From NCBI GenBank assembly GCA_038235595.1, contig JBBSTU010000001.1, positions 2,947-66,946 of the forward strand: a stretch of 64,000 bases of DNA. The letters run 5' to 3'. Origin of the DNA: Actinomycetales bacterium (GTDB taxonomy: Bacteria > Actinomycetota > Actinomycetes > Actinomycetales > Dermatophilaceae). Positions 1 through 64,000 of the stretch are shown here, one piece after another. Within the stretch, counting starts at the first letter, position 1; every line of letters starts with the position of its first letter. The notes under the pieces were generated by a model that saw nothing but the letters and a program-made list of their open reading frames with translations, ran no database searches and was not told the DNA's origin. A program made the position numbers and the translations under genes.

Positions 1-588
1 GAGCACCCCACGCAGGCCCTGCTCGACGCCTACACGTTGCGCACCCGCCTCGGCGAGCTCGACGGGCGGCACGTCGTGCTCGTCGGCGACCTGACGCACT
101 CGCGGGTCTTTCGCAGCAACGTGATCACGCTGAAGACCCTCGGTGCCCGTGTGACCGTCATCGCCCCCCCGACCCTGATGCCGAGCGGCATCGGCACGTG
201 GAGCGCCACCGAGGGGTTCGCCACCGGCTGGGACCTCGATGCCGTCATCGACGGCGACGATGCGGTGGACGCGATCATGATGCTGCGGGTGCAGCGGGAA
301 CGGATGAGCGGTGGCTACTTCCCGACGGCGCGCGAGTACACCGTCGGGTACGGGCTCACGCGCGAACGGCTTGAGCGCCTCGTGACCCGCAACCCCGAGG
401 TGCTCGTGATGCATCCGGGGCCGATGAACCGAGGCTTGGAGATCGCGGCGGACGCCGCAGACGCGCCCCAGTCGGTGGTGCTCGACCAGGTGTCGGCCGG
501 TGTGGCTGTGCGAATGGCGGTGCTCTACCACCTGCTCGCCGGCGACGAGTCGGCCAGGGACGACGCAGAGAGGAGCGTGTCCGCATGA
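1..588 (+). CDS. pyrB: aspartate carbamoyltransferase catalytic chain, 3' part (5' end lies upstream of the window)
   Basis: Frame 1 is open from base 1 and reads [20 protein letters not shown] (ATCase HPTQ motif), later [13 protein letters not shown]. The stop at 586-588 overlaps the next ATG (ATGA). Confidence 0.9.
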
Positions 589-1898
589 GCCGGCTGCTGA
601 TCAAGGGGGCCCGACCGCTCGGCGCCGACGCGACCGACCTGTTGGTCGAGAACGGTGTCATCCGCGAGGTCGGGTCGCTCGGTCGCGAGCCCGCCGACCT
701 GACCATCGACGCCGACGGACTGGTTGCCCTCCCGGGTCTGGTCGACCTGCACGTGCATCTGCGTGAACCCGGGCGCGAGGATGCCGAGACGATCGCCACG
801 GGGTCGGCGGCGGCCGCCGCCGGTGGGTTCACCGCCGTGTTCGCCATGGCCAATACCTCACCCGTGACCGACACTGCCGAGGCGGCCGAACGGGTGCTCG
901 ACCTCGGGCGGGCCTGCGGCCTGACCGACGTCGTGCCCGTGGGTGCGGTCACCAAGGCCCTCGAAGGGGCCGAGCTGGCCGAGCTCGGGCTGATGGCCCG
1001 ATCCCGGGCCCGGGTGCGGGTTTTCTCCGACGACGGTCACTGCGTGCACGACAGCCGCATCATGCGTCGGGCCCTGGAGTACATCCGGGCCTTCGACGGC
1101 GTCATCTCCCAGCATTCCCAGGACCCTCGGCTCGCCGATGCGTCGGCCTGCTGCCACGAGGGGGAGCTCTCGGGCCGCCTTGGACTTCCCGGGTGGCCGG
1201 GCATCGCCGAGGAGTCGATCGTCGCCCGAGACGTGATGCTCGCCGGGCACACCGGCTCGCGGGTGCACGTCGCGCATGTGTCGACCGCCGGTACGGTCGA
1301 GGTGATCCGCTGGGCCAAGGCCCGGGGCATCGACGTGACGGCTGAGGTCACCCCCCACCATCTGGCCCTCACCACCGACCTGCTCAGCGGCTACGACCCG
1401 GTGTACAAGGTCAACCCGCCGCTGCGACCCTCCGATGACATCGAGGCCCTGCGTGCTGGGCTGGCCGACGGCACGATTGACGCGGTGGCCACCGACCATG
1501 CGCCGCACGCACGTCACGACAAGGAGCACGCCTTCGTCGACGCGGCCTTCGGCATGCTCGGCCTCGAGACGGCACTCGCCGTGGTCAGCGACCTGCTCGT
1601 GCGACCAGGACTGCTCGGGTGGGCCGATGTGGCCCGGGTCATGTCGAGTGCCCCCGCACGGATCGGTCGCCTCCAGGGGCACGGGATGCCGCTCGAGGTC
1701 GGCAACCCGGCCAACATCACCCTGATCGACCCCGACCGAGAGGTGACCGTCGATGCTGCGAAGAGCCGCAGCCGCAGCCGCAACAACCCGTGGCACGGGC
1801 GGACCTTCCGGGGCGCGGTCGTGACGACGCTGCTCCGCGGCGCCGTCACGCACACCACCGAACGAGAGCTGACCACTGTGACCGAGAGCGAGATCTGA
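585..1898 (+). CDS. pyrC: dihydroorotase
   Basis: 437-aa ORF with amidohydrolase metal motifs [10 protein letters not shown] and ATDHAPH. It lies between pyrB and carA with overlapping stop/start codons. Confidence 0.92.
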
Positions 1899-3066
1899 TG
1901 CTGAACCTGCCCAGCCAGCACCGAGACGAGGCCGTGCTCTTGCTCGAGGACGGTCGACTGTTTCGGGGCTCCTCCTACGGCGCCGTCGGCGAGACGGTGG
2001 GCGAGGCCGTCTTCTCCACCGGGATGACCGGTTACCAGGAGACGCTCACCGACCCGAGCTACCACCGGCAGGTCATCGTGATGACCGCTCCGCACGTCGG
2101 CAACACCGGCGTCAACGTCGACGACGATGAGAGCCGCCGCATCTGGGCCGCGGGCTACGTCGTGCGTGACCCCGCCATCCGGCCCTCGAACTGGCGATCG
2201 TCTCGCAGTCTCGAGGACGAGCTGCGCGCGCAACACGTGGTTGGGATCTGTCAGATCGACACTCGCGCCCTGACCCGTCATCTGCGCGAACGAGGCTCGA
2301 TGCGGGTCGGGCTGTTCAGCGCCGCCGCCGCCGAGCGGCCCACGCCCCAGCTGCTCGACCTGGTCAAGAACAGTCCGCAGATGACGGGAGCCGCCCTCGC
2401 GGCCGAGGTCAGCACCGACCAGCCCTACGTCGTGCCTGCCGAGGGGGAGAAGCGCTTCACGGTGGCCGCGCTCGATCTGGGCATCAAGGCCATGACTCCC
2501 CACCTGCTGGCCCGGCGCGGCATCGAGGTGCACGTGCTGCCCGCTGCGTCGACCATCGACGACGTGCTCGCAGTCGGCGACGCCGGACCCGACGGGGTCT
2601 TCTTCTCCAACGGCCCGGGTGACCCGGCGACAGCCGACGCCGAGGTCGCGCTGTTGCGCGAGGTGCTGGGGCGCGGCATCCCCTTCTTCGGCATCTGCTT
2701 CGGCAACCAGCTACTCGGCCGAGCCCTCGGGTTCGACACCTACAAGCTGAAGTACGGCCACCGCGGCATCAACCAGCCCGTGATGGACCGCACCACGGGC
2801 AAGGTCGAGGTAACGGCCCACAACCACGGGTTCGCGGTCGACGCCCCCCTGGACACGCCGAGCGAGACGCCCTTCGGGCAAGCCCACGTTTCGCACGTCT
2901 GCCTCAACGACGACGTGGTCGAGGGGCTGGAGCTGCGCCGCGCTGGGCGCCTGACGGCGTTCTCGGTGCAGTACCACCCCGAGGCGGCTGCCGGCCCTCA
3001 CGACGCTGCCTACCTGTTCGACCGGTTCAGCGATCTCATGCTCGAGCTCTCGGAGGTCTCGGTCTG

Positions 3067-3067
<1 letters not shown>
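1898..3067 (+). CDS. carA: carbamoyl-phosphate synthase small (glutaminase) subunit
   Basis: N-terminus is [24 protein letters not shown], with GATase motifs [10 protein letters not shown] and HNHGFAV. The ORF-track start at 1619 overlaps pyrC, so I chose the in-frame ATG at 1898, which abuts the pyrC stop. Confidence 0.92.
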
Positions 3068-6383
<3,316 letters not shown>

Positions 6384-6387
<4 letters not shown>

Positions 6388-7295
6388 GCGACCTGGTGAC
6401 CCAGCCCGTGTCGCCCGGCCGTCGGGCCCGGGTCACCCAGGAGCAGGCCGAGGTGATCGCGACCCGACGGGTCGGGTCGTACCAGCACCTGACGCTCGTC
6501 GCGCCCGGTGTGGCCGAGCTGGCCCGCCCGGGTCAGTTCGTTGCTCTGGCGGTCGGCGGCGAGTCGAGCAGCACCCTCCTGCGTCGCTCGTTCTCGATCC
6601 ACAAGGTCAGCCCGAGCGGCACCTACGGTGGCACCGTCGAGATCGTCGTCTCTGCGGTCGGGGCCGGCACCCGGTGGATCGCCTCGCGACAGTCCCACGA
6701 CCTGGTCGACGTCGTGGGGCCGCTCGGGCGGGCCTTCCCGCTGCCGACGGAGCCGGTCGCGTGCGTTCTCGTCGGAGGGGGGTACGGCAGCGCACCCCTG
6801 TTCTGGTTGGCCGCCGAGCTGAGGGCGCGCGGGTGTCATGTCGAGATGGTGCTGGGCGCGGCGAGTGAGGACAAGCTCTTCGGGGTGACTCTCGCCCGGC
6901 GCAGCAGCGACGGGGTAAGCGTCACCACCGACGACGGGTCGGCGGGGCAGCGGGGCTGGGTCAGCGACGTGCTGCCCGAGGTGATCACCAGCTCGGGTGC
7001 CGGTGTCGTCTACGGGTGTGGGCCGATGGGGATGCTGCATTCGATCACCGAGATCGCCTCGGCCCACGGCGCGGTCGCCCAGGTCGCCGTCGAGGAGTCG
7101 ATGGCGTGCGGTGTCGGCATCTGCATGACCTGCGTCATGCCCGTGGTCGGCAACGACGGCCTGACGCGCATGGTGCGCTCGTGTGTCGAGGGCCCGGTCT
7201 TCCGGGGCGACCGGGTGCGCTGGGATGCGTTCTCCGGCAGCGGAGCCCACGTTCCTGCCGATGCCGTGGGCGCGCCTCGTACGGGAGGGCACTGA
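6384..7295 (+). CDS. pyrK: dihydroorotate dehydrogenase (class 1B) electron-transfer subunit
   Basis: 303 aa. Flavin-reductase-type RRSFSI motif and a C-terminal 2Fe-2S cysteine cluster [10 protein letters not shown]...[12 protein letters not shown] overlap with carB; followed directly by pyrD. Confidence 0.85.
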
Positions 7296-8242
7296 TGGTC
7301 GAGATGTCCACGACGCTCTCTGGGCGCCGACTGGCCAACCCGCTCATGACGGCATCCGGATGCGCAGCGAACGGCCAGGAGCTGCACCGCTTCTTCGACG
7401 TGGCCGACCTTGGGGCCTTCGTCACGAAGACGGTCATGGCCGACCCGCGCTCGGGGCGCGGCACGCCTCGGATGGCCGAGACATCGTCAGGCATGTTGAA
7501 CTCCATCGGCCTGCAGGGCCCCGGCATCGCGGCGTTCGTCGAGAACGACCTGCCGTGGCTCGCGTCGGTTGGGGCCACCGTGCTGCCGTCCATCGCCGGC
7601 GGCTCGAGCACCGAGTTCGCGCACGTCGCGGCCGCGTTGCGCGCCAGCCGGGCCTTCGACTGCGTGGTCGGGGTCGAGGTCAACATCTCGTGCCCCAACG
7701 TCGCGAACCGCGGCCTCGTCTTCGCCTGCGACCCGTTGGCCTCGGCCAAGGTGGTGGCCCTGGTGCGCGAGCAGCTGCCCCGCGACGTGCCGATCTTCGC
7801 CAAGCTGAGCCCCGACGTCACCGACATCACGACCATCGCCGCGGCCTGCGTCAAGGCGGGGGCTGACGGGCTCACCATGATCAACACCCTGCTCGGCATG
7901 GTGATCGACACCGACCGGCTCCGCCCCCAGCTCGGCGGCGTGACCGGCGGGCTCTCCGGCCCCGGCATCCGGCCGGTGGCGGTGCGGGCGATCTGGCAGG
8001 TGCGTCAGGCGATGTTCGAGGGCCGTATCCCCACCGTGCCGATCATCGGGGTCGGTGGCGTGCGCACCGGCAACGACGCGCTCGAGCTCGTGGCGGCGGG
8101 GGCGAGCGCCGTGCAGGTCGGCACCGCCACCTTCAACGACCCGTCGGCCCCCATGCGCGTTCTCGCCGAGCTGACCGGGCTGCTCGAGACCAAGGGGTTC
8201 GCCTCTTTCACCGACGCGGTCGGTATCGCCCACGTCCGCTGA
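7295..8242 (+). CDS. pyrD: dihydroorotate dehydrogenase catalytic subunit (class 1)
   Basis: [23 protein letters not shown]..., VEVNISCPNVANRG (active-site Cys region) and IIGVGGV. I used the in-frame ATG at 7295, which overlaps the pyrK stop; the ORF-track start at 7016 lies inside pyrK. Confidence 0.88.
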   Translation: MVEMSTTLSGRRLANPLMTASGCAANGQELHRFFDVADLGAFVTKTVMADPRSGRGTPRMAETSSGMLNSIGLQGPGIAAFVENDLPWLASVGATVLPSIAGGSSTEFAHVAAALRASRAFDCVVGVEVNISCPNVANRGLVFACDPLASAKVVALVREQLPRDVPIFAKLSPDVTDITTIAAACVKAGADGLTMINTLLGMVIDTDRLRPQLGGVTGGLSGPGIRPVAVRAIWQVRQAMFEGRIPTVPIIGVGGVRTGNDALELVAAGASAVQVGTATFNDPSAPMRVLAELTGLLETKGFASFTDAVGIAHVR

Positions 8243-8292
8243 GACCGAACGGTACTTCTCAGCACCCGACCAGCAGCACCAGGAGGACGAGG

Positions 8293-9135
8293 ATGACGCC
8301 AGGCTTCGGCACGAGGCTCGCGCAGGCCATGTCGAGCAGGGGCCCGCTCTGCGTGGGCATCGACCCGCACCGGGCGCTGGTCGAGGCATGGGGCCTGACC
8401 TACGACCTGGCCGGCCTCGAACGGTTCGCCCTGACCTGCGTGGAGGCGTTCGCAGGGCGGGTAGCCGTCGTCAAGCCTCAGTCGGCCTTCTTCGAGGTGT
8501 TCGGCAGCCGGGGCCTCGCGGTGCTCGAACGGGTGCTCTCCGAGCTGCGCGAGGGCGGCACGCTGACCATCCTCGACGCCAAGCGGGGCGATATCGGGTC
8601 GACCATGGGCGCCTACGCCGAGGCGTTGCTCGGTCGGGATGCCGTTGCGCCCGCCGACGCGGTCACCGTGAGCCCCTTTCTCGGCTACGAGTCGCTGCGC
8701 CCCGCCATCGACCTCGCGGCCGAGACGGGACGGGGGGTCTTCGTGCTCGCCCTCACCTCGAACCCGGAGGGCGCCACGGTGCAGCACGCTGTGCGTGACG
8801 GTCGTTCCGTGGCGGCGTCGATCGTCGAGGGCGCCACGGTCGACAACGCGCTCGCCCGGGAGCGCGGCGCGCTCGGTAGCGTCGGTCTCGTGATCGGGGC
8901 CACCGTGGGCACCGCCGTCTCCGACCTCGGCCTCGACCTGGTCACCGCCGCCACCCCGGTACTGGCGCCCGGCTTCGGGGCTCAGGGCGGCACCGTGGAG
9001 GCTCTCGAGCTCGCCTTCGGGTCGGCGCGGCCGCAGGTGCTCGCCTCCTCGAGTCGCGAGATCCTGCAGGCGGGGCCCAGCGTCTCCGGGTTGGCCGACC
9101 AGGCCGAGCGGGTCGCGCACGAGGTGGGCGGCTGA
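8293..9135 (+). CDS. pyrF: orotidine-5'-phosphate decarboxylase (long, type 2)
   Basis: 280 aa with ILDAKRGDIGSTM, the type-2 OMP decarboxylase lysine motif. SD AGGAGGA lies upstream of the ATG. Confidence 0.88.
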   Translation: MTPGFGTRLAQAMSSRGPLCVGIDPHRALVEAWGLTYDLAGLERFALTCVEAFAGRVAVVKPQSAFFEVFGSRGLAVLERVLSELREGGTLTILDAKRGDIGSTMGAYAEALLGRDAVAPADAVTVSPFLGYESLRPAIDLAAETGRGVFVLALTSNPEGATVQHAVRDGRSVAASIVEGATVDNALARERGALGSVGLVIGATVGTAVSDLGLDLVTAATPVLAPGFGAQGGTVEALELAFGSARPQVLASSSREILQAGPSVSGLADQAERVAHEVGG

Positions 9136-9172
9136 GCGTTCGCCACCATGGCGGGGTCGGCGTCACGGGGGG

Positions 9173-9202
9173 TTGACAGGGTAAGTTCCGTCGCTCTAGG
9201 TT
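9173..9202 (+). promoter_or_regulatory. candidate sigma-70-type promoter of the permease-hydantoinase operon (TTGACA-18 nt-TAGGTT)
   Basis: TTGACA at 9173-9178 and TAGGTT at 9197-9202, in a locally AT-richer 136-bp intergenic region. The SD GGGAGAGG precedes the ATG at 9272. Confidence 0.35.
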
Positions 9203-9271
9203 CGAATTTGGGATCCCATAATGGGCTTCGCCACGTAGCAGCAAGGCTGGAACCTCGAGGCGGGAGAGGCA

Positions 9272-10774
9272 ATGTCGGCAACGGAAGACCTGAGGAGGTC
9301 TGAGACCTTCTCACCGAAGGTTCCAAGCGGATACAGCCCGCGCCTCTACAACCCAGACATCGCGCCGCGAGGGGACCATGCTCCCTGGACGGCGTGGGGG
9401 CTCTTCGCGTGGTGGATGTCTGCCTGGCACAGCCTGGGCAACTACACCGCTGCTGTGGGCCTGCTGGTGCTGGGCCTGATGGGGTGGCAGCTGGCCGTGG
9501 GTCTCTGCCTGGGAGTGCTGGTTCTCTACGTGATGAGCAATGTCATGGGGATTGCCGGTCAGAAGGTGGGCGTACCGTTCCCCGTTTTCGCCCGCGCGAG
9601 CTTCGGAGTCTTCGGCGCCAACATCCCCGCGATCCTGCGAGCCATCGTGGCGGTCGCCTGGTACGGGATCCAGACCTACCTCGCCTCGGTGGCGCTCCTC
9701 ATCCTGGTTCTTAAGGTCTACCCGAACGCCCAGCCCCTGACGGAGGTCAGCCTCTTCGGGCTCTCGGGTCTTGGCTGGATCTGCTTTCTCGCGCTATGGG
9801 TCGCCCAGCTCTTCGTGCTTCACCGCGGAATGGAGACGGTGAGAAAACTGACCGAGTTTGCCGGACCAACGATCTGGATCGCGATGTTCGCCCTGGCCGT
9901 CTGGACCTTGGATCGGGCAGACTGGTCGATCGACTGGACGTACAGCGTCGGCAGCCCCTTGGGGTTCGGTGCCGCGGTCGGGGCAATCCTCACCGCAGCG
10001 TTTCTGATCGTGTCCAACCTCAGTGGACCCTTGGTCAACTTCGCCGACTTCACCCGCCTCTCGCCTGACCGAGCGACCGTGGTCAAGGGAAACCGGCTCG
10101 GGCTGCTCATCAACGGAATTGCCTTCTGTGTCGTCTCCATCGTCATCACGCTGGCGTCGGTGAAGGTCTACGGGCAGGCAGTCAACGACCCCATCGAAAT
10201 GGTCCGTGACGTGGACAACGTCACGGTGCTGCTCCTGACCATCCTCGTCGTGGCCGTGGCCACCGCGGGCGCCAACGTGGTTCTCAACTTCGTGTCGCCG
10301 GCCTATGACTTCGTCAACGTTGCACCGCACCGCATCAGCTTCCGAACCGGTGGCGTGATCACCGCTGTGCTATCGGTCGTGATCATGCCCTGGAACCTCT
10401 ACTCCAGTCCCATCGTGGTCAATCTCTTCCTGGGCGGGATCGGCGCGCTCATGGGCCCTGTGGCCGGCATCCTCGCCACTGACTTCTACCTCGTGCGACG
10501 GGCTCAGATCGACCAGGACAGTCTGTACACGGATGCCCCTGATGGCCGGTACTACTACAGCCGAGGGACCAACGTGAACTCGGTGATCGCACTCGGCCTG
10601 TCAGGCACCATCGCACTCTCCTTGGCACTGGTTCCCGCCCTTGGCGACTTTCACGCCTTCGCCTGGCCGGTGGGGCTAGTTCTGGGTGGCGTCTTCTGTC
10701 TCGTCGTGAACCGGCTGCGACCGAATGTCCACGCACGAGCAGCCAGCCTCGGCGAACCGATGACCCACGAATGA
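9272..10774 (+). CDS. NCS1-family nucleobase/hydantoin/allantoin:cation symporter (Mhp1/PucI-like)
   Basis: 500-aa polytopic membrane protein. The C-terminal half reads NFVSPAYDFVN...FRTGGVITAVLSVVIMPWNLY...GALMGPVAGILATDFYLVRR, which closely mirrors my recollection of the Mhp1 hydantoin permease (NLLSPAY...MPW...GPLAGI..DYFLVRR). Confidence 0.85.
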   Translation: MSATEDLRRSETFSPKVPSGYSPRLYNPDIAPRGDHAPWTAWGLFAWWMSAWHSLGNYTAAVGLLVLGLMGWQLAVGLCLGVLVLYVMSNVMGIAGQKVGVPFPVFARASFGVFGANIPAILRAIVAVAWYGIQTYLASVALLILVLKVYPNAQPLTEVSLFGLSGLGWICFLALWVAQLFVLHRGMETVRKLTEFAGPTIWIAMFALAVWTLDRADWSIDWTYSVGSPLGFGAAVGAILTAAFLIVSNLSGPLVNFADFTRLSPDRATVVKGNRLGLLINGIAFCVVSIVITLASVKVYGQAVNDPIEMVRDVDNVTVLLLTILVVAVATAGANVVLNFVSPAYDFVNVAPHRISFRTGGVITAVLSVVIMPWNLYSSPIVVNLFLGGIGALMGPVAGILATDFYLVRRAQIDQDSLYTDAPDGRYYYSRGTNVNSVIALGLSGTIALSLALVPALGDFHAFAWPVGLVLGGVFCLVVNRLRPNVHARAASLGEPMTHE

Positions 10775-10862
10775 GTCGCCGGTCCGCGACGAGACGTCGT
10801 TCACGCGCGCTGGCCCCCTGCACCCCAGCCGACAAACAAGCCCATCGACAGGGAGAATTCGG

Positions 10863-12242
10863 ATGACCTTCGACGTGCTCATCACGGACGCCCTGGTGGT
10901 CAACGCCGATGGGCGATTCCGAGCCGATGTCGGTGTCACGAATGGCGTCGTCACGGCGGTCTTCGCCGCCCGTGAAGCCGACGGGCACGATGCGGCGCGG
11001 ATCGTCGATGCCGCAGGCAGGGTACTCATTCCCGGCGGGGTGGATGCCCACTGTCACGTCGCCCAGGTGACGGGCAGACACCGCAGTCTCGACACCTTCG
11101 AAACCGCATCCGTGGCCGCCCTCCACGGTGGCACCACCACGATCATCGACTTCGGTATCCCGTCCGATGCGCAGGAGACGCCGCTGGCAGCGGTCCAGCG
11201 AAAGCTGAGCCTCATCGACGGAGCACGCTGCGCCGTCGCCCTGCACGGCTCAGTGGTCGACTGGGACGAGACAATCCCGGGTCAGCTGCAGTGGATGGGT
11301 GATCAAGGAATCAGATCAGTCAAGCTCTACACCACGAACAGAGGCACGACGATGGCGGACGACACCACCATCGTGAAGGTGATGAAGGAGATGGTGCGCC
11401 TCCGGGGCCTGACCTATATCCACTGCGAACACGACGCCATCATCGAAGATCGGATCTCGGTCTGCACCGACGCTCGCCTCAACGACATTGCGCATCTGCA
11501 CATGACTCGCCCGGCGCTTTCCGAGGTGGCCTCGGTGCAGGAGATGCTCGCCCTCGCCAAGTACACGGGTGCGCCCATCTACCTCGTCCATCAGTCGACC
11601 CCCGAAGCGGTGAGGGCCGTTCACGAGGCGCGTTCACAGGGGCAGATCGTCTACTCCGAGGTGTGCCCGCACTATCTCTGCTTCGATGAGTCGGTCTACT
11701 CCGGCGACACACCTGAGAAGTACGCGTGCTGCCCGCCGATGCGTCCACGCCACTCGGTTGACGCTCTCGTAGAGATGCTCGCCAGAGGTCAGGTCGACGT
11801 TGTCTCATCGGACCACTCCTGCTACAACCTCGAGCAGAAGCGGATCACTGACGACGTGCGCTTCATGCCACACGGCCTACCCGGGGTGGAGACCAGAATG
11901 GCCGCCACCTTCACCACCTTGGTCACCCAGAAGGGGGCATCGATCGAGCGGTTCGTGGACGTCTTCTCGGCCGGACCGGCGCGCATCAACGGGCTCCCCA
12001 CCAAGGGGCGAGTGGCTGTGGGGATGGACGCCGACCTCGTCTTGTTCGATCCCGACGAGAGCCGTCGAGTCGACGGCGCAAGCCTGCACATGGGTACCGA
12101 CCACTCACCCTTCGACGGGATGGACCTGTGCGGTTGGCCATCGCTCGTAGTCTCGGCGGGAACGGTGGTCCTCGAGGATGGGCGGTTCTTCGATCCTGGC
12201 CCGGTCGGGGGTTTCCTCGGTCGTGAGCCGGTCCGCTCATAA
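10863..12242 (+). CDS. cyclic amidohydrolase: D-hydantoinase / dihydropyrimidinase
   Basis: 459 aa. The full binuclear-metal ligand set is visible: GGVDAHCHV (HxH), IRSVKLYTT (carbamylated Lys position), IHCEHD, YLVHQST and VSSDHSCY. Confidence 0.85.
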   Translation: MTFDVLITDALVVNADGRFRADVGVTNGVVTAVFAAREADGHDAARIVDAAGRVLIPGGVDAHCHVAQVTGRHRSLDTFETASVAALHGGTTTIIDFGIPSDAQETPLAAVQRKLSLIDGARCAVALHGSVVDWDETIPGQLQWMGDQGIRSVKLYTTNRGTTMADDTTIVKVMKEMVRLRGLTYIHCEHDAIIEDRISVCTDARLNDIAHLHMTRPALSEVASVQEMLALAKYTGAPIYLVHQSTPEAVRAVHEARSQGQIVYSEVCPHYLCFDESVYSGDTPEKYACCPPMRPRHSVDALVEMLARGQVDVVSSDHSCYNLEQKRITDDVRFMPHGLPGVETRMAATFTTLVTQKGASIERFVDVFSAGPARINGLPTKGRVAVGMDADLVLFDPDESRRVDGASLHMGTDHSPFDGMDLCGWPSLVVSAGTVVLEDGRFFDPGPVGGFLGREPVRS

Positions 12243-12257
12243 GTACCGAATAGGTAC
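12243..12257. promoter_or_regulatory. perfect palindrome GTACC-N5-GGTAC overlapping a TACGAT -10-like hexamer; candidate GntR autoregulatory operator
   Basis: GTACCGAATAGGTAC starts directly after the hydantoinase stop. TACGAT (12255-12260) lies 5 nt before the GntR GTG at 12266. The pattern fits the generic GntR GT-Nx-AC operator. Confidence 0.3.
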
Positions 12258-12265
12258 GATCAGGC

Positions 12266-12979
12266 GTGGTGTCACCATCGAGCAAGCTCTATCAGCGCCA
12301 GCGGGCACTGCGCGAGATCGTCGCCGACGAGATCCGCAGGCAGATCTTCTCGGGGGCTCTTGCGCCCGGCACGAGACTGGTTGAGCGTGACTTGGCTGAT
12401 GCCTTCTCGGTTTCGCGGGCGCCGGTACGCGAGGCACTGAGAGCGCTTCACAACGAGGGGCTCACCGAGAGCCTGTCGACCCGCGGCCTCATCGTACGCA
12501 CGTTCGACAGGAAAGAAGTGCAGGAGCTCTTCGACATCCGCGAAGCGCTCGAGGGGCTGGCGGCCGGGCAGGCTGCACATAATGCGTCTGACGACGACGT
12601 CAACCAGCTGGCTAGCCTGGTCACCGCATCGCAGAATGCAACTGCATCAGGCGATCTCGACGCGGCCCACGACGCGAACCTGCGATTCCACGATGAAGTC
12701 GTCCGGCTCTCCGGAAACGGCTGTCTCCAGGAGACGCTTGCACCCGTGGCGGGGCGACTGCACTGGTTGTTCCGGCAGGTGCCCGACCTCACCGAGGTAG
12801 GCCTACAGCATCACCGGATTGTTTGCGCCATCAGGTCTGGAGACGCGCCGGCAGCGGACTCGGTCGCGCGGACGCACGTGGCGTACTACCGACAGCAGAC
12901 CGAGGTGCACCTGTTCGGCACGTCTGCGCCGTCACGATCGGGACCAGAAATGCCGATCGCCCTGTCTGACTCTCGATGA
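12266..12979 (+). CDS. GntR-family (FadR/FCD subfamily) transcriptional regulator
   Basis: N-terminal wHTH LVERDLADAFSVSRAPVREALRAL, followed by an all-helical C-terminal FCD-like domain. 237 aa. Confidence 0.85.
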   Translation: MVSPSSKLYQRQRALREIVADEIRRQIFSGALAPGTRLVERDLADAFSVSRAPVREALRALHNEGLTESLSTRGLIVRTFDRKEVQELFDIREALEGLAAGQAAHNASDDDVNQLASLVTASQNATASGDLDAAHDANLRFHDEVVRLSGNGCLQETLAPVAGRLHWLFRQVPDLTEVGLQHHRIVCAIRSGDAPAADSVARTHVAYYRQQTEVHLFGTSAPSRSGPEMPIALSDSR

Positions 12980-13144
12980 CCACGGAAGTTCCGTGATGCA
13001 AGACCGGGCATCGACTGTCCATGGGCTGCTCCGGGTGATGCGATGCTTCACGGGGAAGCACCGCTGTGGCCGCCGTCCAAGCACGACTGCGACCCGAACC
13101 AAGCCTGCTGTCGAAGCTGCGGAACAGAGGCGGGCGAGCCTGGG

Positions 13145-13170
13145 GAGGGTGCCCGCGTTGCGGCACCCTC
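13145..13170 (+). terminator. GC-rich hairpin (9-bp stem GAGGGTGCC/GGCACCCTC); possible terminator of the upstream island or part of the mihF leader
   Basis: Perfect 9-bp inverted repeat with an 8-nt loop and no U-tract. It lies in the 274-bp non-coding gap between the GntR gene and mihF. Confidence 0.3.
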
Positions 13171-13181
13171 GTAGGGGTCGC

Positions 13182-13187
13182 TAGGTT
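13182..13187 (+). promoter_or_regulatory. candidate -10 hexamer TAGGTT for mihF
   Basis: TAnnnT hexamer about 65 nt upstream of the GTG at 13254. The SD AAGGAGA at 13238-13244 implies a leadered transcript. Confidence 0.25.
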
Positions 13188-13253
13188 CGGGCGGAACAGA
13201 TCATTCGGGGTCACGCCAGGCGATGCCCCGCGTCGGCAAGGAGACCCTGCACC

Positions 13254-13571
13254 GTGGCACTACCACCGCTCACCCCTGAGCAACGCGCGGCAGCGCTGGC
13301 GAAGGCCGCCGCGGCTCGTCGGGAGCGAGCGGCGGTGAAGAACCGGCTGAAGTACTCCAGCGGCTCACTCTCCGAGGTCATCGGCGACGGCAAGATCGAC
13401 CCGGTCATCGGCAAGATGAAGGTCACCGAGCTGCTCGAGGCCATGCCCGGCGTGGGTCGGGTGCGGGCCCGGGCGATCATGGCAGAGGTCGGCATCGCCG
13501 AGTCGCGACGGGTGCGGGGCCTCGGCGCGAACCAGGCCTCCGCCCTGCTGCGCCGGTTCGAGAAGTCGTGA
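13254..13571 (+). CDS. mihF: actinobacterial integration host factor
   Basis: 105 aa: MALPPLTPEQRAAALAKAAAARRERAAVKNRLK...ELLEAMPGVGRVRARAIMAEVGIAESRRVRGLG. This is the typical mIHF sequence, in the canonical position ahead of gmk-rpoZ. Confidence 0.88.
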   Translation: MALPPLTPEQRAAALAKAAAARRERAAVKNRLKYSSGSLSEVIGDGKIDPVIGKMKVTELLEAMPGVGRVRARAIMAEVGIAESRRVRGLGANQASALLRRFEKS

Positions 13572-14185
13572 CGCCGAACGGCGACGTGCAGCCGCAGCCG
13601 GCAGAGGCTCCTCGGCGCCGGGTCGGGCGACTCGTCGTGCTGGCCGGTCCTACCGCCGTGGGCAAGGGCACGATGTCGGCCTACGTACGCACGCACTTTC
13701 CCGGCGTCTGGTTCTCGGTCTCGATGACCACCCGGCAACCGCGCCCCGGGGAGGTCGACGGTGTGCACTACCACTTCGTCGACGACCAGGAGTTCGACCG
13801 GCTGGCCTTGGCGGGGGAGTTTCTCGAGCACGCCGTCGTGCACGGTGTGGCGAAGTACGGCACGCCCCGCGGGCCGGTTGAGCGGGCCATCCGCGAGGGT
13901 CGCGACGCTCTGCTCGAGATCGACCTGCAGGGCGCCCGCCAGGTGCGCGACTCGTGGCCCGACGCACTGTTCGTGTTTCTCGCCCCGCCCAGCTGGGAGG
14001 AGCTCGTGCGACGCCTGGTCGGTCGGGGCACGGAGGACGAGCTCGAACGCGAACGCCGCCTGGCCACCGCCCGCACCGAGATGGGGGCCCGGAGCGAGTT
14101 CGACGAGGTCATCGTCAACGACGACGTTCGTCGGGCCAGTGAAGAACTCGTATCATTGATGAGGTCAGGGTCGGCGCAAGCCTGA
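13568..14185 (+). CDS. gmk: guanylate kinase
   Basis: P-loop [11 protein letters not shown] and [22 protein letters not shown] overlap with mihF. Confidence 0.92.
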
Positions 14186-14283
14186 TCTTCACGCTGTCCT
14201 GCCCCTCGGACGTATCTCGGAAGCGCTCCGACGTGCGCCGGGGCCGTCGAAACCATGCAGACCCCGAACGAAACGAGATCACC

Positions 14284-14547
14284 GTGTCCGGTACCAAGGC
14301 CGCCCCCATCGGCATCACCAACCCGCCGATCGACGACCTCCTGACCGTCGCCGACTCCAAGTACGCGCTCGTCATCTACTCGGCCCAGCGGGCCCGTCAG
14401 ATCAACGCGTACTACTCGCAGCTCCAGGAGGGGCTGCTCGACTACGTCGGCCCGCTCGTCGAGACCGAGGTTCACGAGAAGCCGCTGTCGATCGCCCTAC
14501 GCGAGATCAACCAGCGGTTGCTCACCTCCGTGCCGACCGAGGCCTGA
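14284..14547 (+). CDS. rpoZ: DNA-directed RNA polymerase omega subunit
   Basis: [45 protein letters not shown] preferred the GTG at 14284 over the ORF-track start at 14233, by comparison with typical actinobacterial omega N-termini. Confidence 0.85.
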
Positions 14548-14554
14548 ACTGCGT

Positions 14555-15913
14555 TTGGTGGCCGGCTCCAGCACCCGCCTGCGCATCGTTCTCGGTGTCA
14601 GTGGTGGCATCGCCGCCTACAAGGCCTGCTCACTCCTGCGGCTGTTCACCGAGGCGGGCCACGATGTGACGGTCGTGCCCACGGCCGCCGCCCTCGAGTT
14701 CGTCGGTGCCCCCACCTGGGCCGCCCTCTCGGGCAAGCCGGTCAGCACCGACGTGTGGACCTCCGTCCATGAGGTGCCGCACGTGCGCATCGGGCAGCAC
14801 GCCGACCTGGTCGTGGTCGCTCCGGCAACGGCTGACATCGTCGCCAAAGCCGCCCACGGGCTGGCCGGCGACCTGCTCACCAGCACGCTGCTGACCGCCC
14901 GGTGCCCGGTGGTGTTCGCCCCGGCCATGCACACCGAGATGTGGGAACACCCGGCCACCCGCGCCAATATCGCCACGCTGCGTGAGCGAGGGGCGCACGT
15001 CATCGACCCCGCTCACGGTCGACTCACGGGTGCTGACACCGGCGCGGGACGCCTGCCCGAGCCAGACGAGCTCTACACAGCCTGCCTGGCTGTCGTGGCG
15101 GCCGCGGCCACCCCAGCGACCAGCACCACAACCACCACCAGCACCCCAACCACCCCCAGCACGCCGACCACCACCAGCACGCCGACCACCACCACGGATG
15201 CCGGTGAGCGCCCGGCATCCGGTGACAGTCGTCTTCGGGGGCGGCGCTTCGTCGTGTCGGCGGGCGGAACCCGCGAACCGCTCGACCCGGTGCGCTTCAT
15301 CGGCAACCGCAGCTCTGGCAAGCAGGGTTACGCCATCGCGCGCGCGGCACTGGCGCGGGGGGCCGTTGTCACGCTCGTAGCGGCCAACGTGGCTCTGCCG
15401 ACCCCCGAGGGCCTGATGCTGGTCACGGTCGAGACGACCGAGCAGCTCAAGGCGGCGGTCGACGCGGCGGCGGCCGAAGCCGACGTCGTGGTGATGGCGG
15501 CGGCCCCCGCCGACTTCCGGCCCGCGCACGCCAACGCTCACAAGATCAAGAAGGACCCCGACGATCCGGCCGCGGGTCTGCGGCTCGACCTGGTCGAGAA
15601 CCCCGACATCGTCAAGGGCCTGGTGGCCACCCGGGCCGAACACGGCACCGCGCGGCCGGTCATCGTCAGCTTCGCGGCTGAGACGGGTGACGCCGACGGC
15701 TCGGTCATGCAGCACGCGCGGGCGAAGTTCGCGCGCAAGGGCAGCGACCTGCAGGTGGTCAACGAGGTCGGAGACGGTCTCACCTTCGGCCGCGACGACA
15801 CCACCGTGCACCTGCTGCGCCGAGGAGACGACGAGGCGGTCACCGTGGGCCCCACCTCCAAGGATGCTGTCGCAGAGGCGGTTGTGGACGCCATCGAGCG
15901 GCTCCTGACGTGA
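14555..15913 (+). CDS. coaBC: bifunctional phosphopantothenoylcysteine decarboxylase / phosphopantothenate-cysteine ligase
   Basis: CoaC motifs VSGGIAAYKA and APAMHTEMW; CoaB motif IGNRSSGKQG. The two halves are joined by a Thr/Pro-rich linker. The start could be TTG 14555 or GTG 14558. Confidence 0.92.
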   Translation: MVAGSSTRLRIVLGVSGGIAAYKACSLLRLFTEAGHDVTVVPTAAALEFVGAPTWAALSGKPVSTDVWTSVHEVPHVRIGQHADLVVVAPATADIVAKAAHGLAGDLLTSTLLTARCPVVFAPAMHTEMWEHPATRANIATLRERGAHVIDPAHGRLTGADTGAGRLPEPDELYTACLAVVAAAATPATSTTTTTSTPTTPSTPTTTSTPTTTTDAGERPASGDSRLRGRRFVVSAGGTREPLDPVRFIGNRSSGKQGYAIARAALARGAVVTLVAANVALPTPEGLMLVTVETTEQLKAAVDAAAAEADVVVMAAAPADFRPAHANAHKIKKDPDDPAAGLRLDLVENPDIVKGLVATRAEHGTARPVIVSFAAETGDADGSVMQHARAKFARKGSDLQVVNEVGDGLTFGRDDTTVHLLRRGDDEAVTVGPTSKDAVAEAVVDAIERLLT

Positions 15914-15986
15914 CCGGTAAACTCATGCGCCACACCATCCATCACCAGCCAGCCGTAGTCACCGACCCGAGTTAGGGAGCTTCCTC

Positions 15987-17207
15987 GTGCCCGCACGCCT
16001 GTTCACGTCCGAGTCCGTCACCGAGGGGCACCCCGACAAGATCTGTGACCAGATCAGCGACTCGATCCTCGACGCCATGCTCCGTGCTGACCCGCACGCC
16101 CGAGTCGCGGTCGAGACGATGGTCACCACGGGCCTCGTGCACGTCGCCGGCGAGGTCTCGACCGTCGGCTATGTAGAGATCCCCGCGATCGTTCGCGAGA
16201 CGATCCTCGAGGTCGGTTACGACGGGTCGCAGAAGGGGTTCGACGGCCGCACCTGCGGTGTCTCCATCTCCATCGGGGCCCAGTCGCCCGACATCGCCCA
16301 GGGGGTCGACACCGCCCACGAGAACCGGCACGGCGGCATCGACCCGCTCGACAAGCAGGGCGCCGGCGACCAGGGCCTGATGTTCGGGTACGCCTGCGAC
16401 GACACGCCTGAGCTGCTCCCCCTGCCGATCTACCTCGCGCACCGTCTGGCCGAACGGCTCACCGCGGTGCGCAAGGGTGACGTGCTGCCCTACCTGCGCC
16501 CCGACGGCAAGACCCAGGTCACGATCGCCTACGACGGCGATCGCCCGGTCTCACTCGACACGGTCGTGCTCTCCACCCAGCACGCGCCAGACGTGTCTCT
16601 CGAACGGATGCTCGAACCCGACATCCGCGAGCACGTCATCGAGCCGGTGCTGCACGAGCTGGCCAGCAGCGGCACCCACCTCGACACGACCAGCTTCCGC
16701 GCGCTGATCAACCCGACCGGCCGCTTCGAGATCGGCGGCCCGATGGGGGATGCCGGTCTCACCGGCCGCAAGATCATCGTCGACACCTACGGCGGCATGG
16801 CCCGTCACGGCGGCGGCGCCTTCTCGGGCAAGGACCCGAGCAAGGTCGACCGCTCGGCCGCGTACGCGATGCGCTGGGTGGCCAAGAACGTCGTGGCCGC
16901 TGGGCTCGCCAGCCGGTGCGAGGTTCAGGTCGCCTACGCGATCGGCAAGGCGCAGCCGGTCGGCCTCTACATCGAGACCTTCGGCACCGAGACCGAACCG
17001 GTCGACAAGATCCAGTCGGCCATCACCACCGTGTTCGACCTGCGACCCGGCGCGATCGTCGACGCCCTCGACCTGCTACGCCCGATCTACAAGCCGACCG
17101 CGGCGTACGGCCACTTCGGTCGCACCGAGGCGCCCGGCATCGAGAACGGCTTCACCTGGGAGCGCACCGACCGGGTCGAGGCGCTCCAGGCCGCCGTCGC
17201 CGGCTGA
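15987..17207 (+). CDS. metK: S-adenosylmethionine synthase
   Basis: 406 aa with [24 protein letters not shown] and [16 protein letters not shown]. Confidence 0.97.
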
Positions 17208-17223
17208 GGCTGGGTTCGCCCTC

Positions 17224-19452
17224 GTGGCGACTGACGAGCTGGCCGGGCGATCAGCGCCGCGAACGGCAGCGCGCGATCCGGGGGAGGCCCCCGGTCGCAG
17301 CCTGCCGGTCGCGGCCGTGGCCGTGGAGACACCCCTCGCGCACCTCGACCGGGTGTTCGAGTACACCGTTCCCGACGAGCTGACGGCGGATGCCGTTCCC
17401 GGCGCGCGGGTTCGAGTGCGGTTCGCCGGCCGTGACCTCGAGGGCTTCGTGCTCGAGCGGCGGGCGCAGCCGGAGCACGACGGGCGACTCTCGCCGCTGC
17501 GACGGGTGGTCAGCCCCGAGCCGGTGCTCACCCCCGAGGTACGCACGCTTGCCCGGGCCGTGGCCGACCGTTACGCCGGCACACTGAGTGACGTGCTCCG
17601 CCTCGCGTTGCCGAAGCGTCACGCCACGGCCGAACGCAACCTGCCTCTCCACCCGCCGGCGCACGCCGCCCCGGACCCTGCCGAGACAGCCGACCCTGCC
17701 GACCCTGCCGACCCTGCCGGGCAGGCCGACGCTGCCGGGCAGGCCGACGCTGCCGACTCGAGAACGCCCTTCCCGCCTGCCCCCGAACCGGGGCCGTGGG
17801 CGGCCTACCCGGCCGGGCCGGCGTGGCTGCGCCGGCTCGCGGAAGGAGGGTCTCCGGGCGCTGCGTGGTCAGCCCTTCCCACGCGCCGTCGTGACGACGA
17901 CTGGCCCCGGGCCTTCGCCGTGGCGGCAGCCACGGCCCTGGCCGGCGGTCGCGGGTCGCTGCTCGTGGTGCCCGACCATCGCGATGTCGCCCGTCTCGAC
18001 CGCGAGCTCACCGAGGTGCTCGGCGTGGGCCGGCACGTTCGCCTCACCGCTGACCAGGGCCCCCAGGCCCGGTACACCGCCTGGCTCAAGGTGCTGCGGG
18101 GGCACGTCCGCGTCGTCATCGGCACTCGAGCCGCCGCTTTCGCGCCGGTGCACCACCTGGGTCTGGTCGCCTGGTGGGACGACGGCGACGACCTGCTCGC
18201 CGAGCCGCGTGCCCCGTACCACCAGACCGGGGTCGTGCTCTCTCTGAGGGCCGGCCAGTGCGGTGCCGCCTTGCTGGCCGGTGGCTTCGTTCGCAGCCTT
18301 CGAACTCAGGTCGAGGTCGAGGCCGGTCGGCTCGTCGCGGTCTCGGCCGCAGCGACCGTCGTGCGTGCTGCCGCACCGGTCGTCACGGTGGCCGGCGAGG
18401 GCCTCGACGAGGAGCGCGACGGCCCCGCGGCCCGAGCCCACCTGCCGTCGCGCGCGTGGCGTGTCGCCAAGGACGCCCTCGTTGACGGTCCGGTGCTCGT
18501 GCAGGTGCCGCGGCGCGGCTACCTGCCGTCGCTGTCGTGCGCGGAGTGCCGATCGGCCGTGCGCTGCGCCCGGTGTGCCGGCCCGATGGCGCTGGGGTCG
18601 AGCGGGGCACCGCCGGCCTGCCGTTGGTGCGGCACCACCATGGCGACCAGCGGTTTCGAATGCACCCACTGCGGTGCGCGTCGGCTGCGGTCGGCGGTCA
18701 CCGGGGCGCGGCGCACGGCCGAGGAGATCGGTCGGGCGTTCCCGGGCGTGCCGGTGATCGCGTCAGGATCGGGGGAGGTGCTGGCCGAGGTGGGTCCCGA
18801 ACCGGCCATCGTCATCGCCACGCCCGGGGCCGAGCCGGTCGCAGAAGGCGGGTACACGGCCGTGCTGCTGCTCGACGCCTGGGCCAGTCTCGACCTTCCC
18901 GTGCTCGATGCCCCTCTCGAGTCGCTGCGTCGCTGGGCCGCGGCGGCGGCCCTGGCCCGGCCCGGCCGAGCGGTGGTGCTGAGCGGAGTGCCCGAGGTGG
19001 TGGTGCTTCCCGCCGTGGAGGCCCTCGTGCGTTGGGACCCGGCCTGGCTCGCCGAGCGTGAGCTGGCCGAACGTCGCGAGCTGGGCCTGCCCCCGGCGGC
19101 CCGCTTCGTGCAGCTGACCGGGCCGCGTCGGGCCCTGGACGACGCTCTGACCCACCTCGACCTCCCGGCGGGCGCCTCCGTGCTCGGGCCCATGCCGGTC
19201 TCGACGAGCAGAGCGGGTGAGGCCGCGCCGGCGGGTCAGGTAGCCCCGGCGGCTCAGTCGAGCCACGCACGTCATGAGCGTCCTGGCGACCGACGCGACG
19301 ACACCGGCCCCGACTGGCACGTCTTCGTGCGGATCGACTCCGAGCGCACCCTCGAGCTGACCCGCGCGTTGAGCTCGCTGCGTGCCTTCCGTTCAGCCCG
19401 CAAGGACGCCGAAGTCGTCACTGTTCGGGTCGACCCGCACGAGAGCTGGTGA
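17224..19452 (+). CDS. priA: primosomal protein N' (PriA), actinobacterial type without recognisable ATPase motifs
   Basis: N-terminal 3'-DNA-binding-like region VETPLAHLDRVFEYTVPDEL...RVRVRFAGRDLEGFVLERR and a Cys-rich Zn region CAECRSAVRCARCAGPM...CRWCG...CTHCG. The start is uncertain: GTG 17224 is the first candidate after the metK stop, and ORF-track 16750 overlaps metK. Confidence 0.8.
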   Translation: MATDELAGRSAPRTAARDPGEAPGRSLPVAAVAVETPLAHLDRVFEYTVPDELTADAVPGARVRVRFAGRDLEGFVLERRAQPEHDGRLSPLRRVVSPEPVLTPEVRTLARAVADRYAGTLSDVLRLALPKRHATAERNLPLHPPAHAAPDPAETADPADPADPAGQADAAGQADAADSRTPFPPAPEPGPWAAYPAGPAWLRRLAEGGSPGAAWSALPTRRRDDDWPRAFAVAAATALAGGRGSLLVVPDHRDVARLDRELTEVLGVGRHVRLTADQGPQARYTAWLKVLRGHVRVVIGTRAAAFAPVHHLGLVAWWDDGDDLLAEPRAPYHQTGVVLSLRAGQCGAALLAGGFVRSLRTQVEVEAGRLVAVSAAATVVRAAAPVVTVAGEGLDEERDGPAARAHLPSRAWRVAKDALVDGPVLVQVPRRGYLPSLSCAECRSAVRCARCAGPMALGSSGAPPACRWCGTTMATSGFECTHCGARRLRSAVTGARRTAEEIGRAFPGVPVIASGSGEVLAEVGPEPAIVIATPGAEPVAEGGYTAVLLLDAWASLDLPVLDAPLESLRRWAAAAALARPGRAVVLSGVPEVVVLPAVEALVRWDPAWLAERELAERRELGLPPAARFVQLTGPRRALDDALTHLDLPAGASVLGPMPVSTSRAGEAAPAGQVAPAAQSSHARHERPGDRRDDTGPDWHVFVRIDSERTLELTRALSSLRAFRSARKDAEVVTVRVDPHESW

Positions 19453-22400
19453 TCAGGCTCGGCCGGTAGGGCGGGTCGACGCGTCGACCGTCCTCTCCTC
19501 ACGCAGCGACGGTGACACGGTTGACGGCATCCGCCAGGGCCGCCAGGTCAGGTCGGGAAGCAGGGTGACGGCCCGGCCGGCGTCGAGGCAGACCAGGCGG
19601 ATCCACTCGTTCCCGACGAGCTGGGTCAGGGTCTCGTGCCGCTCGACGATGCCGGCCACGAGGTCGGGTTCGGCGTCGACCACGGCCAGGAGGCGGACCG
19701 GCTCGTGAACCAGGCTCTGCGACAACGGCCCCGTGCCAGGTGGCTGTCGGAACAAGGACTGCCAGGGCAGGCCGGTGCGCAGGTCACCGTGGGCGCCGGT
19801 GAGAACGCCGATGTCTCCGACGACGTTGTGGGTGGTCTTGTCGCCGGCACCGAACGTGTCCGGGTCAACCGCGGAGAAGTAGTACTGGGCGTTGATCCAT
19901 TGTGCGACGACGAGCGGGGCGGTCAGCAGCTGTTCGAGCACGTGGCCCGCTCGGTCACTGTGACGGTCGTACCCGTGCAGGAACACCCTCGAGCCGAGAT
20001 CGGCACCGATGGTGAGCTGGCGCGGCCCGAAGACGATGGCGGCATTACCGGCGAGGCCCCACTCCGGGGTGGGCTCTGACCAGTCGGCGGCCCGGCGGCC
20101 GACGGGGCGCGACACGGGTCGGGTGGTTCGGCCCGACACCGGCAGCAACCGCTCGCGCTCGAGGGCTGCGCGCCGGCCGGCTGCCGCCAACGATGCCTCG
20201 ATGTCGGGGTGCTCACCCGGCCGGGCCAGGGTGATCGCGTCGGTCGACGTGTCGTGCAGAGCCGCCACCGCGACAGTGTCAACCGGCAGGCGCAGCCCCT
20301 GGTTCGCCAGCTGCGCGCGTACCTGCTCGTCGTTGAGGGCATCGACGAGCAGGGCCGCGTTCACGCGACCGTCGTTGCCTCCGCAGGCGCCGCAGTCGTA
20401 AGCCGTGCCGAACGCGTTGTTCTCGGTCGTCGACCCGTGGCCGCACACGACGATGAGGGGCGCGAAGTTCTCGGTCAGCCCGGTGCTTCGCAACGCCGCG
20501 ATCGCGAGGTCGACCTTCTCGTGAAGGCCGAGGTCGGTGACCAGTGGAGCCTGGTCGGTGCGGGGGTGATCACCGATCCAGCCGCGCACGAACCGCCGGG
20601 TCGTCGCGGGGGCGAGCAAGGCGCTCGTGGACGAGAGCGCGGCCAGGATGCCGCCGCCCTCGGCCACCACCAGTGCCCCCAGGGGCGTGGCGCTGACGGC
20701 CGTCGCAGACCGGTGCAGAACCTGCCGGAACCGCAGCGGCGTGGGCTGGCGGCGAGCGGTGAACGACGGCTCCACGAGGGCGGGGCACTGGTCGTGGGCC
20801 ACCCCGTCGGCGTTGAGGTAACGCACGGCCGCGCCGAAGAAGCCGGCGTACCCGTAGGTGTGGTGGTCGCCCGACTCCTCGAGGTGGCGGCGGACCCGTT
20901 CGGAGCGGACGTCGATGCACCACAGCGACTGGCTCTGCGGGCGACCAGCGACGCCGGCGGCCCGGGTCTCGGTGCCAGATCTGGGGCTGGGAACGTCGAG
21001 ATCGGAGGTCGCGGACGGCCCCACGATCTGGGTGATCAGCCACTCCTCGACGCCGATCTCGAGGGCGCGCTGCCAGATGCTTGCCGGCTCGGTGTCGGTA
21101 ACTCCCGCCGGACCGGCAGGCCCGGTCGCAGCCTCGACCTCGACCCTCGACAGCACGAGCTCGGTTCGCGGTCGGCCGCGTGAGACCGCCCCTGAGAAGA
21201 GCACGTCGTGCGCCATGCGCAGGGCAGCGAGCTGCAGCAGGGGGGTCGTCTCACCGGACCGGCGGGCTCGCCAGGAGGCGTGCGCGGCCCAACCGGGGGC
21301 GGAAGCCAGGGTCGCCACCAGGTAGCCGACCAGCAGGTCGGCCGGCAGCTCGACTCGCCGTGCCAGCTCTTCGATCGCAGCGGCAGGCTCCTCGGGCAGC
21401 GTCCGTGCCCAGGCGGCCGCACCTCGGATGCCGGTCGCCGCGTCGTAGCTGGGGCTAGCGGCTGCCCGACGCCAACGGTCCCAAGGGCCCGACGGGTCGA
21501 GATCGGGGGACCCGGGCGTGTCGGATGCTGTTGTCGGCCAGGCACGCTGGGCCCAGAGGGCGGCGTGAGTATCGACCAGCTCGACGGCGTGGGTCACGGA
21601 TGAGGGGGGCAGGGCCGCACAGAACCTCAGCACCGAGACGGGGTCAAGCGGCTTGGCGGATGCCGCTCGGACGGCCACGCGCGAACGCGTGTCAGCCACG
21701 AGCCGCTCGATGGTCGCGCCGGGATCCAGCTCGCTCGTCGCGCCTGTACCCGACCCGTCCGTACCCAGACCGACGGTGCCGTCTACGGGCGTGTCGGCGA
21801 CCTCTGCGAGGGCGGCCGCCAGGTGGTGGGGGTGGATCCGGCCGGAGTCGAACAGGTCAAGGTAGTAGCGAAGTGGTGCCCGACCGGCCACCGGAGCCGC
21901 TCCAGCGAGGGAATGCGCCCGGCTCGCAACGGCCAGGGCGTCGTCGAACGGCATCGACTCGAGGCGGGCCAGCGGGTTGGCCGCCACCATGTTGCGCAGT
22001 GGCCAGGAGGTGCCGACGGTCGCGGCGGCGGCTACCACTGCCGCACCGGCGACCGGGCCGCGCACCTGGCTGCGCGAGTCGGACGTGCTGACACAGCGGG
22101 GCAGCGATGCGAAGCGTCGGCGGCGAGCCATCGGCGCCAAGGCCGTCGGGAGCAGCCGCACGGCGAGGGCCGAGTCTGGCCTTGCGGTCAGCGAGCGGCT
22201 GCCGACGACGACGGCCGCGCCCGCGATCACGAGACCGGCGACGAGCACGGTCGCCCAGAGTGGCTCCCAGACGGCATCTCGGGGGAGCGCCGGGTTCAGG
22301 GCGTGCTCCCAGCCCACAAGCACCCAGCCGTAGAGCCCGGCCACGATCCCGGCCGCCACCACCGCGACCAGGCTCTGCGCGCCCGTCGCCCGGGGCAGGC

Positions 22401-23571
22401 GAGCGGCTGCGTGCGCAGCCACCGCGGCCGACAGCACGACCAGGGTCACGGGGATGAGGGCCGCCATCCCTGCCGTGGCCACGAGCTCGCGGGCAGCGGC
22501 GGCGCCGACCAGCCCGGCGACCACGGCCGCGACCACGGCGGCGAGCCACGGGGCGAGACGGTGAGCGGGGATCGGGGCGGCCGGCGTGGCGCGGGCGGCC
22601 GGCGTGGCGGGGGCGGCGGGGCCGTGTTCGCGGTTCCGGGCGATGGCGCCACCGGCACGCAGGAACATCCACGACTTGTAGGCGCCGTGCCCGAGGAGGT
22701 GCATGAGCGCCATCGCGGGCAGCCCCAGGCCGAGCTGGACGCACATGTAGCCCATCTGGCTCGTCGTCGAGCAGGCCAGCCGACCCTTGACGTCGGAGCG
22801 GACTCGACCGGCCCACGCGCCGGTCACGACGGAGGCGGCTCCGAGTACGAGCAGGCCGATCAGAACCACGGGGGCCGCCCGGAAGAGCGGCCAGGCCAGC
22901 ACGCCGAGCACTCCCGCGCCGTTGACCACACCGGCGTGCAGCAGCGCCGATACCGGTGACGGCGCCTCGGCCGTCTCGGCGAGCCACCGGTGCGACGGAA
23001 CGAGGCCGCTTCGCGTCACACAGGCGACGACGAGCAGCACGGCAACGACCACGACAGGCGCTCCACTCGTGACCTGGTCGAGACGGGTGCGGTCGAGGGA
23101 CGGCAACCACCCGAGGCCGATGACGACCGCAGACCAGAGGGCGAGGTCGCCGAACAACAGGTGCCGTCGCATCGTGCGGGCCGCGGCCGGTGCCCGACCG
23201 GTGCCGGTGCGCGCGACGACGAGACCGACGGCCAGCCCGCTGACGGTCCACCCGAGCGCGACGGTGACGAGACTGGCGCTCGAGACCATCACTACGAGGC
23301 CGAGCAGCGCTGCGAACAGTGCTCTTCCGGCAGGTGCCAGGCCGTCGCGTCCGCGTAGGTTGGTCAGCGAGTAGGTCGTGACGACCCAGACGAGGAGGCC
23401 GACGAAGCCCAGGAGCAGCGTCGAGATGACGTCGAGATAGAGACCGACACTGACGGGGCCAAGGGCGTGGGCGAGCTGCCAGGGGTGACCGAGGAACGCG
23501 GCCGGGGCCGCAGTCACACCCGCCAGCACCACGAGAACGCTGACGCGACGGGTCCAGAGAAACCAGTTCAT
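19453..23571 (-). CDS. fusion protein: N-terminal NuoL/MrpA-like proton-conducting membrane module (DabB/MpsA-like, aa 1 to ~490) plus C-terminal DUF2309 module (DabA/MpsB-like, aa ~520-1372); putative energy-coupled inorganic-carbon uptake system
   Basis: Single uninterrupted 1372-codon ORF. The N-terminal part has NuoL-type motifs HRWLAETAEAPSPVSALLHAGVVNGAGV, KGRLACSTTSQMGYM and HLLGHGAYKSWMFL. The C-terminal part has DUF2309 hallmarks WPLRNMVAANPL, LWCIDVRSERVRRHLE, VVCGHGSTTENNAFGTAYDCGACGG and GDIGVLTGAHGDLRTGLPWQS. Confidence 0.8.
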   Translation of the reverse strand: MNWFLWTRRVSVLVVLAGVTAAPAAFLGHPWQLAHALGPVSVGLYLDVISTLLLGFVGLLVWVVTTYSLTNLRGRDGLAPAGRALFAALLGLVVMVSSASLVTVALGWTVSGLAVGLVVARTGTGRAPAAARTMRRHLLFGDLALWSAVVIGLGWLPSLDRTRLDQVTSGAPVVVVAVLLVVACVTRSGLVPSHRWLAETAEAPSPVSALLHAGVVNGAGVLGVLAWPLFRAAPVVLIGLLVLGAASVVTGAWAGRVRSDVKGRLACSTTSQMGYMCVQLGLGLPAMALMHLLGHGAYKSWMFLRAGGAIARNREHGPAAPATPAARATPAAPIPAHRLAPWLAAVVAAVVAGLVGAAAARELVATAGMAALIPVTLVVLSAAVAAHAAARLPRATGAQSLVAVVAAGIVAGLYGWVLVGWEHALNPALPRDAVWEPLWATVLVAGLVIAGAAVVVGSRSLTARPDSALAVRLLPTALAPMARRRRFASLPRCVSTSDSRSQVRGPVAGAAVVAAAATVGTSWPLRNMVAANPLARLESMPFDDALAVASRAHSLAGAAPVAGRAPLRYYLDLFDSGRIHPHHLAAALAEVADTPVDGTVGLGTDGSGTGATSELDPGATIERLVADTRSRVAVRAASAKPLDPVSVLRFCAALPPSSVTHAVELVDTHAALWAQRAWPTTASDTPGSPDLDPSGPWDRWRRAAASPSYDAATGIRGAAAWARTLPEEPAAAIEELARRVELPADLLVGYLVATLASAPGWAAHASWRARRSGETTPLLQLAALRMAHDVLFSGAVSRGRPRTELVLSRVEVEAATGPAGPAGVTDTEPASIWQRALEIGVEEWLITQIVGPSATSDLDVPSPRSGTETRAAGVAGRPQSQSLWCIDVRSERVRRHLEESGDHHTYGYAGFFGAAVRYLNADGVAHDQCPALVEPSFTARRQPTPLRFRQVLHRSATAVSATPLGALVVAEGGGILAALSSTSALLAPATTRRFVRGWIGDHPRTDQAPLVTDLGLHEKVDLAIAALRSTGLTENFAPLIVVCGHGSTTENNAFGTAYDCGACGGNDGRVNAALLVDALNDEQVRAQLANQGLRLPVDTVAVAALHDTSTDAITLARPGEHPDIEASLAAAGRRAALERERLLPVSGRTTRPVSRPVGRRAADWSEPTPEWGLAGNAAIVFGPRQLTIGADLGSRVFLHGYDRHSDRAGHVLEQLLTAPLVVAQWINAQYYFSAVDPDTFGAGDKTTHNVVGDIGVLTGAHGDLRTGLPWQSLFRQPPGTGPLSQSLVHEPVRLLAVVDAEPDLVAGIVERHETLTQLVGNEWIRLVCLDAGRAVTLLPDLTWRPWRMPSTVSPSLREERTVDASTRPTGRA

Positions 23572-23578
23572 GGGAAGC

Positions 23579-23584
23579 AGAATA
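23579..23584 (-). promoter_or_regulatory. candidate -10 hexamer (TATTCT on the - strand) 7 nt upstream of the fusion-gene ATG; implies a leaderless mRNA
   Basis: The - strand reads GTGTATTCTGCTTCCCATG. There is no SD, and a TAnnnT hexamer sits at leaderless spacing. Confidence 0.35.
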
Positions 23585-23592
23585 CACGTAAC

Positions 23593-23614
23593 ACAGTTCG
23601 CGTATTACAGTTCG
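23593..23614. promoter_or_regulatory. direct repeat ACAGTTCG-N6-ACAGTTCG in the divergent intergenic region; candidate operator
   Basis: Perfect 8-mers at 23593-23600 and 23607-23614. An overlapping imperfect palindrome AATACACG (23581-88) / CGCGTATT (23599-606) is also present. The region is locally AT-rich. Confidence 0.35.
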
Positions 23615-23635
23615 TACCAAGCAGGCGTCGCCGGT

Positions 23636-23641
23636 TAGGGT
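23636..23641 (+). promoter_or_regulatory. candidate -10 hexamer TAGGGT 5 nt upstream of the regulator ATG (leaderless)
   Basis: GGTTAGGGTGAGGCATG. There is no SD. Confidence 0.3.
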
Positions 23642-23646
23642 GAGGC

Positions 23647-23937
23647 ATGGACCAGGGGACTCGACGAACGTGGACCTTTCTGAGCAACCACGGTCATGTG
23701 CTGGTGGCCATCAGCCGCAACCCCCACGCTCGCATTCGGGATCTCGCGGTCGACGTGGGAATCACCGAACGGGCCGCGCAGCTCATCCTGCGCGATCTGG
23801 AGGAGTCGGGCTACATCACCAAGGAGAAGGTGGGGCGACGCAACGTCTACCGTCTCGCCGCCGAAGGCCGGCTGCGACACCCTGCCGAGTCCACGGTGCG
23901 GATCAAAGCGCTCCTTGCGCTCTTCGAGGAAGCCTGA
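23647..23937 (+). CDS. small winged-helix (ArsR/MarR-like) DNA-binding protein
   Basis: 96 aa: TFLSNHGHVLVAISRNPHARIRDLAVDVGITERAAQLILRDLEESGYITKEKVGRRNVYRL, a helix-turn-helix plus wing pattern. Two other frames are open here but lack any recognisable fold. Confidence 0.7.
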   Translation: MDQGTRRTWTFLSNHGHVLVAISRNPHARIRDLAVDVGITERAAQLILRDLEESGYITKEKVGRRNVYRLAAEGRLRHPAESTVRIKALLALFEEA

Positions 23938-23971
23938 GGCGCGACCCACGGGCGTGCCGTAACGTCGGAGA

Positions 23972-24898
23972 GTGAGCCCCCGAGACCTGACGACCGCCCG
24001 GGCGCTGGCGCTCGCGCTCGAGGTTGAGGTGAACGTACTGGTGCGTGCTGTGGCGCGCGACCAGCGTCAGGAGGGCCACGATGTGAGGACGGCACTCGCC
24101 GCCGCGACGCATACGCTGGGCCGGCTGACGGAGTCGCTCGAGGCCGCTGGCGGTCCGTCCGGATGGACGGGCTCGGTCGGGTCTGCCCGTCCCGAGCCGG
24201 TCGACGTGACCGTGCCGGTGCTGGGGGTCGACGGCTGCCGTGGTGGTTGGGTCGGCGCGGTTCTCGAGCCCGGCGCGCCTCGCCCTCGCGTCGCCGTGGC
24301 CCGGAGCATCGCCGAGCTCGTCGAAACGGTACGTACCTCGCTCGGCGTGGAAGTGGTGGGCATCGACATCCCGATCGGTCTGCCCGACAACACGGTTCGC
24401 CAAGCCGACGGCCTCGCCCGCAAGGCGCTGCCCGGCAAGGCCTCGTCGGTGTTCTCGACACTGACCCGGGCGGCGTACTCGGCGCCCGACCGCGCCACCG
24501 CCGACACCGTCAACCGCTCGCGGTGCGGCCAGGGGGTCGGGGCGCAGGCGTTTGCCCTACGCGACAAGATCGTCGAGGTCGACGCGTGGGTGCGCTCCCG
24601 CCCTACGGTGACGGTCATCGAGGTGCATCCTGAGCTGTCGTTCGCCGCCATCGCCGGCTCCCCGATCCTGCCCAACAAGAAGTCGGATGCCGGCCGCGCG
24701 GCCCGGCTCGAGGCGCTGCGTGGCGTCGGCATCGCCTCACCCAGCATCCTCTCGGGGTCCGGGTACGGCGCCGACGACGTGCTCGACGCCTGCGCGGTCG
24801 CCTGGACCGCCGCCCGACACTCGCAGGGTGTCGCCAGGTCGCTGCCGACAGAGGCCGAACGCTTCTCGGACGGCATCCCCGCAGCCATCTGGAGCTGA
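23972..24898 (+). CDS. DUF429-family protein (RNase H-like fold, function unknown) with a ~78-aa N-terminal extension
   Basis: The core PVLGVDGCRGGWVGAVLE...VVGIDIPIGLPD...EVHPELSF...DDVLDACAVAWTA matches my recollection of DUF429. TAACGT (23960-65) lies 6 nt before the GTG at 23972 and supports this start. Alternative GTG starts exist at 24206-24218. Confidence 0.6.
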   Translation: MSPRDLTTARALALALEVEVNVLVRAVARDQRQEGHDVRTALAAATHTLGRLTESLEAAGGPSGWTGSVGSARPEPVDVTVPVLGVDGCRGGWVGAVLEPGAPRPRVAVARSIAELVETVRTSLGVEVVGIDIPIGLPDNTVRQADGLARKALPGKASSVFSTLTRAAYSAPDRATADTVNRSRCGQGVGAQAFALRDKIVEVDAWVRSRPTVTVIEVHPELSFAAIAGSPILPNKKSDAGRAARLEALRGVGIASPSILSGSGYGADDVLDACAVAWTAARHSQGVARSLPTEAERFSDGIPAAIWS

Positions 24899-25009
24899 CG
24901 GTCGGCTGCCCGGGCCGCAGGTTATCGTCTACCAGCATCGGCGGCTGGTCGCGTCGGCCAGCATCGGTGGCGGTCTGAATGGCTGGCGACCGGATGGCAG
25001 AGTGTCGCC

Positions 25010-26275
25010 ATGACCACTCGCGAGCTCGACATCGTTCTCTACGGCGCCACCGGCTTCGTCGGAGCCCTGACGGCAGCGCACCTCGCAGACCACGCCGGGC
25101 CGAACGTGAAGGTCGCGCTCGCGGGCCGGTCGCACGCCAAGCTCGAGGCCTTGCGTGCCGACCTCGGATCGGCGGCCGCCGGTTGGCAGCTGGTGACGGT
25201 CGAGGCATCGGACTCCGTGGGGCTGCGCCGGATGGCGGCTCGCACCACCACGGTCGCCACGACGGTCGGCCCCTACGCCCGCTACGGCAAGGAGGTGGTG
25301 CGCGCCTGCGCTGAGGAGGGAACGCACTACGCCGATCTGACGGGTGAGGTCCTCTTCGTGCGGTGGTCGCTAGACGAGGTCGCGGCCCGCGCCGCAGAGA
25401 CCGGAGCGCGGATCGTGCACGCCTGCGGCTTCGACTCCATCCCGTCTGACCTTGGTGTGCTCGTCACCGCCGAACAGGCGGCGAACGACAACGCGGGAAC
25501 GCTGGGAGAAACCACCTTGACCGTGCGGTCGCTGCGCGGTGGCATCTCCGGCGGCACCATCGACTCGGGCCGCCAGCAGGCGATCATTGCGCGCGACGAC
25601 GCGGTGGCTCGTCGCACCGTGAGCGACCCGTACGGCCTCAGCACGAGGCGGTCGGAGGAGCCCGCCTCGTCACGTGGCACTGGCAGCGGGGCGCTCTCGA
25701 CGCTCAAGCGGTGGGTGCCCATCGACCGTGACGGCGAGACAGGCTCTTGGACCGGGCCGTTCATCATGGCGGCGTTCAACACCCGGATCGTCCGGTTGTC
25801 GAACACGCTGACCGACTGGTCGTACGGCCGAGAGTTCCGCTACCGCGAGGTCACCGACTTCGGCCGCACCCCGCTGTCGCCGCTCATGGCCGGTGGCATG
25901 GCGATCGGGCTGGGGGCGGTCGTAGCGGGCCTGGCGTACCGGCCCACCCGCGTCGTGCTCGACCGGGTGCTGCCCAAGCCCGGAGACGGACCCACCGCCG
26001 AGCAGCGAGCCGCCGGTCGGTTCCGGATGGAGATCCGGTCGACCACCACGACGGGCGCCCGTTACGTCACGAAGGTCGGCGCCGACTACGACCCGGGCTA
26101 CAACGGCACCGCCGTCATGCTCGGCGAGGCTGCCCTCAGCCTCGCCCTCGACGGCGATCTGCTGCCCGAGCGGTCGGGGGTGCTCACGCCGGCCACCGCG
26201 ATGGGCGGCGTGCTCGTCGACCGGCTGCGGGCCCACGGCTTCGTGTTTGACACCCGGGAGGCTGTCGAGTCGTGA
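25010..26275 (+). CDS. saccharopine-dehydrogenase-like NAD(P)-binding oxidoreductase (trans-acting enoyl-reductase-like)
   Basis: N-terminal Rossmann motif DIVLYGATGFVG. The 421-aa length and overall pattern are typical of the actinobacterial saccharopine dehydrogenase family. Confidence 0.7.
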   Translation: MTTRELDIVLYGATGFVGALTAAHLADHAGPNVKVALAGRSHAKLEALRADLGSAAAGWQLVTVEASDSVGLRRMAARTTTVATTVGPYARYGKEVVRACAEEGTHYADLTGEVLFVRWSLDEVAARAAETGARIVHACGFDSIPSDLGVLVTAEQAANDNAGTLGETTLTVRSLRGGISGGTIDSGRQQAIIARDDAVARRTVSDPYGLSTRRSEEPASSRGTGSGALSTLKRWVPIDRDGETGSWTGPFIMAAFNTRIVRLSNTLTDWSYGREFRYREVTDFGRTPLSPLMAGGMAIGLGAVVAGLAYRPTRVVLDRVLPKPGDGPTAEQRAAGRFRMEIRSTTTTGARYVTKVGADYDPGYNGTAVMLGEAALSLALDGDLLPERSGVLTPATAMGGVLVDRLRAHGFVFDTREAVES

Positions 26276-26337
26276 GGCGGCGGCGATGGTGGGCATCTCT
26301 CATGCGAGGTGCCCCAAGCTGACCACCAAAGAAGTGC

Positions 26338-26385
26338 TTGACAGTAAGGCGTGAGCCGCTCCATACTTCCAAACATGTCTTTGGA
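26338..26385 (+). promoter_or_regulatory. candidate promoter TTGACA-18 nt-CATACT plus palindrome TCCAAA-N6-TTTGGA spanning the ArsR start codon
   Basis: TTGACA at 26338-43, CATACT at 26362-67, and the ATG at 26375, 7 nt after the -10 (leaderless). The palindrome spans 26368-26385. Confidence 0.4.
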
Positions 26386-26938
26386 GGATGCCGATCGTCG
26401 GGTCAACAGCCTTCGGGCCACGGCGCACCCGCTGCGGTTGCAGATGCTGTCCCTGCTCACCGGCGCCGAGCTCAGCGCGGCCGAGGTCGCGCGAGAGCTG
26501 GGCACGACGCAGGCCAACGCCAGCTACCACCTGAGGTTCCTGCTGGATGCCGGCCTGCTCGCCATCGCGGGGGAGGTGAACGTTCGCGGCGGCAGGGCCA
26601 AGAAGTACCGGCATCCGTGGGACGCCCAGCTTGCCTCGGGCTCCACCGACGCGCCGAGCGACACGGCGTCTGACGGCGACCGGGACGCCTACGTGCGTGC
26701 GTTCGCCGACATGATCCCGCGTCGGTTCCGGCTACGGAGCAACGAGTCGCAGACCCTGCTCACCGACGCCGAGCTGTGGGTGACTCCGGAGACCTGGGCG
26801 GAGGTGCGCGAGCTGCTGATGCGCGCGAGCCGGCTCGTCCACGAACAGGCGAAGCCGCCTCGCACCGAGGGGACCCTGCGCACGAACGTCTCGGTGGCCG
26901 CCTTCACGATGATCTCGCAGACGGGGGAGGAGCGATGA
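26375..26938 (+). CDS. ArsR-family transcriptional regulator with a C-terminal extension
   Basis: RATAHPLRLQMLSLLTGAELSAAEVARELGTTQANASYHLRFLLDAGLL is a classic ArsR HTH. I preferred the ATG at 26375 because the ORF-track GTG at 26351 falls inside the predicted promoter. Confidence 0.8.
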   Translation: MSLEDADRRVNSLRATAHPLRLQMLSLLTGAELSAAEVARELGTTQANASYHLRFLLDAGLLAIAGEVNVRGGRAKKYRHPWDAQLASGSTDAPSDTASDGDRDAYVRAFADMIPRRFRLRSNESQTLLTDAELWVTPETWAEVRELLMRASRLVHEQAKPPRTEGTLRTNVSVAAFTMISQTGEER

Positions 26939-28218
26939 GTCTGGGGGAGTCGCTGGGGGCGCTGGGTGACCGGCGCTTCGCCTGGTACTTCACGGCTCGC
27001 ACGGTCTCCACGGCCGGCTCGGTGATGGTTCCGGTGGCGCTGGCCTTCGCGGTGCTGCACGTCGACGGCTCCGCGAGCGCGCTCGCTCAGGTGCTCGGGA
27101 TGCGCACCCTGGCGCTGGTGGTCTTCCTGCTCGTCGGGGGCGTCGTGGCCGACCGGTTCTCGCGCATCGTCGTGCTCCAGGTGTCGCACGTGCTGACCGG
27201 GCTCAGTCAGGCGGCGGCGGCCACCCTCATCATCAGCGGACACGCGACCCTGACCCAGCTCACCGTCATCGAGGGCATCAACGGAGCCGTATCGGCCTTC
27301 ACCATGCCCGCCATGATGGGCATCGTCCCTCTGGTCGTCGACCGACGGCGGCTGCAGGAGGCCAACGCGCTGCTCTCCTTCAGCCGCAGTGGGCTGGGGA
27401 TCGTCGGGCCGGCCGTCGCCGGACTGCTCGTGGTGGGGGTCGGCCCAGGGTGGGCCCTCGCCGTCGACGCCGGAACCTACGCCGTCGCCATCGTCGCTCT
27501 CGCACAGGTGCGCCTGCCCAGCCGCGCCGAGGAGGCGCGTGGGCGCCGACCGTCGATGCTGCGCGAGCTGCGGGAGGGGTGGGGCGAGTTCGTCTCACGA
27601 CAGTGGCTCTGGGTGGTCGTCGTCGCCTTCGGCATCACCAATGCCATCCACGTCGGCGTCATCGGGGTGATCGGGCCGCTCGTGGCCAAGACGACCCCGG
27701 CCATCGGGGAGGCCGGCTGGGGGCTCATCCTCAGCGCCGAGGCCCTGGGCACGGTGCTGATGACGCTGGTGATGCTGCGACTGCGCTTCCGGCATCCACT
27801 GCGGGCCGGGATGATCGCTGCCTCACTCATCTGCGTGCCCATGGCCGTGCTCGGTCTGGCGCCCGCCGTGGTTCCGGTCGCGATCGGCTTCTTCGTCGCC
27901 GGTGCCGCCGTCGAGATCTTCGGCGTGGGCTGGAGCACGGCACTGCAGGAGCACGTTCCGATCGAGGTGCTCTCCAGGGTCTCGAGCTATGACGCGTTGG
28001 GGTCGTTCGTGGCCATGCCGATCGGCACGTTCCTCTACGGCTGGCTGGCCAGCGCGATCGACCTGACCGACCTGCTGGTGACCAGCGCCGTCGTCTATCT
28101 CGTCGTTGCCCTCAGTGCCCTGCTGTCCCGCTCGGTCCGCAACCTGGGCAGGGCTGCCGGTGCTACCGACGCGCCTGATGAGTCTGCCGCTTCCTCGGCA
28201 TCGCTCGATCGTGCGTGA
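26935..28218 (+). CDS. MFS transporter
   Basis: About 12 predicted TM helices. Starts MSLGESLGALGDRRFAWYFTARTVSTAGS. ATGA overlap with the ArsR stop indicates translational coupling. Confidence 0.85.
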   Translation: MSLGESLGALGDRRFAWYFTARTVSTAGSVMVPVALAFAVLHVDGSASALAQVLGMRTLALVVFLLVGGVVADRFSRIVVLQVSHVLTGLSQAAAATLIISGHATLTQLTVIEGINGAVSAFTMPAMMGIVPLVVDRRRLQEANALLSFSRSGLGIVGPAVAGLLVVGVGPGWALAVDAGTYAVAIVALAQVRLPSRAEEARGRRPSMLRELREGWGEFVSRQWLWVVVVAFGITNAIHVGVIGVIGPLVAKTTPAIGEAGWGLILSAEALGTVLMTLVMLRLRFRHPLRAGMIAASLICVPMAVLGLAPAVVPVAIGFFVAGAAVEIFGVGWSTALQEHVPIEVLSRVSSYDALGSFVAMPIGTFLYGWLASAIDLTDLLVTSAVVYLVVALSALLSRSVRNLGRAAGATDAPDESAASSASLDRA

Positions 28219-28292
28219 ACCAGAAGACCGGCCCCAACTAGGATGAGGGCGTCGATCTGCCCAACCGTTCCAGCCGAAGGACCACCACCTCC

Positions 28293-28838
28293 GTGTCGAT
28301 CAAGGACATCCGCCTCTTCGGGGATCCGGTGCTGCGCACCACAGCCCTCGAGGTCGTCGACTTCGACAAAGAGCTGCGGGTGCTCGTCAAGGACCTGCAG
28401 GACACCATGGCCGCCGCCCCCGGCTCAGGCCTGGCCGCGCCCCAGATCGGCGTGGGCCTGCGCGTGTTCACCTACGCGGTCGACGACATCATCGGTCACC
28501 TGGTCAACCCCGTGCTCGAGCTGTCGGAGGACGAACAGTGCGGCCCGGAGGGGTGCCTGAGCATCCCGGGGCTGGCCTTCGACACCCGGCGCGCGCTCAC
28601 GGTCGTCGCGCGCGGCCAGAACATGTGGGGCGAGCCGGTGCTTCTCGAGGGCAGCGACGTGCTCGCCCGGTGTGTGCAGCACGAGACCGACCATCTTGAC
28701 GGCATCCTTTTCGTCGACCGGCTCGACTCCGAGTCCCGCAAGGCGGCGATGCGGGCCATCCGAGAGGCCGACTGGTTCGGCGAAAAAACTCCCGACGTTC
28801 GGGTCAGCCCCCACTCCACCTTCGGTCGGGCGATCTAA
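28293..28838 (+). CDS. def: peptide deformylase
   Basis: The three signature motifs [17 protein letters not shown] and HETDHLDG are present. Confidence 0.93.
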
Positions 28839-28839
28839 G

Positions 28840-29784
28840 GTGAGAGTCGTCTTCGCAGGAACGCCGGATGCCGCCGTGCCGAGCCTCGAGGCCGTGGCCG
28901 CCTCCGGCCATGAGCTCGTCGGGGTCGTCACCCGACCCGACGCGCGAGCAGGGAGGGGCCGGCGCTCCCTCCCATCACCGGTGCGGCAGCGAGCGGAGCA
29001 GCTCGACGTTCCCGTGCTGACGCCGACGACGGTCCGCGACGAGGCGTTTCTCGCAGCCTTGCGCGACCTCGCCCCCGACGCCTGCCCCGTCGTCGCCTAC
29101 GGCAACCTCATCCCGCCGGTCGCGCTCGAGATTCCCGTGCACGGCTGGGTCAACCTGCACTTCTCGCTGCTTCCCGCGTGGCGCGGTGCGGCGCCGGTTC
29201 AGCACGCCCTGATGGCCGGTGACGAGGTCACCGGCGCGACGACCTTCCGTATCGAGCGCGGCCTCGACACCGGGCCCGTGTTCGGGATGATGACCGAGAC
29301 GATCCGCCCCACCGACACGGCCGGTGACCTGCTGACCCGACTGTCGGAGGCTGGCGCCGGCCTGTTGGTCGCCACCCTCGACGGCATTGAGTCGGGTGAG
29401 CTGGTAGCCAAACCGCAAGCGGCAGAAGGAGTTTCGTTGGCACCGAAACTGGACGTCGAAGATGCCCGGGTGGCGTGGTCACAGACCGCCATGACCGTCG
29501 ACCGACGCGTCCGGGGCTGCACCCCGGCCCCCGGAGCCTGGACGACCTTTCGGGGTGAGCGCCTCAAGATCGGGCCTGTCTCGCTCGGCGCACCCGACGG
29601 GATGACCGGCCACGACGCGCTGGCGCCAGGGTCTCTGCTCGTGACCAAGCGCGACGTCGTCGTGGGCACGGGCACCGTCCCCGTGCGACTCGGCGTCGTG
29701 CAGCCTCACGGCAAGAAGCCGATGCCAGCGTCCGACTGGGCGCGAGGCGTCCGTATCGACAGTGGTGAGCTGGTGGGCGCATGA
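28840..29784 (+). CDS. fmt: methionyl-tRNA formyltransferase
   Basis: [19 protein letters not shown] and [17 protein letters not shown]. The GTG lies 1 nt after the def stop. Confidence 0.92.
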
Positions 29785-31310
29785 ACGACGACCAGCGCGA
29801 AGGCCGCCCCGACGCACGTCGTGGTGAGCGCCAGCGGCCACCCGCTCGCGAGCGCTCCGCCCAGCACCGCTCCGACCAACGGCCGTCTGAGCGGTCGCGC
29901 CGTACCGACCCCGCACGGCTGGCCGCCTACACGGTGATGCGCGAGGTCGCCGGTGGCGCCTACGCCAACCTGGTTCTTCCAAAGCTGCTGCGAGAGAAGC
30001 AGATCCGGGGCCGAGATGCTGCATTTGCTACCGAGCTGGCCTATGGCTCCCTACGCATGTCGGGCCTCTACGACGAGATCATCGCTGCCGGGGCGAAGCG
30101 CCCCGTCGACAAGATCGACGCGAACGTGCTCGACACCCTGCGGCTGGGTGCCCACCAGCTGTTGTCGATGCGGGTGCCGACCCATGCCGCTGTCGACGAG
30201 ACGGTCGCCCTCGCCCGCCAGGTCAACGGGGCGGGTGCGGCCGGCTTCGTCAACGCCGTCATGCGTCGCGTGAGTGAGCGCCCGCTCGCGGAGTGGCAGA
30301 ACAGGGTGACCGCTGATGAGACTGATCCTTTGCAAGCGCTTGCCACCCGAACCTCGCACCCGTTGTGGATCGTCAGGGCCATGCGTGGGGCCCTCATCGG
30401 TCACGGCCTCGTCGGCCCCGACGACGTCGAACCAGCCCTGGTGTCGCTGCTCCATGCCGACAACACCGCCGCGCGCGTGTCGCTGGTGGCGCGCCCGGGT
30501 CTGGTCACTGTCGACGAGCTCGTGGCCTCGGGCGCCGAGCGCTCGATGACCAGCCCGGTGGGAGCCATTGTCTCGGCCGGCGATCCGGGCGACTTCGGGG
30601 CCGTGCGTGACGGCCGAGCCGCCGTGCAGGACGAAGGGTCGCAGCTGCTGACCTTGGCCCTGGCCGCGGCCGAGGTGGAGGGGGCGGCGGCCGCCGACGA
30701 GCGATGGCTCGACCTCTGCGCCGGCCCCGGCGGTAAAGCGGGAGTGCTGGCAGCGATCGCCGTTGGTCGGGGAGTGCCGTTCGTGGCCAACGAGATCAGC
30801 GAACATCGAGCCGCGCTCGTGGAGCACACGCTCGGTGCGGCCCGGGCCCGCGCCCACGAGGTGGGCGGGTCGATCGAGGTGACCCGCCGTGACGGACGTG
30901 CCGTGGGTGAAGCAGAGCCCGGCACCTACAGCCGGGTGCTCATCGACGCGCCCTGCACCGGTCTGGGAGCGCTGCGGCGCCGACCGGAAGCGCGCTGGCG
31001 ACGGCAGCCCTCCGATGTCGCAGCGCTGGCCACACTGCAACGTGAGCTGCTGGCATCCGGCATCGAGGCCACGGCGCCCGGGGGGCTCATCGGCTATGCG
31101 ACGTGCAGCCCGCACCTCAACGAGACCCGGTTCGTGGTCGGCGACGTGGTCAAGAAGCGCGACGACGTCGAGGTCGTCGATGCCCGAGGGCTGTTCGTCG
31201 ACGCCCAGGGTGAGCAGCTGGCCGAGCTGGGTGAGGGGCCGTTCGTGCAGCTGTGGCCGCACGTTCACGGCACCGATGCGATGTTCTTCGCTCTGCTTCG
31301 AAAGCGCTGA
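29781..31310 (+). CDS. rsmB: 16S rRNA (cytosine-C5) methyltransferase RsmB/Sun
   Basis: N-terminal NusB-like region, a SAM-MTase core with DLCAGPGGK, and catalytic Cys motifs [15 protein letters not shown] and YATCSPH. Confidence 0.88.
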
Positions 31311-31331
31311 CACCGGCGCCGCCTGCGCGGT

Positions 31332-32090
31332 TCAGCCCTTGAGCCGTTCGTCGAAGAAGTCGAGCACCCGGTCGACAGCCGACTGCTGACGATGGGCGGT
31401 CAAGGTGGAGTGGCCCTTACCCTCGAGGTCGACCCGGATGAACCCCTCACCGAGCTCGGTGTCGAGCGTGTCGAAGCGGGTACCGGTCGCGGAGTCGCTG
31501 CCGTACTGAAGGCCCAGCACAGCGCAGCCACCGGCAACCCGCTGACGCACGAGCACGAGGTCGGCCGGGCTGAGGCCGAGATCGGCCTTGCGCCGCGAAC
31601 CGATGGCGAAGGGCAGTGAGGGTTGGGCCAACACCGGGGCGGCCACCGAGTCGTCAACCATCATCGCCAGCGCGAAGCCACCGGTGAAGCACATGCCCAA
31701 GGCGCCCACGCCCGGACCGCCGAGCTCGGCGTGCAGCTCGCGAGCCAGCGACCGTAGCCAGTCGGCGATCGGCGATGTGCGACCGGCCGCCAGCTTGGTG
31801 AACTCCTTGTTGACGCACACCTGCCCCATCGAGCGCATCATCTCGGTGGCCGAAGCCGGCGCACCGGGTCGGCCGAAGAGGTGTGGCAGCACGACGGTGA
31901 ATCCACGGTCGACGACGGCGTTCGCGAAGGCTTCGACGTCCGGGGTGATGCCGGGGATCTCGTGGATGACCACGACACCGGGTCCGGAGCCTCGGCGGAA
32001 CGTGGGGTGCGTGCGGCCTGCGGCGGTGTGGCTGCCACGGGCCCAGCCCTTGAGGGCGTTCGTGTCGGTCATGGGGTCATCGTGCACCAC
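31332..32090 (-). CDS. dienelactone hydrolase family protein
   Basis: VVVIHEIPGITP and the nucleophile motif GMCFTGGFAL (G-x-C-x-G) are typical of DLH. An alternative start is the ATG at 32080 (MTDTNALKG). Confidence 0.78.
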   Translation of the reverse strand: MVHDDPMTDTNALKGWARGSHTAAGRTHPTFRRGSGPGVVVIHEIPGITPDVEAFANAVVDRGFTVVLPHLFGRPGAPASATEMMRSMGQVCVNKEFTKLAAGRTSPIADWLRSLARELHAELGGPGVGALGMCFTGGFALAMMVDDSVAAPVLAQPSLPFAIGSRRKADLGLSPADLVLVRQRVAGGCAVLGLQYGSDSATGTRFDTLDTELGEGFIRVDLEGKGHSTLTAHRQQSAVDRVLDFFDERLKG

Positions 32091-32121
32091 CCGATGCCCT
32101 GACCGGTCGCCCGTGGCGAAC

Positions 32122-32127
32122 TAGGCT
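32122..32127 (+). promoter_or_regulatory. candidate -10 hexamer TAGGCT 6 nt upstream of the rpe GTG (leaderless)
   Basis: AACTAGGCTGTCGACGTG. There is no SD. Confidence 0.3.
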
Positions 32128-32133
32128 GTCGAC

Positions 32134-32793
32134 GTGCAGATCTCACCCAGCATCCTGAGCGCCGACTTCGCCAACCTCGAGGCAGAGCTGAAGCGGATCG
32201 CCAACGCCGACTGGGCCCACGTCGACGTCATGGACGGCCACTTCGTGCCGAACCTGACCCTCGGGCTGCCGGTCGTCGAGGCTCTGCTCAAGGTGAGCCC
32301 GATCCCGCTCGACGCGCACCTGATGATCGATGACCCCGACCGGTGGGCGCCGAGCTACGCCGAGGCCGGATGCCGTTCGGTCACCTTCCACGTCGAGGCC
32401 GCCGCCAACCCCCGCACGCTCGCCCGAGACCTGCGGGCGGCCGGCGCTCGAGCGGCCATGGCGCTCAAGCCGGGCACCGCGTTCGCGCCCTACGAGGAGC
32501 TGCTGCCCGACGTCGACACGGTGCTCGTGATGACCGTCGAGCCCGGCTTCGGAGGCCAGTCGTTCATGGCCGACCAGCTGGGCAAGGTGCGCCAGGTGCG
32601 CGAGGCCGTCCGGCGCCACGGAGGCGAGATCTGGGTGCAGGTCGACGGGGGAGTGAGCACCGAGACGATCGAACGGTGCGCCGAAGCCGGAGCCGACGTG
32701 TTCGTCGCAGGCTCGGCGGTCTACGGCGCCGACGACGCGGCCGGCGCCATCGACGAGCTGTGCGCCCTGGCTCGCCGACACCGGCATCCCTGA
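32134..32793 (+). CDS. rpe: ribulose-phosphate 3-epimerase
   Basis: [14 protein letters not shown] and [12 protein letters not shown]. Confidence 0.93.
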
Positions 32794-32826
32794 GGCTCGA
32801 CCCCTCACCGCCGCCCCACCCCTTCT

Positions 32827-32911
32827 GCGCGTCGCGCGGCGCGTCGCGCAGGTGGTGTCGCGATTCCAGCACTTCTGGCGCGTCGCGCGGCGCGTCGCGC
32901 AGGTGGTGTCG
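32827..32911. repeat. two perfect direct copies of a 34-bp module GCGCGTCGCGCGGCGCGTCGCGCAGGTGGTGTCG (51-bp period)
   Basis: Copy 1 is 32827-32860 and copy 2 is 32878-32911. Each copy holds two units of the near-palindrome GCGCG-T-CGCGC. The repeats lie between the rpe stop and the FMN riboswitch promoter. Confidence 0.85.
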
Positions 32912-32987
32912 TGGAGCTGGCACGGCGGGGTCAGCGCCGTGGCGACCATCACGCGACCACGGGGTGCGTCGGGCGAGCCATCGGGTG

Positions 32988-32993
32988 CATACT
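32988..32993 (+). promoter_or_regulatory. candidate -10 hexamer CATACT for the riboflavin operon
   Basis: It lies 7 nt upstream of the first base of riboswitch helix P1 (33001). Confidence 0.3.
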
Positions 32994-33000
32994 GGCCTCA

Positions 33001-33125
33001 CGTGCTCCGGGGTCGGTGTAATTCCGAGCCGGCGGTTACAGTCCGCGACCCGGCCGCAGCCAGCGGCCGGTTGACCTGGTGAAACTCCAGGACCGACGGT
33101 GAAAGTCCGGATGGGAGGCAGCACG
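33001..33125 (+). promoter_or_regulatory. FMN riboswitch (RFN element)
   Basis: The conserved core is readable: CGTGCTCCGGGGTCGGTGTAATTCCGAGCCGGCGGTTACAGTCCGCGACCCG...CCTGGTGAAACTCCAGGACCGACGGTGAAAGTCCGGATGGGAGGCAGCACG. P1 pairs CGTGCT with AGCACG. It sits upstream of rib genes. Confidence 0.92.
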
Positions 33126-33264
33126 AGGCAGGCCATACGTGGTCGGCCTACGCAACGGCTCAGTCGTGTTCGGTCCCTCGTTCGGTGACCCGACCCGGCT
33201 GGCCACGTCGTGCTTATCCCCGGAGGGCGTCCGAACATCGCGACGACCGAGGGACGAAAACGAC

Positions 33265-33975
33265 ATGGACATCCTCAGGTGGCTCTACGAAGCCAGCATC
33301 CCCATCGGGGGCTACCAGCTGCACTGGCTCGAGCTGATCGGTGTGCTCTTCGGGCTGGCGTCGGCCGTCGGCGGACTGGTGCGCCGGATGTGGGCCTGGC
33401 CGGTGGGCATCGTCGGAAACGTGCTGCTCTTCTTCGTCTACATCACGGTCACGTTCGACGCCGCTGACGGGCGAGCCCCCCTCTTCGGCCAGTCAGGCCG
33501 TCAGATCTTCTTCATCATCACCAGCGTCTACGGTTGGTGGCGCTGGAACCAGGTCAAGAAGATCGACGACCGCCCCGCCGACGCTCCGGCGATCGTGCCG
33601 CGGTGGGCCACCGCCCGCGAACGGGTCATGATGGGCGTGACCATGGTCGTGGGCCTGCTCGTCGTGCAACAGGTCTTCAGCATCATTGGAGCCGGTTGGC
33701 CCGCACCGCGCTGGTACTTCTGGTGCGACGCGTGGATCTTCGTCGGCTCGATGATCGCCACCTACGCGATGGCCCGAGGCTGGAACGAGTTCTGGCTGGT
33801 GTGGATCGCCGTCGACCTCGTGGGCGTGCCTCTGCTCATCCACTCCGGCTACATCCCGACCGCCGTGCTCTACGCCGTCTACTCCGTGTTCGTCATCTAC
33901 GGGTTTGTCGTCTGGCTGCGCGCCAGCCGTGTCGAACGACCGACCCCCGAGCTGGCCCACGCCGCTCGGCGCTGA
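33265..33975 (+). CDS. PnuC-family transporter, probably a riboflavin importer (RibM/PnuX-like)
   Basis: 236-aa multi-TM protein starting MDILRWLYEASIPIGGYQLHWLELIGVLFGLASAV and containing ...WRWNQ... (typical PnuC). It is the first gene after the FMN riboswitch. I used the ATG at 33265; the ORF-track start at 33139 lies in the expression platform. Confidence 0.78.
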   Translation: MDILRWLYEASIPIGGYQLHWLELIGVLFGLASAVGGLVRRMWAWPVGIVGNVLLFFVYITVTFDAADGRAPLFGQSGRQIFFIITSVYGWWRWNQVKKIDDRPADAPAIVPRWATARERVMMGVTMVVGLLVVQQVFSIIGAGWPAPRWYFWCDAWIFVGSMIATYAMARGWNEFWLVWIAVDLVGVPLLIHSGYIPTAVLYAVYSVFVIYGFVVWLRASRVERPTPELAHAARR

Positions 33976-33987
33976 GCGAGCACGGCG

Positions 33988-35091
33988 ATGACCACACACG
34001 CCTCACAGTCGGAGCCCGGTCGCCCCGAGGCCGCGGCCCTGATGCGGCGCGCCCTCGAGCTCGCCGCTGCAGGGCCCTGGCCCGACCCCAACCCCCGAGT
34101 CGGCGCCCTCGTCGTCGACCGGGACGGCGCCGTGGTCGGCGACGGGTGGCACCGAGGAGCGGGCAGCCCGCACGCCGAGGTCGCCGCGCTGGCCGCCGCG
34201 GGTGCACGGGCCCGCGGTGGGTCGGTGTTCGTGACCCTCGAACCGTGCGCCCACTCCGGCCGCACCGGCCCGTGCACCGCGGCGCTGCTCGACGCTGGCG
34301 TGAGGCGGGTGGAGTTCGCGCAGCTGGACCCCAACCCGATGGCCTCAGGGGGCGCCGACGTGCTGCGCCGGGCCGGTGTGGAGGTGCGTGGCGGGGTGCT
34401 GGCCGCCGAGGCAGCCGAGCTCAACGACCGCTGGTCGCGCACCGTGGCCCTCCACCGCCCGCTCGTGACGTGGAAGCTGGCCAGCACACTCGACGGTCGC
34501 AGCGCCGCATCCGACGGGTCGAGCCGCTGGATCACGAGCGAGGCCTCGCGCGCCGACGTGCACGCCCTGCGGGCCACCCGCGACGCGGTGCTGGTCGGGA
34601 CCGGAACATTGCTGGCGGACGACCCACGGCTCACGGTGCGGATGCCGTCTGGTGCCCCGGCGGCCCACCAGCCGCTGCGCGTCGTCATGGGTCTGCGCTC
34701 GGTGCCCGTCACGGCTCGGGTTCGCGACGCACCCGGCGAGGTGCTGCACGTGCCAGTGCGGTCGCCACATGAGGCCCTGGGCCAACTGTGGCACAAAGGG
34801 ATCCGCGACCTCTGGCTCGAAGGCGGCCCCACCCTGGCGGCGGCCTTCATGGCGGCTGGTCTGGTCGACGAGGTGTACGCCTACGTCGCGCCCGCCCTGC
34901 TCGGTGCGGGGGTCAACGCGATCGCCGACCTCGGTGTCGTGGCGATGTCCGACATCGTGCGCCTCTCACTTTCGGACGTCCGCCAGATCGGCGACGACGT
35001 GCGCATCCATGCCGTTCTTCCTGTCGTTCGAGGTGACCGGCGACCGCATTCGGTCGGAGGTCACCTCGACGCCGTCAGCGCAAAACTTTAA
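33988..35091 (+). CDS. ribD: bifunctional diaminohydroxyphosphoribosylaminopyrimidine deaminase / 5-amino-6-(5-phosphoribosylamino)uracil reductase
   Basis: Deaminase zinc motifs SPHAEVAAL and TLEPCAHSGRTGPC, plus a C-terminal reductase domain. Confidence 0.92.
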   Translation: MTTHASQSEPGRPEAAALMRRALELAAAGPWPDPNPRVGALVVDRDGAVVGDGWHRGAGSPHAEVAALAAAGARARGGSVFVTLEPCAHSGRTGPCTAALLDAGVRRVEFAQLDPNPMASGGADVLRRAGVEVRGGVLAAEAAELNDRWSRTVALHRPLVTWKLASTLDGRSAASDGSSRWITSEASRADVHALRATRDAVLVGTGTLLADDPRLTVRMPSGAPAAHQPLRVVMGLRSVPVTARVRDAPGEVLHVPVRSPHEALGQLWHKGIRDLWLEGGPTLAAAFMAAGLVDEVYAYVAPALLGAGVNAIADLGVVAMSDIVRLSLSDVRQIGDDVRIHAVLPVVRGDRRPHSVGGHLDAVSAKL

Positions 35092-35101
35092 GGAGAGAAT
35101 C

Positions 35102-35752
35102 ATGTTCACGGGAATCGTCGAAGAGCTCGGCACCGTCGCGGCGATCGACCACGGCACCGACTCGGCTGTGCTGCGCATCACCGGGCCCCTCGTCGTCACG
35201 GACGCCGTTCACGGCGCCTCGATCGCCGTCAACGGTGTGTGCTTGACCGTCACCGAGTGCGACGCCTCGAGCTTCGCGGTCGACGTGATGGCCGAGTCGC
35301 TGCGGCGCAGCGCGCTCGGGGCCCTGCAGCCCGGCGACCGGGTCAACCTCGAACGCGCCATGCCGGCCGACGGACGGTTCGGTGGCCACGTCGTGCAGGG
35401 TCACGTCGACGGCACCGCGGTCATCGTGGCGCGCACGCCTGGTGACCGGTGGGAGACGGTCGAGCTCACCCTGCCGGCGAACCTGGCAGCCTACGTGGTC
35501 GAGAAGGGGTCGATCACCGTCGACGGCGTCTCGCTCACGGTCGCCACCGTCACGGATGCCGGGACGCACGATGGGTCCAACCACCGGTTCTCGGTGTCGC
35601 TCATTCCCACGACCCTCGCGCTGACGACGTTGGGCCGCAAGGGTGTCGGCGATCCGGTGAACCTCGAGGTCGACGTGATCGCCAAGTACGTCGAGCGGCT
35701 GCTGCAACGCGGCCGGGTCAGCGAGGCCGCCACTGTCGAGGAGGTGCTGTGA
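35102..35752 (+). CDS. ribE: riboflavin synthase (alpha chain)
   Basis: MFTGIVEELGTV at the N-terminus, internal duplication (second half GHVVQGHVDGTA) and SD GGAGAG upstream. Confidence 0.93.
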   Translation: MFTGIVEELGTVAAIDHGTDSAVLRITGPLVVTDAVHGASIAVNGVCLTVTECDASSFAVDVMAESLRRSALGALQPGDRVNLERAMPADGRFGGHVVQGHVDGTAVIVARTPGDRWETVELTLPANLAAYVVEKGSITVDGVSLTVATVTDAGTHDGSNHRFSVSLIPTTLALTTLGRKGVGDPVNLEVDVIAKYVERLLQRGRVSEAATVEEVL

Positions 35753-36978
35753 TGAGCGAGCTCTCGACGGTGGAGGAAGCCCTGGAGTCGCTGCGGACCG
35801 GCCGCCCGGTGCTCGTGCTCGACTCCGAGGACCGCGAGAACGAGGGCGACGTCGTGCTCGCCGCCGAGACGGCCACGGAGTCGTGGCTGGCCTGGACCGT
35901 GCGTCACACCTCGGGCTATCTCTGCGCTCCACTGACCCCGGAGGCCGCCGATCGGCTCGATCTGCCCCTCATGGTGGAGCGCAACCGCGACCCGCGGCGC
36001 ACGGCCTACACGGTCTCGGTCGACGCGGCCTCGGGCGTCTCGACCGGCATCAGCGCGGCCGACCGTCTACGCACGGCAAAGGTGCTGGCCGACCCGGCGA
36101 CATCCGCGCACGACCTCATTCGTCCGGGTCACGTGCTGCCGCTGCGCGCCCGGCCCGGCGGTGTGCTCACCCGCCCCGGCCACACCGAGGCGGCGGTCGA
36201 CCTGGCCCGACTGGCGGGTCTGGCACCGGTGGGGCTGATCGGCGAGCTCGTGCATGACGAGGGGGGCGTGATGCGACGCGACGCCGTGCTGGCGCTCGGC
36301 CACCGCCACGATCTGCCCGTGGTCACCATCGAGGCGCTGGTGGCGTGGCGCCAGCGCCACGACCGGGTGGAGCGGCTCGCGACGACACGGCTTCCTACGG
36401 CAAACGGCACGTTCACGGCCCACGGCTACCGCGATGTGTTGACCGGTGACGAGCACGTCGCTCTGGTGAGCCCGCGGGGCCTCGGCCGCAGTGTGACGCT
36501 GGTGCGCCTGCACTCGGAGTGCCTCACCGGCGACACGTTCGGGTCACTCCGGTGTGACTGTGGCCCCCAGCTGCAGACCGCCCTGTCGAGAACGGCGCGT
36601 GAGTGCGGCGTGGTCATCTACCTCCGCGGTCACGAAGGCCGCGGAGTCGGACTCGTCGACAAGCTGCGCGCCTACGCCGAGCAGGACCGCGGCGCCGACA
36701 CTGTCGACGCCCAGACCACTCTCGGCCTGCCCGTCGACGCCCGCGACTACGCCGCCGGTGCGGCGATCGCCCACGACCTCGGCATCACGCAGCTCGTGCT
36801 GCTGACGAACAACCCGGCCAAGGTCGAGGCCCTGCGCCACGGGGGCCTCGACGTGGTGGCGGTCGAGCGACTGCACACCCCCGTCGGGGCTGACAACGAG
36901 CTCTACCTCAGCACCAAGCGTGACCGGCTCGGGCACGATCTGCCCCCGGCGCTGAGCGCCAACGGACGAACGGCCTGA
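35752..36978 (+). CDS. ribBA: bifunctional 3,4-dihydroxy-2-butanone-4-phosphate synthase / GTP cyclohydrolase II
   Basis: [10 protein letters not shown] (DHBPS) and [18 protein letters not shown] (GCH II zinc site). ATG at 35752 overlaps the ribE stop. Confidence 0.95.
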
Positions 36979-37105
36979 TGGTGGGCCGGGCGCCCTGCCT
37001 CGCCGGGCGGGGCCGGCGGGGTTTCGACCCCCGTCTCACTACAACGCGTACTCAGGGCCGCCGCCAAATGCAACGGCCCCGCCCACACGGACCGGAAGGA
37101 CTGTC

Positions 37106-37603
37106 ATGAAGCACGGAGCCCCCACCCTCGCGGTCGACGGCAGCGGCCTGCGCGTCGCGGTCGTCGCGGCCTCGTGGCACAAGGTGGTGATGAACGGGCT
37201 CCTCGACGGAGCGCTACGCGGTCTCGCCGACGCCGGGGTCACTGCTGCCGACGTCGCCGTCGTTCGGGTGCCGGGGACCTTCGAGCTGACGGTGGCCTGC
37301 GCCACCCTGGCCGAACGGTTCGACGCCCTCGTGGCGCTCGGGGTCGTCATCCGGGGTGGCACCCCGCACTTCGACTACGTGTGTCAGGCCGCCGCAGTCG
37401 GGTTGACCGACGTCGCCGTGCGCTCGGGCACTCCCGTCGGCTTCGGGGTGCTCACGTGCGACGACGAGGCGCAGGCGCTCGACCGTGCCGGTCTGCCCGG
37501 ATCGGCCGAGGACAAGGGGCACGAGGCTGCGACGGCGGCGGTCGCCACGGTTGTCGCGTTGCGACCGGTAGCCCAGGGTGAGCCCAGGGTGAGCGGAGTG
37601 TGA
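37106..37603 (+). CDS. ribH: 6,7-dimethyl-8-ribityllumazine synthase
   Basis: VRVPGTFEL and [11 protein letters not shown]. Confidence 0.93.
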
Positions 37604-37622
37604 GCCCGGCCGGAGGCCACCG

Positions 37623-37628
37623 TAGGCT
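37623..37628 (+). promoter_or_regulatory. candidate -10 hexamer TAGGCT 8 nt upstream of the hisE GTG (leaderless)
   Basis: CCGTAGGCTGTGGCAACGTG, within the 33-nt ribH-hisE gap. Confidence 0.25.
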
Positions 37629-37636
37629 GTGGCAAC

Positions 37637-37900
37637 GTGAAGAGCTTTGAGCAGCTGTACGCCGAGCTGGCCGACAAGGCCGCGGCCCGCCCGGAGGGTT
37701 CGGGCACGGTTGCCGCCCTCGACGCCGGGGTGCACCAGATCGGTAAGAAGATCGTCGAGGAGGCCGCTGAGGTGTGGATGGCGGCCGAGTACCAGACGAC
37801 CGTCGAGACGGCCGAGGAGATCAGCCAGCTGCTCTACCATCTGCAGGTCCTCATGCTGGCCAAGGGCATCACGCTCGACGACGTCTACGCCCACCTGTAG
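37637..37900 (+). CDS. hisE: phosphoribosyl-ATP pyrophosphatase
   Basis: 87 aa: [21 protein letters not shown]...[28 protein letters not shown]. Confidence 0.9.
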
Positions 37901-37916
37901 AAGGACCGCGACATCT

Positions 37917-38798
37917 ATGACGACCCACATCACCCGCCCAGAGCCGAACATGGGTCTGCGCATCGCCGTTCCGAACAAGGGGGCGCTCAGCGACGAGACC
38001 GTTGACATGCTGCGTGAGGCCGGTTACCGCACCCGCCGTGACAGCAAGGAGCTCGTGGTGCGCGACGTCGAGAACGACGTCGACTTCTTCTACCTGCGCC
38101 CGCGCGACATCGCGGTCTACGTCGGCTCGGGCACGGTTGACGCGGGGCTCACCGGCCGCGACCTGCTGCTCGACTCGGGCTCGGAGGCCGTCGAGATCAT
38201 GGCCCTCGGGTTCGGCGGGTCGACCTTCCGGTATGCCGCTGTGCCCGGTGACATCGCGACCGTGGCCGAGATCGACGGCAGGCGGGTGGCGACCTCCTAC
38301 CCCGGGCTGGTGCGCTCCGACCTGGGCGCCAGGGGGATCACGGCAGAGGTCGTACGCCTCGACGGCGCCGTCGAGACCGCCATCACCCTCGGGGTGGCCG
38401 ACGTCATCGCCGACGTCGTCGAGACCGGTGCCACCCTGCGCAGCCAAGGGTTGGAGGTCTTCGGTGACCCGATCCTGCGTTCGGAGGCGGTGCTCATCCG
38501 CGGCGACCGGCCCGGTCAGGCCGACCGGGTCCGGGTGCTGGAGCGACGACTGGCCGGGGTCATCACCGCCCGCACCTACGTCATGCTCGACTACGACTGC
38601 CCGAAGAACCTCGTCGAGAGCGCCTGCCGGCTGACTCCCGGCCTCGAGTCGCCCACGGTCTCCCCACTGCAGGACGACGCCTGGGTGGCTGTTCGGGCCA
38701 TGGTGCCCCAGGCCGGTCGCGACCGGCTGATGGACAAGCTCTACGACCTCGGGGCTCGCGCGATCCTCGTCACCGACATCGCTGCCTGCCGGCTCTGA
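37917..38798 (+). CDS. hisG: ATP phosphoribosyltransferase (long form)
   Basis: GLRIAVPNKGALSDETVDMLREAGY. The start is either ATG 37917 (GAAGGA SD upstream) or ATG 37950. Confidence 0.9.
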   Translation: MTTHITRPEPNMGLRIAVPNKGALSDETVDMLREAGYRTRRDSKELVVRDVENDVDFFYLRPRDIAVYVGSGTVDAGLTGRDLLLDSGSEAVEIMALGFGGSTFRYAAVPGDIATVAEIDGRRVATSYPGLVRSDLGARGITAEVVRLDGAVETAITLGVADVIADVVETGATLRSQGLEVFGDPILRSEAVLIRGDRPGQADRVRVLERRLAGVITARTYVMLDYDCPKNLVESACRLTPGLESPTVSPLQDDAWVAVRAMVPQAGRDRLMDKLYDLGARAILVTDIAACRL

Positions 38799-39316
38799 TG
38801 GCTGTGCCCGACGAGGGTGCGGCCGCGGCGGCCGACGTGACCGGGGGTGCTCTGGCGGCCTTCCGACCCCGACGGGCTCGGGCGGTGGCGTTGTGGTGCG
38901 GGTGGTTGTCGCTCGCGCTGTTCGGCGCCATCGCGGTCATCATCCCGGCCCAGGTCGACAACCGGTGGGGTATCGGTGACCGCCTGATGCTCTTCGCCTT
39001 CGGCGTGGTGATCGCCGCGCTGGCCTGGCGCTACGCCACGATCCGAGCCGTGCCCAGCCGTCAGGGTCTGGTCGTGCGCAACCTCGTGACCTCGCGCACG
39101 CTCGAGTGGTCGGAGGTGGTCGGCATCCAGTTCGGCGGGGGCGAGCCCTGGGTGAGCCTCGACCTCGAGGAGGGTGACACCCTGGCCGTCATGGCGATCC
39201 AGAAGGCCGACGGCGCGACGGCCGAGCGGGAGGCGTCACGGCTGGCGGCCCTGGTGCAGGCGTTCGGTGAGGCTCGCGAGCCCGGCGGCTCACGTCCGGG
39301 CGGCGACTCGTCATGA
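38798..39316 (+). CDS. membrane-anchored bacterial PH-domain protein
   Basis: Two N-terminal TM helices followed by LVVRNLVTSRTLEWSEVVGIQF...VSLDLEEGDTLAVMAIQ, a bPH-like beta pattern. TGATG overlap with hisG. Confidence 0.65.
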   Translation: MAVPDEGAAAAADVTGGALAAFRPRRARAVALWCGWLSLALFGAIAVIIPAQVDNRWGIGDRLMLFAFGVVIAALAWRYATIRAVPSRQGLVVRNLVTSRTLEWSEVVGIQFGGGEPWVSLDLEEGDTLAVMAIQKADGATAEREASRLAALVQAFGEAREPGGSRPGGDSS

Positions 39317-39927
39317 CCGTCCCGCCGCCGGCCGACCCGGCGTCTGATCCCAGCCTCGACCCGTCGGCCGAGCCCCGCCACCCCCAGGCACCCACCCCGG
39401 AGCGGATGCGTCACGCCCTCGGCCACTTCGCGACCGGTGTCACGGTGATCACCGGCTACTCGCCCACCGGCGACCCGGTCGGGTTCGCGTGCCAGTCGTT
39501 CGCCTCGGTGTCGCTCGACCCGCCGCTCGTGCTGTTCTGCGCCGATCACCGCGGTCGCTCCTGGCCCCTGATCAGAGATACCGGCCGTTTCACCGTGAAC
39601 GTCCTGGGTCACCTCCAGCGGGGCCTCGTCGAGCGCTTCGGCCGGGCGGCCGGGCTACGCTTCGACGGGCTGGCGTGGGAGCGTTCGGCGCAGGGCGGCC
39701 CGAGCCTGCCCGGCGCTCTTGTGCGGGTGCACTGCCGAGTCGAGCAGGTGCACCCTGCCGGCGACCACGATGTCGTGATCGGTCAGGTGGTCGGGCTCGA
39801 TGACGCCGAGACCGGCCGCCCCATGCTCTTCTACCGGGGCCGGTTCAGCGTCACCGAGCGCCGAGCCAGTGGTTCGGCGGCCGATGCCGCCCCGTCGGAC
39901 GAGCTGCTCGACGACTACTGGGGCTGA
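39313..39927 (+). CDS. flavin reductase family protein
   Basis: LGHFATGVTVITG...FACQSFASVSLDPPLVLF matches the flavin reductase-like FMN-binding domain pattern. Confidence 0.8.
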   Translation: MTVPPPADPASDPSLDPSAEPRHPQAPTPERMRHALGHFATGVTVITGYSPTGDPVGFACQSFASVSLDPPLVLFCADHRGRSWPLIRDTGRFTVNVLGHLQRGLVERFGRAAGLRFDGLAWERSAQGGPSLPGALVRVHCRVEQVHPAGDHDVVIGQVVGLDDAETGRPMLFYRGRFSVTERRASGSAADAAPSDELLDDYWG

Positions 39928-39933
39928 AACCCC

Positions 39934-40012
39934 CCACCCGCGAACGACTCGTTCGAGGGTGAACGCGTCGGTCTACCGGAGCGTTCGCTCACCAGCCCGT
40001 CGTTCGAGCTCG
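39934..40012 (+). repeat. copy A of a ~75-bp structured intergenic repeat (core CGAACGACTCGTTCGAGG...)
   Basis: About 80% identical by hand alignment to 48001-48079. Contains the palindrome CGAACGA-C-TCGTTCG and the stem GAACGC/GCGTTC. It lies in a convergent intergenic gap. Confidence 0.8.
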
Positions 40013-40047
40013 GTGCTCGGCTCGCGGAAACCGTCGGATGCCGTAAC

Positions 40048-41331
40048 TCACGACACGCGGCGAAGGTCGGGCCGCAGCGCCACGGCGACCAGCAGCTGGA
40101 GGACACCGGCCCCGGCCAGCACCGCCCAGACCAGCGACAGGCTGCCCGTCGCGTCGCGAAGCACGCCCATGGCGAGCGGCCCCACCGAGGCCACGGTGTA
40201 CGAGCAGAGGAAGACCATGCCGCTGAGGCGGCCGCTCGCCTGCGGGGTGGCGGCGTAGCGCACCAGCAGCACCAGGCCGAGGGCGAAGGCTGCTCCCTGG
40301 CCCAGCCCGATGACGGTGGCCCAGAGCCACGGCGCCGCCTCGGGCGCCAGCCACACGCCGAGCGAGCCTCCGATCCCGATCACCGCGAACGGCACGAGCA
40401 GCACCCGCAGGTCACGCACCCGGTCGCTCAGCACCGGGCCGAGCAGGCCCGACACAATCTGCGACCCGCTGAAGGCGGCAGCGAGGTAGCCGGCTGACGC
40501 CGGAGACCAGCCGTGCTCGACGTAGGTCGGCGCCAGCCAGGTCACCGTCGAGTAGAAGGCCCATGACTGCATGGCCAGGTAGCCGGCCAGCAGCCAGGCC
40601 GTCGGGTGGTGCCACGGAAGGCGGGCAGCGGCATCCGCGCCAGGAGCATCGTCAGTGCCGCTCAGACTGTGGGGGTTGGCCCGGCGGGTGAACGGGGCCC
40701 AGGCGAGGGCCCCCAACAGCGCGAGCAGGCTCCACGAACCGAGCGAGGCCTGCCACGAACCGAACAGGCCGGCCAGGGGAACCGACGCGGCCGAGCTGCC
40801 CGCGGCGCCGGCCATCATGGCGAGCATGTAGAGGCCGGTGACGAGCCCCACCCGCTCGGGAGGGAAGAAGGTCTTGACCAACCGGGGGAGCAGGGTGCCG
40901 CCCACGGCGATGCCGACCCCGGCGACGAAGGTGCCCAGATAGAGCACGACGACGTGTTGGCCGCCGAAGCGACTGAGGGTGCCGAGCAGCACCGCGACCG
41001 CGGCGGCGAGCACGGTTGCCACGGCGCCGAAGCGATGGGCCAGCGGGCTTGCGGCGGGGGCGAACAGGCCCATGCACAGCACGGGGAGCGTGGTCAGGGC
41101 GCCGGCCGCTGCGTGCGAGAGGCCCAGGTCGGCGGAGATCACGTCGAGCAGTGGGGGAACGCTCGTGATCGCGATACGCAGGTTGGTCGCCACGGCGACC
41201 AGCACCGCGGCCATCACCCACACGGCCGGCAGCGGGCGAACCGTGGCCGGGACCCTCGGTCGACGTTTGGGGAGCCGTCCTGACCCGTCGGTCACCCCGC
41301 GCCCGGTGTCGGGCGACTGCGCGTCGTGCAT
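40048..41331 (-). CDS. MFS transporter (CynX-like)
   Basis: 427 aa with about 12 TM helices. N-terminal region reads NLRIAITSVPPLLDVISADLGLSHAAAGALTTLPVLCMGLFAP. Confidence 0.82.
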   Translation of the reverse strand: MHDAQSPDTGRGVTDGSGRLPKRRPRVPATVRPLPAVWVMAAVLVAVATNLRIAITSVPPLLDVISADLGLSHAAAGALTTLPVLCMGLFAPAASPLAHRFGAVATVLAAAVAVLLGTLSRFGGQHVVVLYLGTFVAGVGIAVGGTLLPRLVKTFFPPERVGLVTGLYMLAMMAGAAGSSAASVPLAGLFGSWQASLGSWSLLALLGALAWAPFTRRANPHSLSGTDDAPGADAAARLPWHHPTAWLLAGYLAMQSWAFYSTVTWLAPTYVEHGWSPASAGYLAAAFSGSQIVSGLLGPVLSDRVRDLRVLLVPFAVIGIGGSLGVWLAPEAAPWLWATVIGLGQGAAFALGLVLLVRYAATPQASGRLSGMVFLCSYTVASVGPLAMGVLRDATGSLSLVWAVLAGAGVLQLLVAVALRPDLRRVS

Positions 41332-41334
41332 CTG

Positions 41335-41949
41335 TCAGACACTAGAGGTGTCGACGAGGAGGTCGGCCCGTCGTCTCGTTCCGTCTCTCTCGAAGAGCGC
41401 ACTCTCCTGGTCGGCCCACTGCTGCCACTTCGGGCGGTAGGCCTCCCCGTCACGGGCGATACCTCGCTCCATCCGCAACCCCCGGTCGGCCTCGACGAAC
41501 ACCCGCACGGCCGCATACGCCCCGGCCGGCATGACGCTGGCGCCGCAGCCCTCGACGACCAGGAACTGCGAAGGCAGCACCGCGCGGCTGCCTTTCCACT
41601 CTTCTCGCAGCCAGCTCCACAGCCGGTACGCGGCCGGCTCCCCGCGGGAGACCGGTTCGAGCACCTGCTCAGTCAGTAGGCCCGGCGCGGCCGCGAGGCC
41701 GTCCCAGCCCGGGTAGAGGTGGTCCATGTGCACGAGCTCGACGCCGGTCGAGACTCCCAGGTCGCGGATGCCGGGAAGGGCGGCGAGCGCCTCGGCCACC
41801 CCCTGCGCGAGGGTGGTCTTACCGGCGCCGCTGGGGCCGTCGATGGCGACCACGACGGTCAGGCCGCACCGAGGGTCGGCCGCCGCCGCCAGCGCGGTGA
41901 TGGCGGCGACGTGCTCGGGCTCCGGCGATGCCGTGATGTCGTCCCACAT
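41335..41949 (-). CDS. P-loop nucleoside/nucleotide kinase-like protein (uridine-kinase-like)
   Basis: Walker A IDGPSGAGKTTLAQ; 204 aa. TAGGGT on the - strand (41957-41962) lies 7 nt before the ATG, which suggests a leaderless mRNA. Confidence 0.6.
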   Translation of the reverse strand: MWDDITASPEPEHVAAITALAAAADPRCGLTVVVAIDGPSGAGKTTLAQGVAEALAALPGIRDLGVSTGVELVHMDHLYPGWDGLAAAPGLLTEQVLEPVSRGEPAAYRLWSWLREEWKGSRAVLPSQFLVVEGCGASVMPAGAYAAVRVFVEADRGLRMERGIARDGEAYRPKWQQWADQESALFERDGTRRRADLLVDTSSV

Positions 41950-42054
41950 GGCGGTGACCCTACTGCCGCGACCACGGCATCCAGACGTGGTGCCGGTCCG
42001 AGACGGCCGAGGCGACCGAGGCGGTCACGAGCCCGCGGGTGACGCCGGCTCGCC

Positions 42055-42060
42055 TAGATT
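42055..42060 (+). promoter_or_regulatory. candidate -10 hexamer TAGATT 6 nt upstream of the hisF ATG (leaderless)
   Basis: CGCCTAGATTGGGCTCATG. There is no SD. Confidence 0.35.
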
Positions 42061-42066
42061 GGGCTC

Positions 42067-42840
42067 ATGCCCGTCGCCACCCGCGTGATCGCCTGTCTCG
42101 ACGTCGACGCCGGCCGGGTCGTCAAAGGGGTCAACTTCGAGAACCTGCGCGACGCCGGTGACCCCGTCGCGCTGGCCCGGCGTTACGCCGACCAGGGGAT
42201 CGACGAGCTGACCTTCCTCGACGTCACAGCGAGCAGCGGCAACCGGGAGACGACCTTCGACGTCGTGCGCCGCACGGCCGAGCAGGTGTTCATCCCGCTC
42301 ACGGTCGGCGGCGGGGTGCGCACGGCCCACGACGTCGACCGGCTGCTGCGTGCGGGCGCCGACAAGGTGGGGGTGAACACCGCGGCGATCGCGAGGCCCG
42401 AGCTCATCGCCGAGATCGCTGACCGCTTCGGGGCCCAGGTGCTGGTGCTCTCGGCCGACGTGCGTCGCCGACGAGGTGACGACGGGCTGCCCACCGACGA
42501 CTTCGTCATGACCACGCACGGCGGTCGCACGGCCGTCGACCTCGACGCGGTGCAGTGGTGCGCCCGGGCTGCCGAGCTCGGGGCCGGTGAGATCCTGCTC
42601 AACTCGATGGACGCCGATGGCACCAAGGACGGCTTCGACCTCGAGCTGATCCGCCGGGTGCGGGCGGCGGTCTCGGTGCCCCTCATCGCGAGCGGTGGCG
42701 CCGGTCGGGTCGAGCACTTCGCGCCGGCAGCCGCCGCCGGGGCGGATGCCGTGCTGGCCGCCAGTGTCTTCCACTTCGGCGAGCTCACGGTCGCCCAGGT
42801 CAAGGCGGGCCTGCGCGAGGCGGGGGTCACGGTTCGCTGA
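42067..42840 (+). CDS. hisF: imidazole glycerol phosphate synthase cyclase subunit
   Basis: [25 protein letters not shown] and [20 protein letters not shown]. Confidence 0.95.
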
Positions 42841-42865
42841 GGGCCGGTTGCTCGTCATCCACCCG

Positions 42866-42939
42866 GATCAGTCTGCCGATCAGTCTGCAGTCGTGGTCGT
42901 CAGAACCACCCCAGGTGCAGACTGATCCGCAGACTGATG
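42866..42939. terminator. 74-nt near-perfect hairpin (22 of 24 arm positions paired) built from four GATCAGTCTGC units; candidate bidirectional terminator or protein-binding array
   Basis: The left arm GATCAGTCTGCCGATCAGTCTGCA (42866-89) pairs with TGCAGACTGATCCGCAGACTGATG (42916-39), with a C-C mismatch and an unpaired terminal G. The loop contains a further GTGGT/ACCAC stem. It lies between the convergent hisF and the - strand gene. Confidence 0.5.
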
Positions 42940-42961
42940 TGACGTCAGCGGTCCGGGGGGC

Positions 42962-43600
42962 TCAGACGCCGAAGTCGGCACCGCGCAACGCGGCCACGTC
43001 GTCGTCGGAGCCCTCGAAGCTGACCTGTGCCACGCGTTCCCGGCCGAATGCGAACAACACCAGCTCACCCACCGGCCCGCGCACGACCACGGTGCCGCCG
43101 GCGCCCGGAGCCTTGGCGGCATGGCGGCCCAGACCGTTTGCGATCAGCACGACTCCGGTCGGGGCCTTGCGCAACATCAGCTTCGAAGCAGACTTCAGGG
43201 CGGCCCAAAGGGCCTGCTGCAGCTCGGTGGACAGGTTCCGGGGAGTCCAGTCGGGCTGCGCGCGCCGCAGGTCCTCGAAGTGGACGAAGAACTCCGTCAG
43301 GTTCGCCTTCTCGTCGACCGCGGGAATGGCCATCGGGTTCCAGACCGGCGGGCCGGAGCGGACCTTCTGCACCAGAGCACCGAAGTCGCCTGCCGCCACC
43401 TGAGCCATGCCCCGGTCGGTTCGGCCTGAAAGCGCCGGGATGAAGAGGCCGGCCAGCAGGTCGGGGCGGGTCTCGCGGATCAGCAGGTGCGCGGCAAGGT
43501 CCTTGGCCAGCCACCCATCGTCGATGGTGTCGGCCTCGGGTCCGAGACGCTCCAGCTCGTCGCAGAGCGCGTGACGTTCGGACTGTGCGTGGCGTGTCAT
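42962..43600 (-). CDS. DinB-like / mycothiol-dependent maleylpyruvate-isomerase-family protein (TIGR03085-like)
   Basis: MTRHAQSERHALCDELERLGPEADTIDDGWLAKDLAAHLLIRE matches my memory of this actinobacterial family. The ORF-track start at 43759 adds an implausible 53 aa; the start is ATG 43600 or 43609. Confidence 0.65.
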   Translation of the reverse strand: MTRHAQSERHALCDELERLGPEADTIDDGWLAKDLAAHLLIRETRPDLLAGLFIPALSGRTDRGMAQVAAGDFGALVQKVRSGPPVWNPMAIPAVDEKANLTEFFVHFEDLRRAQPDWTPRNLSTELQQALWAALKSASKLMLRKAPTGVVLIANGLGRHAAKAPGAGGTVVVRGPVGELVLFAFGRERVAQVSFEGSDDDVAALRGADFGV

Positions 43601-43663
43601 GACGTCCATCCAACCAGTTGACGGGCAGACCCGAACTCGGTGGAGGGCAGGAGGGGCTGCCCT

Positions 43664-43669
43664 TAGGCT
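43664..43669 (+). promoter_or_regulatory. candidate -10 hexamer TAGGCT 6 nt upstream of the GNAT GTG (leaderless)
   Basis: CCTTAGGCTCGACCGGTG. Confidence 0.3.
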
Positions 43670-43675
43670 CGACCG

Positions 43676-44227
43676 GTGATCGAGCTGGTGCGCCCCACTG
43701 TCGACCTCGCCGACTCGTGGTGGGCCATGGTCGACGCGTTCGGCGACGAGACCATCCACGGTTCGTCGCTCCGGTCAGGCGATCGCGCCGGTTTGCGCGA
43801 CCCCGCCGTTTTCGAGATCTGGGTCGACTGGCTGGCCGAGCAGGCCAGAGACGACGTGGCGCTGCCCGAGGGCAGGGTCCCCAGCTCGTACCGCTGGATC
43901 GTCGACGCCGACGGCGTCGTCGTCGGGACCCTCGCCCTGCGCCACGGCCTCAACCCCGCTCTGCTCGTCGTCGGTGGACACCTCGGCTACGCCGTCGAGC
44001 CCGGCTCTCGTCGTCGCGGCGTGGCCACCGCCGCCGTTCGGCTGGCCCTCTCGATGGCGGCGGTGCGGGGAATCGACCCGGTGCTGATCACGTGTGACCC
44101 CGACAACGTGTCCTCCGCCCGCACCATCGAGAAGGTCGGAGGGGTGCTGGCCGACGAGCGCGCCGGCAGTCGTCGGTACTGGGCTTCGACGGGCACGACT
44201 GCCCCCGCGTTGCGGCATCCGGAATAA
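43676..44227 (+). CDS. GNAT-family N-acetyltransferase
   Basis: GYAVEPGSRRRGVATAAVRLAL contains the acetyl-CoA-binding R-x-x-G-x-A motif. 183 aa. Confidence 0.8.
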   Translation: MIELVRPTVDLADSWWAMVDAFGDETIHGSSLRSGDRAGLRDPAVFEIWVDWLAEQARDDVALPEGRVPSSYRWIVDADGVVVGTLALRHGLNPALLVVGGHLGYAVEPGSRRRGVATAAVRLALSMAAVRGIDPVLITCDPDNVSSARTIEKVGGVLADERAGSRRYWASTGTTAPALRHPE

Positions 44228-44346
44228 GGAACGTGCGGGTGTCTGTTGTCGAGGGGTCGTGAGAGGCTCAGCGGTCGAGCAGCAGAACTGGCAACGAGTG
44301 TCGCGACCGAGCAACCGTCCAGACAACGCAGCAGGGAGAACGACAC

Positions 44347-46173
44347 GTGAGCACGGCCACCCCCTCGACCCTGCGCGAGGGCTGGAGCGTCATCGGGCGC
44401 GGCATCAGGGGCCAGCCGCGCTGGTTCGGCCTCGCGGTCGTGGGCAGCGTGGTCTACGGCATCATGACGAGCCTCACCGCGGCTGCGATCGGTTTCGTGG
44501 TCGACCGGGCCGTCACGCCCGCCATCGCGGCCCGATCGGTGACGGCCGGGCAGCTGTGGTTCATCGGCGGGGTGATGTCAGCCGTCGTGCTGACCACCAT
44601 CCTCGGGGTCATCGGCCGTCGCCTCGCGGGCGGTGTCGCCATGTTCAACCTCGGGGCCATGTACCGCCGGCAGGTGACTCGTCAGTACCTGCGGCTGCCC
44701 CTCAGCTGGCATCACAAGCACCCCTCGGGTCAGCTGCTGTCGAACGCGAACGCCGACGTCGAGGCGACCTGGAACATCTTCGGGCCGTTGCCGATGGCCC
44801 TTGGCGTCGTGGTCATGCTGGTGTTCGGGGTGCTGCAGATGGTCATCGTCGACCCATGGCTCGCCGTCGTGGGCCTGACGGTCTTTCCGATGCTCTTCGT
44901 GGCCAACATCGCGTTCCAGCGGGCGATGTCGCCGCGAGTCACGCGCGCCCAGCAGCTGCGAGCCGACGTGTCCGAGGTCGCCCACGAGAGCTTCGAGGCG
45001 GCCCTCATCGTCAAGTCGCTCGGCCGCGAGGACCACGAGGCCGAGCGTTTCCGCGCGGTCACCCACGAGCTGCGTGACGCGAATATCGAGGTGGGCCGCA
45101 CGCGCGGCCGGTTCGACCCTGCCATCGAGGCGATCCCGACGATCGGCACGCTGGCGGTGCTCTTCGTGGGCACGCTGCGCGTGCGCAGCGGTCTGCTCTC
45201 GCCGGCCGAGGTGGTGCAGATCGCCTACCTCTTCTCCATCCTCGCCTTCCCGGTCCGCGCGCTCGGCTGGGTGCTCGCCGAGCTGCCCCGGGCCGTGGTG
45301 GGCTGGAAGCGGATCTCCGCAGTGCTCGACGCCGAAGGCAGCATGGAGTATGGGCCCCGCGGCCTACCGACCGGCACCGCCAGCCACCTTCAGGCCGAGT
45401 CACTCTCGTACGCCTATGAGATCGAGACCGAGCAGGGCGACGCCGACCTCAACCCGGCCGTCGTCGACGTCAGCCTCGACGTCGCGCCCGGTTCGACGGT
45501 GGCGCTCGTCGGCCCCACCGGCAGCGGCAAGTCGACCCTCACCAACCTGATGATGCGACTGGTCGACCCCGACACGGGCGCGGTACTGGTCGACGGCATC
45601 GACCTGCGCCAGGTGCGACAGGGCGGCGTCTCCGAGGTGGGCTCTCTCGTGGCCCAGCAGACCTTCATGTTCGACGACAGTGTGCGCGGCAACATCACTC
45701 TCGGCATCGACCACGACGACGACGCGGTCTGGCGATCGCTCGACGTCGCGCAGGGAGCCGGCTTCGTGGGTGACCTCCGCGACGGGCTCGACACCCACGT
45801 GGGTGAGCGCGGGGCCAGCCTCTCAGGGGGGCAGCGACAGCGGATCGCTCTCGCCCGAGCAGTGATTCGCGAGCCGCAGCTGCTCATCCTCGACGACGCG
45901 ACGTCGGCCGTCGACCCGAGTGTCGAGCAGGCGATCCTCTCGCGGCTGCGTGAGGCCAGCACCGGCACCACGGTGCTCGTCGTGGCCTACCGGATGGCCA
46001 CCATCCTGCTCGCCGACGAGGTCGTCTACCTTGAGCAGGGCCGGGTCATCGACCACGGTTCGCACGAACAGCTGCTCTCCCGGTGCGCCGGCTACGAGCG
46101 GCTCGTCACGGCCTACGCCCGTGAGTCGGCCGAACGAGATGCCATCGCCGCCGACGAGGAGGTGTCGCGATGA
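44347..46173 (+). CDS. ABC exporter half-transporter (TMD-NBD), subunit with non-canonical Walker B (Asp in place of the catalytic Glu)
   Basis: Six-TM domain followed by GPTGSGKST, LSGGQRQR and LLILDDATSAVD. Confidence 0.9.
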   Translation: MSTATPSTLREGWSVIGRGIRGQPRWFGLAVVGSVVYGIMTSLTAAAIGFVVDRAVTPAIAARSVTAGQLWFIGGVMSAVVLTTILGVIGRRLAGGVAMFNLGAMYRRQVTRQYLRLPLSWHHKHPSGQLLSNANADVEATWNIFGPLPMALGVVVMLVFGVLQMVIVDPWLAVVGLTVFPMLFVANIAFQRAMSPRVTRAQQLRADVSEVAHESFEAALIVKSLGREDHEAERFRAVTHELRDANIEVGRTRGRFDPAIEAIPTIGTLAVLFVGTLRVRSGLLSPAEVVQIAYLFSILAFPVRALGWVLAELPRAVVGWKRISAVLDAEGSMEYGPRGLPTGTASHLQAESLSYAYEIETEQGDADLNPAVVDVSLDVAPGSTVALVGPTGSGKSTLTNLMMRLVDPDTGAVLVDGIDLRQVRQGGVSEVGSLVAQQTFMFDDSVRGNITLGIDHDDDAVWRSLDVAQGAGFVGDLRDGLDTHVGERGASLSGGQRQRIALARAVIREPQLLILDDATSAVDPSVEQAILSRLREASTGTTVLVVAYRMATILLADEVVYLEQGRVIDHGSHEQLLSRCAGYERLVTAYARESAERDAIAADEEVSR

Positions 46174-47981
46174 GCATGCGCGGCCAACCGATCGTCGAGC
46201 ACCACGGGATTGCCTCCGGCACCGAGATGTCGACCTGGGCCACGCTCAAGCGCGGCTTCGTGCTCTCCCCAGAGCTGAAGAAGGGAATCTGGGTCACCGT
46301 TGCCCTGGCCGTGCTCTCGACCCTGGGGCGCGTGCTGGTGCCTTTCGTCGTTCAGCGCATCACCGACGAAGGGCTGCTCGCCGACGGTGGGCCCGACCTG
46401 GGCAGTGTGGCGATGTACATCGGCGTCGCCCTGGGCGGCGTGGTGGTCACGGCCTTCTCTGCCTACTTCGTCAACATCAGGCTCTTCCAGGCGTCCGAGA
46501 ACGGGCTGGCGACGCTGCGCACCAAGGCTTTCCGGCACATCCACGACCTCGCGATGCTGACCCAGAACACGGAGCGACGCGGGTCGCTCGTCTCCCGGGT
46601 GACCTCCGACGTCGACACCATCTCGACGTTCGTGCAGTTCGGCGGGCTGATGCTGCTCATCAACGTCGCGCAGATCACCCTCGCCACCGTGCTCATGGTG
46701 GTCTACAGCCCGTTGCTCGGGCTCGTGGTGTGGGTGTGCTTCGTTCCGCTGTTCATCATCATCCGCAAGTTTCAGGGCATCGTCGGTCGGGCCTACACGC
46801 GGGTTCGCGAGCGGGTCGGCGACATGCTCGGAGCCGTCTCCGAGGCGGTGGTCGGCGCCCAGGCGATCCGCGCGTACGGAGTCGAGGAGCGCACGGCGCA
46901 ACGCATCGACGCCGCGGTCGAGGCGCACCGAAAGGCGGCGATCGGGGCGCAGGCGCGCTCGGTGATCGCCTTCACCTCCGGTCAGCTGGTGTCGGGCATG
47001 ACCACTGCCGTGGTGCTGGTGGTGGGTACCGTGCTCGCCGCGCGGGGGAGCCTGACGCTCGGTGAGCTGCTGGCTTTCCTCTTCCTCGTGAACCTCTTCA
47101 CGCAGCCGGTGCAGCAGGCGACCGAGATTCTCAACGAGATGCAGAACGCCGTCGCCGGCTGGCGTCGGGTGATCGGCATCATCGACACCGAGGCCGACGT
47201 CGCCGACCCGGGCGACCAGGGCGTCACCCTGCCCCGCGGCCCGATCACGGTGCAGTTCAACGGGGTCGGCTTCGCCTACCCCGGCGGCGACCCCGTGCTG
47301 CACGACATCGACCTCACCATCGCACCCCGCAGCCGGGTCGCCATCGTCGGCGAGACCGGTTCCGGCAAGTCCACCCTGGCCAAGCTGCTCACCCGGCTGA
47401 TGGACCCCACCACCGGCACGGTGCAGCTCGACGGTGTCGACCTCGACAGCATCCGGTTCTCCACGTTGCGCTCGCGCGTGGTGCTCGTGCCACAGGAGGG
47501 CTTCCTCTTCGACGGTACGCTGCTCGACAACGTGCGCTTCGGCCGTCCCGAGGCCACCGAGGACGACGTGCGGCTCACGCTCACCGAGCTCGGTCTCGAC
47601 CCGTGGGTGGCCACGCTGCCGCTCGGGCTGGCCACCGACGTCGGCCAACGCGGGGAGTCGCTGTCGGCGGGTGAGCGGCAGCTCGTGGCGCTGGCCCGGG
47701 CCTACCTGGCCGACCCCGACCTGCTCGTGCTCGACGAGGCGACATCGGCCGTCGACCCGAGTACCGAGGTCAGGCTCCAGCGGGCCCTCGACTCCCTCAC
47801 CCGAGGGCGCACCTCCATCGCAATCGCCCATCGCCTCTCGACCGCTCAAGCCGCGGACGAGGTGATCGTGGTGGATGCCGGCCGCATCGTCGAGCGCGGA
47901 CACCACACCGAGCTGGTGCGCCTGGGCGGCGTCTACGCGGGCCTGCACGACTCCTGGGTGGCCCAGCAGACCACGGTCTGA
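46170..47981 (+). CDS. ABC exporter half-transporter (TMD-NBD), subunit with degenerate signature motif
   Basis: GETGSGKST, LSAGERQ (in place of LSGGQ) and canonical LLVLDEATSAVD. ATGA overlap with the preceding gene. Confidence 0.9.
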   Translation: MSMRGQPIVEHHGIASGTEMSTWATLKRGFVLSPELKKGIWVTVALAVLSTLGRVLVPFVVQRITDEGLLADGGPDLGSVAMYIGVALGGVVVTAFSAYFVNIRLFQASENGLATLRTKAFRHIHDLAMLTQNTERRGSLVSRVTSDVDTISTFVQFGGLMLLINVAQITLATVLMVVYSPLLGLVVWVCFVPLFIIIRKFQGIVGRAYTRVRERVGDMLGAVSEAVVGAQAIRAYGVEERTAQRIDAAVEAHRKAAIGAQARSVIAFTSGQLVSGMTTAVVLVVGTVLAARGSLTLGELLAFLFLVNLFTQPVQQATEILNEMQNAVAGWRRVIGIIDTEADVADPGDQGVTLPRGPITVQFNGVGFAYPGGDPVLHDIDLTIAPRSRVAIVGETGSGKSTLAKLLTRLMDPTTGTVQLDGVDLDSIRFSTLRSRVVLVPQEGFLFDGTLLDNVRFGRPEATEDDVRLTLTELGLDPWVATLPLGLATDVGQRGESLSAGERQLVALARAYLADPDLLVLDEATSAVDPSTEVRLQRALDSLTRGRTSIAIAHRLSTAQAADEVIVVDAGRIVERGHHTELVRLGGVYAGLHDSWVAQQTTV

Positions 47982-48000
47982 CCCACCCCCGACCCCCGTG

Positions 48001-48079
48001 CCCACCCCGCGAACGACTCGTTCGAGGTCGAACGCGCTGGTATGCCGCCGCGTCCGATCACCAACTCGGCGTTCGAGAC
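48001..48079 (+). repeat. copy B of the ~75-bp structured intergenic repeat
   Basis: CCCACCCCGCGAACGACTCGTTCGAGGTCGAACGCGCTGGTATGCCGCCGCGTCC...CGGCGTTCGAGAC, located between the ABC stop and the hisI SD. Confidence 0.8.
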
Positions 48080-48116
48080 GATCTGGGGGTCTTCACCGGC
48101 AGGAGAGGATGTCACC

Positions 48117-48512
48117 ATGAACGACGCCATCGGGAACGCCCGCCTCGACCCCGCCATCGCCGAGCTGTTGAAGCGCGACCGGCACGGGCTGTTCGCCGCC
48201 GTGGTGCAGCAGCATGACAGCCTCGAGGTGCTGATGGTCGGGTGGATGAACGACGAGGCGCTACGCCGCACCCTCACGGAGGGCCGGGTGACGTTCTGGT
48301 CACGCAGCCGCCGGGAGTACTGGCGCAAGGGCGATACGAGCGGGCATGCGCAGTGGGTCAAGGGCGTGCGTCTGGACTGCGACGGCGATGCCCTCCTCGT
48401 CTCGGTCGACCAGGAGGGGAGCGCCTGTCACACCGGTGACCACACCTGCTTCGACGCCCGCGTGCTACCGGCTGCGGTCGGAATGCGTGACCAGGGCCGC
48501 ATCAGCCCCTGA
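48117..48512 (+). CDS. hisI: phosphoribosyl-AMP cyclohydrolase
   Basis: [29 protein letters not shown] and [18 protein letters not shown] precedes the ATG at 48117. The ORF-track start at 48042 lies inside repeat copy B. Confidence 0.9.
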
Positions 48513-48534
48513 GTGATGCGGCAAGGAGCCCGTC

Positions 48535-48606
48535 GGCGCCGAACGCCGTGCCGGGGTCGAACGCGCCGGCATACCAGCACGGTCGACCTCGAACGAGTCG
48601 TTGGGG
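48535..48606 (-). repeat. copy C (inverted orientation) of the ~75-bp structured intergenic repeat
   Basis: The reverse complement reads CCCCAACGACTCGTTCGAGGTCGACCGTGCTGGTATGCCGGCGCGTTCGACC...GGCGTTCGG. 37 of 40 positions match copy B in the core. Confidence 0.8.
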
Positions 48607-48665
48607 AAGTGGCCGGGGGGAGGGACGGGGACCGGCGTGCGGCCCGCGTGGGACAGAATGGGCGG

Positions 48666-50240
48666 GTGCCAGACCAGACCACCCCGCTCGCTGCTGCGCC
48701 GGCTCCCGAAGCAGACCTCACCTGGGGGCAGACCTGGCCGAGCCTGGCGGTCTTCACCGAGCTCGCCCTCGGCCGCCGCCGGGTCATCCCGGTCGTGCGG
48801 CGCCTGCTCGCCGACGCGGAGACCCCGGTCGGGGTGTACCGCAAGCTCGCTCGCGAGCAGCCGGGCACCTTTCTGCTCGAGTCTGCCGAGCATGGGGGCG
48901 TCTGGGCGCGGTACTCGATCGTCGGCGTGCGGTGCGCTGCCACCCTGACCGAGCGCGGCGGGGAGGCGCACTGGATCGGGATGCCGCCGGTCGGGGTCCC
49001 GACGGCGGGCGACCCGACCACGGCGCTGCGCGACACCGTGGCCGCGCTCGCCACCGAGCGGATCAGGGGGCTGCCGCCTCTCACCGGGGGCATGGTCGGC
49101 GCCATCAGCTACGACGCGGTGCGGCGGTGGGAGGCGGTACCCGACGAGGGCCGCGACGAGCTCGACCTGCCCGAGCTCGCGATGATGCTCGCGACCGACC
49201 TCGCCGTCTTCGACCACACCGACGGGTCGCTGCTGCTCGTCGCGAACGCGATCAACCACGACGCCACCGACGAGCGCATCGAGGCGGCCTGGGCGGATGC
49301 CGTGAGCCGCCTCGACCGCATGACGCGCGAGCTGGCCGCCCCGGCGCCGAGCACGGTGGCGACCATCGACCCGATCTCCACGACCCCGTCGAGCAGCCAC
49401 TCCCAGGAGCAGTTCGAGGAGATGGTGGAGGCGGCCAAGGAGGCGATCCGCGCCGGTGAGGCGTTCCAGATCGTCGTGTCTCAGCGCTTCACCGTTCCCT
49501 GCCGGGCCAGCGCCCTCGACGTCTACCGCGCCCTGCGGGTCAGCAACCCCAGCCCGTACATGTACCTGCTGCGACTGCCGCACCCCGACGGCAGTGCCTA
49601 CGACATCGTCGGCTCGAGCCCGGAGGCCCTCATCAAGGTGACCGGGCGCCAGGCGATCACGCACCCGATCGCCGGCTCTCGTCCGCGCGGCAAGAGCCCC
49701 GACCACGACGCCCATCTGGCCGAGGAGCTGATCGGCGACGCCAAGGAGCGGGCCGAACACCTGATGCTCGTCGACCTCTCACGCAACGACCTGCAGCGCA
49801 TCTGCGAAGCCGGCACGGTCGACACGGTCGACTTCATGTCGATCCGCCGCTACAGCCACATCATGCACATCGAGTCGACCGTGGTGGGCGACCTCAAGCC
49901 GGGCGCCAGCGCTTACGACGCCCTGGTCGCCACCTTCCCGGCGGGCACGCTGTCGGGGGCGCCGAAGCCACGGGCCATGGCCCTGATCGACGGCTACGAG
50001 AACCTGCGACGGGGCCTCTACGGCGGGGTTGTCGGCTATCTCGACTTCGCCGGAGACCTTGATCTGGCCATCGCGATCCGCACGGCCCTGATCATGAACG
50101 GACAGGCCCACGTGCAGGCCGGGGCCGGCATCGTCGCCGACTCGGTCGCCCACCTCGAGTTCGAGGAGACGGTCCACAAGGCGGCTGCCGCCTTGCGCGC
50201 GGTGGCTGCGGCCGACGGGCTACGGCCGGTGCAGCCGTGA
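48666..50240 (+). CDS. trpE: anthranilate synthase component I
   Basis: LLESAEHGG, GSRPRGK, LSRNDL and GAGIVADS. I chose the GTG at 48666 because ORF-track 48513 would translate repeat copy C. The start is uncertain by tens of nt. Confidence 0.9.
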   Translation: MPDQTTPLAAAPAPEADLTWGQTWPSLAVFTELALGRRRVIPVVRRLLADAETPVGVYRKLAREQPGTFLLESAEHGGVWARYSIVGVRCAATLTERGGEAHWIGMPPVGVPTAGDPTTALRDTVAALATERIRGLPPLTGGMVGAISYDAVRRWEAVPDEGRDELDLPELAMMLATDLAVFDHTDGSLLLVANAINHDATDERIEAAWADAVSRLDRMTRELAAPAPSTVATIDPISTTPSSSHSQEQFEEMVEAAKEAIRAGEAFQIVVSQRFTVPCRASALDVYRALRVSNPSPYMYLLRLPHPDGSAYDIVGSSPEALIKVTGRQAITHPIAGSRPRGKSPDHDAHLAEELIGDAKERAEHLMLVDLSRNDLQRICEAGTVDTVDFMSIRRYSHIMHIESTVVGDLKPGASAYDALVATFPAGTLSGAPKPRAMALIDGYENLRRGLYGGVVGYLDFAGDLDLAIAIRTALIMNGQAHVQAGAGIVADSVAHLEFEETVHKAAAALRAVAAADGLRPVQP

Positions 50241-50899
50241 ACGCCGACCCGGTCGAGCCGCCCGATCACCACACCGCCGAGCGGCCTGACGAGAAGCCCG
50301 CCAGGCGGGCCGGGAGACGCCTCGGCAAGCGGGGCGCCGCCCTCGCCGTGCTGCTCCCGGCCGTGGCGCTGCTCGGGCTCGCCACCCGCCCTTGGGCGAC
50401 GGGTCGCGCCCGCGACGTGCTCACGGCCGGGGTCACGGAGGTCAGCGGCAGCACCGCCGCCCCGGGCATGGTCGGTGTCACCCTCGTGGCGGTGGTGGCG
50501 CTGCTCGGGATGATGACCGGCGGTCGGGTGATCCGGGCCACCTCGGCCGCCGTGCTGGTGGTCGCTGCCGCCGGCGCCCTCGCCTTCACGGTGGCCGTCG
50601 TCGTTCGCCCGGTGCAGTCGGTGGGGGAAGCCGTGGCCCGCCAGCTCGCCCGAACCACCGCCCCCGAGACGGTGGCGAGCACGACGTCCTGGGCTTGGGT
50701 CGGGCTTCTCGCTGCCGTGCTGCTCTCGGTCGGCGCCGTCACGGCCAGCATCTCGAGCCGGTCGTGGGCGGGCCTCTCGAACCGGTACGAACGCGGATCC
50801 AAGGCCGAGAGCGGCCCGCGAGGGCAGGTGCGAACCCCCTGGGACGAGCTGAGCGAGGGTGGCGACCCCACCCTGCGAGACGGGCCCGGCCCGACCTGA
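50237..50899 (+). CDS. Trp-operon-associated membrane protein (Rv1610/TIGR02234-like)
   Basis: 220-aa multi-TM protein at the conserved actinobacterial position between trpE and trpC. GTGA overlap with trpE. Confidence 0.72.
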   Translation: MNADPVEPPDHHTAERPDEKPARRAGRRLGKRGAALAVLLPAVALLGLATRPWATGRARDVLTAGVTEVSGSTAAPGMVGVTLVAVVALLGMMTGGRVIRATSAAVLVVAAAGALAFTVAVVVRPVQSVGEAVARQLARTTAPETVASTTSWAWVGLLAAVLLSVGAVTASISSRSWAGLSNRYERGSKAESGPRGQVRTPWDELSEGGDPTLRDGPGPT

Positions 50900-50943
50900 C
50901 ACAATGAAGTCTCGGCAGGCCAGCACGCGGCGCCGAGCTGACG

Positions 50944-51225
50944 ATGGAGGACCTCATGGCAGACCACGACGAGAACCACGGGCACAGCACGGCGGCCTGG
51001 ACCGCTGTCGGCATCATGTTGCTGGGGTCGCTCATCGGATCGGTGGCGACCCTCATCCCGAGCCTGTGGCTCGGGGCAGTGGCCGCCGTCGTGATCATCG
51101 CTGGGGCGGTCACGGGCAAGCTGATGTCCATGGCCGGCTACGGCAGCGACGGGCACCACGCCCAGGCCGGTGGCCTGGTCGACGCCCCCGACGAGGTGGG
51201 TGCTGAGACCCGCGGCAAGAGCTGA
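50944..51225 (+). CDS. small membrane protein of the HGxxPAAW family
   Basis: [23 protein letters not shown] followed by a second TM helix. The start could also be the ATG at 50956. Confidence 0.6.
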
Positions 51226-51230
51226 GCGCG

Positions 51231-52055
51231 ATGGCCACGGTTCTCGACGGGATCATCGGCGGCGTTCGCGAGGATCTCGCGGTTCGCCGTGCCGCCATTC
51301 CCGCACTCGATCTGGAGTCGCGACTGTCGCAGGCGGCCCCCGCGCTCGACCCGATGCCCGGCATCCGGCACGCCGATGGCGTCGCGGTGATTGCAGAGGT
51401 CAAGCGGTCGAGCCCGAGCAAGGGTGCCCTGGCGGCCATCCCCGCACCGGGCGACCTGGCTCGCGCCTACGCCGACGGAGGAGCGGCGGCCATCAGTGTG
51501 CTGACCGAGCAGCGCCGGTTCGGCGGCAGCCTTGACGACCTCGACACCGTGCGATCCGCCGTCGCAGTTCCGTTGCTGCGCAAGGACTTCATCGTCGACG
51601 GCTACCAGGTGACCGAGGCCCGGGTGCACGGCGCCGATCTGGTGCTGCTCATCGTGGCAGCGCTGGGCGACGCCCAGCTGCGCGACCTGCACGACCAGGC
51701 GACCGACCTCGGCATGACGTGCCTCGTGGAGGTGCACGACGCGGCCGAGCTTGACCGCGCGCTTGCTCTGGATCCGGTGCTGGTCGGCGTCAACGCGCGC
51801 AACCTCAAGACCCTCGAGGTCGACCCACGCACCGTCACCGATCTGCTTCCGAGGGTGCCCACCGGGGTCGTCGCCGTCGCCGAGTCGGGGGTCACGGTCC
51901 CGTCCGACGTCGCGACGTACGTCGAAGCCGGTGCCGGTGCAGTGCTCGTCGGCGAGGCCCTGGTTCGTCACGGCGACCCTGCCGATGCGATCCGATCGTT
52001 CATCGCGGCCGCGGCCGCCGTCACCCGCACCACCTCCGGAGCTGCCCGAGCATGA
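51231..52055 (+). CDS. trpC: indole-3-glycerol phosphate synthase
   Basis: [20 protein letters not shown] and VGVNARNL. Confidence 0.93.
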
Positions 52056-53371
52056 CCGCCACACCCCGCCAGACCCCCGTCCCCACGCCGCTGCCGACCA
52101 CCTCGGCGGCTAGCCCCGACCTGCCGCGCGGGCGGTTCGGCGCCTTCGGCGGACGCTATGTGCCCGAAGCCCTCATCCCCGCTCTCGAACAGCTCGAGGA
52201 GGTCTGGCGCAAGGCCTGCGTCGACCCCGAGTTCATCGGCGAGCTCGAACGGCTGCACAAGACCTACACGGGCCGCCCGAGCATCATCACCGAGGTGCCA
52301 CGCTTCGCTGAGCACTGTGGCGGGGCCCGCATCATCCTCAAGCGCGAAGACCTCAACCACACCGGGTCGCACAAGATCAACAACGTGCTCGGGCAGGCCC
52401 TGCTCACCAAGCGCATGGGCAAGACCCGGGTCATCGCCGAGACCGGGGCCGGCCAGCACGGGGTGGCCACGGCCACCGCCGCCGCCCTGCTCGGTCTCGA
52501 GTGCGTCGTCTACATGGGCCGCAAGGACACCGAGCGCCAGGCGCTCAACGTGGCCCGGATGCGGTTGCTCGGCGCCGAGGTGGTGCCTGTCGACCACGGC
52601 AGCAAGACGCTCAAGGATGCCGTCAACGAGGCCTTCCGCGACTGGGTCGCAAACGTCGCCACCACCCACTACGTGCTGGGCACGGTGACCGGCCCGCACC
52701 CCTTCCCCGAGATGGTGCGCGACTTCCACCGCATCATCGGGGTCGAGGCCCGCCAGCAGGTGCTCGACCTCGTCGGGCGCCTCCCCGACGTCGTGTGTGC
52801 CTGCGTCGGTGGGGGGTCCAACGCCATGGGCATCTTCCACCGCTTCCTCGACGACACGTCGGTTCGCCTCGTCGGCTTCGAGGCCGGGGGAGCCGGGGTC
52901 GACACCGGCGAGCACGCCGCCCGCTTCGCCACCGGCATCCCGGGCGTGCTGCACGGCGCGTTCACCTACGTCATGCAGGACACCGACGGTCAGACCATCG
53001 ACTCGCACAGTGTCTCCGCCGGGCTCGACTACCCGAGCGTCGGGCCCGAGCACGCTTTCCTGCTCGAGTCGGGCCGGGCCGAGTACCGTCCGATCACCGA
53101 CGTCGAGGCGATGGAGGCCTTCTCGCTCCTGTCGCGCACCGAGGGCATCCTGCCCGCCATCGAGAGCGCCCACGCGCTCGCGGGGGCCATGAAGCTCGGC
53201 CGTGAGCTCGGGCCCGAGGCCGTCATTCTCGTCAACCTCTCAGGTCGAGGTGACAAGGACGTGCACACCGCAGCCGAGTGGTTCGGTCTCATCGATACCG
53301 ACGACACAGCTGGGCGCGCCGACCCGTCGCTCGACGATCCCGGCGCCAAGGGTGCGGGGGAGCAGCAGTGA
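52052..53371 (+). CDS. trpB: tryptophan synthase beta chain
   Basis: [26 protein letters not shown] (PLP lysine) and GGGSNAMG. Confidence 0.95.
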
Positions 53372-54168
53372 GCGTCGCCCCGGTTCTCGAGAAGTGCCGG
53401 GAGGCGGGCCGCGCCGCCCTCATCGGCTACCTGCCAGTCGGCTTTCCGAGCGTCGAGGGCTCGATCGCGGCCATGCGGGTGCTCATCGACGCCGGTGTCG
53501 ACATCATCGAGATCGGCGTCCCGTACAGCGATCCCGTCATGGACGGCCCCGTCATCCAGGATGCCGCTGTGCGGGCGCTCGCAGGTGGTGTTCACCTCTC
53601 CGACATCTTCACCGCCGCCGAGGCAGTCTCTGGTGCCGGGGCCGGCGCCCTGGTCATGACCTACTGGAACCCGGTGCTGCGCTACGGCGTCGAGAGGTTC
53701 GCCGCCGACCTCGCCGCAGCCGGAGGCGCCGGGTTGATCACGCCCGACCTGATTCCCGACGAGGCCGGTGACTGGATCTCGGCCGCCGACGACCACGATC
53801 TCGACAAGGTCTTCCTCGTCGCCCCGAGCTCGACGACCGAACGGCTCGCAGCCGTCACGGCGCAGTGCCGGGGCTTCGTCTACGCCACCGCGGTGATGGG
53901 CGTCACCGGCGCCCGTACGAGCGTCGGGGAGGCCGCCGCTGCCCTTGTCTCGCGCACGCGCGAGCACACCGACCTCCCGGTCTGTGTCGGGGTGGGCGTA
54001 TCGACCGGCGACCAGGCCGCGGAGGTCGGACGCTACGCCGACGGCGTCATCGTCGGGTCGGCGCTGGTGCGCTGCCTCACCGAGGCCCCCACCCCCGACG
54101 AGGGGCTCGCGGCCCTGGGAGTACTGGCTCGTGACCTCGCGGCCGGGGTTCGACGGGGCCGGAAATGA
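53368..54168 (+). CDS. trpA: tryptophan synthase alpha chain
   Basis: [28 protein letters not shown] and [17 protein letters not shown] overlap with trpB. Confidence 0.93.
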
Positions 54169-55235
54169 GCCTGCTCAGCGGCATCCCGGCGCTGGCGACG
54201 CACGTTCCCACCTACATCCCGTCGCCGTCGGTCGGGGTGTGGCACCTCGGACCGCTCCCGATCCGCGGCTACGCGCTGTGCATTCTCGCGGGCATCGTCG
54301 TGGCGGTCTGGCTCACCGGGCGCCGGCTCACCCGCCAGGGCTACCGACCCGGCATCGCCATCGACATCTCCGCCTGGGCCGTCCCGTTCGGGATCGTCGG
54401 CGGGCGCATCTACCACCTGATCACCACGCCGCAGCCCTACTTCGGTGAGGGTGGCCACCCGTGGCGGGCCTTCGCCATCTACGAGGGCGGACTGGGTATC
54501 TGGGGCGCCGTCATGCTCGGAGCCGTCGGAGCGTGGATCGGCTGCCGCAAGAACGACGTGAGCTTTCGCGACTTCGTCGATGCCGCAGCCCCTGGTCTCG
54601 CCATCGCCCAAGCGATGGGCCGCTTCGGGAACTGGTTCAACAACGAGATCTACGGAGCGCCGACCGACCTTCCCTGGAAGCTGCGAATCTACGACTGGGA
54701 CCCCTCCGCCGGGCGCGCCGTGCTCGACAGTGCCGGCAACCCCATCATCAAGGGCTACTTCCACCCCACTTTTGCCTACGAGGCCCTGTGGTGCCTCCTG
54801 CTCGCGGCCGTGCTGCTCTGGCTCGGTCGCCGGTTCAGCCTCAAGCCGGGGCAGGTCTTCGCCGGGTACGTCATGGGCTACCCGATCGGGCGCATCGTCA
54901 TCGAGAACATGCGCAGCGACTCGGCGAACTACATTCTTGGCCAGCGGGTCAACACGTGGGTCTCGATCCTGGTCTTCCTCTTCGGGGTGTGGATGTGGTT
55001 CCGCTTCGCCCGGATGGCGCCCTTCTCGGTGCCCGACCCGGCTGCCGGGGGTCAGCCACACCCGGATGCCGCTGACGAAGCGCACGAGCCCGACGCGGAT
55101 GACGAGGGCGACGACGCTCAGGCCGGCGACCACCCCGCCAACAGCAGCCGTTCCGACCACGCCGAGCCAGGCGGGCCTACCGACGAAACCTCGGGGGGCC
55201 CTTCCGCGCGCCCGCAGCGGGCCCCCAGCTCGTAA
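54165..55235 (+). CDS. lgt: prolipoprotein diacylglyceryl transferase with an acidic C-terminal tail
   Basis: HLGPLPIRGYALCILAGI, GGRIYH and GRFGNWFNNEIYG. The last ~70 aa are Asp/Glu/Pro/Ala-rich and of low complexity. Confidence 0.92.
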   Translation: MSLLSGIPALATHVPTYIPSPSVGVWHLGPLPIRGYALCILAGIVVAVWLTGRRLTRQGYRPGIAIDISAWAVPFGIVGGRIYHLITTPQPYFGEGGHPWRAFAIYEGGLGIWGAVMLGAVGAWIGCRKNDVSFRDFVDAAAPGLAIAQAMGRFGNWFNNEIYGAPTDLPWKLRIYDWDPSAGRAVLDSAGNPIIKGYFHPTFAYEALWCLLLAAVLLWLGRRFSLKPGQVFAGYVMGYPIGRIVIENMRSDSANYILGQRVNTWVSILVFLFGVWMWFRFARMAPFSVPDPAAGGQPHPDAADEAHEPDADDEGDDAQAGDHPANSSRSDHAEPGGPTDETSGGPSARPQRAPSS

Positions 55236-55413
55236 CGCTCGAGCCTTCGCTACGACCGCAGTCTGAGCGTGACGTCTCACATCTCGAAATCCGCCGTATC
55301 AACAGGTAGGACGAGGCTGCCCTCGGATAAAATGGTCTCAACGCCTGTGGTCAGTGCTGCCCACACGCCCTTCGTCAGGAGCCGCTACGGCCCCATCAGC
55401 AAGGACGGTGAAG

Positions 55414-58400
55414 ATGTCGCCGCACACCCGATTCAGCGCCCATCCGGAGAACTCCGGCCTCTACCGTCGAGAGTTCGAGCACGACGCCTGCGGGGTCGCC
55501 CTCATCGCCACGATGCGGGGCACGGCGGGCCACGACATCGTCGACCACGCCCTGACCGCGCTACGCAACCTCGACCACCGAGGCGCCACGGGCGCCGACC
55601 CGCATGTGGGTGACGGGGCCGGCATCCTCACCCAGATCCCTGACGAGTTCTTCGCGGCCAACGTGCCCTTCGCCCTGCCGAACAGCGGGGCGTACGCCGC
55701 GGGTATCGCCTTCCTGCCGACCGATCCCGACGAGCGGGCCGCCGCCAAGGCCCGCATCGAGGCGATCGCCGTCTCCGAGAACCTCAAGGTGCTCGGCTGG
55801 CGCGAGGTGCCCGTCGACGGTGAGCTCGTCGGCGACGCCGCCAGGGCCTGCATGCCCGTGTTCGAGCAGCTCTTCGTCAGAAGCGCCATCGGGCGCCAGG
55901 TCGCGCTCGGTCTCGACCGGCTGGCCTTCTGCCTGCGCAAGCGCGCCGAGCGGGAGGCCGAGGTCTACTTCGCCTCGCTCAGCTCGCGCACCATCGTCTA
56001 CAAGGGGATGCTGACCACGGGTCAGCTCGAGCCCTTCTTCCCCGACCTGTCCGACCCGCTCTACGCCACCGAGCTCGCCCTCGTGCACTCCCGCTTCTCG
56101 ACGAACACCTTCCCGTCGTGGCCGCTCGCGCACCCGTACCGCCTGATCGCGCACAACGGCGAGATCAACACGGTCAAGGGCAACCGCAACTGGATGAGCG
56201 CCCGCGAGAGCCTCATCACCTCCGACATCATCCCTGGCGACCTCGAGCGGCTCTTCCCCATCTGCACGCCCGAAGCAAGCGACTCCGCGAGCTTCGACGA
56301 GGTGCTCGAGCTGCTGCACCTCGGCGGTCGCTCGCTGCCCCACGCCGTACTCATGATGATTCCCGAGGCCTGGGAGAACCACGAGACGATGGACCCGGCC
56401 CGGCGGGCGTTCTACGAGTTCCACTCCACCTTCATGGAGCCCTGGGACGGCCCGGCGAACGTCGTGTTCACCGACGGCACCCTCGTCGGCGCGGTGCTCG
56501 ACCGCAACGGCCTGCGCCCCGGCCGGTACTCGGTGACCGACGACGGGCTGGTCGTGCTGGCGTCCGAGTCGGGCGTGCTCGAGCTCGACCCGGCCTCCGT
56601 GGTGCAGCGTGGGCGCCTCCAGCCCGGCAAGATGTTCCTGGTCGACACCGAGCACGGACGCATCGTCGGCGACGAGGAGATCAAGACCCAGCTCGCGGCC
56701 GCCAAGCCCTACGGCGACTGGCTTCACGCCGGCCTGATCCAGCTCGACAACCTGCCGGAGCGCGAACACATCGTGCACACGGCCTCGTCGGTGGTGCGCC
56801 GGCAGCAGACGTTCGGCTACACCACCGAAGACCTGCGCATCCTGTTGACCCCGATGGCCAAGGCCGGGGCCGAGGCGCTCGGCTCGATGGGCACCGACAC
56901 CCCCATCGCCGTGCTCTCCTCGCGTCCGAGGCTGCTCTTCGACTACTTCACCCAGCTGTTCGCGCAGGTGACCAACCCCCCGCTCGATGCCATCCGCGAA
57001 GAGCTGGTCACCTCGCTCGGCACCGTCATGGGCCCGGAGGGCAACGTGCTGTCGGCGTCGCCGGCCCACGCGCGCCAGCTCGTGCTCGACTTCCCGGTGC
57101 TCGACAACGACGAGCTGGCCAAGATCGTGCACATCAACGCCGACGGCGACCTGCCCGGCTATGCCACCCACGTTGTGCGGGGCCTCTACGACGTCACCGG
57201 CGGCGCGGGGGCCATGCGCACCCGGCTCGACGAGATCTTTGCGGAGGTGAGCCAGGCCATCCGGCGCGGTGCCCGCTTCGTCGTGCTCTCTGACCGCGAC
57301 TCGGGGCGTGACCTCGCCCCCATCCCGTCGCTGCTGCTCACGGCCGCCGTGCACCACCACCTCATCCGCGAGAAGACCCGCACCCAGGTGGGCCTGCTCG
57401 TCGAGGCCGGAGACGTGCGCGAGGTGCACCACGTGGCCCTGCTCATCGGCTTCGGTGCGGCCGCGGTCAACCCCTACCTGGCCATGGAGAGTGTCGAGGA
57501 CCTCGTGCGGTCGGGGCAGATCGAGGGGGTGCCTCCTGAGAAAGCGGTGGCCAACCTCATCAAGGCCCTCGGCAAGGGGGTGCTGAAGGTCATGTCGAAG
57601 ATGGGCATCTCCACGGTCGCCTCCTACCGTGGGGCCCAGGTGTTCGAGGCCATCGGGCTCTCCCAGACCCTCGTCGACACCTACTTCACGGGCACCGTCT
57701 CGCAGCTCGGGGGAGTCGGCCTCGACGTCATCGCCCGCGAGACGTCCGAACGGCACGCCAGGGCCTACCCGCCCGAGGGCGTGCAGCAGCCGCACCGCGT
57801 GCTCGAGGTCGGGGGCGAGTACCAGTGGCGCCGCGAGGGCGAGCCGCACCTGTTCGACCCCGACACGGTCTTCCGTCTGCAGCACTCCACCCGGGCGCGC
57901 CGCTACGACGTGTTCAAGCAGTACACCCAGCGCATCGACGACCAGACCTCGCGCCTGATGACGCTGCGGGGGCTGATGGGCTTCAAGGCCACCGGGGTGA
58001 CCGGTCGACTACCGGTGCCGATCGACGAGGTCGAACCGGTCAGCGAGATCGTCCGGCGCTTCAGCACCGGAGCGATGAGCTACGGCTCGATCTCCCAGGA
58101 GGCCCACGAGACGCTTGCGGTCGCCATGAACCACCTGGGCGCGCGCTCGAACACGGGCGAGGGTGGTGAAGACCGAGACCGGTTGCTCGACCCCGAACGG
58201 CGTTCTGCCGTCAAGCAGGTCGCGTCGGGCCGCTTCGGGGTGACGAGTCTCTACCTCACGCACTCCGACGACATCCAGATCAAGATGGCGCAGGGGGCCA
58301 AGCCCGGCGAGGGCGGCCAGCTGCCCGGTCACAAGGTGTACCCGTGGGTGGCCAAGACCCGTCACTCGACACCGGGGGTCGGGCTCATCTCACCGCCGCC

Positions 58401-59967
58401 GCACCACGACATCTACTCCATCGAAGACCTCGCCCAGCTGATCCACGACCTCAAGAACGCCAACCCGGCTGCTCGCATCCACGTCAAGCTCGTCTCCGAG
58501 GTCGGCGTCGGCACCGTGGCGGCCGGCGTGTCCAAGGCGCACGCCGACGTCGTGCTCATCTCGGGGCACGACGGCGGCACCGGGGCCTCACCGCTGACCT
58601 CGCTCAAGCACGCGGGAGCCCCCTGGGAGCTCGGGCTGGCCGAGGCGCAGCAGACCCTCGTGCTCAACGGTCTGCGCGACCGCATCGTGGTGCAGGTCGA
58701 CGGCCAGCTGAAGACCGGGCGTGACGTCGTCGTGGCCGCCCTGCTCGGCGCCGAGGAGTTCGGCTTCGCCACCGCTCCCCTCGTGGTGTCGGGCTGCATC
58801 ATGATGCGGGTCTGCCACCTCGACACCTGCCCCGTCGGCATCGCCACCCAGAACCCCGAGCTGCGGGCGCGCTTCTCGGGTCGGCCCGAGTTCGTCGAGA
58901 CCTTCTTCGAGTACATCGCCGAGGAGGTTCGTGAGCACCTGGCCGCCATGGGCTTCCGTTCCATCCAGGATGCCGTAGGGCAGGTCGACAGCCTCGACCT
59001 CGAGAAGGCCATTGCGCACTGGAAGGCATCAGGCCTCGACCTGTCGCCGATCCTCACCGTGGCCGACAACCCGACCGGGGGCACGCTCTACCAGTCGACC
59101 GGGCAGGACCACGCGCTCGAGAAGGCTCTCGACAACGAGCTGCTCACCCGTGCGCTGCCGGCCATCGAGAGCGGCGAGCTGGTGCGAACCGAGATCGCGG
59201 TGCGCAACGTCAACCGCACCGTCGGCACCATGCTCGGACACCACGTCACCAAGGCCCACCCCGACGGACTGGCCGACAACACCATCGAGGTGTCGATGAC
59301 GGGCTCCGGTGGTCAGTCGTTCGGCGCCTTCCTGCCCGCCGGTGTCACACTCCGGCTCGAGGGTGACGCCAACGACTACGTCGGCAAGGGCCTGTCCGGC
59401 GGGCGCGTGGTCGTCCGTCCTCACCATCTGGCGCGACTCGTCGCCGAGAAGAACGTCATCGCCGGCAACGTCATCGGCTACGGCGCCACGGCGGGCGAGC
59501 TGTTTCTACGAGGCCTGGTCGGTGAACGGTTCTGCGTGCGCAACTCCGGAGCCAGCGCCGTCGTCGAAGGGGTCGGCGACCACGGCTGCGAGTACATGAC
59601 CGGCGGCACAGCCGTCGTGCTCGGCCCCGTCGGCCGCAACTTCGCGGCCGGGATGTCGGGGGGCGTGGCCTACGTGCTCGACCTACGACCTGAGCGGGTC
59701 AACACCGAGATGGTCGACCTGTCGAGTTTGCGACCCGACGACGAGACCGCCCTGCGGCGGCTGCTTGAGGCGCACGTCAGGTGGACCGACTCAACGGTGG
59801 CCGGCGCCCTGCTGGGTGACTGGGAGTCAGCGCGCGAACGCTTCACGCTCGTGCTGCCTCGCATCTACCAGCGGGTGCTCGACGTGCGTGCCCAGGCAGA
59901 GCAGGAGGGGCTAGACCCCGACGGCACCGTGGTGTGGAACCGGATCATGGAGGCTTCCCGTGGCTGA
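55414..59967 (+). CDS. gltB: glutamate synthase (NADPH) large subunit
   Basis: Ntn-amidotransferase N-terminus ...[11 protein letters not shown], plus FMN/3Fe-4S and GXGXG domains; about 1517 aa. I preferred the ATG at 55414 (SD AAGGA upstream) over the ORF-track start at 55354. Confidence 0.96.
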
Positions 59968-61417
59968 TCCCCAAGGCTTTCTCAACACCCGCGAGCGGGA
60001 GCTCCCTGCCCGTAGGCCGGTACCCGTGCGCATCAGGGACTGGAAAGAGGTCTACGAGGAGCAGCAGGTCACCGAGCTGCAGCGTCAGGCGGGTCGCTGC
60101 ATGGACTGCGGCATCCCGTTCTGCCACGCCGGCTGCCCCCTCGGCAACCTCATCCCCGAATGGAACACCCACGCCTGGAAAGGCGACTGGGAGGACGCCA
60201 TTGAGCGGCTGCACGCCACGAACAACTTTCCGGAGTTCACCGGCCGGCTGTGCCCGGCCCCGTGTGAGACCGCGTGCGTGCTCGGCATCAACCAGCCGGC
60301 CGTCACGATCAAGCAGATCGAGGTCACGACCATCGACCGGGCGTTCGCGAACGGCCTCGTCAAACCCCTGCCACCCGAACGGCTCTCGGGCAAGACGGTG
60401 GCCGTGGTCGGGTCGGGTCCGGCCGGTCTGGCCGCGGCTCAGCAGCTGACCCGCGCCGGGCACACCGTCGCCGTCTTCGAGCGGGCCGACCGCCCCGGCG
60501 GCCTGCTGCGGTACGGCATCCCCGAGTTCAAGATGGAAAAGGCCGTGCTCGACCGCCGGCTCGACCAGATGAAGGCGGAGGGCACCCGCTTCCGCACCGG
60601 TGTCAACGTCGGCGCCGACATCACCGGGCGTGCGCTGCGCGACCGCTACGACGCGGTGGTGCTGGCGCTCGGCTCCACCGTGCCGCGCGACCTCGCTGCC
60701 CCCGGTCGTGAGCTGGGCGGCATCCACCAGGCGATGGAGTTTCTGCCGCAGGGCAACCGGGCCGCGCTCGGGCAGCAGGTCGAGAACCAGATTCTCGCCA
60801 CCGGCAAGGACGTCGTCATCATCGGTGGCGGCGACACCGGGGCCGACTGCCTCGGCACCTCACACCGCCAGGGCGCCCGCTCGGTGACCAGCCTCGAGAT
60901 CATGCCGCAGCCGGGGGAGGACCGGCCGGGGAGCCAGCCGTGGCCGACCTACCCCATGCTCTACCGCGTCGCGAGCGCCCACGAGGAGGGCGGCGAGCGG
61001 CTGTACGCCGTCAGCACGACCGAGTTCGTCAGTGACGACGACGGCCACGTCGCCGGGCTGCGCCTCACGGAGATCGAGATGGTCGACGGTCGCCCGCGCG
61101 GCAAGGAAGGCACCGAACGGGTCATCCCGGCCCAGCTCGTACTCTTCGCGATGGGGTTCCTCGGCCCGGAGGGCCCCGGCGTCGTTGAGCAGCTGGGGGT
61201 CGAGCTCGACGAGCGCAGCAACGTGCGGCGCGACCAGAGCTTCATGTCGAGCGTGCCCGGGGTGTTCGTCGCGGGCGACGTCGGCCGCGGGCAGTCGCTG
61301 ATCGTGTGGGCCATCGCCGAGGGCCGGGCTGCTGCTGCCGGGGTTGACGCGTGGCTCACCGGGTCGAGCTCGCTGCCACGGCCGATCGGCCCCACTGACC
61401 GCCCTCTCACGGCCTGA
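59960..61417 (+). CDS. gltD: glutamate synthase (NADPH) small subunit
   Basis: Fe-S cysteines [10 protein letters not shown]...CPLGN...CPAPCE and the Rossmann motif [17 protein letters not shown]. 8-nt overlap with gltB. Confidence 0.95.
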
Positions 61418-61493
61418 ACCACCCCCGCCCGACGCCCCTCGCGGCGCCGGGGCCGGTGGGTGACCGCCATCACACGAGCCCTAAGGTTGAACC

Positions 61494-62951
61494 ATGCGTC
61501 GAGCCAAGATCGTCTGCACGATCGGACCCCAGACCTCCTCCTACGAACAGCTGAAGGGGTTGGTCGATGCGGGTATGGACGTCGCCCGTCTCAACCTCTC
61601 GCACGGCGAGCACGCCGTTCACGAGCAGGTCTACAACGACGTGCGGCGCGCGAGTGACGAGTCGGGTCGAGCGGTCGGCATCCTCGTCGACCTGCAGGGG
61701 CCGAAGATCCGCACCGCGCGGTTTCGAAACGGCCCGATCACGCTCGCCGCCGGTCAGCGCTTCATCATCACGACCCGCGAGGTCGACGGAGACGAGACGG
61801 AGGTCGGCACCACCTACGCCGGTCTCCCCGGTGACGTGCGCCCCGGTGACGTGTTGCTCATCGACGACGGCAAGGTGATGCTGCGTGCTGTCGACGTCAC
61901 CGAGACCGACGTCGTCACCGAGACCGTCATCGGCGGCGTGGTGTCGAACAACAAGGGCATCAACCTTCCGGGCGTCGCGGTGAGCGTGCCCGCCATGTCC
62001 GAGAAGGACATCGACGACCTGCGTTTCGCCATGAAGCTGGGCGCCGACATGATCGCGCTGTCGTTCGTGCGCAACGCGGCCGACATCGACGACGTGCACG
62101 CGATCATGGACGAGTTCGGCACCCGGGTACCGGTCATCGCCAAGATCGAGAAGCCGCAGGCCGTCGCCAACCTCCTCGAGATCGTGCTGGCCTTCGACGG
62201 CATCATGGTGGCTCGCGGCGACCTGGGGGTCGAGATGCCGCTCGAGGAGGTGCCGCTCGTGCAGAAGCGGGCGATCGAGATGGCCCGCCGCAACGCCAAG
62301 CCGGTCATCGTGGCCACCCAGGTGCTCGAGTCGATGATCGAGAACGCGCGGCCCACCCGCGCCGAGGCCTCGGATGCCGCCAACGCCGTTCTCGACGGCG
62401 CCGACGCGCTGATGCTCTCAGGAGAGACATCCGTGGGGGCCTGGCCGATCCAGACGGTGCAGACCATGGCTCGCATCATCGAGAGCACCGAGGAGCACGG
62501 CTACGACCTGATTGCCCGCCTCACCGCCAAGCCCTCCACGGTCGGCGGCGCGGTCACCAAGGCCGCGGTCGAGGTCGGCGAGACCATCGGGGCCAAGTTC
62601 CTCATCGTCTTCAGCGAGACCGGCGACTCGGCGCAGCGGATGGCGCGCGTGCGGCCGCGGCTGCCTATGCTCGTCTTCACCTCCGACCCGCGCACCCGGT
62701 CACGTCTTGCCCTCGTCTGGGGCCTTGAGACCTTCCTCGTGCCGCGCATGCACCACACCGACCAGTTCGCCATTCAGGTCGACGTGAAGCTGCTGCCCGA
62801 GGGCCGCGTCGTGGAAGGCGACCTCGTCATGATCGTCGCGGGTTCGCCCCCTGGGCTGCCCGGTTCGACGAACGCTTTGCGCGTGCACCGCATGGGCGAT
62901 GCCGTGAACCGGGCGGCGCCGGCCTACCGTCCCGAAGAGGTCACCGGCTGA
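61494..62951 (+). CDS. pyk: pyruvate kinase
   Basis: MRRAKIVCTIGP, RLNLSHG, MVARGDLGVE and SGETSVG. Confidence 0.96.
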   Translation: MRRAKIVCTIGPQTSSYEQLKGLVDAGMDVARLNLSHGEHAVHEQVYNDVRRASDESGRAVGILVDLQGPKIRTARFRNGPITLAAGQRFIITTREVDGDETEVGTTYAGLPGDVRPGDVLLIDDGKVMLRAVDVTETDVVTETVIGGVVSNNKGINLPGVAVSVPAMSEKDIDDLRFAMKLGADMIALSFVRNAADIDDVHAIMDEFGTRVPVIAKIEKPQAVANLLEIVLAFDGIMVARGDLGVEMPLEEVPLVQKRAIEMARRNAKPVIVATQVLESMIENARPTRAEASDAANAVLDGADALMLSGETSVGAWPIQTVQTMARIIESTEEHGYDLIARLTAKPSTVGGAVTKAAVEVGETIGAKFLIVFSETGDSAQRMARVRPRLPMLVFTSDPRTRSRLALVWGLETFLVPRMHHTDQFAIQVDVKLLPEGRVVEGDLVMIVAGSPPGLPGSTNALRVHRMGDAVNRAAPAYRPEEVTG

Positions 62952-63040
62952 GCCGTTGACAGGGCTGCGTCAGGAGCGGCCGAACGTCGTTACCGTCGAC
63001 GAGTGGTGAGGCGCGTTCTGAGCTGTCGGGCTCGGGTGGG

Positions 63041-63046
63041 TATGCT
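63041..63046 (+). promoter_or_regulatory. candidate -10 hexamer TATGCT for tRNA-Leu
   Basis: It lies 14 nt upstream of the mature tRNA 5' end. Confidence 0.25.
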
Positions 63047-63060
63047 GGCGCGGCACTCCT

Positions 63061-63143
<83 letters not shown>

Positions 63144-63194
63144 CCGATCGTCCGCCCGGTGACGAGCCCGAAAGGTGCCGGAAACGGCGACCCC

Positions 63195-63200
63195 TATAGT
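63195..63200 (+). promoter_or_regulatory. candidate -10 hexamer TATAGT 8 nt upstream of the response-regulator GTG (leaderless)
   Basis: CCCCTATAGTCTTGCTCCGTG. There is no SD. Confidence 0.35.
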
Positions 63201-63208
63201 CTTGCTCC

Positions 63209-63877
63209 GTGAGCACCGACGAGACGACAACGGCATCGACGCCTCCCGCCGACACCACTGACAGCACGCGCGCCGCTGCCGAGGTCGAAGCACCCGCGCC
63301 GGGGGCAACGCGCATCCTCGTCGCTGAGGACGAGACGTTGATCCGTCTCGACCTGGTCGAGATGCTCGGCGAGCTCGGCTACGACGTCGTCGGGCAGGCG
63401 AGCAACGGTGAGCAGGCGGTGGCTCTGGCCAAGCAGCTGAAGCCCGACCTCGTCATCATGGACGTCAAGATGCCCATTCTCGACGGGATCTCGGCTGCAG
63501 AGCAGCTGCACGAGACCAAGCAGTGCCCCGTCATCATGCTGACCGCCTTCTCACAGACCGAGCTCGTCGAGCGCGCCCGTGACGCCGGCGTCATGGCCTA
63601 CGTCGTCAAACCCTTCACCGCCGACGACCTGCGACCGGCCATCGACATCGCCCACTCGCGCTGGCAGGAGCTCAAGGCCCTCGAGTCTGAGATCGCCGAC
63701 CTGGGCGAACGACTCGAGACGCGCAAGCTCGTCGACCGCGCCAAGGGCGTGCTGATGAGCCAGCTGAAGCTCAACGAGGCTGACGCGTTCCGCTGGATCC
63801 AGAAGACCGCGATGGATCGCCGCCTCGGCATGAAAGAGGTGGCCGAGGCCGTCATCAACGGTCTGCCCGCCCGCTGA
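63209..63877 (+). CDS. pdtaR: response regulator with REC and ANTAR RNA-binding output domains (PdtaR-like)
   Basis: The REC domain reads RILVAEDETLIRLDLVEMLGELGYDVV...DLVIMDVKMPILDG. The ANTAR domain reads LETRKLVDRAKGVLMSQLKLNEADAFRWIQKTAMDRRLGMKEVAEAVI. Synteny near pyk matches mycobacteria. Confidence 0.85.
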   Translation: MSTDETTTASTPPADTTDSTRAAAEVEAPAPGATRILVAEDETLIRLDLVEMLGELGYDVVGQASNGEQAVALAKQLKPDLVIMDVKMPILDGISAAEQLHETKQCPVIMLTAFSQTELVERARDAGVMAYVVKPFTADDLRPAIDIAHSRWQELKALESEIADLGERLETRKLVDRAKGVLMSQLKLNEADAFRWIQKTAMDRRLGMKEVAEAVINGLPAR

Positions 63878-64000
63878 GGGCGCAACCGGTCCTCGCTGAA
63901 CCTCTGCTTGGTGTCGCGTATGCGGCCCTTGATACGTCGTTCTGGTAAGAACTAGGTCACGACACGGTCACCGACGCAGTTTTTGCTGTTGTGCGGGCCT

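Follow-up and report, generated by a model that had tools for sequence, protein, structure and literature searches.

The locus analysed here raises two questions: does one gene of a likely heterotrophic actinobacterium encode a complete inorganic-carbon pump and, if so, is such a gene exceptional? The fused dabB-dabA gene lies on the minus strand, at positions 19453-23571 of the 64-kb window (the whole stretch of DNA that was analysed). The ORF listing and the translation give an ATG start, 1372 codons, a stop at 19453-19455 and no internal stop, as a preliminary description of this DNA had reported. The ATG at 23571 is the earliest start possible downstream of an in-frame stop, and GC3 over the whole frame is 0.86, as is usual for real genes in the window. 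Furthermore, an NCBI-derived collection holds a protein of 1372 aa (P0001) that is 100% identical to the translation. The motifs quoted in the preliminary description (HRWLAETAEAPSPVSALLHAG, STTSQMGYM, HLLGHGAYKSWMFL, WPLRNMVAANPL, WCIDVRSE, CGHGS...DCGACGG and GDLRTGLPWQS) were all found in this protein, except that the gap between CGHGS and DCGACGG is 11 residues and not 15.

Two modules in one polypeptide

The same description had proposed a DabB::DabA (MpsA::MpsB-like) polypeptide in the B-then-A order and suggested searching for the two corresponding Pfam families. Both were found far above their cut-offs and in that order: PF00361 (Proton_antipo_M) at residues 98-313 (96.9 bits, cut-off 21.5) and DabA PF10070 at residues 514-1324 (604.9 bits, cut-off 25, 3.2e-181), the latter match spanning positions 3-747 of the 747 of the profile. 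Alignment to the structure of DAB2 from Halothiobacillus neapolitanus (DabA2/DabB2; PDB 9rd0, 9rd8 and 9rd9), which consists of the same two modules, gave these profile matches: 4.6e-181 with DabA2 (9rd0_A; 4.5e-83 with the single sequence) and 2.7e-58 with DabB2 (9rd0_B). Moreover, the AF2 model of residues 173-1372 forms one confident unit (pLDDT 86.5, pTM 0.90). Judged from its sequence, the gene thus specifies a membrane proton-channel module followed by a carbonic-anhydrase-like module, that is, a predicted one-protein DAB/MpsAB inorganic-carbon pump. The host of DAB2 is a carboxysome-bearing chemoautotroph, whereas no RuBisCO or carboxysome gene was detected among the genes scanned within the 64-kb window.

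Alignment indicates that the functional residues defined by the cryo-EM structure of H. neapolitanus DAB2 are all kept in the fused protein, with the exception of the TM7 lysine. Those that are invariant or nearly so in relatives include C885, D887, R889, S890, A909, E971, H1045, C1060, H1106, D1111 and L1173 in the DabA part, and D142, H212, K262, H291, H295 and K299 in the DabB part. Both systems therefore have a Cys-His-Cys zinc site, an Asp-Arg dyad, a glutamate in the finger and a His/Lys path for protons.

The DabA module and its zinc site

The DabA module (residues 514-1372; 19456-22032, minus strand) comprises a helical N-terminal domain, in which identity with DAB2 is low, and two beta-carbonic-anhydrase-like domains. 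The codons of C885-I-D887-V-R889 (20905-20919, minus strand) align with the zinc ligand C351 and the D353-R355 dyad of DabA2, and those from H1045 to C1060 (20392-20439, minus strand) with its zinc ligands H524 and C539. The site coordinates given in the preliminary description were arithmetically right (C885/D887 at 20911-20919, H1045 at 20437-20439 and C1060 at 20392-20394), as was the His/Cys spacing, since the distance of 15 between H1045 and C1060 equals that between H524 and C539. Its assignment of the ligands as Cys-x-Asp and His-x14-Cys stands for the two cysteines and the histidine and fails for the aspartate. Indeed, in the solved DAB2 structure, zinc is bound by Cys351, His524, Cys539 and a water, and Asp353 is no direct ligand but pairs with Arg355 to hold the zinc water. 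All five residues (C885, D887, R889, H1045 and C1060) show no variation across the 120 best relatives listed, which upholds the view that the metal site is intact.

Another element shared with DAB2 is the amphipathic 'finger' (residues ~948-999), visible as a helix-loop-helix in the AF2 model. It carries E971 (codon at 20659-20661, minus strand), which is invariant in our alignment (A1) and corresponds to DabA2 E444, the finger residue that completes the proton path according to the structural work on DAB2.

The membrane module

The DabB-type membrane module (residues 1 to ~463; 22183-23571, minus strand) was delimited by hydropathy, by helices TM7-TM15 of the AF2 model and by its profile match to DabB2. 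Hydropathy and profile alignment predict 14 TM helices, compared with 15 in DAB2. The first helix of NuoL/DabB2 is absent and position 4 of the fused-homologue profile pairs with DabB2 residue 42, so that ~38 N-terminal residues of DabB2 are missing. The conservation counts show that the channel residues D142, H212, K262, H291, H295 and K299 are maintained. The position of the NuoL TM5 glutamate is occupied by a neutral residue both here (T109) and in DabB2 (I151).

NuoL, NdhF and MrpA also have the PF00361 fold, with a broken TM7 and a His-Lys chain in TM8/TM11. An identity as complex I NuoL or Mrp MrpA was nevertheless rejected. All NCBIfam NuoL/MrpA models remained far under their cut-offs (e.g. 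148 bits versus 380), and the fused-homologue profile matches DabB2 more strongly than the best complex I NuoL (201 versus 154 bits). Furthermore, the long lateral helix and TM16 of these proteins have no counterpart: the membrane module stops around residue 463, and the helices between it and DabA are all short. There is also no nuo or mrp operon: the dab gene adjoins priA and a winged-helix gene.

The exception among the conserved residues is R187 (codon at 23011-23013, minus strand), located at the TM7 lysine position (NuoL K229, DabB2 K235). Arginine occupies this position in 120 of the 120 best fused homologues listed and also in unfused actinobacterial DabBs, whereas lysine is found in Bacteroidota, Myxococcota and Proteobacteria. 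Hence, this protein and all actinobacterial relatives lack the lysine that TM7 contributes to the ion pair in DabB (K235 with D185 in DabB2), while its aspartate partner is kept as D142. Arginine is unable to shuttle protons, and its invariance could mark a variant coupling mechanism in the actinobacterial DAB clade. The DAB2 structure paper described the TM7 lysine as 'retained' from NuoL and not as family-defining; in DabB2, the K235A substitution lowered growth yield by only 30-60%, i.e. a partial loss of function.

Promoter, candidate operator and divergent regulator

The dab gene appears to be leaderless, as already proposed in the preliminary description. The end of a -10 hexamer (TATTCT, 23579-23584, minus strand) is 7 nt upstream of the ATG, so that the transcript would be leaderless. 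This spacing of 7 nt is found in all 22 loci compared, 16 of them with a strict TAnnnT and six with a -10-like variant. A 5-10-5 palindrome, ACGCG-AACTGTGTTA-CGTGT (23584-23603, minus strand), fills the promoter spacer, overlaps the -10 hexamer and is a candidate operator. Among 26 promoters, 19 match the corresponding motif ACnnG-N10-CnnGT in a fixed frame, three of these 19 belonging to Sbt_1 genes, and 33 of 52 inner palindrome positions carry complementary bases.

The small regulator that had been noticed opposite the dab gene proved to be conserved. It is a winged-helix protein of 96 aa (23647-23937, plus strand; PF13412 HTH_24, 2.5e-6) encoded divergently, with a spacer of 75 bp between the two genes. 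In 19 of the 29 fused loci, and in six unfused actinobacterial loci, a homologue adjoins the dab genes in divergent orientation. In other genomes, homologues adjoin Sbt_1 genes, which encode SbtA-type (PF05982) bicarbonate transporters unrelated to DAB. From these associations and from the palindrome that the DAB and Sbt_1 promoters have in common, we tentatively suggest that the winged-helix protein may belong to an undescribed actinobacterial regulator family dedicated to inorganic-carbon uptake. Should it act as a repressor that responds to CO2 or bicarbonate, heterotrophic Actinobacteria would have in it a new sensor-regulator of carbon supply. A regulator common to DAB and SbtA-type loci offers a testable way into carbon-supply sensing in non-photosynthetic Actinobacteria.

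Proposed mechanism and coupling ion

Architecture, residue conservation, synteny and promoter geometry were observed directly at this locus. Catalysis, coupling ion, transport direction and repression are proposed by homology to DAB2 and MpsAB. On these grounds, we estimate at about 0.8 the probability that this gene specifies a working pump for inorganic carbon, of the DAB type and in a single polypeptide, acting as a vectorial CO2 hydratase that is driven by the proton-motive force and supplies bicarbonate. The N-terminal module of 14 helices would be a DabB/NuoL-like proton channel, whose cytoplasmic C-terminus would lead through a linker of ~50 residues into the DabA module; the cytoplasmic location of DabA behind a membrane module with an inside C-terminus, put forward earlier, is supported. 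The DabA module would bury the Cys-His-Cys zinc site and dip its amphipathic finger back into the membrane module. Protons driven by the proton-motive force through the channel and past E971 would activate hydration, in one direction only, of CO2 that had entered the cell by diffusion, and the product would be trapped as bicarbonate. At ambient CO2, this bicarbonate would be available to carboxylases and to carbamoyl-phosphate synthetase. Expression would apparently rely on a leaderless sigma-70-type promoter, and the 20-bp palindrome in its spacer would probably be bound by the divergent 96-aa protein as a repressor.

The coupling ion is disputed in this family, H+ being reported for DAB2 and Na+ being proposed for MpsAB. 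The latter, from Staphylococcus aureus, is a PF00361 and PF10070 pair of a heterotroph; the cells need it to grow at atmospheric CO2, and it and carbonic anhydrase can replace each other. Its MpsA is predicted to have 14 TM helices, like the membrane module described here. Unlike the fused Dab, MpsAB is encoded by two genes, is proposed to be Na+-coupled and belongs to a distant Firmicutes lineage. It complemented an E. coli strain deficient in Na+/H+ antiporters and was proposed to be a Na+/HCO3- symporter, and some fused relatives are labelled 'Na-translocating system protein MpsB' by NCBI. Since TM7 carries arginine instead of lysine in the actinobacterial clade, ion handling could also differ from that of DAB2. 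The fused protein could thus be a Na+/bicarbonate symporter or a cation-translocating complex generating membrane potential, rather than a proton-driven CO2 hydratase. We consider this unlikely: none of the elements that define the mechanism of CO2 hydration (zinc site, Asp-Arg dyad and finger glutamate) varies, the NuoL-type proton path keeps its whole His/Lys chain, and DAB2 neither needs nor transports Na+.

The arginine found in every actinobacterial relative, together with the loss of ~38 N-terminal residues including the first helix, might also betray a diverged paralogue with lost or altered energy coupling, involved in pH homeostasis or CO2 release or playing a non-catalytic role. This is less probable still. 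Arginine retains the charge for an ion pair with the conserved D142, MpsA is functional although it is also predicted to have 14 helices, and the remaining functional residues are all under strong purifying selection. Moreover, the association of the same regulator family with SbtA-type transporters points to inorganic-carbon supply.

A natural fusion common in actinobacterial genomes

The junction (residues ~464-513; 22033-22182, minus strand) runs in a continuous frame from the last TM helix to the helix that opens the DabA N-terminal domain. The AF2 model shows a hairpin and short helices in this linker, and 98 fused homologues have 185-287 residues between TM11 and the WPL motif. The preliminary description had advised checking the junction in independent sequences and surveying the fused architecture. 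The best 120 database relatives, the best 150 representatives of 50%-identity clusters and the best 80 species-representative loci were considered. Both domains are carried by 118 of these 120 relatives (protein clusters listed), 74 of the 150 cluster representatives are at least 1150 aa long, and 29 of the 80 loci contain a single ORF, almost all being labelled Actinomycetota. The single ORF is kept at 35-88% identity across these 29 genomes, each representing a species, and across more than 100 protein clusters, which indicates that the junction is under selection. Most phyla have two separate neighbouring genes, dabB followed by dabA, which often overlap, so one lost base at nt 22010-22140 could mimic a fusion, and three loci of the survey (L019, L023 and L025) appear split or frameshifted; such an artefact is nonetheless hardly credible here, since the same single ORF occurs in independent assemblies of Humibacillus sp. 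DSM 29435 (88% identity) and a Terracoccus MAG (84%) as well as in Phycicoccus, Nostocoides, Terrabacter, Nocardioides, Marmoricola, Aquipuribacter and Nanopelagicales, GC3 is high throughout one frame, and the fused genes retrieved form one clade in a neighbour-joining tree.

Novelty, which the preliminary description had implied, does not hold for the fusion. An engineered DabB2-DabA2 fusion ('Dab2'), with the same B-to-A order, complements carbonic-anhydrase-deficient E. coli equally to the two-gene form and was the construct behind the cryo-EM structure; the fusion described here is natural, with a linker of ~50 residues. A natural single-gene DabB-DabA/MpsA-MpsB fusion, that of Acidimicrobium ferrooxidans, was cited by Desmarais et al. 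2018 (bioRxiv 10.1101/476713) and likewise mentioned by Fan et al. 2019 (PMC6689103) and Lo et al. 2026 (PMC13144422); it is the only example in the literature surveyed. This single-subunit DAC, whose primary paper is reportedly that of Schmid et al. in J Bacteriol in 2021, shares with our gene its one-polypeptide architecture and the phylum Actinomycetota, although its host lives as an autotroph by oxidising iron. Since such fusions have already been published and are frequent among actinobacterial genomes, the gene, which is intact, is an ordinary member of a known family.

The value of this gene is hence modest: it is a further intact member of a fused DAB clade with hundreds of members in databases, recognised in principle by the literature. 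Natural single-gene DABs are nevertheless handy building blocks where inorganic-carbon uptake is to be engineered, and they offer stable material to structural studies, because two-subunit DAB2 fell apart and needed artificial fusion. Furthermore, where the literature surveyed cites A. ferrooxidans alone, our survey reveals a large and apparently monophyletic fused clade in Dermatophilaceae/Intrasporangiaceae, Nocardioidaceae, Nanopelagicales and relatives. The two Acidimicrobiia loci of the survey (L070 and L071) have separate genes, and L070, the only one that entered the tree, sits in the unfused sister clade. The position of these loci suggests that the A. ferrooxidans fusion may be an independent event.

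A single reading frame encodes a DabB-like and a DabA-like module

The dab gene is a 1372-codon ORF located on the minus strand (19453..23571) that begins with ATG and has no stop codon before its end. The ORF listing and its translation bear out the uninterrupted frame reported in the preliminary description and contain all the motifs quoted there. Recalculation also gave the same positions for C885/D887 (nt 20911-20919) and H1045/C1060 (nt 20392-20439). Two details have to be corrected: the CGHGS and DCGACGG motifs are separated by 11 residues, not 15, and the Asp presented as a zinc ligand belongs, in the solved structure, to an Asp and Arg dyad that holds the zinc-bound water instead. Comparison with Pfam placed two domains above cut-off within this one ORF: Proton_antipo_M (PF00361, residues 98-313, 96.9 bits for a cut-off of 21.5) and DabA (PF10070, residues 514-1324, 604.9 bits for a cut-off of 25, whole profile covered). 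Since all matches of the membrane module to the NCBIfam models of NuoL, MrpA and hydrogenase-4 are far below their cut-offs, this module is antiporter-like yet is not a subunit of these complexes. The GC content at third positions is 0.86 across the entire frame, as for other real genes of the window. The composition of the region has no GC anomaly and does not indicate a recent horizontal transfer. Hence, the observation is confirmed and its interpretation as a putative DabB::DabA pump is supported.

Comparison with the DAB2 structure and proposed mechanism

In searches of the PDB, the window protein used as a single sequence matched DabA2 (4.5e-83) and DabB2 (3.3e-22) of Halothiobacillus neapolitanus (entries 9rd0, 9rd8 and 9rd9), and a profile of 30 fused homologues matched them at 4.6e-181 and 2.7e-58 (201 bits), respectively, with the NuoL/ND5 chains of complex I ranking below DabB2 (154 bits for the best). 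When the membrane module alone was the query, DabB2 ranked sixth. The AF2 model of residues 173-1372 (pLDDT 86.5, pTM 0.90, 86-sequence alignment, TM1-6 lying outside the modelled range) shows TM7-TM15 as helices; the linker is short and structured, and the finger forms a helix-loop-helix. Its membrane part matched only NuoL/ND5-type chains in a Foldseek search of a PDB release without 9rd0.

Lo et al. 2026 (PMC13144422) set out the functional residues of DAB2 along with its structure. All of them are found in the window protein and are invariant or nearly so among 120 relatives, except for the TM7 lysine, which is replaced by an arginine. The zinc ligands C351, H524 and C539 of DabA2 correspond to C885, H1045 and C1060, the dyad holding the zinc-bound water (D353-R355) to D887-R889, the water network (S356, H585, D590) to S890, H1106 and D1111, the conserved active-site residues A376 and L658 to A909 and L1173, and the finger glutamate E444 to E971. 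In the membrane module, D142 aligns with D185 of DabB2. Furthermore, we take H212, K262, H291, H295 and K299 to be the equivalents of E. coli NuoL H254, K305, H334, H338 and K342, a numbering consistent with the alignments of this module. The TM5 glutamate of NuoL is replaced by T109 and likewise by a non-Glu residue (I151) in DabB2, the kind of replacement by which, in the reading of Lo et al. 2026 (PMC13144422), an 'open' state is locked.

The membrane module differs from DabB2 in beginning about 38 residues later and in having one helix, not two, ahead of the TM3 equivalent. It thus has 14 predicted helices, the number also predicted for S. aureus MpsA. As the helices number 14 and the N-terminus is positively charged, the module would have both termini in the cytoplasm and the DabA module would therefore lie inside the cell, as the preliminary description had proposed. 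The other difference is R187 (codon 23011-23013, minus strand), which occupies the position of the TM7 lysine (K229 in NuoL, K235 in DabB2). Every actinobacterial DabB examined, fused and unfused alike, has an arginine there; the lysine is kept in the DabBs of Bacteroidota, Myxococcota and Proteobacteria. Judging from the sequences compared, the arginine characterises the actinobacterial DAB clade as a whole, a lead worth following.

By homology, the mechanism is most likely the one proposed for DAB2. CO2 would enter the cell by diffusion and would be hydrated at a buried zinc site gated by protons that pass along the DabB-type channel and the finger glutamate. Hydration would be one-way only, and the bicarbonate produced would be trapped. 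From the same homology, we infer that the coupling ions are protons. The window is a housekeeping region (pyrC, carB, coaBC, metK, priA, rsmB, trpE, gltB), and no RuBisCO or carboxysome genes were found among the genes scanned in its 64 kb. These surroundings fit an MpsAB-like role, in which the pump would provide a heterotroph with bicarbonate at ambient CO2; judged from 64 kb, autotrophy is also possible.

Distribution and origin of the fusion

With the whole protein as query, PF00361 and PF10070 occur together in 118 of the 120 best protein clusters at 90% identity (1185-1478 aa). NCBI names these fused relatives 'putative inorganic carbon transporter subunit DabA' or 'Na-translocating system protein MpsB', and the JGI names cover both halves. 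When 1.84 billion cluster representatives (50% identity) were searched exhaustively with HMMER, 1550 matched at E<=1e-30, and 74 of the 150 best reach at least 1150 aa. Among the 80 best loci of a scan using one genome per GTDB species, 29 have the DabB and DabA motifs within one ORF, nearly all of them labelled Actinomycetota. These belong to Terracoccus, Humibacillus, Phycicoccus, Nostocoides, Terrabacter, Nocardioides, Marmoricola and Aquipuribacter, and to MAGs of Nanopelagicales, Propionibacteriales and Mycobacteriales. The other loci come from Bacteroidota, Myxococcota, Planctomycetota, Proteobacteria, haloarchaea, Microbacterium, Nocardiopsis and Acidimicrobiia; where both genes were recovered in non-fused loci, dabB and dabA are separate, adjacent and always in B-to-A order. 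The survey proposed in the preliminary description thus establishes the fused architecture as real, common and mostly actinobacterial.

All fused genes group in a single clade of a neighbour-joining tree built from the DabA module without bootstrap support (a fragment at a contig edge that also falls there is unclassifiable), with unfused actinobacterial DabAs as sister group. This single clade suggests one fusion event followed by spread. Together with the independent fused loci, it rules out an assembly artefact for practical purposes. One fused dab with a winged-helix neighbour lies on a contig labelled as a 'Bifidobacterium breve' MAG (L014, CALQPL010000059.1); its low-GC promoter region and its placement in the tree among other Actinomycetota suggest that the contig is mis-binned or mislabelled.

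The primary paper on the single-subunit DAC of Acidimicrobium ferrooxidans is reportedly that of Schmid et al. 2021 (J Bacteriol). The natural 'DabA:DabB fusion protein' of this species served as a topology argument for Desmarais et al. (bioRxiv 10.1101/476713) and is likewise cited by Fan et al. (PMC6689103). Moreover, as the two-subunit complex did not stay together, Lo et al. 2026 (PMC13144422) built a fused version in which the C-terminal end of DabB2 leads into the N-terminal end of DabA2. Given these reports and the working engineered fusion, the architecture, the module order and their functionality are already known. Fusions go unmentioned in a minireview on DIC toolkits, and a limited literature search found no description of the large fused clade of Intrasporangiaceae/Dermatophilaceae, Nocardioidaceae and Nanopelagicales. 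The novelty implied at first is therefore not upheld: the window gene adds one member, of modest interest, to an architecture that is already known and that counts hundreds of database entries.

Promoter and divergent regulator

The ATG at 23571 is the first start codon available downstream of the upstream in-frame stop, and conservation of the N-terminus extends to Humibacillus and Terracoccus. A -10 hexamer precedes the start codon by exactly 7 nt in 22 loci (strict TAnnnT in 16, a close variant in 6), and many of them also have a TTGACA -35. The position of the first ATG and this conserved spacing support leaderless expression of dab, as suggested in the preliminary description. A generic promoter and terminator scan of 19200-24100 found nothing, including no terminator-like hairpin; it missed the dab promoter because the -35 in the window is weak, and this promoter was recognised only through comparison across loci.

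The small regulator noted opposite dab is a minimal winged-helix protein of 96 aa (23647-23937, plus strand); database entries for its family have only generic names. In 19 of the 29 fused loci (two being at contig edges), a homologue lies next to dab in divergent orientation. Homologues also adjoin six unfused actinobacterial DABs, and none is adjacent to the DABs of other phyla among the surveyed loci. When six regulator homologues were examined in turn (including L086, L089, L094 and L097), one adjoined a fused DAB, three were divergent from adjoining Sbt_1 genes (PF05982, SbtA-type bicarbonate transporters) and two were in unrelated contexts. This pairing with DAB and, in other genomes, with Sbt_1 genes suggests that regulators of this family are devoted to the uptake of inorganic carbon in Actinobacteria.

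A fixed-frame palindrome, ACnnG-N10(AT-rich)-CnnGT, recurs in the promoters of dab and sbt genes of different genera; it fills the -35/-10 spacer, and the -10 hexamer begins with its final T. Of 26 promoters, 19 match this motif, with inner bases complementary at 33 of 52 positions, these sequences being related and hence not independent samples. In the window, the candidate operator is ACGCG-AACTGTGTTA-CGTGT (nt 23584-23603, minus-strand sense). Since the palindrome fills the promoter spacer, repression through this candidate site is suggested. A 14-nt tandem repeat, CGAACTGTAATACG CGAACTGTGTTACG, overlaps the palindrome, and a repeat search of the intergenic spacer gave only an uninformative pair. 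Our literature search found no paper describing the pairing of the regulator with dab or sbt. Among the present findings, this regulatory pairing is the most novel, and a regulator-operator module common to two unrelated classes of inorganic-carbon transporters is a lead worth following.

Neighbouring genes and mobility

The order metK-priA-dab-winged-helix gene-DUF429-saccharopine dehydrogenase recurs in Humibacillus sp. DSM 29435 (L002) and in none of the other genera, where the neighbourhoods of the dab and winged-helix pair differ. Since gene order is broken outside Humibacillus, the pair moves as a two-gene unit. A pyrC-like dihydroorotase gene, carB, a pyrK-like gene, coaBC, metK and priA occupy 585-7295 and 14555-19452. 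priA (plus strand, end at 19452) and dab (minus strand, stop codon at 19453-19455) are convergent with 0 intergenic bases.

The DUF429 gene (23972-24898), located downstream of the regulator, was considered as the counterpart of the DUF6671 (PF20376) genes of other DAB and Sbt loci, and rejected since the two are unrelated. On Nocardioides-type contigs (L089-L092, 117-1085), a DUF6671 gene lies directly downstream of the fused dab with a 4-nt overlap, and at Sbt_1 loci (L094-L096, 4297-5151) it lies directly downstream of the winged-helix gene. As far as gene position indicates, the link to inorganic-carbon transporters extends to DUF6671, a second gene that is uncharacterised.
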